Of a stretch of 64,000 nt of DNA, positions 1-64,000 are shown one piece after another. Numbering within the stretch: the first letter of the stretch is position 1; each line of letters starts with the position of its first letter. The position numbers and the translations under genes are program-made. The stretch is taken from assembly GCA_033442325.1 (NCBI GenBank), contig JAWQFM010000015.1, forward strand, positions 790,335 through 854,334, written 5' to 3'. This stretch comes from Salpingoeca rosetta. Taxonomy: Eukaryota > Protista > Choanoflagellata. A model generated the notes under the pieces. The model was not told where the DNA came from. It worked only from the letters and a program-made list of their open reading frames with translations, and searched no databases.

Positions 1-4619
<4,619 letters not shown>

Positions 4620-4711
4620 TCAAAGCAAGAGGCGGTTGTGGAAGATTGATAAGTAACATGGCTAATTATCCGCGGCGATAACGACGAACCAAACAAACAA
4701 GAAGCTGAACG

Positions 4712-8345
<3,634 letters not shown>

Positions 8346-8693
8346 ATCAAAGCAGTGCACATAACAGCTGTTTGTTTCGCATACCTGTAGCTTAGTGTCA
8401 TCTGTGCATACGATTGAATGAATGCATGTACACCATCTCAACAAACCACGTTGTCAAAACACCTCAAGAAGCAATCAACCAGCAGACAAAGCCCAAAGCC
8501 ACGCCAAACAGGCGCTTGCTTCCACTTCGGAGAAATGGGCGAAATCATTGCTGAATTTCGCGGCCTTTGTCTGGCACTGACGCACAACACGATTGTCTCC
8601 ATCTGCACACAACACAACAACACACTCGATCTCATTTGCTCCGCGTGTCTCCCTCCTTCACCATCAACAAATCAACAACAACAGCCGGCAGTC

Positions 8694-10492
8694 ATGAGCG
8701 ACCACAACCGCCTGATCAACGTGAGTGGTGCTGCTTGTAAAACATCGGAGATTCGGTGGCGAGGCTTGTCGTCTGGTGTGTTTCGGCGGCGTTTTGCGCG
8801 ATCGCTGGCCTGTTGACTGCCTGCACCGTGCTGTCCGCACTTGGGATCGCGCTTCCCTCACCCTCATGTTTTGCCACTTGACAGCAGGAAGAGGCTGCGC
8901 AGCAGCCAGGGACCGTTGAGGTGATTTGCTTGCCGTGCGCTGAACACCATGCATTCGTGTTTCGTGCTCATTCGTCAATTCAGTGGGCGTTTTGCTGGAA
9001 CTGACGTGCATGTTCGCTCCATGTGTTTGTCCATCGCTTCAGGCCAACCCCTTTGCTCAGGACATGCAGCAGCAGCAGCAGCAGCAGCAGTTCCAGCAGC
9101 AGCAGCAGCAGCCGCAGTTCCAGCAGCAGCACGAAGAAGAACCAAAACCACAACAGGAGTACCAGCCCCAGGCCCAGTTCAACGCGCAGGCATGTTTGAA
9201 AACGTGTATCGTGTGAGCGTTGTTGTTGGTCCTTGACAGACGGAGGGCACTGCCACCCCTTGGGGTCTTGCCTTTTTTTTTTCTTTTTCGCCACAGCGTG
9301 TGTGCTCACCCTGTATGTGTCCCTTGGCCGTGATCCCGTCCCATCACATCCACAGTGGTCTCCTCCCAGTGGCCACTATGCCAGCACGTCGCCACCACCA
9401 CCGCCGGAGCAGCAGCACGCCTCGCTCCACCACCAGGGCTACCAAGAGCAACAGCAGCAGCAGCAAGTGCCACATTTCCAGCAGCAGCAGCAGCAACAAC
9501 AACAGGGCTTCATCGCCGCCCAGGTTGGTGTTGTGTTTGTGCGTGCTTGCGTGTGTTTGTGTGTGTGCTGTGTGTGTGCTGTGTTCGTGCGTGTGTTCGT
9601 GCGTGTGTTCGTGCGTGATGTGTGCGTGTGTTCGTGCGTGATGTGTGCGTGTGTGTGTGCACGGCTGCATGTGTATGCACTCTGTCATACAAATTCATGT
9701 GTTCTCACTTTTCTCATGTCACACCACCTCACGCTGGCGTGCAGCCCACTCGGTTCCCGCAGCCATCGCCGTTTGGCCGCCAGTCCCTCACCAGCCACAG
9801 TACGAGCGTCAAACACAACAGCCACAATGCACAACGGTGGCCTGCTTTCTAGTGGTTGAGAGAGAGGGATCATGCGTGCGTGCGTATGTGCGTGCGTGTG
9901 CGTGCGTGTGTGTGCGTGTGTGTGTGTGTGTGCGTAACTTACTTTGGATCGTGTCAGTTCCACCTCATTGCCACTTTCGCAACCTCACATTGGATCAGCT
10001 TCCGAGGTCGTGTGGGACAGCCTCAGCCGGCACGCCTCCCGCCAGGCGCTCCTGGCCACGGTGAGCAGTCGGCTGTTGTGGACCCTGTGTGTCTGTGTCT
10101 GTGTCTCTTGTGTCTCTGTGTGTCTGTGTCTCTTGTGTCTCTGTGTGTCTGTGTCTCTTGTGTCTGTGTGTCTGTGTGTGTGTCTGTCTGTGTCTCTGTG
10201 TCTTTGTGTCTCTGTGTTTGTGGCTCTGTGTGCACTGCAAAACCAAGAGATGCACGCTCAACCTCGCGAATACATGCACGCGCACATACAACCTTACGCC
10301 ATCACACGCGTGCCGTCTTGATTCAGGTCGAGCATGCTGGCTCAAGCGCTGCCCGCGGATCGCAGCAGAAGTTCCACTCCCTCCTCGGCAACAGCACCAT
10401 CGATGAGTTCATCCAAGGTGCGTGCGTGCATGTGCGTGTGTACATATTCGCTTCCCTGTACCCGTAGGACCAGTACCTCTCCGTGCCTGTCC

Positions 10493-10563
<71 letters not shown>

Positions 10564-11162
10564 TGTGTCTGTTTGCTGCTGTAGTGCATCACGAGTCGTC
10601 TCAGCTTACCTTACTGCTATCTTCCCAACGCCATCATCTGTAACCACAACACCTCCTCCACCCCACCTTTGCGACTCTGCCCCATCTCTGCAGGTCTGCT
10701 TGTTCCTGGCGAGCGGCGGGTTGCGGGGCTGGACTCCATGCCGTATGTCAAGCTCTACTTCCAAGACGCGACGAACCTGCAGGTGTTTGAAGAGCTTGTG
10801 CCGGGCTATCTCCTCCTCACCAACCAGCGCCTCATTCTCCTCTCCATCTCCCCGCAGACCACAAACGAGTGAGTTGGTCTATATGTGTGTGTGTGTGTGT
10901 AAGTGTGTTGGATGCCTTGCACGCTCTACGCCCAATTCCACGCTCACTCACTCACTCACTCACTCACTCACTCACTCACTCACCGCGTTGCAACTGCCAG
11001 GCTGGAGATGGTCGGTGACCCGAAAAAGTCGAAGCACGGCGGCGGGTTCTACAACGTGCGCGCGGCCATGCGCGACTCGCGCTTCTTCTACCCGATCCCG
11101 CTCGACGCGTTCCTCACCGTCAGGTTCCAGATGAACGTCGGCGTCGAGACACAGGTGCGGAC

Positions 11163-11223
<61 letters not shown>

Positions 11224-11406
11224 GTAAGTTGTGCGTCCCCCTTGTGGTCTACGACGAACATGGATTGCTGACAACATCACANNNNNNNNNNNNNNNNNNN
11301 NNNNNNNNNNNNNNNNNNNNNNNNNNNNNNNNNNNNNNNNNNNNNNNNNNNNNNNNNNNNNNNNNNNNNNNNNNNNNNNNNNNNNNNNNNNNNNNNNNNN
11401 NNNNNN

Positions 11407-11501
<95 letters not shown>

Positions 11502-11646
11502 ACTGCTTTAAAAGTTGCAGTTTTCGGCGATGTTACGTTACACTGCTGTCTCAACGCCGCCAACTTTCCTCACCGCTCTTCGCTGCACACAGGGTCTCAT
11601 CAGAGGATCCGGACTGTCGGGCCTGTCGTCCTCATCCTCCGCTTGA
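8694..11646 (+). CDS. PolyQ/Pro-rich protein with a C-terminal GRAM/PH-like domain
   Basis: MSDHNRLIN start exon, Q-rich exons at 9043-9523, then VPGYLLLTNQRLILL (GRAM/PH-type G-x-L-x-L-T-N-x-R motif) at about 10800 and FYPIPLDAF at about 11090. The last exon GLIRGSGLSGLSSSSA* follows an N gap, so the 3' end is uncertain. Confidence 0.55.
11282..11406. other. Assembly gap (N run)
   Basis: Run of n between (GT)n tracts. Confidence 0.99.
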
Positions 11647-12022
11647 GCGTGACGCTGCTTTCACCGTGGCCTCTTCGGCCAGCATGGCAATCTTGCCGCG
11701 GGGTGCTTTTTTTCATGCACACATACACGCACACACACAGTCCTACATCATGGCTTCATGTCAAACAGGCATTGCGCCTCACTCTTCCTTCTCTTCTCGC
11801 CCTTGCTCGATGCCTTAGAGCGGTCTGCATTGTCTTTTTGTTCATTCATTCTCGTGTACTTGCGTGCTTTCCACCAACGATCAACCCTACGCTGCACCAA
11901 CAAGTGTCCCTATCAAACAAACTCCAGCCAAGATGCCAAACAACAAGGGAAAGACATGCAATCAACACACACGCAAGCACACGAACACACACGCACACAC
12001 ACACACACTATCACACACACAA

Positions 12023-19054
<7,032 letters not shown>

Positions 19055-19829
19055 CGCCCCGCCCGCGTTGTGATGGTGATGAGGGTGATGTGGGGAAGGA
19101 ACGGTGGCTTTTGAAGCGCGAGACACACAAGCAGCACAGACAGGCGATGTTTGTGTTTGTCGCCGCTGTGGTTGGAGGGGGGCGATGTGTCAGCGCTCAA
19201 TTTGTGGTGTCGCAGACTGGAAAATCGTTGGGGCGCCGCCGCCGCGCTCCGTTCAAATCCATGAGCGATGAGTGATGGCAGTGCACTGGTGCAGGGCGTG
19301 CACGCGTGTGTTGCGGCTCATCGCTCGCGTTGACAGCAGCACCAGCCCCCGAGGGAGAGGAATCCGAACTGGGTGGATTCATCACGTATTGGTGTGTGTG
19401 TGTGTGTATGTGTGTGCGAGGAAGTTGTGTTGTGGTGTGGTGTGACAGTGAGTGAGACAACAACACTAACAGCGTCGCGGTTTTCGATGATGATGATGAT
19501 GGGTGGTTCCGAAACGGCCCCACCAAAAAGAAGCAGACAGCTGCAAGTTTCTGTTGTGGCGAGCACGATGTCAATGCCTTGATGGGTAAGAGGTTGGTGG
19601 TTTGGAACGCCTGTTTCCGTACTCATTCATCTCATGCAGTTGCTGTGGAAGGGTTGCATGCTCGAAGCTGCATTTACACGCGCATGCACACACACTCATA
19701 CAGCGTGCTTCTCACTGCGCATACCACATCACACATCATACATCATACATTACACGCAGCACACATACACACACACACATCACATCGCACACACACACAC
19801 ATCACATCACATCATACATTACACATCGC

Positions 19830-20878
19830 ATGATGGCCCACACATCGTGGCCATGTCTCTGCCTTGCTCAATGGGCGGTGCTGATTGCAGCGTTGGCTGC
19901 CGCCTTTACATCAGCGCCTGCTGCTGCTTGGGTAAACAACTTTGATGCTACCTTTGACTACTCCTGCAGCGCATTCGTTGGCGTCACCAGCGAGCACAGC
20001 AACTTGAACGGTCTGGCGCGTGCAGATGATGTGTGTGCGTGTGTGTGTGTGTGCGGATGATGATGATGATGATGATGATGTGTGTGTGTGCGTGTGTGTG
20101 TGTGTGCGGATGATGATGATGATGATGATGATGTGTGTGTGTGCGTGTGTGGATGCACTCGTGATATATTGTGATGTGTGTGTGTGTTTGTGAGTGTGAC
20201 AGCCTTTGTGCTTGTCGGGGTTGTACGCGCCTGCTTGTGCTTTGGCAACGAGGCCTTGTCTTGCAATTGGTTGCGCCGCCACAACTCACATTCTCGCCAC
20301 ATGCGTGTGCGTCCCTGTTTGGTAGAGGACCGACGATGGAGCTTCACGTGCGACACGCTTGGTGCGGGCAGCAGCACACCGACCACGTTCTTTACGGGCT
20401 ACTATTCCGAGGGATACTACGACCAGGCCATCACGTACAGCTGTGGCACCGATTTGTGTACGTCTTGCTGGTGACAACGAAGAAGAGGGTGGTGGTGATC
20501 GACATGATGCTGGTGATGGTGATGATGTGAGAGGTCAGCCAGCAACAAGCAGAGCAGGGTGAACATCCTTGACACAAAAATACACTCACACTCACACCAT
20601 GCGCATATGTCCATCCATCCCGTGCATGCATATCGACCTGAACCAGTCCTGAACCGGCTGCAGTCCCAGCACTCCAACAATTATGAGGACCGCATTTTCG
20701 CGTTTGGATGCGCATCTGCCCCTGGTGCCAAGCTCTTTGGCTGCACATACACGGGCTACCTCAACGGCATGGATGGCCTGCTCAATTTCAACGCCGCGAG
20801 CAACCAAGTCCTTGCAGGTGCGTGCGTGTGTGTCTGTTTGTTTGTTTGTTTATATGTTTGTTTGTTTGTCTGTCTGTT

Positions 20879-20919
<41 letters not shown>

Positions 20920-22712
20920 GCGTGTTTGGAGCCATGTCTATTCAGTGTCGCGTACTCTCACGCGTTCCGTGTCTGATCGTGCCTGAACCACCAATGCCAG
21001 GGCTGTCAAGCTATCATGACAGCGGCGTAAGTGAACCATGGTTTGAAATGTGTTGCCAAAGGCAATGGATTCGCGCACATGCTGTCGTCAAACCTGATTG
21101 CCAGATGTAATCTTTCACACATACACACACACCAATACAAGTCATGCACGCATGCTCACGCAAACCACACACATACACAAATGCTTGCCTTCCTCTGCAG
21201 CCGGAGGACCGCGTGTGGAGGGTGCGGTATTGCGAAGTTGGGTGTGATCTTGACGGCAACTACATCAACGACGCAACAAACCCGCGGCAGTGCACAGGTG
21301 AGGCGGTGGGGCGCAATGCCCGCGAACAGGGCGCTGTGTGTGTGTGTGTGTGTGTGTGTGTTGGCAGTAACCAGTGCATTGCCTTCGTAACCAACCACAT
21401 ACATGCACACGCGCGCGCTCACATGCACACTCACACGCACGTACAGCGCTGACGACGGCGACGCTCGGAAGCGACATTGACTTTGAGAACGCGGCAGAGG
21501 AGACGTTTGCGTCCGAATGTCCCGATTTCCAGGCGATGAAGATCTTCTACTCGGAATACGACAGCGCAACACGTGCGGGGAGCTTGCGGCCGTGCTTGTT
21601 GACGGTGCTTCAAGTGTGCGGGCGTGTTTATGCGTGAGCCTTTGCCCCTGGAAATGTGTCTAACATGCCATCTGTTCATTCACCTTATGCGTTGCTGTCA
21701 CTTACTCCCTCACACACGCATGCGCGCACACGCACACACGCATATGCACATACGCACACACGCATACGCACACCAGAGGACCGCTTGTTCCAGCTCGGGT
21801 GCAGCGCCATTGCGGATGGCGGGTCTTTCCCGCGAAACGCCTGGTCGTCAGCAACATATGGCAACCTGCAGGCGTTTTTCGACTTCACGTGCCCACCAAA
21901 CACATGTGCGTGCTTTCGTGTGGGGTGTGTGGGTGTGTGGGGGGGGTGTCTGTGTCTGTGTGTGTATGTGTATGTGTGCTTATGTGTGCTTTGCCCACAT
22001 TTTTGTTTGTATGCTCCTGTGTTGCATGTCATGCCATTTGCGCGACACACGTCACTGCCGAATCATCTCACAGAACCAGCATCACATCACCGCCACGAAC
22101 ACCCACATGTTTCCAACTGCCACAGTTGTGACTGGCATGCGTTCCCAGTTCATTTCATCATCGCTGGATCGCGCGTACTCCTTCCAGTGCAGCTCAGCCC
22201 CAAACACCGATGTCTCTACCACCACGTGCATCACCACCACCAGGAATTCGCTGTACGCAACCGTGGACGTCTTCGTCAACGAGACTTACGCAATCACCGG
22301 TGGGTGTGTGTGTGTGTGTGTGTCTGTGTCTGTGTGTCTGTGTGTCTGTCTGTGTCTGTGTCTGTGTCCGTGTCCGTGTCTGTCTGTGTCTGTGTGTTGG
22401 TGGGTATCGATGTGGTTGAAACGGTGTGACTGTTGCCGCTTGTCTCACCAATTGTCCCTTTGTCACCCTCGAGCATTACGAGTTGCTGATTGCGCTGTGC
22501 TCGGAGTATGCTCACATGCACACACACACGCACATGCACGCTTACATGTCTGCGCTCATGTGAACAATTGTCAACCTCAGGTGTCAACGCCTTGTATGAT
22601 ACGTCTGGCAATGTCGACCGCCAGTTTTCCTTGACTGCTTGCCAGGTACATGTGTGCGTTGATGTGTGCGCGTGTGTGTGTGTGGTGTAAGCGTAGATGT
22701 GCATGCGTGCGT

Positions 22713-22784
<72 letters not shown>

Positions 22785-24406
22785 TTGTGTTCAACTACTG
22801 TACGTGCACTCACTGTGAAAACGTTTTGCTGTGTACTGTGCGACAGCTGGAATGCCACACTGGATTCAGGCTTGACATTGATGGCGTGTGCCGAGGTGCG
22901 CTGGTGGTGGTGGTGGTAGTGGCAGTGGTGGAGGTGGTGTGTATTGCTTGTGTACCTGTAGTTGGTTGTTAGAATTTGGCGTATTCTCATGTACTTGTGG
23001 TGATTGGATGCTGTATAGAGATCACCACGACAACAACGACAACAACAACTACAACCACAACAACAACAACAACCACTACAACTACTACGACCACAACAAC
23101 GACAACAACAACTACAACCACAACAACAACAACAACCACTACAACTACTACGACCACAACAACAACAACCACTACAACAACCACAACAACAACCACAACA
23201 ACAACCACCACTACAACTACAACAACAACAACCACAACCACTACAACCACTACAACTACTACGACAACAACCACCACTACAACTACAACAACAACAACCA
23301 CAACCACAACCACTACAACCACTACAACTACTACGACAACAACCACTACAACAACAACCACCACTACAACTACAACCACTACAACAACAACCACTACAAC
23401 TACTACTACAACCACGACTACCACGACCACAACAACAACCACTACAACTACAACAACAACTACTACTACGACAGCAACAACAACTACTTCTACAACCACT
23501 ACAACAACAACCACAACAACAACCACTACAACTACCACCACCACTACCACAACAACAACCACTACAACTACCACCACCACTACCACAACAACGACGACGA
23601 CGACCACTACTACTACAACTACCACCACCACTACCACAACAACAACAACCACTACTACTACAACTACAACCACCACTACCACAACAACAACAACCACTAC
23701 AACTACTACTACTACAACCACGACTACCACTACAACAACAACCACTACAACAACAACAACAACCACTACAACAACAACAACCACAACAACAACAACCACG
23801 ACAACAACAACAACAACCACTACAACAACAACAACAANNNNNNNNNNNNNNNNNNNNNNNNNNNNNNNNNNNNNNNNNNNNNNNNNNNNNNNNNNNNNNN
23901 NNNNNNNNNNNNNNNNNNNNNNNNNNNNNNNNNNNNNNNNNNNNNNNNNNNNNNNNNNNNNNNNNNNNNNNNNNNNNNNNNNNNNNNNNNNNNNNNNNNN
24001 NNNNNNNNNNNNNNNNNNNNNNNNNNNNNNNNNNNNNNNNNNNNNNNNNNNNNNNNNNNNNNNNNNNNNNNNNNNNNNNNNNNNNNNNNNNNNNNNNNNN
24101 NNNNNNNNNNNNNNNNNNNNNNNNNNNNNNNNNNNNNNNNNNNNNNNNNNNNNNNNNNNNNNNNNNNNNNNNNNNNNNNNNNNNNNNNNNNNNNNNNNNN
24201 NNNNNNNNNNNNNNNNNNNNNNNNNNNNNNNNNNNNNNNNNNNNNNNNNNNNNACTACTACTACGACAACAACAACTACAACTACGACTACTACCACTAC
24301 CACGACTACGACCACTACTACTACTACCACAACAACAACAACAACGACGACGACGACGACGACGAGTACAACAACAACCACCACCACCACCACAACTACA
24401 ACGAGT

Positions 24407-24455
<49 letters not shown>

Positions 24456-25300
24456 CTACTACTACTACTACTACAACCACTACAACTACAACTACAACCA
24501 CAACTACAACTACAACCACCATCCCTTTCACGACGACGACAACCACCACAACAACACCCCCTTTTACCACGACCACAACCACCACAACAACACCCGCTTT
24601 TACCACGACCACAACCACCACAACAACACCCCCTTTTACCACGACCACAACCACCACAACAACACCCCCTTTTACCACGACCACAACCACCACAACAACA
24701 CCCCCTTTTACCACGACCACAACCACCACAACAACACCCCCTTTTACCACGACCACAACCACAACAACAACACCCCCTTTCACCACGACCACAACCACCA
24801 CAACAACGTCTTCCACCTCCACCCCATGGCCGTATTCTCTGCTCCATTCTGTCAATGCGACGGATTTCATGGCGAACCAGGTCATCACGTGCACATCTGT
24901 TTGTGCTCATTTGTGCTTGTGATTGTATGCGCACACCTCGCCTAGCAAAGACACATCTGCACCGCTATCACTGACACACCGGCGCCATCGCCAGCCTCTC
25001 TGCCTCGCTCATACCTCGCACCCTCTTCCCCATCCCTCTGCACTTCTTTCCCTTCGACTGCGCTTGCTCCCTCTCTGCGTTTTCCCTGCAGACGTGGCCT
25101 GGGTGCACGCGCTCCACCCCCGCTGCCCGCGGGTTCCTTCTCTTTGCGGGCGTCGCTACTGGCGTTCGGAAGACGGCGTGCAATCTGGGTGGCGGCTGCG
25201 ACTGCTTCCGCCTGGAGGAATGCCACGACCCTGAAGGTGTGTTGTTGACTGCTGATGTTGCTCTTCCTGTCGTTGGACGGTGCAGCTGTAATGATGTCAA

Positions 25301-25352
<52 letters not shown>

Positions 25353-25751
25353 CTGTCTGTGTCTGTGTCTGTGTCTGTGTCTGTGTGTGTGTGTGTGTGG
25401 TCGATGTTGCGGTTGCTCGCGTCCATGGTGCAATCGTATCGAGGGCATCTGTCTTGCAATTCTTTGCGCGCTCACTTTGCACATGACACGTTCGGGTTTG
25501 TTCCGCAATGCCCACATCACAGGCCTGTCGTGCATGGAGGTGTACGAGTGCGAGACAAACGCTGGTGAAGACGACAGCTGTCTTGCGTTTGACGAGTGTG
25601 GCCAGGGGAACTTCCGCATTCAGGCCATGATCCAAGTGATGTGCGATCATGGGCAACACATGGAGGCGCTGAACAGCGCACAGCTGGACGATTTCGCCAC
25701 AAGTTTCAAAACATCACTCGCCGAGGATTGCAACGGCTCTCCACTGGTGAG

Positions 25752-25785
<34 letters not shown>

Positions 25786-26694
25786 ACGTATTTGCGTCTG
25801 TGTTTGTGTGTGTATGTTGCAGCCTTTCCGCTTGTGTATGTGTTCGGAGTGTACAACAAGCTCATCATGCAAGCTGTCGTATGCGACTGACATCACATTC
25901 ACACGTACGCATGCACATATATTGCATTTGTGTGCACATTCTTAGCAATGCCACGTTAAGGCGGACACCGGCACCGATCTGACCGTTCTGGACAACAGCA
26001 CGTTTGTTGTCTCTGTCCTCAAACCAAACGTATGTCAAGTGAGAACGAGATGGGCATGGTTGATTGTTGTGTTCCGTCTTGATCACGTGTTTGGAGTCCC
26101 ACATGCGCGCTCAGACGCACACACGCGAGAAAATGCGTACACCCACATGTATGCACACAAGTGCACACATAGATATGCACACGCACATGAACACACTTAC
26201 ACTCAATCATTAACCCACTCACACGTCCTCAACCAAACAAATGTACACACACAAATGCCCAGGACATTGCTCGCCTGTCCACGTGCGCGATGTTCAACGC
26301 GTTTTCATTCAGCAACTGCAGCGTTGAGTCCGTGGAGCGGTACGATGCGGCCGCGCAGGTCATTGTCACGCAGCGGTTTGTGGTGACCGGCGTCAACGCG
26401 TCCCAGGTCAACACCACCGCCATCAAGCTGCGGCTGCTGGCCAGGCTGCCGCAGTTCAGGGCCGACCAGATTGACGTGCGCATTGAGGCTGTCAGTCGCC
26501 GCGCTGTGGACAGCGGGTTCATCGTGGTTGTGGAGTACACGGCGGACGATGAGGAGGCGGAGGATGTGGTGCAGACGGCCAACACGGTGGCCACCAACGG
26601 CACAATGACGGAGGTGGTGGAGGAAGAAACGGGCAAGACGGTGCAGACCGCACAGAGCGGCAGCGTGGCAGTGAACATGGCAACAACTACAACG

Positions 26695-26772
<78 letters not shown>

Positions 26773-27135
26773 ACTACAACTACAACAACTACAACTACAA
26801 CTGCAACAACAACAACCACGCCCGCTGTCGTGGGCAGCACGACCGTCATCTCCACGACGTCCACGGCCATCAACGGCACGAGTGGCGCCGAGTCGAAGAG
26901 CAAGTCGCGTGTGGTTGCCGGTGTGACTGCTGGCGTCTCCTTCATTGTGTGCATTGTCATCGTGGGGCTGAGCTACCTGCGCAGCTCTGATGGACAGACG
27001 CTGAAGCCAAACGCCAACAACAACGACGGCAGCACCGTCTCGATTGTGGACGGAAGCGTCTCGTTTGAGCTGCAGATGGCGGAACCCACGCAGCACTCAA
27101 ACACGTTTGACGTGCTGGATGAGGTGGACGTGTGA
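19830..27135 (+). CDS. Type I membrane mucin-like protein: signal peptide, 2x dermatopontin/amoebocyte-aggregation-factor (DERM)-like domains, poly-Thr stalk, Cys/SEA-like region, TM helix, short tail
   Basis: Signal WAVLIAALAAAFTSAPAAA then WVNNFD. Six repeats of the S-x-H..(E)DR-x-[WFY]-x-F-x-C type: SEHSNLNEDRRWSFTC, SQHSNNYEDRIFAFGC, SYHDS..EDRVWRVRYC, SEYDSAT.EDRLFQLGC, SSSLDRAYSFQC, GNVDRQFSLTAC. Thr exon at 23020-24880. TM VVAGVTAGVSFIVCIVIVGLSYL at about 26910-26980. Stop ends at 27135. Confidence 0.82.
23024..24810 (+). repeat. Coding (ACN)n poly-Thr array ending in about 8 copies of a 36-nt unit (PPFTTTTTTTTT)
   Basis: Third codon positions vary (ACA/ACC/ACT/ACG) while Thr is kept. 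A 36-nt periodicity is visible at about 24520-24810. Confidence 0.9.
23838..24253. other. Assembly gap (N run) within the Thr array
   Basis: Run of n. Confidence 0.99.
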
Positions 27136-27212
27136 TGTCTGGCCGTGGTGCTGAGTGCTGACGAGATGGTGGAAGATGAACGCCTGATGACGCGAAGGGC
27201 ATGGCAATTGCT

Positions 27213-27292
<80 letters not shown>

Positions 27293-27760
27293 AGCTCCTA
27301 CTTTGGGTTTACATTTATTCATTTTCTTTCATTCTTTCATTTTCTTCTTCCTTTGTTGAGTTCAAGGTCGATGGAAAGAGGTTGCTTATTTATTTCTTGT
27401 TCATCACCATGGCCTGGTGCAAACACGTGTCGCGCTCAAAGTAAACGTGCGAACACAAACGCAATGCAAACGAGATGCAAACGGTATCTGCCAGTGCCCG
27501 ATTTCAATTATTACACGCACGCACAACTGCAATTGGGGTTGACGTGTAGCACAGCAAGCAGAGAGTGTGTGTGCTAGCTCGTGCACAACGCATGTACTCT
27601 CAAGCATCGCACAGACCTCCCACAACAACAACACATGCACAACAACAAGCTGCAGTGGCAACAACTGCAAACTGCCACACCACCAATCTGCTACAATAGC
27701 CTCTACCACCACCACCACCCTCACCACGACAACGAGCACCACCACCATCACTAACACGCG

Positions 27761-31642
<3,882 letters not shown>

Positions 31643-31928
31643 GTTGTGATCGCGGGTGAGCGTGGGTGATTGTGGGTGGGTGATTGTGTGTGGCGAGCGG
31701 TCAGTGGCATGCACGAAGGACGTGTGCAAGGGGGACGCACAAGGATGCACAAACAACCAAATAAACAAACACACCCTGACGCATCAGTTCACGGGTACGC
31801 AGTCGCGTGCGCACACACAAACACACACAAACGCAAACAAACACACAGACACACACACACACAAACACACACAAACGCAAACAAACACACAGACACACAC
31901 ACACAAACACACAGACACACCCACACAC

Positions 31929-31983
<55 letters not shown>

Positions 31984-32074
31984 AAACCGTTCGTTCGTTG
32001 CGAAAACCCAACACGCTTCGCGGCAATTCAAGTTTGGGCGATTGGTGAATGTTGTTCATAAATTTCGGACCATC

Positions 32075-33554
32075 ATGGAACGTGCTGAGGTTGAGGTTGA
32101 TGTGGTGGTCGTTGGCGCGGGCGTGAGCGGGCTTGCCGCTGCGCGCCGTCTTGCAGACAGGTCCGTTGCGCGAGTGTGTGTGTGTGTGTGTGTGTGTCGT
32201 GGCTGCGCCTTGCTTGCTTGCTTGCTTGTCTATCAAGGGAGGGAGCGTGCCTTGGCTATGGCTGTTGGGGGTGTGGAGCGTGGACAGTCGATGGTGGTGC
32301 TTGGCGATGGCCACGCTGCTGGTCACGCTCGGTTGCTGCTCAAGCTTTGCGTTCCTCATCCACAACCACGATTGCAGGGGCATCAAGTGTGTCGTGCTAG
32401 AGGCACAAGATCAGCCCGGAGGGCGTCTCTGTCCTCGAGGTACCCCGCTGTGGCGATGGAGTGGAAGCCTGTGATTGCTGCTCGTTGCATGCCAGGAACT
32501 TCAGCGATGCGCACACATTATGTACACATCATGTGCACTTTTGTACACATCATGTGCACTTTTGTGCACATATGTACACAGACAGAGCCTCTCTCACGCA
32601 AGCACACACGCACACACACACACGCACGCACAGAGGTGGAGGGGTTTGGTAAGCTGCAGTTTGGAGCACAGTTCATCCACGGAGCAAACACGTTTGCTTA
32701 CAAGTGGCACAAGGAGCATGGCTACAACCTCGTTGCCGAGACCTACCCACACACGCTGTACACGAAGGAATCAGGTTAGATGCACGCATGCCACACACGT
32801 TCAGTTGCGTGATCCAAATTGTCAGCATCTTGATGTCTCCACACGCTCACTTACACACGCTCATGTACGCTCACGTACACACACCCACGCCCAAGCTCTT
32901 CTGCCCACTCACATACTCACTCACACACATTCACTCACGCGCAGGCTTTGTTGATCTGACGGCGGCCGTGGATGATGCGGACGTAAATGCGGCACTGGAT
33001 GCACTGGATGCGCTGCCGATGCTGGCGGAGGAGCAGCGCCACAGCACAGACGTGACCCAGCTGCTGTCCACGCACCTTGCGGGGCTTGGGCTGAACGACC
33101 GCGCCACGCGCATCGTGGAAGCGCTGCTGTGCTCAGACCGCAACTGCGACCTCACCACCACGCGTGCGCTGGACTGCAGCATTGCAGAGCGAGGTGCGGG
33201 TGGGGTGGAGGACGCTGGGTGTGTGGGAGGGTGTAGACTAAGAATGGGCTGAGAAGAAGTGCGCAGACAGTGCGTGTGGGTGTGTTTGGATGTGCGTGCT
33301 GTCCCTTGAAATTTGCTTCTTAGAGTGGTCACGCCTTTTGTGTGTATCTTGCATCTTGTGTTCCTATCCTTCCCGCTTTCTTAGATTGGCCGCACGGGTG
33401 TGAGGACTTCTGGATGCCGGCTGACGACGCGTATGTGCGCTCGCTCGCCCACGGCCTCGACGTGCGATGCGGTGAGAGGACACACGAAGGCGTGGAGGTG
33501 TGTGGAAGGGGAACGGGGCCGGTTGATGCGAGTCCTGGTGGGCTTGATGCCAAG

Positions 33555-33635
<81 letters not shown>

Positions 33636-35564
33636 CATGAGGAATGGTGGTGTGGAAATACTGACCTTCATTTGCATTGAAAACACACGCACGGCTCGTG
33701 TGCAAACTCATTCACACGCTCGCGCATTGTGCTGTGATAACAGGGCATGCCGTGACGCGTGTGGAGGATCACGTTGATAAGCGGGGCGCTGTGGTGACGG
33801 CAGCCTTGACCATGCCATATGTCCAGCAGCACCAACACATGGAACAGACACAGAAGCAAGATCACGAGCAGCACCAACAGCAGCAGCAGCAGCAGCAGAA
33901 GCAGCAGGAAGTTGTGTTTCGGGCGAAGCACGTGTTGCTGACGTGCTCCGTTGCTGTGTTGCAGCGTGGTTTGATTGCGTTTGATCCACCGCTCCCGGCG
34001 TGGAAACAGAATGCAATCGCCGCCGTCCAGGCAGGACCGCTCATGAAGGTCTTCCTGCGTTTTGAAACGACGTTTTGGGGCAATGAGCACTCGTTCAACA
34101 CGCCAGAAGGGCCTGCTCCAGAAATGTGGGCCCACCAGGTATGAATGTTGGACTTGGACTGCCATAGTGTGTCTGTGTGTCTGTGTGTGTCTGTGTGTGG
34201 GTGTGTGTACCTGTGTGCACGCATGTGTGTGTTCCTATGTGTACCTATGTGTACCTATGTGTACCTGTGTGCATCACTTTTGCGAACAATAACGTCGCCA
34301 CAACCACCAGGACGGCGTGCCCGTGATGACGTGCTTCGTCCCCGCCCGCTGGCGACAGCGCTTGCTGCAGCTCGATGGAACTGGTGCGTGACCATGCTTT
34401 GTGTCTGTGTCTGTGCCTGTGTCTGTGCCTGTGTCTGTGTGTGTGTGTGTGTGTGTGTGAGTGTGTACGTTTGCCTGTCTGTCCGTGCCATGCTTCATTC
34501 ACCACCTCACACATACACCTCCATCCTCCCTTGTGTCCAACTCCCCGTCAGATGCGGCCATGCCTGGGTCGTTCGCTGCAGACTGTTGGGACGGCCTCAT
34601 CCTCTGGCAGCGCGCCGCCGTCACGTACGAAACTGCTGCTGATGCTGTTGTGCTGCTGGCTTTGCTGTGTTGTGTTGTTGCTTGTTCTGATTTGCTTCGT
34701 TTGTTTGTTAGTTTGTTTGTTTGTGGCACAGCTGCTCGACTCAGATGCACACGTGCGCCCCTGTGCTGCGTTTGTGTGTGTCGTGTTCACCCCCGTGTTG
34801 TCGTGCCGCGATTTGTGCGTGGTCCACGCCAGGGCGCTGTTACAGCAGCTGCACGAGATGTTTCCCCGTGAAGACATTGTGTGCACACGTGCGCTCTTCT
34901 TCGACTGGGGATCCGCCCCATACGTGCACTGCGGGTACGTGTCTCTGTGTATGTGTGTGTGTGTGCGCGCGCGCGTGCGTCTGTCTGCGTGTTTATGCGT
35001 GCGTCTGTCTGCGTGTCTGTGAGTCTGTCCATCTGTCTGCTTGGGTCACGCTGCGACGTCCGATCTGCGGCCAGCAAACGCAGCCATTCATACACTCCCC
35101 GGCCCTCTCCCAACTTCAGGTACACCGCCCCCACGAGCACGTGCGCGGACCGCCGGCGTCTCGCCAAGAGCACGGGGCGCCTCCACTTTGCTGGCGAGGC
35201 GACGAGCGTGCACCTCGACGTGTCCATGCAGGTGCTGTTTGAGAGCGGGGGTGAGGGGAGGAAGAAAGAGGGGAACTTGGTGATGGCATGGTGGTGTCAC
35301 AGTTTCATGTGTGTGTGTGTGTGTTCATGGGAGTGATACCGTAGGGCACTTGTGTGGTGACGTACGCATTGCTGCCCAGGTGTCCACCTCACGCACGCGC
35401 ACACGTGCATACATACGCACGCACATGCACACACACACACATGTACACGCATACAAACACACATATGCACACGCACATGCACACACACATGCATATACGT
35501 GTAGGGCGCCATTGAGACTGGAGAGGAGCGTGCCGATCTTCTCTGCCAACTCCTGACCTCGTGA
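32075..35564 (+). CDS. Flavin-containing amine oxidase (polyamine oxidase/LSD/MAO superfamily), about 11 exons
   Basis: DVVVVGAGVSGLAAARRL; VLEAQDQPGGR; FGAQFIHG; FDPPLPAWKQNAI..GPLMKVFLRFETTFW; DWGSAPYVHCGY; LHFAGEAT; MQ/GAIETGEERA. Stop ends at 35564. Confidence 0.9.
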
Positions 35565-35968
35565 ACAACACGCGACACGACCGCATCCCACCCTCAACCC
35601 TACACGGGACCACTCATGACCCTTCCCGACCTACCTTGACTGCCTACACGGAAGACGTGTGCTGACGCTCTCTCGTGGCTTTTGTTGCTGTTGCTAATGC
35701 CTTGTGACCTAGATGACATGTATGTGACCCCTTGCCTAGCCTTCTGAGCCTTGCCAGTGTTTGCTGTTGCCTTAACCATTTGCTTCGTGTGCAAATCGAT
35801 AGCCTTTGTCGTTTACTAGCTGTTCGTGCACGTAATCTGCGATTATACGCCCCTTACAAGAGCAGGCAGCCGAAATACATACGAGCCAGTGTGGTGACGA
35901 ACACAGTTTCAAATAGGACGGGGAAGACAGACGCACGCATGCACACAGACCTAGACAGAGAGATGCAT

Positions 35969-36002
<34 letters not shown>

Positions 36003-36116
36003 CAACGAAACAAGAGAGTTGTGTCGAAGAGCATCGACACACGCAGGGGCACGATGTGGCCGCGAGCCATGTGCCTTGGAAAAGCGTGCTTGCAGATTGG
36101 CGCCCAAGCGTGATCC

Positions 36117-36901
36117 TCACTCAGCTGTCAGCCCCTCCCGCTCCAAGGTGAGCAAGTACAAGGCAATCCGCTTGTGGTGGTACATGATCGCAATGTCTGC
36201 TGGTGTTCGGTCCTGCAGAATGTGTTAAAGTATGGAGGACCAATGCGCAGCAGACAGTGATGATGAGGAGGTGGCAGTGGAGGGGGTGGTGCTGGGAAAC
36301 GTTGTGTTGGTGGCAGTGCCGGTGAACACACCCACACACGACAAGTGAGAGTACTGGCCATGGTGCTGAGATAGCGAGACAGAAACGCACCAAGTAGTCG
36401 CCGGCTCGAATGTGCGCCCCGCGTTTGATGAGAAATTTGACCAACTTAAGGTCGCCGCTCATGCACGCAAAGTGAAGAGGCGTGTACTTCTATAAAGCAT
36501 CGTGTACAGAAAGGGGAGTGCCGGTGCAGACATGAGACAGGGATACAAGGGGGCAGGTGGAAGCGGAGTACTTTGAGTGCTCACGGTTTGGAGCACACAA
36601 AGCCACACGTCCACTTGTGCACGAAGAGGAAGACAAACACGCATTGTACACTTACAATCACACACACTCACATGCACTCGCACACACTCACACCCACACA
36701 TACACACAAATGCACACTCATTCACACCGTTGGGGCATCCTCTGGGACGTTTATGTCGTCGGGATACTTCTGCAAGTGCACGCGCACAGGCTTCCGCCTC
36801 GCTTTCGGCAGGGCACACGCAACATGAAACGGGTGCTGAGGAACATAGATGGGCGGGGGCTGGCCGCCTGGCAGCGCAAGGACCTCTGGCGATGAACTCA
36901 T
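36117..36901 (-). CDS. Small ankyrin-repeat protein, at least 3 exons
   Basis: HPFHVAC..DDINVP; KYTPLHFACMSGDLKLVKFLIKRGAHIRAGDY; DRTPADIAIMYHHKRIALYL. Both ends are uncertain: the apparent stop overlaps a GTGAG donor, so another exon is possible. Confidence 0.7.
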
Positions 36902-36991
36902 GCTTGTGGTCAACGGTATTGTCGATTCGTATTGGCTGTCAGTGTGGTGGCTGTGCTGGAACCAGTGGGAGGCTGAGAGAGAGAGAGAGAG

Positions 36992-37027
<36 letters not shown>

Positions 37028-37531
37028 CGTGAGAAAGAGAGAGAGAGTAGCTGTCTAGCTGTAGCCGTTGTTCTGTTGTTGAGCTGCTCGAGAAAATGAG
37101 CCCTCTCGACAAGGCATCTTCGCTACTTGCTCTTTCTGGTCCACGACAGTCAGTCAGTCGACACAGTACATTAGTCCACGTGCTTCTGGCCACGTGCCGT
37201 CTTGCGCGTGGCGGGCGTGTTGTGAAATGACTGAAATGAGGACTGCCCACGAGCAGTTACGACAGGAGGTTGCATGGGCACACGCGAAAAAGGGAAATAC
37301 GCGTGAAAACGTGGACGACAAATCATGGATGAAATTGCAAAAATCGAAGAAGGGTGTACACCGAGGTTCGTATGACGTCATCATTGTGTTGTATTGGACG
37401 ATACGATGGAAGACAAAAGATAACAACCCCCCCCCACACAGAGCAATCAACAGCTCCTCGTCCCTTCCTCACCTTTCCCCACCCACCCACCCTCCACACA
37501 TCACCTTCTCCATCCAGCCCCTCCACTGCTC

Positions 37532-38687
37532 TCACAGCCCAAACGCCGCGCCCTTTGCCCTGAGCCTCTCTGCGGACTGCTTGCGGCGGGCCATCTCCTC
37601 CCGCTTGCGCTGCTCCTCCTCGTTCTTGAGCGCCTGCTTCTGCGCCTCAAAGGGGTCGTGGTCTGTGACGGCCTTCTCCGCACGCTGCTTGATGGAGCGC
37701 GCGTGCATTTCCTGCTCCTTGAGCTGCGAGTCGTCGGAGGCGAGGAGGGCCTCGAGCTCGTGCTTGGCGCGCATGCCCTTCACGCCGCCGATGGCGATGC
37801 GTTCCTGCAGCTCCTTGATCTTGTTCTCGCGCTGCAGCTTGAGCGCGGCCATGTGTTCTTCCAGCTGCTCCGCCTTGTCCAGCTGGGCCACAAGGTCGTT
37901 CTCGCCGCGGTCCTGGAAGAGCTGCAAGCGTGCGTGATTGCGTGTGTGTGTGTGTGGGGGGGGGGGAGAGTGCGTGTGTGTGTGTGTGGGGGGGGGATTG
38001 CGTATGTGTGTGCGTGATTGTGAGAATATGGGAGTGCGCGCATGGCGTAGATAAATGGTACATGAAAAGGCACAAGCTCACACACCATTTCACACACCCT
38101 CCCCTTCACCCCCCTCCCCACTCTTCTGTACTCTGCACCATGCCAACATACCTCCGGTGCGCGCTTGTTGTATTTGAAGAGGAGAAACTCTGTGAGGGAG
38201 AGCCGGCCGTTGCAGTCCACGTCAATGGACCTAAACGCCTTTCGAAACTCCACCAGCGTCAGCGTGCGCCCTTCCTCCGTCAGCAGCCTGTTGTGCGTGT
38301 GTGTGTGAACGTGTGTGCAAACGTGTGTGTGTGTGTGTGTGCAACGACAGGTGGTGCTTCACACTTGACGCATTCAACAACACAGCATAATGTACACCAA
38401 ACGCCACACACGCACACGCACACACGCACACGCACACACGCACACGCACATCAACACACACATACACACAAGACACACACGGACACTGACTTGAGCGCCT
38501 GTGGTTCTTCTATTTCCTTGGCCTTTTGCTTGCCGGTGATGGCGTCAAACTGCTTTGCAACCGCGGCGACCTCTGTTGGGGAGATGCTGTTGCCAAAGGC
38601 GCGCACAAAGAAGTTGGCCTGCTCATCCTGCGAGCGCGTGCCAAGCTCGCGCAGCTTCGCCTTTACCTTGTCCTCACCAGCGCTCAT
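37532..38687 (-). CDS. EF-hand coiled-coil protein resembling the Dictyostelium 34-kDa calcium-regulated actin-bundling protein (ABP34/AbpB), 3 exons
   Basis: SQDEQANFFVRAF (compare FSQQAVHFLNAYW); TLTLVEFRKAFRSIDVDCNGRLSLTEFLLFKY, an EF-hand (compare LTALKRKQELREKVDVNFDGRVSFLEYLLYQY); GGVKGMRAKHELEAL (compare PGVKGLGATNMLAQI). Introns at 38288-38490 and about 37922-38151. Confidence 0.75.
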
Positions 38688-38938
38688 CTTTTTGACAGTG
38701 GTTGTGGCAGTGGTCGGTGGCGGTGGGGGAAAACAAGAAAACAAGCAGCAGGCGTTTTGTTTGTGTTTCCGACGACAGCACAAAGGAGTGGCAGCCACGT
38801 CAAAGTTGACAGTGAAGAAATTTGGTTGAAAATTTCACCTAATCGTCCGGATTGGCTGTGCCGCAAACAACGACGACGACAAACCACAACACCACCACAC
38901 CACAACACCACACCAACCAGCACGACAAGCAAGCAAGC

Positions 38939-39206
38939 ATGCTGTCTGGGAGCCGAGTGGACAGTGTGCGGGCATGCCTGGCAGAGCTGGTGCATGAAGT
39001 GCAGGGTGTGGAGGACAAGTCCTTGAGGGATGCCATTCTGCAAAAAGTGCAAAACTTGGAAGGTGCGCGTGTGCAGTTGTGCGTTTTGCTGCGGTCTAAC
39101 ATGCGTGATTGACATTGCCTGAGTGATTGACATCGCCTGAGTGATTGACATTGCCAATGATCCATCCATCACACACACACACACACATACACACACACAC
39201 ACACAC

Positions 39207-39270
<64 letters not shown>

Positions 39271-40851
39271 CACACTACTGCACCTTGCACGGCGTGCCAT
39301 GTGCGTAGAGTCCATCTTCGACACGGATGACTGGGCCAAAGTAGCACCGGGGGAATCCGTCTTGAAACTGGTGTGTGTGTGTGCTCTCTTCTTGTTTAGC
39401 TGCGTCAAGTGCCCCCGCTGTCCTCTCGCTGTGCTATCCCTCTCCCTCTCTCTCGACCACCGCTCCTTGTCACCATCCCTCACCATCACTGCCATCACCG
39501 CCATCTCTGCTTCTATATCAACATGCACACAGGCGGTTTTGGGTCTGCCCATGTCGGGGCAGCAGGAAGTGCTGAACAAGTTCTTGTGCGGGTCTGCAAA
39601 CGGCGAAGGCCACCACAAGAGCCCCATGGAGCTGATCACGGGCATCAAGGCGCCCAAGGGCCAGAGCTTCGGCAAGAAGCACCGCACCGTCGTCCCTTGC
39701 CACGGCGGCATGAAAACTTTGCTTCTGCGCACAACCACGGGAGACCCAAGCCCACAGGTGTGCTTGTATGTGTTTGTGTTTGTGTTTGTGCTTGTATGTG
39801 TTTGTGTTTGTGTTTGTGCTTGTATGTGTTTGTGTTTGTGTTTGTGCTTGTGTGTGTGTGTGTGTGTGTGCGTGTGCTTGCGCTGTGTGCCTGCGGTTGT
39901 GAGCGAGGCTTGTGCTGTGGGCTGTCCTAACTTTGCAGCTCAGTTGCTTCTGCAGCACGTTAATCTCGTCCACTCACCCCATCCATTCCAATCATGCCCT
40001 TGTCGCTGTGTTTCGCTTCCAGGTGTTGGCGTGGGCGGACGCGTTTATCGTGCTGTTTGACGTGACATCCCAGGAGAGCCTTGATGGTGAGCGGGCCTGA
40101 TACGAACTGCTCCTCCCATTGCTCTGCCACACGACCATCACCGTCACCTTATCGCTCCTTCCTTCCTCTCTTCCCCAATCTTCCTCTCGTCCCCAACCTC
40201 CTCCCCACCCTTCTCACCGCACACCCCTCCCCATCACCTCCATCCCTCCTCCCTCCCCATGACTCCGTGTGCAGCGGTGCGCCCCATCTGCGGGAAGATT
40301 TCACGCTACCGCCGCAGCGTCGACCTGCCCAGCCTCATCGTCGGTGTCGCCGGCCTCAGCGACGACCAGGTTGCTACCCCCACCACCATGATAGGCTGCA
40401 GTGGGCTCGCGGGCTCGTGTGTTTTGTGCGCATGTGAATGTTATGTCGAGAAGGAAACGAGGGAATGGTTGGTGAATGGTGGCGATGGTGCACTGGGCGA
40501 TGTGTTGATGAGGTTAGCAGCTGCCATCACGCGTGTCATACGCTTTCATGACATCATGTTCACACTCCACTCCAACACCGCCACCATGATGCTGATGTGC
40601 AGCCGCGGCTCTCAGAGGAGGACGGTACGGCGCTGGCAAACGAGGTCGACCACTGCCTCTTCTTCACACAGGTTCGCCCGTGGATAGGTGTCTGCTTGCA
40701 GTGTGCACGTTTGCTGTCGTGTTGGTATGCATGTGTGTGCGTGTGTGTGTGTCTGCGACTGGCTTGCACGTGGTATGTTTCCATGCTGTAACACGAAACA
40801 CAACCCTTCACCTCTTTCACACACACACATACACACACGCTCTCACCCTCA

Positions 40852-40897
<46 letters not shown>

Positions 40898-41930
40898 CAC
40901 TCACTCACTCACCCTCCCCCCCCCAACACGTCAACGCCAGGTGAATCCGTTCACTGGGGAGCGTGTGGACCGGCTGTTCCACGACATTGTGCACTACGTG
41001 GTTGAGTTTGTTGTTCCACAAAACCCGGAGGGCCGCGTTGGGAAGATGACGACACAGGAACTCAAGCTTGGTCACATGCACGCCAAGAGCCCAACCGCAA
41101 AGGTGCAACGCGTGCATGTGTGTGTTTGCGCGCGCGCGTGTGTATGCGTGCGTGTGTTTGCGTGCGTGTGTGTGCGTGCGTGTGTATGCGTGCGTGTTGT
41201 GTGTTCATTTTGCTGTTGATGTGCGTGTGTGTGTTTGTGTGTGTCATGTAAGCTTCAACTTCCCTGTGTTACAAGCACGTCTCCTCCCAAACGCCTGTCG
41301 CCCTCACCAATCTCTTCTCCCCCCAACCGTCTTCAAACTCTCATCTCAGGGGAAGGACGTTGTTAGCGGCATTGGCCCCGGGCGCTCCATCCCGCTCAAG
41401 CAGGTGCTGGTGGTGATGGTGGTGATGATGCTGGCAGCACGATGATGTGTGCTGCGCGCTTGTATTCTTTCCTGTGCACATTGTCGCACCAACTCTCACC
41501 TTCACCCTTCTTCCCCGCTCTCTAACGCCCCTAACACTCCCAACACTGCCAACACTGCCAACACACATCAGGGCATGTTGAAGAAGACGCCGACGCGGCA
41601 GAGTGTGAAGGGGAGCACGAAGCGGTGGGTTGCGCTCACCAGCGGGCAGCTCACGTACTACACCAGCCTGCAGAATTACATGTCAAACACGCATGGCAAA
41701 CACATTGACCTCTCGGTAAGCAATCATCCCGGGCTACCGCTGGTGTCTTTGATGGAAGTTGATGTGCATTGTGCATTGTGCATTGTGCATTGTGCATTGT
41801 GCATCATGCTCGCTCAACGGCCTTGAAAGGTCTTCGAGCATTCATCCTTTGTCATGATCCCACAATGGCAACCACCATTCGTGCGCGCGCACGCACACAC
41901 ACATTCACTCACTCACTCACTCACACAAAC

Positions 41931-41965
<35 letters not shown>

Positions 41966-42003
41966 CTCACTCACTCACACAACACACACACACACACACA
42001 CAC

Positions 42004-42045
<42 letters not shown>

Positions 42046-43543
42046 CGCATACACACACAAACACTCACAAACACACAAACACACACGCACACACCTCTGC
42101 AGCGGGTGACTGTGAAGATGCCGATGCGCCCTCGGTCGGCCACGTCGGTGTCCAAGTCCACCCCGCAGCGCAGCGGTGGCGAGCGCTTCCCCTTTTCCGT
42201 CGTCTCGCTCGACGGCCGCACGTGGTCCTTTGAGGCAAAGTCCGAACAGGACAGGACAGAGTGGTGCGTGCGTGTGTGTGTGCGTGCGTGTGTGCTGTGT
42301 GCGTGTGTGTGTGTGTGGCTGAGAGATTGGAATTTTCATCGTGTGATGCGTGCGTCTGCATTGCTGTAGTCTTGTGTGATCTCAGTTCTCCGTCCAACTC
42401 CACTCACCCCCCCCCCTTCCAACCCATCCCTACCCCTCTCCCCGTTTTCCGAACTTCACCCACGCATTCCTTCTATGCGTTCCTGCAGGATGCGGGCGAT
42501 TGAGCAGGAAATACACGCGTGTCTGAACCGCAACGCGAGCGGCGGGGCGAAGAACAACGTCTCCATTGACGCGTCGTCCTACCGCATGCTCAGCCAGGAG
42601 GACCTCGCCGCCATTCGCGTACGTGGTGATGGTGTTGTGTTGGTGGTGGTGTAGTGTTGGTGGTGTGGTGTTGTGTTGTGGTGTGTTGTGGTGTGTTGTT
42701 ATCTTGCCTTGTCGTGTGTATGTGTGAGAAGGAACGCGTGCGCGCTGACCAAAAACAACACCACCTCCTGTCTCACTCACCGTCTCCCCCACCCACCAAC
42801 ACAATCCCCTTCGCTCCCCCGCCTCGCCCTGCAGGCTGTTGATGGCAATCTGGAGTGTGCGGACTGCGGGGCCGCTGCGCCGACGTGGGCGTCGCTCAAC
42901 TTTGGTGTCGTCGTCTGCATCGACTGTTCCGGCGTCCACAGGAAAATGGGTGCGCTCCCGGCACACGTGCTCGTCACAGTGGTGGCGGTGGTGATGGTTG
43001 CATTGGTGCGCGGTTGTTGCACTGCCTCTACTGTCGTCACATCACTTGCTCACGCATCATCACCTCCACCACTGTCTCCACATCCACTGCCACCATTGTC
43101 TCCACCACACCACCACATCACTCATCATCGTCAGGTGTGCACATATCGCGCGTGCGGTCGCTTGAATTGGACGATTGGAGCCCGCACCAACTCGCCATCA
43201 TCCTCAACATCGGAAACACAACTGGTGAGTCAGGACAAAGGGGCGCGGGGTTGTGTTGCGTTGCTTGTTGACATCTGTGGATGCAGTGCATACATTCTTT
43301 TCCAAGCTCACGCAACCTTGCCTTGTTCCCCCCTTTTTGCTCTCGCTTAACACACACACACACACACACTCACTCACACACAACACACAACACAACACAA
43401 ACCTTGACGTCCTCTGTCCAGCGAATCACATCTATGAGCATAACATCGCCGGCCGCACGAAGCCGTCGTCCGTCTCATCTGCGTACGCAATATCCGATGT
43501 TCATGCCATGACAAGCGTATCTGCCATCATGCTTTGCCGCAAC

Positions 43544-43622
<79 letters not shown>

Positions 43623-45091
43623 GCACAAACATTCCTGCAGGGCGGAGAAGGAGGACTGGATCCGCTCCAAATACGAACGGCGCGAATTCGTCGCTCCAAT
43701 CAACGACCCGCCAGCACAGGTCGGGCGTGCTGGCACGCAGCACATTGATCGTAGTTTGCAGTACCGTTTTTGACGGCGTGGAGTTCCAGTCGTGGTTGAT
43801 GAGCGAACGCCACTGCTGAGCACAGTACATGCTCTAATCACACTCATGTACACACACTCATGTACACGTGCATTCCCACGTTCTCACATTCACCCTCCCG
43901 CAGGTCCTGCTGTCTGCGATGCGCAACGACACGTGGCCGCGCGGTGTGCTCGCGCTCGCAAATTTCAAACCGGAGGATGTGCATGTGCAAATTGACGGCC
44001 TGACGCTCTTACATCATGCCTGCAAGCTCGGATCAGCAACGTGGGCACAGATGCTGCTCTGGGTAAGTTTCCTCACACACGCACGCTTCCACTCAACTTC
44101 TCTGTGACTGGCACTTACAGCACATGAATTTGGAATGACCGTGAATGCACTGCGTCCCGCTCCAACCTCACAAACTCCACCACCAACTCCACCACCCACT
44201 CCACCACCAACTCCACCACCAACTCCACCACCATTGCCAGGCTGGATGCGACCCGCAGGAGACGAGTGCAGAGGGGCGCACGGCCGCGTATTACGCAAAG
44301 CAGTCCGGTTCCCGCGAGTGCGCGCAGCTCATGGCCAGCAGCGGCGGATCTGTGGTCCGCAACGCCTCTGCCCCGGCCTCCGCCCTGCCGTCAACGGTCT
44401 CAACGCCACGACACGCAACGAGCACGACCATCACCACGCCCGCTGGTGCAAGGTCGCCATCCACAGCGTCGCGGCCGGCAACAGCAGCGTCAACACCAGC
44501 AGCTGCGATGACTGCGACGACGACGCCTGTGGGTGATGCTGGTGGTGCAAAGGCGCGCGGCCAAAGCGATTCCGCCGCGTTTACCCCCACGTTTGCTGAT
44601 GCTGACACGACACCAAGCAGACGTGTGCCTGCAGGCAAGAAGGTGTTTGGAGAGTACCTGGAAATTGCAGCGGAAGGAAACAACAACGGGAACAACGACG
44701 ACAGCAGCAACGACGATGATGATGGTGATGGTGATGGTGATGGTGATGGTGTTCACGTGGACTGGGCTGAGGACGAGACGAACCCGTTTTCACCGCGCGC
44801 TGCGACGAGATCAGAGAGCATTGGGGAGGAGCTGTTGCCACCAGACCTCGACGCCTTCCACCCGTTTGACGACTCGGTAGGACGACTTGGGATTGTGTGG
44901 TGCTGTTGTGGGGGGGGGGTGTTGTATAACACTGTGTTGTGTCGTGCGTGTGCGTGAAGGTGTTTTGTGTTGTGTTGGAACGTCTGCTCTGCATGACTGC
45001 CCATCTGTGTTGTCATGTCTCACCTCCATTCCCTCTCCCCTTCTCCCCTTCTCTTTCCCAGGACGACAAAGGCTCGGACAGCTTTGTGTAA
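38939..45091 (+). CDS. AGAP: AGAP/centaurin-gamma: GTPase-like domain, PH, ArfGAP and ankyrin domains, about 19 exons
   Basis: [21 protein letters not shown]; [17 protein letters not shown]; [42 protein letters not shown]; [15 protein letters not shown]; [50 protein letters not shown]; [15 protein letters not shown]; [11 protein letters not shown]. Last exon DDKGSDSFV* at 45062-45091. Confidence 0.92.
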
Positions 45092-45467
45092 ACATTCTTC
45101 TGTGTGTGTGTGTGTGTGTGCGTGTGTGTTTGGAGTTCTGTGGTATGTGCCCTTCCGCGTTTCCCCTCTTCGCCTGTTTGCTTCCGTTTCTCGCTTAGCC
45201 AATACAGTGAATAGGTCTTGCACGGTGAAATTGGGTTCGTGATGAAAGTGTTTGTTGCTGCTCACGGGTGCGTGTGCTTGCCACAAGCAAACGCCGCATT
45301 CATTAAGAAGAGCAATCGGGGAAAGGGAAAGAGAGAGAGAGAGACAGAAGGAGGGAAACCTAGGCAGCTAGACACGCAATGCAAACACGCACGCACACAA
45401 AGAAGGCGAGCTGAAGAGACTGACAGGCTGACATAGTGAGGCGCATGAATACATTCACACACACACG

Positions 45468-45528
<61 letters not shown>

Positions 45529-45541
45529 GTGAATCGAAGCG

Positions 45542-45697
45542 TCACTTCTTCTTTGCAGCTCGGGCGGTGCGTGGTTTGCGCGCGGGCTTGTGTGCGGGGT
45601 TGTTGGGCGTCCACGGACCAAGACTGCGGTAGACGGATGGAGATTCGGAGTGTCGTGAGATGGATGAGGGACCAAACACAGCGCACGACAGCGCATG

Positions 45698-45764
<67 letters not shown>

Positions 45765-45773
45765 AGAGCACAC

Positions 45774-45845
<72 letters not shown>

Positions 45846-46335
45846 CAACCTGTCCTTTGATGCGTAAAAGTCCATGGGGTAGTCTGGCTGCCACTCGATG
45901 GTGGAGAGGACGACAGATGCCTCGTACGGCGTCAGGAGCGGTTTCTTGAACGCCGTGCCCCAGTCAATCGACAGCCGCGGACACGCAATCTGTGGTGGGG
46001 AAAACGGGGTGCAGGATGGTTATGTGAATGTCCGTGTGTGAATGTCCGTGTGTGTGTGTGTGAGTTTGATGTGTTGCATGAATGTTCGTGTGGCTGTGTG
46101 CATGTGCATGTGTGTGTGTGTGTGCTCGAGGTTTACGATACAGCTTCAGGAAGCCACCTCAACGACAAGCCAGCATGAACAGCAGCACTGCATTGCAACC
46201 AACCTGTACCCACGCGTCGACGTCATACATCAGCTCCAACTTCGCCGGGAAAATCTGGAGACACAGACAGGCGCAAAAATGTGAGGCGAAACTTGGAGGA
46301 CAGAAGGTTAAAGCAAGCACACACAAGCACGCAAA

Positions 46336-46433
<98 letters not shown>

Positions 46434-47994
46434 AGCACACACGCGCGCGCGCGCCATGACATTCTCATCGTCTGTCACTTGCAACTCACTTGACTGTTTC
46501 GACAAAGTGCTTAATATCAATCTGAATGTCGACGAAGACATAGAGCATCTCAATGGTGGTTTTGGTCGTTGGAATCAGGCAGCTGTGGCCGTAATGAACA
46601 AGAAAGTCTGCGCCAAGTGCACGCGCCTGCTCAGCAGTTGCGTCCGCAAACACGCACAGACGAACAGGAAGGAGATTGTGTACATGTGAGCAATGAGTAG
46701 GCACGTTCCATGCACACCATGTGGAAGCACTGGATCGTCGTGCATTTCATCGCAACCACAGCTTTCACACACGCAGTGAACTGCAACACACACACACACA
46801 CACACATACCGAATAGTCGTCCACGCAGCAGGCGCCATATGTGACGTCGCCCATGATCATCGTCTCGACGTGTGCAAACCTGTACACATGACAGCATGTA
46901 CGCCGCAGCTCGTGAGGAAGTGTAGTCCACACACACAAAGCATCCAAACACACGTGCACAAACAAAAGCGTACAAACAAAGTGCATGCGCACACACAGAC
47001 ACACACACACACAGACACACACACACACACACACACATACACACACACATTCAATACACAGGTGCTCGCCCTCCCAAACGCAATCACACGGTCAATTCAC
47101 CTTTGCAGGATGTCGGAGATGGGGCAGGCAAAGAGAAGAAGCCCCTCTGGGAACTGCAATGCGACTGTTTAACAGGCAAACACACAAACACAGCCGAGGT
47201 ACGCGGTCAGAGCATATTTCTGAAACCAGGGGTGATCGTGACAGCATGAAGCAGTTGTGTCTGATGACACACGCGCCATGAAGCCCACCTCGCTTTGCGT
47301 TCTTCTGTCGCAGCCTCCAGATGGTCTTGTGGAGTTCAAAGTTGTAGTTGCTTGGAAGCTGCCAACAATGCAACAGCGCCACATCACATCACAACACGCG
47401 GACGAAGGTGTTCGTCAGCTCACATGGGCACTGTACGGGCAATCGCAGCACTTACGAATCACAATCGAACGACATACAGCAATACGGACGTCAAATTCAC
47501 ACACATACACACACACACATACACATGCACATACCTGTGCGATGGCACGGTTCAGTTCGTCATTGTGCAGGATGTCGTCTGGCACCTGCTGCTGCACCGC
47601 CACTCGCCGTCCTATGCGCGACACCATCAGCATCACCGTGTGCAAGACACCGATCGTGAGCTACAGCGGCACACACAAGCACACATGCACCACCATTTGC
47701 ACGCACACTACAGCGGCACACACACACGCACACATGCACCACCATTTACACGCACCACGCACCTTTTCCGCGGACGACCTTCTTGGGGGCGCTGGCTTTG
47801 ACGACCGTCATCTCCGTTGATGCAGGCGCAGGCTGTGTTGTTGATGGTTGCTCCGCTGGCTGGGACTCCTTCTGGCAACAGCCTCCCTGATTTCCACTGC
47901 CACCACAACACGACGCTGTCGTCTGCGTGAAGAGCGAGCTGGCCATCTCCTCTGGCTCGCACACGCAGCCTTCCCTCGCATCCTCGCTGCTCAT
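45542..47994 (-). CDS. DPH1: Diphthamide biosynthesis protein 1 (2-(3-amino-3-carboxypropyl)histidine synthase subunit 1); central exons absent from this assembly
   Basis: [15 protein letters not shown]; [20 protein letters not shown]; [15 protein letters not shown]; [26 protein letters not shown]; IFPAKL..VDAWVQ; [31 protein letters not shown]; SLGPWT. Confidence 0.93.
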
Positions 47995-48639
47995 CGTCGT
48001 CGTCGTCAGCTTGCTTGAGGCACGTTGTGCGTTGTTGCCTTGGATTGCCGAATAATATTGGAAAATATGGCCATTTATCCCACATTGCTATCTCCATTTC
48101 TGGGTGTCGTGTCGTGTTTGTGGGTTTGTGTGTGTTTGGGGAAGGTGCAAGCAAGCTTCATCTGCTCCGCTGCTTCGGCTGCTTCGGCTGCTTTGCTGCT
48201 TTCCCGTGGTTGGCAGTCAAGAAGCCACCGTGTGCTAGCTCTCACACACAACACCCACACGCTCATGGAGCTGCTCCCAACACACGCACATCATCAACAT
48301 CATCATCATCAAGCAACATCAACATCATCATCAACATCGTCACCTTCCACAGCGCAGTCATCCCTCGACTTTTGGGAACGTGGTGGCAAATCGCCCAAAC
48401 TTTGCTCAAATTTGGCACCGGAACTGTCACCGTCGCGCACAGTGCCAGGCGACGCGCATTCCACAACCACCACAACACAGCGACGACAGAGTGTGTTTGT
48501 TTGGCGCACCCGACACGGTCCGCTGCTGCTGTTGCGTTGGCTTCCATCTCTCGCATGGAATCACAGCCATCAGCTCGCTGTGAGTGTGCACTTGTCTGGA
48601 AACAGCTTCGTGTGCTGACGGGCGTCGTCGCCAGACAAC

Positions 48640-57076
<8,437 letters not shown>

Positions 57077-57703
57077 TGATACACGATGGTGATGGCGGTG
57101 GTGGTGGTGGTGGTGGTGTTTTGTATGCAGGAGTGAAGGAGTGTAGCGTGGGTCTTGGGTGTGCACACGTCCGACACGTCCTGTTCCTCGCCGCCATCTG
57201 CTGTGATGGTGGTGGTGATGGTGGTGGTGTCGAGCTCACTGCTGCAGCTATTAGATTTTGATGCCGTTTGTTTGTGATGCTTGCGTAAGCTGTGCAATGC
57301 ACCACCCGCATCCTTGAGTTATCGCTGACACGAGCGCGCACGGTGTAGCTCCTCCTTTGATAATGTATCTCATTCATTGTGTATATTTCATGATCTCATG
57401 CATGGCATCTGTATATTCGTATCTATCGATTCAAGCGCACGCGCTGTGTCACCCCACGCACGCACACACGGATTCAATAAACGCTCTTGTGGATGTCACT
57501 CGAATCGGTTACAGGGTTGCTTTGTGGACTGGGGTTCATTGGTGATGACAACAGCAACAACCACAGAAACATCTTTCACCTTCACTGGCGGTGTTACAGG
57601 TGGCAACGCACGCGCGAAGCAAAAGCATTTCTGCAACATTTGCACAATTGACATGAACAACACACACACACACACACACAGACACACACAAAGTCACACA
57701 AAG

Positions 57704-57744
<41 letters not shown>

Positions 57745-58085
57745 GACAGACACACACACACACACACACACACAAAAAAAAAAGGTAAACAAAACAGGGG
57801 GTGCGATTAAGATGGAGAGACAGCCAACGCCCAACGAGGCAGAAAGACGCATGGTGTGCAAGCGTCAACGTGAGGGAGGAGGGATGTCGAGGACAGGACA
57901 GCAACCAGGGCGGCACAACCACGCAAGCACATATGGGGTTCAAGGAGCAGACAGCAGCGGCGGCGCATTGTTGACGAAGCGGTTGTACATCACACACCAC
58001 ACGTACAAGCGCACGTGTGCACGGTACAAAAGGGGACAGCGCGGTTCATGCAAGCAACCGCTCATGCACGGGCAGTGTGGTTGCT

Positions 58086-59063
58086 TCACGCGCGCATGAA
58101 CCAGTGCACAAAGGAGGAGCCGAGGCCAAGGTTGACGGGGACAAAGAGGAGGCAGTAGAGGATGGCATGGGTGTAGTGCTCGGTCCATTTGGTGGCCTTG
58201 ACGATGGAGCACATGTTGGCGATGCGCTGGAGGAGGAAGGAGGCCATGACATAGCGGCAGACGTGGTTGCGCTTGGGCATGTGCTCGCGGCGCATGACGT
58301 CCAAGATGAGCACGAAGCGCCGCTCGTCGCACTTGTTCCACGCGCGGTGGTAGTGGGCGTCGTTGAAGGCGAACACGCGGCCCTCCTTCCACTCCTGCTG
58401 CTGGTCGCCAATCTCCATGCCGGCATCGGGAAGGCCGGCGGGAACGATGAGGCCAAGGTGGCAGCGGTAGTTGGCGTTGGTGTCGCCGTAGTGCGGGGCA
58501 ATGGCCGACTGGGGCTCGAGCTGGGAGAAGGTGATGCCGACCACGCGCTCCCACTCCTCGCCGGGGAAGATGCTGTGCAGGAGCTGCATGGTCTTGGGGA
58601 AGAAGGAGCTGGCGCTGGGCGCCGTCACGCCCCACAGGCGCAGGGAGAGCACGCGCCAGCACGACTTGGAGGACATGCGGTGGGTGTGGCCAAAGGGGGC
58701 AAGGCGGCCGCCGGTGTTGGCCGTGTACGCCTTGAGCTCGTCGCGGATGGTGGTCCAGTTGGCCTCCAGCGGCTGCACAAACTCCTCGCGGGAGAGATCA
58801 AACACGAAGGGGTCCTTCTGCATGTCACATGCCTTCTCGAAGGTCTTGCGGCACTCAAACGCAAGGTACAGCTCGCCGGGCGCCGGGGGATCGAAACCAG
58901 GGCGCGTGAAGAGGTGCTTGTAGGTCAGGTACAGCCCCAGTGCTCCAGTGGCCCCGAGGACAGCGGGCCGCCACTCGTCCTTGATGGCAGCCGGCCAGCA
59001 TGGCAGCTGGCACGCAGACGCAGTCCAGTCCTTGACCAGCGCCGTTAGCGATGACACGTCCAT
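58086..59063 (-). CDS. Aspartyl/asparaginyl beta-hydroxylase-domain (ASPH/LpxO-like Fe/2OG dioxygenase) membrane protein, intronless, 325 aa
   Basis: LEANWTTIRDEL; FPKTMQLL; FSQLEPQSAIAPHYGDTNANYRCHLGLIVP; WKEGRVFAFNDAHYHRAWNKCDERRFVLILDV. Hydrophobic segments at both termini. Confidence 0.9.
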   Translation of the reverse strand: MDVSSLTALVKDWTASACQLPCWPAAIKDEWRPAVLGATGALGLYLTYKHLFTRPGFDPPAPGELYLAFECRKTFEKACDMQKDPFVFDLSREEFVQPLEANWTTIRDELKAYTANTGGRLAPFGHTHRMSSKSCWRVLSLRLWGVTAPSASSFFPKTMQLLHSIFPGEEWERVVGITFSQLEPQSAIAPHYGDTNANYRCHLGLIVPAGLPDAGMEIGDQQQEWKEGRVFAFNDAHYHRAWNKCDERRFVLILDVMRREHMPKRNHVCRYVMASFLLQRIANMCSIVKATKWTEHYTHAILYCLLFVPVNLGLGSSFVHWFMRA

Positions 59064-59396
59064 CGTCGTCGTTGCTGCTGCTGGGCTGAGAGACGAAAGA
59101 AGGAGAGCGAGGGGAGAGCGACAGGGAGGGGGGGGGGGTGAATGGGGGTGCGCAGTGTTGTTGTCCTGTTGTGTGTGTTGTGTTGTGTGTTGGGTTGTGG
59201 GAAAGTATCGCTGGCAGAACTTTTGTTTGCTTGCATCAGCAGCCACAAAACACCACACACAAGACGCACAACGAGAGAAGAAGGAGAGGGAAGAACAAGC
59301 AAGCAAGCGAAGTGTGCAGAAGCGCAGACCACCACACCCCCTCACTGTCGCTGTCGCTGCTGTTGAACACGATACGCACCACCGCCTGTGCAAGCC
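59064..59396. promoter_or_regulatory. Putative bidirectional promoter/5'UTR region between the two hydroxylase paralogs
   Basis: 333 bp separate the divergent ATGs at 59063 and 59397. No specific motif identified. Confidence 0.45.
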
Positions 59397-59938
59397 ATGA
59401 GTGAGCTGTCATTGGGATCGTTGCGGGTGCCGCTGTCACTGGACCTGCCGCCAGTGGAGGTGCCAGATGCGGTGAGGACTGGCCTCAAGTGGGCGGGCAT
59501 CGTGGTTGGTGCTGGCGCATGCACCGTCATGGCCTACCACACTGTTGCCGCCATCGTCTGCCGCCCCGCTCCCTGGTTCTCCTTCATCTCCTACGGAAAG
59601 GTGTGTTTGGTGTGTGTGTGTGTGTGTGTGTGTTTGTGTCTGTGTCTGTGTGTGTGTGTGTGTGTGTCTGTGTCTGTGTGTGTGTATGTGTGTGCGTGCG
59701 TGCGTATCTGTGTGTGTGTGTGTGTGTGTCTCTGTGTGTGTCTGTGTGTGTGTGTCTGTATGTGTGTGCGTGAGTGTAAGAGAGAGAGAGTGTGTGTATG
59801 TCCGTGTGTCTACATTCGCCTGGGCCTGTGTGTGTGTCTACATTTGCCTGTGCCTGTGTGTGTGTGTCTGTCTCTGTGTGTGTTTGTCTCTGTGTGTGTC
59901 TGTCTCTGTGTGTGTGTGTGTGTCTACATTTGCCTGTG

Positions 59939-59971
<33 letters not shown>

Positions 59972-60788
59972 CCACGCACCTGTTTCTAAACCCCCTGCAA
60001 CCCTTGTCGTTCTGCCAACCCACATCACCGACCCACAGACCAAGATGACGACGCCGTATTCGTTTGAGGACCCGCGCTTCTACCCGCGCGCCCAGCTGCC
60101 GTGGCTCGGGCAGCTCGAGCAGCACTGGGAGGAGATCCGCGACGAGCTGCAGGCCTTCCTGCGCACCATGCCCGTCCCCTTTGTGCCCTACTTCCGCCCA
60201 GACCTCGTCAACAAGGCCGGCGCGTGGAAGACGCTCGGCCTCAAGGCGTGGGGGCTCGAGGATCGCGCCATCATGCAGCACTTCCCAAAGACGTGCAAGG
60301 TTCTGCGAGACCTCCCCGTGCCCGTTGTCGGCGTGTCGTTCAACCACCTCGAGGCGCGCGGCGTGGTGAAGGCGCACCAGGGCAACACCAACGCCATCGC
60401 CCGCGTGCACCTGGGCCTAAAGGTGCCCAAGAACAAGACGGAGGACTGCTACTTCAAGGTGTCGAGTGATATCCGCCCCTGGCGCGAGGGGCAGGCCTTT
60501 GGGTTCTGCGACGCGCACTGGCACACGGCGTTCAACGGCGCTGACGAGAGCAGGTACATCCTCCTCTTCGACGCCATCCACCCGGAGTACACGCACATGA
60601 CCACGTACATCTGCGCGCGTGTTGTTGCGGACCTGGCACTGCAGTACTTTACCGGCCGCATTCGCCTGATCCAGTGGCTCACCAAGGTTGCGCCCACCCC
60701 GACACGTCTTGTCCTCTACAACACCTTTGTTCCCGTCTTCCACGTCCTTCTCCTGATCAACCCAGACTTTCTATCCTTCTTCTCGTAG
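59397..60788 (+). CDS. Second Asp/Asn beta-hydroxylase-domain membrane protein, 2 exons (intron 59601-60038)
   Basis: TM WAGIVVGAGACTVMAY; LEQHWEEIRDEL; WKTLGLKAWG; FPKTCKVL; FNHLEARGVVKAHQGNTNAIARVHLGLKVP; WREGQAFGFCDAHWHTAFNGADESRYILLFD. Confidence 0.9.
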
Positions 60789-61343
60789 TGTGATTGCGTG
60801 TGTGTGTGTGTGTGGGTGTTATGTGTGTGTGTGTGTGCGTGTACATGTGTCTGTCTGTCTGTTTATGTCTGCGTGTGTGTGTGTGTGTGCGTGTGTTTTG
60901 TGTGTGTGTGTGTGTGTGTGTGCGTGTGTGCGTTAGTGTGCGTCAATCTTTTGCTCTTTGGAGACGCGCAGCCCCCTTCCCCACCCACAGCCGTGCTTGT
61001 TTCGGCAGCTTGCTTGCTCGCTTGCTTCTTGTAGCCATTTGTCGGTTCTCTTTGTCACATTGATCGCCTTGACGCTGCGTCGTTTGCGCCTGCTGCTGTA
61101 GCCTTCAGCTTTTCTCCACCACCTCCACTTCCTTGGCTCCTCTTGCTTCACATCCACCATCATCAACAACGCTCGTTCGCTTGTGAGCGTCGCCTGTGTC
61201 CCGCCATCACCGCTTAAACGACTTGGAAGCTCCCGCAGATAGAGACACACAAACACAGCAGCACGCACGTGTATTAGCATAGATATCGACACTGCGTGTG
61301 TGTGTGAGGAGGGGGAGTGGACACACACACGTACACACACACA

Positions 61344-61395
<52 letters not shown>

Positions 61396-61766
61396 ACGAA
61401 CACGAAACCTCCTCGTGGAAACACAACAAGGAGGCGGGGGAACATGACGAATTATTAAGGTGCAGTTGACAGAAGCTAGTGAGAAAACCGACAGGACAAA
61501 GACAGTAGCAGGCTGAGAGGACATGCGCGCAGAGACAACGAAGGAAGAAGACAAAGTAAAGCAAGAGGAGCAGGAGAAAGAATCATCATTGACTCAAGTG
61601 GGATAAGTTAAAGCGAGAAGCACCCAAGAAATGAGCGTGGTGGATGTACGCTTCATGCACAGGCACGTACATACACAGCACTCACGTACATACACACATG
61701 CACGTACATACACAGCACTCACGTACATACACACATGTATGGACATCCGCAACACTCACGTACACG

Positions 61767-63538
61767 TCAGTGCTGCTGCGTGTCCGCTATTGCGCGAATG
61801 ATGTTGTAGAATGCATCGCCAGGCTGTGGGGCCGGCAAGTGGTAGGTGACGTTGTGTGCGAGGTGCGCAAGACGCACGCGCTTCGCCACCCGCTCGCGTC
61901 GCGAAACGTGCCCAAGAATGTCGAGAACACGTGCAGCGTCCTTCTCCGGCACGCGCACGGACGCGGCGTCCAGTTCCGCCGCAAGGTGCGGAAAGGGCCA
62001 CGTGTACCCGTCAGACACAATCACGGGGATGCAGCCCACGAGGACAGCCTCGAATATGCGCCGCGTGCCAGCTGTGAGGCCACGCGGGCACAGGCAGAAC
62101 TCCGACGTGGCCATCTCCGCAAGCGTGTCGCGCACAACCTGACGCACCAGCAGTGAGTGGGAGGAGCGGGGATTCTTGTCCTGCATCATCTTCACCTGCG
62201 CATCGTGAATCACGCAGTGCGGGTGGCCCTCCACCGCCTTCTTCAGCACCGTTCGCACGCGGTTGTTGGACAGCGTCCCTGCGAAGAAGAGAAACGTGTC
62301 TCGGGCACGCGCTGACGTCTGCGGTGCACGCACACCATTTCCCATGCGATTGCTGTTCGTGCTGCTACGGGTGTTGCTGCTGCTGGTGCTACTGGTGTTG
62401 GGGTTGGAGTGTTGAGCGCTCCGTGCTTGCCCCTTCCTGCTGATCACTCGCGGGTTGCTCATGGCCCACGTGGTGCTGTACTGCTGTTGTTGCTGCTGCT
62501 GCTCTTGTTGCCCTTGTTCATACGTTTGCTGCTGTTGTTGTTGTTGTTGTTTTTGTTGTTGTTGTTGCTGTTGTTGCAGGGTGACGTTTTCTGCCAGCGC
62601 GGCCACGGCCGCCGGCACATATGGCGGGATCTTGATGTCGCGACCGCGGATGAATCGGAGGACGCCCGGCCGCGGGTCGTCGTCCTCAACAGCGAGGAAG
62701 CGCACGCGGCTGTTGGCGCGCAGGAGGCGCAGCAGCGTGGGGCCCAGCAGCCGCTCAAGTGGCCGCTGCGACGACCACACCAGGATATGGTCGCTCCCGC
62801 GAGACCGCTGAAACCACGGGCTCGATGCCAGCTCAGACAGCAGCGCGTCCTGCAGCCGCGGCAGCAGGTCGCCCTCGTACATGCCAATGCGCCCATAGAA
62901 CCTGAGGGTGTGTGTGGGGGGGGGGAGGGTTAGGTGGTGGTGGTGAAGATGGTGGTGGTGGTGAGTGTGCTGGGGGACAAGCGGGGAGGGGGACAGAGCG
63001 ATGGCATTCTTAACACAAACAAACACGCACGCAGACACACACAGACGCACGCACGCAGACACACACTGCCCGTGACGTACGGGAGGAGAAAATGGGTGGC
63101 ATTTGCCGGATCCGTGGTGAAGAGAGGGCTGTGTGCGGCATGCAGCAAGTTCTCATGAAACACGTGCTCGGGGATGTACTGGTTGTGCTGGTTCCATTCG
63201 TTGTACACCCACCCTCGGTTGCGGTCCAAGATCTCCGCATTGATGGCGGCAAGCTTCGACGTGTTGCGAAGCGGGTACACGAAGAACCGCACGCCACCGT
63301 GCATGGACGGTGCCGCTACAGCAGGCCCTCCCCTGCTCCTTGTCGACGCTGGCCATCCAGCGTCCGACTCCACAGCCGCTGCCGCCACCGCCACCGCCAC
63401 AGCATCATCAACATCGCCGTGCCCTTGCTCTTGCGCCCTCGCGCTGCCACTGGCAACCAGCAACCCACACCCTACCACACCCACCACAACAGCCCACAAC
63501 AAGCGACCGTTGCTGGTGTTCGTGTTGTTGTTTTTCAT
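61767..63538 (-). CDS. Exostosin-family (GT47) glycosyltransferase, 2 exons (intron about 62902-63063)
   Basis: N-terminal anchor LLWAVVVGVVGCGLLVA; RFFVYPL; FTTDPANATHFLLPY; SPWFQRSRGSDHILVW; RDIKIPP; RDTFLFFAG; MATSEFCLCPRGLTAGTRRIFEAVLVGCIPVIVSDGYTWPF. Confidence 0.92.
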
Positions 63539-63712
63539 CGCTGGTTGCTGAAAAGTGGTTGAAACCATTCACCAATCCTCCACAACCACCACAAGAAAGC
63601 GCCACCCAACAACAACAAACGCCTGTCACTCTCCTCCTCTAGCACACACCCCTGTCCTCCTCACACCCTTCCTCCTTGTCTCCTTGTCCTGCTTGCTTTG
63701 CTTGTCCGTCTG

Positions 63713-64000
63713 TCATTCTGGGGGCATGCGAGGGCTGCTGGCGATTGCGCTGGTGCTGGCGATAGCATCTGCGCTTGGCTGTGCCCATGCGCAAGCCTCA
63801 CGCACGCTTGGCAGCGTTGCGTCAATGACACAACCACCAAAACGCCTCGCCTCCGCCGAAGAAGAAGAAGCTGAAGCGTTGTGCTCACCCGATTCTTCTG
63901 CGGACAGCGACGCGATCGCATCATCTGCTGCATCAATCTTGCACGTTGGCTGTTCTGCGCACAGCACGCTGTGCCGGGAGGCCAAGGCTGAGCTGCAACA
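63713..64000 (-). CDS. Probable 3' end of an unidentified gene entering from the right edge
   Basis: Repeat-free Ala/Ser-rich open frame ending ..SPRMPPE* at 63713. No recognisable motif. Confidence 0.3.
   Translation of the reverse strand, partial: CCSSALASRHSVLCAEQPTCKIDAADDAIASLSAEESGEHNASASSSSAEARRFGGCVIDATLPSVREACAWAQPSADAIASTSAIASSPRMPPE

What the first reader, a model, noticed from the sequence alone, without database searches (positions are those of the whole stretch)
19830..27135. Membrane-tethered tandem dermatopontin (aggregation-factor) domains on a long Thr mucin stalk in an apparently non-animal genome
Seen: signal peptide, six DR-x-aromatic-x-F-x-C type repeats (two three-repeat units, each followed by a short C..G..C linker), several hundred Thr codons, a TM helix and a short tail. 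Established: this repeat is the signature of dermatopontin and the horseshoe-crab amoebocyte aggregation factor, normally small secreted animal ECM/agglutinin proteins. In S. rosetta the lectin-plus-Thr protein Rosetteless is needed for rosette colonies. Inference: this is a surface adhesion or prey-agglutination receptor, and would place the DERM domain before animals in an architecture I do not know from them.
Basis: partly seen in the sequence, partly recalled or inferred. Interest (0 to 1): 0.85.

Follow-up and report, generated by a model that had tools for sequence, protein, structure and literature searches.

The report
Choanoflagellate dermatopontin gene, probably split mucin receptor
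This is a real gene with two dermatopontin domains in the choanoflagellate Salpingoeca rosetta (already annotated and already published as a family there), and it is probably the front half of one long, sugar-coated membrane protein that the public annotation cut in two at an assembly gap.

Summary
The window matches Salpingoeca rosetta GL832969.1 exactly, so the genome is non-animal, a choanoflagellate.

**DERM part.** Ten GT-AG exons (19830-22895) encode a signal peptide and two complete Pfam DERM domains (273 bits, E 9e-82), each followed by a 3-Cys linker. This equals the annotated PTSG_05975 (386 aa), except that the annotation ends in "VGC*".

**Known already.** DERM in choanoflagellates is in public annotation. 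It is also in Matriano et al. 2021 (10 DPT/EGF genes, called HGT candidates). That part of the claim is not new.

**What may be new** is a gene-model correction.
- The Thr run is under coding constraint: 361 codons, 5 changes at codon positions 1-2 against 193 at position 3.
- The run has no ATG of its own. It reads in frame only when spliced from exon 10 at 23019.
- After the gap it runs, with no stop, into the annotated 445-aa downstream gene, which carries the TM helix.
- Paralog PTSG_10372 has DERMx2 and the same downstream Cys module in one protein.

My probability for one ~1,450-aa type I DERM-mucin is about 0.7. Function is inferred only. Interest is modest.

The parts
19830..20010 (+). 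Exon 1: start codon, signal peptide, and the first ~25 residues of DERM domain 1
   Evidence: ORF and GT donor. Identical to P0001 residues 1-60. Hydrophobic window at residues 6-10 onward.
20326..21297 (+). Exons 2-5 (20326-20457, 20647-20817, 26-nt microexon 21001-21026, 21201-21297): rest of DERM domain 1 and 3-Cys linker 1
   Evidence: GT-AG sites, frame open. Pfam DERM: E2 29.8 bits on profile 30-70, E3 51.7 bits on profile 73-127. Whole-protein stretch 36-185 covers profile 1-152.
21447..22645 (+). Exons 6-9 (21447-21572, 21777-21905, 22126-22299, 22581-22645): DERM domain 2, divergent, with the S-x-H-x-N..E motif residues largely lost
   Evidence: Pfam DERM: E6 13.8 bits (profile 1-26), E7 24.6 (30-70), E8 36.5 (73-128). 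Second stretch. 21% identity to domain 1.
22847..22895 (+). Exon 10: end of 3-Cys linker 2 (LECHTGFRLDIDGVCR), with a phase-1 donor
   Evidence: The same '...DGVCR' is followed by further domains in paralog P0003.
22962..22972 (+). Annotated terminal exon of PTSG_05975 ('VGC' plus stop); probably not the main acceptor
   Evidence: It implies a 66-nt intron, whereas all 14 other introns here are 123-315 nt.
23019..23837 (+). Proposed exon 11, part before the gap: 'EI' then 269 Thr of 272 codons
   Evidence: AG acceptor in the frame set by exon 10. Codon position 3 is variable while positions 1-2 are fixed. No in-frame ATG between the upstream stop and the run (sequence).
23838..24253 (.). Assembly gap (N) inside the Thr run
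   Evidence: Both flanks are ACN runs on the same strand. Length is only estimated, so frame continuity is not testable here.
24254..24880 (+). Proposed exon 11, part after the gap: Thr run, eight 12-residue T9-P-P-F repeats (24521-24808), a short non-repeat tail; contains the annotated start ATG of the downstream gene at 24869
   Evidence: The annotated gene starts at L001 15040 = window 24869. GT donor at 24881.
25092..26029 (+). Three exons (25092-25236, 25523-25746, 25946-26029): Cys-rich module with no Pfam family
   Evidence: GT-AG sites, frame open. The chain from MANQ gives exactly the annotated 445 aa. It aligns to the C-terminal part of DERM paralog P0005 (E 3e-9). No Pfam hit.
26263..26680 (+). 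Last exon, first part: end of the Cys module and a ~100-residue alpha/beta domain next to the membrane stalk
   Evidence: Single-sequence AF2, core pLDDT 71-84 (blocks 3-10), strand-strand-helix twice. Only generic alpha/beta sandwich matches, Z 6.7 or less. No Pfam SEA.
26683..26815 (+). Second, short Thr run (44 codons, 43 of them Thr)
26911..26979 (+). Transmembrane helix (23 residues)
   Evidence: KD hydropathy 2.58 over 19 residues; the only such segment in the C-terminal part.
26980..27135 (+). 51-residue acidic cytoplasmic tail ending ...LDEVDV, and the stop codon

Best explanation
The locus is the S. rosetta gene PTSG_05975, a genuine member of the dermatopontin (DERM, PF14704) domain family with two tandem DERM domains behind a signal peptide.

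Most likely it is only the 5' half of one gene of about 1,450 codons. Exon 10 splices at 23019, not at the annotated 22962, into one very long Thr-coding exon. That exon is interrupted in the assembly by the gap. It continues through the annotated start of the downstream 445-aa model into a Cys-rich module, a small alpha/beta domain, a second Thr run, one TM helix and a 51-residue tail.

The product would be a type I membrane glycoprotein. A heavily O-glycosylated, extended Thr stalk would hold a distal pair of all-beta, three-fold-repeat DERM domains far from the cell surface, where they could bind a ligand on matrix, theca, prey or another cell.

**Shown:** the organism, the exon structure of the DERM part, DERM membership, coding constraint on the Thr run, and the TM helix.
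**Inferred:** the exon 10 to Thr-run junction, continuity over the gap, the junction to the downstream exons, glycosylation, and any binding function.
For: - **Identity and DERM.**
- **Thr run is coding.** In 361 codons there are 5 departures at positions 1-2 against 193 at position 3, binomial p 3e-84.
- **It cannot start by itself.** There is no in-frame ATG between the stop at 22973-22975 and the run. The phase-1 donor of exon 10 plus the AG at 23017-23018 gives exactly the Thr frame.
- **The annotated ending is odd.** It needs a 66-nt intron, where the 14 other introns are 123-315 nt. It also truncates right after '...DGVCR', where paralog P0003 goes on into more domains.
- **The downstream model looks 5'-truncated.** Its ATG at 24869 lies in frame inside the open Thr ORF with no stop back to the gap.
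- **A paralog carries both halves.** PTSG_10372 (P0005, in a gap-free gene) carries DERMx2 and a module that aligns to the window's downstream exons (25% identity over 137 residues, E 3e-9). It is the only one of 150 DERM hits to do so.
- **Relatives are multi-domain.** The nearest choanoflagellate DERM proteins are long multi-domain proteins, not 20-kDa ones.
- **Expression of the DERM part.** RNA-like runs from three studies hold 0.26-0.29 of the words of 19830-22895. If all ten exons and no intron are present, 0.281 is expected.
- **No read-through.** The same kind of runs hold 0.24 of the words of 22896-23100. The merged model predicts 0.30; read-through or a long 3'UTR predicts 0.62.
Against: - The public annotation has two genes.
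- The one search test is weak. Unrelated organisms hold 0.19-0.33 of the same words, so the held words are probably low-complexity. A transcript ending just after the annotated stop is not excluded.
- The downstream model begins MANQ... and has a 12-residue hydrophobic stretch (GFLLFAGVATGV) about 18 residues in, followed by basic residues. This could be a weak signal peptide of an independent gene.
- No ortholog with the whole architecture was found among the best 150 DERM hits.
- The gap could hide a stop and a new start.
Confidence: 0.7

Rival explanations
1. The annotation is right and there are two genes. One is a small secreted 386-aa tandem-DERM protein ending VGC*. The other is an independent 445-aa type I membrane mucin that starts at 24869 and uses the weak hydrophobic stretch as its signal peptide. 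The long ACN run between them is untranslated: a 3'UTR, 5'UTR or intergenic microsatellite.
For: - Public gene models.
- An AG acceptor exists at 22960-22961 with a pyrimidine-richer tract than the one at 23018 (0.67 against 0.44).
- The stretch GFLLFAGVATGV after the annotated Met has KD 1.94 over 12 residues.
- RNA word shares do not exclude a transcript that ends soon after 22972.
Against: - An untranslated run would not keep A and C fixed at codon positions 1-2 over 361 codons while position 3 varies freely.
- The ORF is open from 22976 to 24922 on this strand.
- The 66-nt intron is out of range for this gene.
- Paralog P0005 unites both halves.
- The closest paralogs continue after the second linker.
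Confidence: 0.15
2. The DERM exons are joined to the Thr run, but the product is a secreted DERM-mucin that ends inside the gap or at the stop at 24920-24922 (donor 24881 not used). The TM protein downstream is a separate gene.
For: - Coding constraint and frame-compatible splicing support only the DERM-Thr junction.
- An in-frame stop follows 14 codons after the 24881 donor.
- The gap is unread.
Against: - The donor at 24881 is the one the public model itself uses to reach the downstream exons; the chain from MANQ gives exactly 445 aa.
- Paralog P0005 links DERMx2 to the downstream module.
- The post-gap Thr run shows the same constraint and would then need its own start inside the gap.
Confidence: 0.1
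3. Evolutionary rival, about origin and not about structure. The S. rosetta DERM genes did not descend from a pre-animal holozoan ancestor but were acquired laterally, as Matriano et al. 2021 propose for the DPT/Ca-EGF genes. In that case the locus says little about the ancestry of animal dermatopontin.
For: - PMC7971027 reports no orthologs in filastereans or loricate choanoflagellates.
- DERM proteins also appear in a foraminifer and a dinoflagellate transcriptome and in many marine metagenome contigs. This patchy spread fits either transfer or ancient origin with losses.
Against: - The gene has 14 spliceosomal introns with host-typical GT-rich/CA-rich polarity.
- There is a paralog family in S. 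rosetta and a relative in Microstomoeca roanoka.
- The best named hits outside choanoflagellates are animals.
- No tree was built here. It is not known whether PTSG_05975 itself is on the paper's list: it was not found in the stored, truncated supplement.
Confidence: 0.25

Closest known systems
Dermatopontin / Limulus-type hemagglutinin-amebocyte aggregation factor (Pfam DERM, PF14704)
   Same: Full-length matches to the 152-position profile, twice. Domain 1 keeps all three S-x-H-x-N-x-x-E-D-R-x-W-x-F-x-C-type motifs. It is 31-37% identical to mollusc, hagfish and ostracod proteins named dermatopontin-like or HAAF-like.
   Different: The animal prototypes are single-domain secreted proteins of about 170-200 aa. 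Here there are two domains in tandem, the second having lost the His/Asn/Glu of the motif. Each is followed by a 3-Cys linker, and they probably sit on a >450-Thr stalk with a TM anchor.
S. rosetta paralogs PTSG_10372 (P0005) and PTSG_12546 (P0003); Microstomoeca roanoka P0004
   Same: Same N-terminal layout: signal peptide, DERM, linker, DERM, linker (37-43% identity over the whole 350 residues for P0005 and P0003). P0005 also shares the downstream Cys module.
   Different: No Thr run and no TM helix. P0003 and P0004 go on into Sushi, SUEL-lectin and NHL repeats. P0005 ends after two Cys modules.
The 'DPT/Ca2+ EGF' genes of Matriano et al. 2021 (PMC7971027)
   Same: Same organism and same DERM family. 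The paper already discusses a role in adhesion and theca.
   Different: Those listed in the stored supplement carry PF07645 EGF_CA as well (for example PTSG_12719). This gene has no Pfam EGF hit at E<=1, and it was not found in the stored, truncated part of the supplement.
Animal membrane-tethered mucins (MUC1 type); compared from my own knowledge of the family
   Same: Signal peptide, very long Thr-rich stalk, a small globular domain near the membrane, one TM helix, a short tail.
   Different: No SEA domain detected by Pfam or by fold (only a 0.78 language-model lead). A distal DERM pair is not a feature of animal mucins. This is resemblance of design, not homology.
TM-anchored DERM proteins found here: Bolivina argentea P0118, metagenome P0033 and P0057, and P0092 (Pro/Thr/Ser stalk plus C-terminal hydrophobic end)
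   Same: DERM pairs tethered by a C-terminal hydrophobic helix. P0092 also has a mucin-like stalk.
   Different: The DERM domains sit next to the membrane or after other domains (a PLC-like domain, and a domain I did not identify). There is no pure poly-Thr run. The taxa are unknown or non-holozoan. Transcriptome contamination is not excluded.

Membership tests
DERM / dermatopontin domain family (PF14704) | Match to the Pfam profile above the gathering score (28.3 bits), over the full profile length | tested here: met
   P0001: 273.2 bits, E 8.8e-82, two stretches, the best covering profile 1-152. Single exons score up to 51.7 bits.
DERM / dermatopontin domain family (PF14704) | Three internal repeats per domain with the S-x-H-x-N-x-x-E-D-R-x-[WF]-x-[FV]-x-C signature | tested here: met
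   Domain 1 has S21/H23/N25/E28-D29-R30, S78/H80/E85-D86-R87 and S132/H134/E139-D140-R141, at columns invariant or 90% or more conserved in 37 sequences. Domain 2 keeps only D-R-x-aromatic and Cys.
DERM / dermatopontin domain family (PF14704) | Significant similarity to experimentally named animal members (dermatopontin, HAAF) | tested here: met
   phmmer E 1e-20 to 1e-23 to proteins named dermatopontin-like or HAAF-like by NCBI. These names are themselves by homology; the original bovine, human and Limulus proteins were not fetched.
Dermatopontin proper (the animal ECM protein) | Small (about 20 kDa) single-domain secreted protein | tested here: not met
   Two domains plus linkers even in the annotated 386-aa model. 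Probably about 1,450 aa with a TM helix.
Dermatopontin proper (the animal ECM protein) | Binding of collagen/decorin/integrin, or cell agglutination | not testable with these tools
   No functional data. No paper names this gene.
Membrane-tethered mucin (MUC1 type) | Long Pro/Thr/Ser-rich O-glycosylation region in the ectodomain | tested here: met
   269 + 162 + 43 Thr in three runs. Glycosylation itself was not tested.
Membrane-tethered mucin (MUC1 type) | SEA domain next to the membrane | tested here: not met
   No Pfam SEA at E<=10 or E<=1. The fold search of the 139-residue piece gives only generic alpha/beta sandwiches with Z 6.7 or less. The model is of middling quality (pLDDT 66), so absence is not proven.
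Membrane-tethered mucin (MUC1 type) | Single TM helix and cytoplasmic tail on the same polypeptide as the stalk | tested here: inconclusive
   The TM helix and tail are present. The short second Thr run is on the same exon. Linkage of the long run and the DERM pair to them is inferred, not read.
Calcium-binding EGF (PF07645), as in the published 'DPT/Ca-EGF' genes | Pfam EGF_CA match in the linkers | tested here: not met
   Only DERM is reported for P0001 at E<=1. The linkers have three Cys, not six.

The most novel reading that the evidence does not exclude
A choanoflagellate displays a lectin-like DERM pair at the tip of a mucin stalk more than 100 nm long, on a transmembrane anchor, and uses it for cell-substrate, cell-cell or prey adhesion. 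Together with TM-anchored DERM proteins in Foraminifera and marine protist transcripts, this would mean the DERM domain began as a protist cell-surface adhesin module. The small secreted animal dermatopontin/HAAF would then be a later, released derivative.
Probability: 0.12. Interest if true: 0.55.

Novelty: new variant of a known kind. Interest (0 to 1): 0.3.

Why it matters
If the merged model holds, two 'hypothetical proteins' of a key model organism for animal origins become one candidate surface adhesion receptor. It would have a clear, testable design: a distal DERM pair, a mucin stalk, and a TM anchor.

It would also show that assembly gaps inside Thr runs hide such receptors from the S. 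rosetta proteome used in comparative studies. Domain-architecture counts for 'animal' ECM domains in choanoflagellates would then be biased.

The presence of DERM outside animals is not news. It is already annotated and published.

Tried and rejected
1. **Read laying on 19700-23200.** No letters of 19766-19801 were sent to any search tool afterwards.
2. **Word-share test on 22896-23100.** It excludes read-through or a long 3'UTR. Otherwise it is weak, because unrelated organisms hold as many of the low-complexity words.
3. **Exact scan of metagenome contigs for the 3' end of exon 10.** Nothing found.
4. **The search for homologous proteins with the last exon.** No hit, not even the annotated 445-aa protein. 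No protein id for the downstream half could be obtained, so it was only analysed exon by exon and in scripts.
5. **Homology across the annotated Met.** I tested whether the stretch around it (SSTSTPW...CFRLEEC) is a degenerate copy of the Cys module, which would prove the CDS runs through the Met. The local alignment score was 25, against shuffles of 22.5 +/- 4.3, p 0.27. Rejected.
6. **SEA-domain reading of the juxtamembrane piece.** There was only a 0.78 language-model lead, with no Pfam or fold support. Dropped.
7. **Solved relatives of DERM.** None by sequence or Foldseek. VIA-align gives Z 6.4 (rmsd 3.9, 117 aligned) to a Vip3A C-terminal domain and Z 2-2.7 to jacalin-type lectins. This is too weak to name a fold relative.
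8. **EGF reading of the linkers.** No Pfam support.
9. **The spliced full-length protein.** Pfam, structure and database searches therefore used P0001 or single exons.

Full report
**Where we are.** A stop-free stretch carrying exon 8 retrieved one protein at 100% identity: PTSG_05975 of Salpingoeca rosetta (P0001, 386 aa, Pfam PF14704 precomputed). Its gene lies on GL832969.1 of GCA_000188695.1, with window coordinate = L001 coordinate + 9829. S. rosetta is a craspedid choanoflagellate.

**The DERM part.**
- I spliced the region by hand. Ten exons (19830-20010, 20326-20457, 20647-20817, 21001-21026, 21201-21297, 21447-21572, 21777-21905, 22126-22299, 22581-22645, 22847-22895) are all bounded by GT-AG and keep one frame open.
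- The product equals the public protein through residue 383.
- Single exons already hit Pfam DERM in colinear order, twice: profile 30-70, 73-127, then 1-26, 30-70, 73-128.
- The whole protein scores 273 bits, E 8.8e-82, with two stretches.
- In an alignment with 35 relatives, domain 1 keeps every conserved motif residue. Domain 2 is only 21% identical to domain 1 and has lost the His/Asn/Glu positions.
- The aligned small proteins include ones that NCBI names dermatopontin-like or hemagglutinin/amebocyte aggregation factor-like, from molluscs, hagfish and an ostracod.
- RNA-like runs from three studies hold 0.26-0.29 of the sampled 31-mers of 19830-22895. The ten exons without introns predict 0.281. 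The DERM part is therefore expressed and spliced about as modelled.

**Thr run and gap.**
- From 23021 to the gap, 269 of 272 codons are ACN. After the gap come 89 codons of Thr run (87 ACN, 2 AGT Ser). Then follow eight 12-residue T9-P-P-F repeats and a short unique tail.
- Over the 361 codons of Thr run (356 ACN), codon positions 1-2 depart from A-C 5 times, while position 3 departs from A 193 times (p 3e-84). This is the signature of selection for Thr, not of a free microsatellite.
- The frame is open from 22976 but has no in-frame ATG before the run.
- The phase-1 donor of exon 10 joined to the AG at 23017-23018 gives 'R-E-I-T-T-T...' in exactly that frame.
- The gap (23838-24253) cannot be read. 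With its nominal length the frame is kept, but that length is an estimate, so I give this no weight.

**Downstream.**
- The public annotation has a separate 445-aa gene at 24869-27135.
- My exon chain (24869-24880, 25092-25236, 25523-25746, 25946-26029, 26263-27135) gives exactly 445 aa from 'MANQ', so it is the same model.
- Its ATG sits in frame inside the open Thr ORF.
- It encodes a Cys-rich module with no Pfam family. Next comes an alpha/beta domain of about 100 residues (AF2 single sequence, core pLDDT 71-84; only generic fold matches). Then follow a 44-codon Thr run (43 Thr), a TM helix at 26911-26979 and a 51-residue acidic tail.

**One gene or two?**

For one gene:
- the coding constraint on a run that cannot start by itself;
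- the frame-compatible junction;
- the annotated ending 'VGC*', which needs a 66-nt intron where the other 14 introns are 123-315 nt;
- the closest paralog P0003, which continues after the same '...DGVCR';
- paralog PTSG_10372 (P0005, a gap-free gene), which has DERMx2 and a C-terminal region aligning to the window's downstream exons (E 3e-9). It is the only one of the 150 best DERM hits that does.

Against one gene:
- the annotation itself;
- a possible weak signal peptide after the downstream Met;
- no ortholog with the full layout;
- no junction-spanning read.

As a substitute I asked which runs hold 22896-23100. RNA-like runs hold 5 of 21 sampled words (0.24). The merged model predicts 0.30, and read-through or a long 3'UTR predicts 0.62. 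However, unrelated organisms hold 0.19-0.33 of the same words. So the test only excludes read-through. I put the single-gene model at about 0.7.

**What is known.**
- The family is already on record. The Pfam hit is attached to the public protein.
- Matriano et al. 2021 (PMC7971027) describe 10 dermatopontin/Ca-EGF genes in S. rosetta, with orthologs in craspedids and none in filastereans. They read these as HGT candidates with a possible role in adhesion or theca.
- I did not find PTSG_05975 in the stored, truncated part of their supplement. No paper names the gene.
- A full scan of 1.84 billion representatives found 884 clusters at E<=1e-3.
- The best hits are S. rosetta paralogs and Microstomoeca roanoka. 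All of these are long multi-domain proteins with Sushi, SUEL lectin, NHL or PA14.
- Further hits are animals, many marine metagenome contigs, and transcriptome proteins of a foraminifer and a dinoflagellate.
- Three of the hits have a C-terminal TM helix, and one has a Pro/Thr/Ser stalk. Tethered DERM is therefore not unique to this locus.

**Structure and mechanism.**
- DERM domain 1 folds with high confidence (pLDDT 90.7, pTM 0.86) into an all-beta domain built from three similar strand groups.
- It has no solved relative by sequence or Foldseek.
- VIA-align gives Z 6.4 (rmsd 3.9, 117 aligned) to a Vip3A C-terminal domain, and Z 2-2.7 to jacalin-type lectins. This is within the range of common arrangements.
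- The likely working model is inferred from the anatomy and from what is established for animal DERM proteins (matrix and cell binding, agglutination). A type I glycoprotein would present a distal binding module on a long, stiff, O-glycosylated stalk.
- Domain 1 is the probable binding unit. Domain 2 is degenerate at the conserved polar positions.

**Verdict.** DERM identity and non-animal origin are confirmed but already known. The tethered-mucin architecture is a plausible correction of the public gene models and remains unproven. Function is unknown beyond inference. Interest is modest.

Noticed in passing
window 21447-22645 (DERM domain 2): The second DERM domain keeps the D-R-x-aromatic...C core. 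It has lost the conserved His, Asn and Glu of all three S-x-H-x-N-x-x-E-D-R motifs (SEYDSATQDR, SQFISSSLDR, YDTSGNVDR). It may be a structural, non-binding copy.
   Followed up: partly
window 20011-22125: Intron positions repeat between the two DERM domains: a phase-1 intron just before the first [E/Q]DR, and another after the '...C-x4/5' that ends repeat 1. This fits a tandem duplication of an already split domain. Repeat 3 of domain 1 is completed by a 26-nt microexon (21001-21026).
   Followed up: partly
window 20011-26262, all 14 introns of the model: Every intron is richer in G+T in its first half than in its second: 0.48-0.86 against 0.27-0.74. The introns have (GT)n-like tracts after donors and (CA)n-like tracts before acceptors. 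This is the same polarity another note of this scan reports at 38288-38490.
   Followed up: partly
window 24521-24808: Eight tandem 36-nt units encode T9-P-[PA]-F. They form a more complex, mappable sub-repeat at the end of the Thr run and would be useful as an RT-PCR or read anchor.
   Followed up: no
P0118 (Bolivina argentea), P0010 (Gymnodinium smaydae), P0033/P0057/P0092 (metagenome or Logan contigs): DERM domains occur in transcriptome proteins labelled as a foraminifer and a dinoflagellate. Three of these five proteins have a TM anchor (P0118, P0033, P0057) and P0092 has a mucin-like stalk. The domain's range may be wider than Holozoa, or these are contaminants.
   Followed up: partly
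P0001 (public record of PTSG_05975): UniRef names the protein 'GON domain-containing protein'. Pfam finds only DERM at E<=1, so that name looks like a spurious automatic profile hit.
   Followed up: partly
window 27118-27132: The cytoplasmic tail ends in ...LDEVDV. This is a hydrophobic-x-hydrophobic C-terminus that could be a PDZ-type ligand. Pure speculation, not tested.
   Followed up: no
runs X13, X14 (seawater metatranscriptomes): Two seawater metatranscriptome runs hold about 5% of the exact 31-mers of the DERM gene region. This could be low-complexity words or a near-identical organism in the sea.
   Followed up: no
window 11282-11406: A second assembly gap lies just upstream of the minus-strand RabGAP-TBC gene model (window about 12023-19054).
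   Followed up: no

What the first reader, a model, noticed from the sequence alone, without database searches (positions are those of the whole stretch)
58086..60788. Head-to-head, intron-poor pair of bacterial-like ASPH/LpxO-type hydroxylases
Seen: two diverged paralogs transcribed from a 333-bp spacer, with 0 and 1 introns, while most large neighbours have 10-20. Both have hydrophobic termini and the shared motifs H-x-G-[DN]-T-N-A-x-x-R-x-HLGL and F-x-DAH-x-H-x-A-x-N. Neither has the TPR region of animal ASPH. Established: membrane-bound bacterial members of this family (LpxO, OlsC) hydroxylate lipid acyl chains, and hydroxylated Bacteroidota sulfonolipids (RIFs) induce rosettes in S. rosetta. 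Inference: from memory the motifs resemble Bacteroidota proteins, so these may be horizontally acquired and duplicated lipid hydroxylases acting on host sphingolipids or prey-derived signal lipids.
Basis: partly seen in the sequence, partly recalled or inferred. Interest (0 to 1): 0.8.

Follow-up and report, generated by a model that had tools for sequence, protein, structure and literature searches.

The report
Bacterial-type hydroxylase gene pair in choanoflagellate
Two neighbouring, back-to-back genes of the choanoflagellate Salpingoeca rosetta encode membrane-anchored iron/2-oxoglutarate hydroxylases that belong to a bacterial enzyme family (sister to the lipid hydroxylases LpxO and OlsC), not to the animal ASPH/ASPHD enzymes; they were most likely taken from bacteria before choanoflagellates diversified, and their substrate is still unknown.

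Summary
The window is Salpingoeca rosetta. Gene A (PTSG_05985, 58086-59063, minus, no intron, 325 aa) and gene B (PTSG_05986, 59397-59600 + 60039-60788, plus, one 438-nt intron, 317 aa) lie head to head, 333 bp apart. Both carry one PF05118 domain, the quoted motifs, hydrophobic ends and no TPR. Both are transcribed, and B is spliced and polyadenylated.

In two maximum-likelihood trees they fall inside a large family of short (~250 aa) bacterial proteins. That family is sister to true LpxO/OlsC and well apart from TPR-type ASPH and animal ASPHD2-like proteins. Orthologues of A, B and a third paralogue C occur in other choanoflagellates. A second species keeps the same pair, a 318-bp spacer and the same intron position, so the arrangement is ancient.

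The donor is not established as Bacteroidota:
- A+C is sister to membrane-anchored proteins of marine Pseudomonadota.
- B is unresolved.
- One origin followed by duplication is not rejected (AU p = 0.12 and 0.18).

A published screen (Matriano 2021, Table S1) already lists PTSG_05985 as "foreign" and PTSG_05986 as "indeterminate". Lipid hydroxylation is the best guess. A link to rosette-inducing lipids is untested. The scan had also noted this stretch before (s1-431562).

The parts
58086..59063 (-). Gene A (PTSG_05985): intronless CDS, 325 aa, PF05118 domain at residues 100-258. N-terminal helix 29-52. C-terminal hydrophobic helices at about 292-324.
   Evidence: continuous stranded RNA cover without joints
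57900..58085 (-). 3' UTR of gene A. It runs at least to the left edge of the stretch on which reads were laid.
   Evidence: first-mate-on-plus depth of 24-108 at 57900-58076
59064..59396 (.). 333-bp spacer between the two start codons. It acts as a shared, bidirectional promoter region. The 5' ends of the two transcripts appear to overlap inside it.
   Evidence: B reads and the X13 contig start at about 59240-59266. A-strand reads reach about 59490 at low depth. The spacer is 318 bp in L001, with no clear sequence conservation.
59397..59600 (+). Gene B (PTSG_05986) exon 1: 68 codons, with a hydrophobic segment at residues 35-53 and the PWFSF motif.
59601..60038 (+). The only intron of gene B: 438 nt, GT..AG, phase 0, made of TG-rich repeats.
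   Evidence: zero depth; an X13 contig joins 59598 to 60037. The position is the same in L001 (PWFSF + 5 residues).
60039..60788 (+). Gene B exon 2: 249 codons plus the stop. It holds the PF05118 domain and a C-terminal hydrophobic segment.
60789..61257 (+). 3' UTR of gene B, with poly(A) addition near 61233 and 61257.
   Evidence: depth of 23-104 up to 61262, and loose ends made of A runs at 61233 and 61257
61767..63304 (-). Neighbouring GT47/exostosin-like glycosyltransferase gene (452 aa), convergent with gene B. It is not shown to belong to the pair.
   Evidence: The adjacency is kept in L031 but not in L001 or L033. It is expressed at lower depth.

Best explanation
A and B are two active, membrane-anchored Fe(II)/2-oxoglutarate hydroxylases with the ASPH fold. 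They belong to a large, uncharacterised bacterial family of short PF05118 proteins. That family is the sister group of the lipid acyl 2-hydroxylases LpxO and OlsC.

The family entered the choanoflagellate lineage from bacteria before the sampled choanoflagellates diverged. It now exists as three paralogues, A, B and C (C is PTSG_11028, elsewhere in the genome). A and B have stayed head to head around a promoter region of about 320-330 bp ever since. They gained hydrophobic anchors, one intron (in B), host codon usage and polyadenylation.

Shown here: gene structure, expression, family placement, conserved catalytic residues, and conserved synteny.

Inferred:
- Each enzyme binds iron through two histidines (A: H191 and H239) and binds 2-oxoglutarate through R249, H202 and R200.
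- Each sits in a membrane, with the catalytic domain probably facing the cytosol.
- Each hydroxylates a membrane lipid or other amphiphile, most likely on an acyl chain.
- The shared promoter keeps the two in step.
For: Domain and fold:
- PF05118 at E 1e-43 and 1e-38.
- AF2 model with pLDDT 90. Its best PDB matches are human AspH (E 8e-15, TM 0.76 to 5apa).
- The residues equivalent to AspH H679, R688, H690, H725 and R735 are invariant across A, B, C, the bacterial kin, OlsC and LpxO.

Bacterial kinship:
- All of the best 150 of 1.84 billion representatives other than the choanoflagellate proteins themselves score 159-287 bits, and most are about 250 aa.
- The named ones are Lysobacterales, Alteromonas, Oxalobacteraceae, Chitinophagales/Bacteroidota and cyanobacteria.
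- The clade of the short family plus the choanoflagellate proteins is supported at 100/100* and 99/92*.
- It is sister to true LpxO/OlsC at 99/93*.
- A+C is sister to marine Pseudomonadota proteins that have TM segments and bacterial housekeeping neighbours.

Genuinely eukaryotic genes:
- They lie on a 1.5-Mb scaffold, carry an intron, have poly(A) tails and give stranded RNA.
- Orthologues are present in Barroeca monosierra, Hartaetosiga balthica, H. gracilis and Salpingoeca infusionum.

Ancient pair:
- L001 has the same divergent pair, a 318-bp spacer and the same intron position.

Independent published screen:
- PTSG_05985 has Alien Index 81 ('FOREIGN'), no metazoan hit, and a last common ancestor at 'Urchoanoflagellate'.
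- PTSG_11028 has Alien Index 114.
- PTSG_05986 has Alien Index 43.3, just under the cut-off of 45 (PMC7971027 Table S1).
Against: - No substrate evidence of any kind. Scores against the LpxO and OlsC equivalog models are far below cut-off (63-93 bits against 500 and 450).
- Many bacterial family members look soluble (no strongly hydrophobic segment in those sampled). They sit in natural-product-like clusters with an NRPS-like A-T-TE protein, P450s, glycosyl-, acyl- and sulfotransferases and MacB exporters. This would fit peptide or small-molecule substrates as well as lipids.
- The backbone of the family tree is unresolved, so the donor is not known. It is also not settled whether there was one transfer or two.
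- Most metagenomic relatives carry no taxon label, so a hidden eukaryotic or viral relative is not excluded.
- Co-regulation rests on three runs of one study.
- The membrane topology is inferred only from hydropathy and from the charges flanking the first helix.
Confidence: 0.6

Rival explanations
1. The pair is not a local duplication. A(+C) and B descend from two bacterial paralogues that had already diverged. They arrived either in separate events or together on one DNA fragment from a bacterial tandem array.
For: - Both best trees place B away from A+C. A+C joins the P0207/P0208 group at 100/98* and 85 in FastTree. B joins other bacteria weakly (84/80).
- Bacterial relatives often stand in arrays of 3-5 deeply diverged paralogues. 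For example, the four L004 copies fall in different parts of the tree.
- A and B are only 32% identical.
Against: - AU tests do not reject a single choanoflagellate clade (p 0.123 and 0.179).
- B has a long stem branch (0.6-0.8), which can pull it away.
- An inverted tandem duplication explains the adjacency more simply.
- No bacterial array with an A-like copy next to a B-like copy was found.
- Most bacterial arrays seen are co-directional, not divergent (a few loci also hold a copy on the other strand).
Confidence: 0.35
2. They are protein hydroxylases. Like animal ASPH, they hydroxylate Asp/Asn (or other residues) of secreted or membrane proteins such as EGF-like domains.
For: - They share the fold and the two-histidine iron site of AspH.
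- The GO annotation carried in Table S1 of the published screen is peptide-aspartate beta-dioxygenase.
- Iyer et al. 2010 predict protein substrates for some bacterial beta-hydroxylases (PMC2938197).
Against: - They lack the TPR domain that holds the EGF substrate in AspH.
- They are separated from the ASPH, TPR-ASPH and ASPHD groups by starred branches, and sit beside the lipid hydroxylases.
- The charge distribution suggests the catalytic domain faces the cytosol, away from secretory substrates (inference).
Confidence: 0.15
3. They tailor a small molecule or a carrier-bound amino acid or peptide, as remnants of a bacterial natural-product pathway, rather than a bulk membrane lipid.
For: Bacterial kin lie beside NRPS-like A-T-TE proteins, P450s, GT28/EryCIII-like and GT2 glycosyltransferases, sulfotransferases and MacB/HlyD exporters.
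Against: - No such partner genes flank the choanoflagellate pair in both species. GT47 is next to B only in S. rosetta and L031; RTC, a methyltransferase and NmrA lie nearby in L001.
- The nearest bacterial relatives of A+C are single genes with TM segments among housekeeping genes.
- The choanoflagellate proteins have membrane anchors at both ends.
Confidence: 0.2
4. Vertical inheritance: an ancient eukaryotic ASPH/ASPHD-like gene kept in choanoflagellates and lost or diverged elsewhere.
For: - Animals have membrane-anchored, TPR-less ASPHD1/2 of similar size.
- PTSG_05986 has a weak metazoan hit (Acropora, 33%, 1e-17).
Against: - ASPHD2-like proteins score only 47-70 bits against the choanoflagellate profile.
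- They lie on the far side of two starred branches.
- All eukaryote-labelled close hits that were looked up are choanoflagellates.
- PTSG_05985 has no metazoan hit in the published screen.
Confidence: 0.04

Closest known systems
OlsC (ornithine-lipid ester-linked acyl 2-hydroxylase, Rhizobium tropici type) and LpxO (lipid A 2-hydroxylase, Salmonella type)
   Same: - PF05118 Fe(II)/2OG oxygenase core with the same invariant His, Arg and Gly positions.
- Sister clade in the tree (99/93*).
- Membrane association: LpxO is an inner-membrane enzyme (PMC12971839).
- OlsC is the best-scoring curated model (81-93 bits).
   Different: - Far below both equivalog cut-offs.
- A separate clade of its own.
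- The substrates of OlsC and LpxO (ornithine lipids, lipid A) are not made by eukaryotes (PMC12971839 says ornithine lipids are absent from eukaryotes).
- A and B have an extra N-terminal anchor and different C-terminal helices.
Uncharacterised short bacterial PF05118 family (e.g. WP_100324508 of Lysobacteraceae bacterium NML91-0213; Chitinophagales, Alteromonas and cyanobacterial members; TM-bearing marine Pseudomonadota proteins P0207/P0208)
   Same: - Same clade (100/100* and 99/92*).
- 35-44% identity.
- Same motifs, HxGDTNA..RCHLGL and FxDAHxHxAxN.
- P0207 and P0208 share the longer size (335-345 aa) and hydrophobic N-terminal segments.
   Different: - Most bacterial members are about 250 aa without strong hydrophobic segments.
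- They are often in tandem arrays inside biosynthetic-looking clusters.
- The choanoflagellate genes have an intron, poly(A) tails and a divergent pair layout.
Human ASPH (AspH) oxygenase domain
   Same: - Same fold (TM 0.76, rmsd 2.7 A over 190 columns).
- Two-His iron site with Gly at the usual carboxylate position, and the same 2OG-binding Arg and His.
   Different: - No TPR domain and no long luminal stalk.
- 25-30% identity.
- A different clade.
Animal ASPHD1/ASPHD2
   Same: Single PF05118 domain, similar length, N-terminal hydrophobic segment, no TPR.
   Different: - Only 47-70 bits against the choanoflagellate profile.
- Separated by starred branches.
- ASPHD2-like proteins carry a Cys-rich stretch after the anchor (seen in P0044 and P0252) that A and B lack.
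Published HGT candidates of S. rosetta (Matriano, Alegado & Conaco 2021, Sci Rep; PMC7971027)
   Same: PTSG_05985 and the third paralogue PTSG_11028 are listed as 'FOREIGN', with bacterial best hits and a choanoflagellate-ancestor age.
   Different: - PTSG_05986 was scored 'INDETERMINATE'.
- The main text does not mention these genes or hydroxylases.
- Its held text and supplement give no tree, no synteny and no LpxO/OlsC placement for them.

Membership tests
PF05118 Asp_Arg_Hydrox / ASPH-fold Fe(II)/2OG oxygenases | Domain model above the gathering score | tested here: met
   148.9 and 132.7 bits against a cut-off of 22.6
PF05118 Asp_Arg_Hydrox / ASPH-fold Fe(II)/2OG oxygenases | Two-His iron site (HxG ... 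H) and 2OG-binding Arg and His | tested here: met
   In A, H191, G193, R200, H202, H239 and R249 align with AspH H679, G681, R688, H690, H725 and R735, and are invariant in A, B and C
PF05118 Asp_Arg_Hydrox / ASPH-fold Fe(II)/2OG oxygenases | Double-stranded beta-helix fold | tested here: met
   AF2 model with pLDDT 90.3; the top 11 Foldseek hits are all AspH
PF05118 Asp_Arg_Hydrox / ASPH-fold Fe(II)/2OG oxygenases | 2OG-dependent hydroxylase activity | not testable with these tools
   Needs an enzyme assay
Animal ASPH (EGF Asp/Asn beta-hydroxylase) | TPR domain preceding the oxygenase domain | tested here: not met
   No TPR family above threshold
Animal ASPH (EGF Asp/Asn beta-hydroxylase) | Groups with ASPH in a tree | tested here: not met
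   The TPR-type and ASPHD2-like groups lie across starred branches. No animal ASPH sequence was in the tree; human ASPH was compared only by profile score (111 bits).
Animal ASPHD1/ASPHD2 | Groups with named ASPHD2-like animal proteins | tested here: not met
   47-70 bits against the profile; a separate starred clade. ASPHD1 itself was not sampled.
LpxO (NCBIfam NF033391, equivalog) | Score at or above 500 bits | tested here: not met
   64.7 and 63.2 bits. The control LpxO scores 529.8.
OlsC (NCBIfam NF052565, equivalog) | Score at or above 450 bits | tested here: not met
   81 and 93.1 bits. The control OlsC (Phyllobacterium plasmid) scores 534.1.
LpxO/OlsC-type lipid hydroxylases in the wider sense | Hydroxylates an acyl chain of a membrane lipid | not testable with these tools
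   Only a sister-group position (99/93*) and the membrane anchors point this way
Short bacterial PF05118 family (unnamed) | Falls inside the clade of short bacterial proteins | tested here: met
   100/100* with branch length 1.12; 99/92*
Horizontally acquired gene (bacteria to choanoflagellate) | Nested among sequences of several bacterial phyla | tested here: met
Horizontally acquired gene (bacteria to choanoflagellate) | Not contamination: integrated, spliced, polyadenylated, present in several species | tested here: met
Horizontally acquired gene (bacteria to choanoflagellate) | Absent from other eukaryotes | tested here: inconclusive
   All eukaryote-labelled close hits that were looked up are choanoflagellates. 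PTSG_05985 has no metazoan hit. Most metagenomic hits carry no label.

The most novel reading that the evidence does not exclude
The A/B pair is a surviving piece of a bacterial gene array. Two already diverged tandem paralogues were taken up together. They have been held together for the whole choanoflagellate radiation because they work as one unit: a hetero-complex, or two successive hydroxylations of the same lipid. The substrate would be bacterial-type lipid taken up from prey (aminolipids, sulfonolipids or lipid A-like acyl chains). That would tie the pair to how choanoflagellates read or disarm bacterial lipid cues.
Probability: 0.12. Interest if true: 0.8.

Novelty: new member of a known kind. 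Interest (0 to 1): 0.45.

Why it matters
No enzyme of the LpxO/OlsC side of the ASPH superfamily has, to my knowledge, been characterised in a eukaryote. The known substrates of that side are bacterial envelope lipids.

Choanoflagellates eat bacteria, and their development is switched by bacterial lipids. A trio of bacterial-type, membrane-anchored hydroxylases kept since the choanoflagellate ancestor is therefore a concrete, testable candidate for lipid remodelling at that interface. S. rosetta is genetically tractable.

The conserved divergent pair, with its spacer of about 320-330 bp, is also a compact natural example of a long-lived bidirectional promoter in a close relative of animals.

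If the substrate turns out to be ordinary, this remains one more well-documented ancient bacterial gene in a protist.

Tried and rejected
- **Giant-virus origin.** The Atlas feature search named Nucleocytoviricota-rich clusters. Two IMG/VR scans gave no close relative: one found none, the other a single hit at 22% identity. A third, with a broad alignment, could not be run. This is a lead only.
- **GT47 as a fixed partner ('hydroxylate then glycosylate', s1-431562).** The adjacency is kept in L031 but not in L001 or L033. I do not treat it as part of the unit.
- **Spacer conservation.** The S. rosetta and L001 spacers do not align meaningfully.
- **Pair in a third species.** L034/L035 (A orthologue P0007) show no B-like sequence in 1.58 kb upstream. 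The contig may be a transcript, so this is uninformative.
- **Literature.** No paper in the library names PTSG_05985 or PTSG_05986 in its text. Nothing was found in the supplements of the S. rosetta iron paper.
- **Co-expression.** Only three RNA runs of one study were laid. Both genes are on in all three. The B/A depth ratio, from my own averaging of the depth bins, is about 1.1-2.2. That is too little to claim co-regulation.
Full report
**What is there**

The window is from Salpingoeca rosetta. The product of the plus-strand gene is identical to PTSG_05986, and the locus lies on the 1.5-Mb scaffold GL832969.1.

- Gene A is a single ORF at 58086-59063 on the minus strand, 325 aa.
- Gene B is 59397-59600 plus 60039-60788 on the plus strand, 317 aa. 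Its one intron is 438 nt, GT..AG, phase 0 and TG-rich.
- The start codons are 333 bp apart. The public gene models agree.

**Expression**

Stranded RNA reads of three 2026 runs cover A and B on opposite strands. There is no joint in A and no depth in B's intron. An older RNA contig joins 59598 directly to 60037. Runs of A as loose ends at 61233 and 61257 mark B's poly(A) sites. A's 3' UTR runs left of 58086. Both genes are therefore real, spliced or polyadenylated eukaryotic transcripts.

The 5' ends seem to overlap inside the spacer. B reads start near 59240-59266, and A-strand reads reach about 59490. The depth there is low.

It only skipped the TG repeats.

**The proteins**

- Each has one PF05118 domain (E 1.4e-43 and 1.4e-38) and nothing else above threshold, so no TPR.
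- They are 32% identical to each other.
- Aligned to human AspH, the motifs hold the two iron-binding histidines (A: H191 and H239, equal to H679 and H725). They also hold the glycine at the usual carboxylate position, and the 2OG-binding R200, H202 and R249 (equal to R688, H690 and R735).
- These positions are invariant in 18 choanoflagellate sequences and in bacterial kin, OlsC and LpxO.
- An AlphaFold model of A (pLDDT 90.3) matches AspH oxygenase domains best (E 8e-15, TM 0.76). It shows a long N-terminal helix (29-52) and a bundle of C-terminal helices (259-324).
- Hydropathy gives clear hydrophobic segments at both ends of B, a clear one at the C-terminus of A, and a weaker one at A's N-terminus.
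- Positive charges follow the first helix in both proteins. I read this as the catalytic domain facing the cytosol; this is inference only.

**Relatives**

A word-based search found orthologues of A at 51-69% identity and of B at 52-87%, plus a third group, C, at about 40%. Cluster look-up names them as Barroeca monosierra, Hartaetosiga balthica, H. gracilis and Salpingoeca infusionum.

An exhaustive profile search of 1.84 billion representatives gave 8025 hits at E no greater than 1e-3 and 293 at E no greater than 1e-30. Apart from the choanoflagellate proteins themselves, all of the best 150 score 159-287 bits, and most are about 250 aa.

Named relatives are bacterial: Lysobacterales, Alteromonas, Oxalobacteraceae, Chitinophagales and other Bacteroidota, and several cyanobacteria.

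Against the same profile, human ASPH scores 111 bits, bacterial TPR-type ASPH 90-130 bits, and named animal ASPHD2-like proteins 47-70 bits.

**Trees**

The first careful IQ-TREE analysis (LG+C20 PMSF) used 103 sequences. It gave clade A (100/99*), clade B (100/100*) and A+C (100/92*). All three lie inside one clade with short bacterial proteins (100/100*, stem 1.12). The backbone of that clade is unresolved.

The second tree used 86 sequences. It added a true OlsC and three true LpxO, verified with NCBIfam at 534 and 530 bits.

- The short family plus the choanoflagellate proteins (99/92*) is sister to LpxO/OlsC (99/93*).
- TPR-type ASPH and ASPHD2-like proteins lie outside.
- A+C is sister (100/98*) to five proteins that include P0207 and P0208.

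P0207 and P0208 are 335-345 aa and have N-terminal hydrophobic segments. They lie on contigs with EF-P, PGI, DsbD or MacB/ABC genes. One is a Pseudomonadota MAG and one a Tara Oceans scaffold.

B stays in the polytomy. Its only link is a weak one (84/80) to a mixed set with a Chitinophagales copy and an Alcanivorax protein.

Forcing A+B+C into one clade costs 13.2 and 21.6 log-likelihood units. It is not rejected (AU p = 0.123 and 0.179). The donor phylum and the number of transfers stay open.

**Age and synteny**

A 10.4-kb contig of another choanoflagellate-like organism (L001, 51-52% protein identity) has the same divergent A/B pair. Its spacer is 318 bp. Its B intron is at the same place: five residues after PWFSF, in phase 0. 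Its A gene is again intronless. The spacers themselves do not align.

The GT47 gene that follows B in S. rosetta also follows B in L031 (71% identity) but not in L001 or L033.

**Bacterial context**

The bacterial kin often stand in arrays of three to five diverged paralogues.

- In Lysobacterales, Alteromonas and Gloeobacteraceae, arrays or single copies are preceded by an NRPS-like A-T-TE protein.
- MacB/FtsX permeases lie nearby in Gloeobacteraceae, Oxalobacteraceae and a gammaproteobacterial MAG. HlyD, an APH kinase or a P450 follow in Lysobacterales loci.
- In Bacteroidota they sit with GT2, GNAT, MBOAT, sulfotransferases and a JmjC cupin.
- In one cyanobacterium they sit with P450s and a GT28.

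This points to tailoring of amphiphilic or carrier-bound molecules. It does not fix the substrate.

**Prior knowledge**

Matriano, Alegado and Conaco 2021 (PMC7971027, Table S1) list three relevant genes:

| Gene | Introns | GC3 | Alien Index | Call | Best hit | Other |
|---|---|---|---|---|---|---|
| PTSG_05985 | 0 | 0.89 | 81 | FOREIGN | Yoonia maritima | No metazoan hit; ancestor level 'Urchoanoflagellate' |
| PTSG_11028 (316 aa) | 1 | 0.86 | 114 | FOREIGN | Lysobacteraceae NML91-0213 | Ancestor level 'Urchoanoflagellate' |
| PTSG_05986 | 1 | 0.85 | 43.3 | INDETERMINATE | Chitinophaga, 40.5% | Acropora hit at 33% |

The main text does not mention these genes. The same paper gives a median of five introns per gene and 8.8% intronless genes. 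A's lack of introns is therefore unusual but not unique. By length budget, the nearest neighbours GT47 and the LRR kinase are also intron-poor.

**Verdict**

- A bacterial origin is well supported and partly published.
- The new points are the conserved head-to-head pair, the conserved intron position, the sister position to LpxO/OlsC, and the marine proteobacterial sister of A+C.
- Lipid hydroxylation is the most likely function (about 0.45). Protein or small-molecule substrates remain live alternatives.
- The link to sphingolipids or rosette-inducing lipids is untested speculation.

Noticed in passing
window 62372-62510 (inside the GT47 gene, 61767-63304, minus strand): RNA reads disagree with the reference inside the CAG/CAA (poly-Gln) repeat. 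Up to 98 reads have loose ends at 62488/62503. There are joints that 'go back' 24 or 30 bases, and one contig skips 85 bases. The repeat length or sequence differs between the assembly and the sequenced cultures. There is also a C>G difference at 62504.
   Followed up: no
L003 1-7345; L002; L011; L012; L009; L006 (bacterial loci): A recurring, apparently uncharacterised bacterial gene cluster. It holds an NRPS-like A-T-TE protein, one to five tandem PF05118 hydroxylase paralogues and MacB/FtsX and HlyD export genes, sometimes with an APH kinase or P450s. It occurs in Lysobacterales, Alteromonas sp. a30, Oxalobacteraceae and Gloeobacteraceae.
   Followed up: partly
L004, L015, L017, L019 (Bacteroidota MAG loci): Bacteroidota copies of the family lie beside GT2 glycosyltransferases, GNAT acetyltransferases, an MBOAT, two sulfotransferases and a JmjC-type cupin. 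L017 (labelled Bacteroidota) and L018 (labelled Synechococcus) are nearly identical, which suggests a binning error in one MAG.
   Followed up: no
window 59139-59492: The transcripts of A and B seem to overlap at their 5' ends, so each start site lies within the other's 5' UTR. The depth is low. A G-run at 59128-59139 shows a one-base length difference in some reads.
   Followed up: partly
elsewhere in the genome (PTSG_11028, not in this window): A third paralogue (316 aa, one intron) is listed in PMC7971027 Table S1 with Alien Index 114. It probably corresponds to clade C (P0009-P0011, P0066, P0067), which is sister to clade A.
   Followed up: partly
L031 1-3264 (Logan SRR14727191): The contig carrying the B orthologue at 71% identity has only 36% G+C, far below S. 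rosetta's 55-65% here. Yet it keeps the B-then-GT47 gene order.
   Followed up: no
window 58242-58243: G>C differences in about 6-30% of RNA reads within gene A's coding region, in all three runs. These may reflect an allele, a strain difference or an alignment artefact.
   Followed up: no
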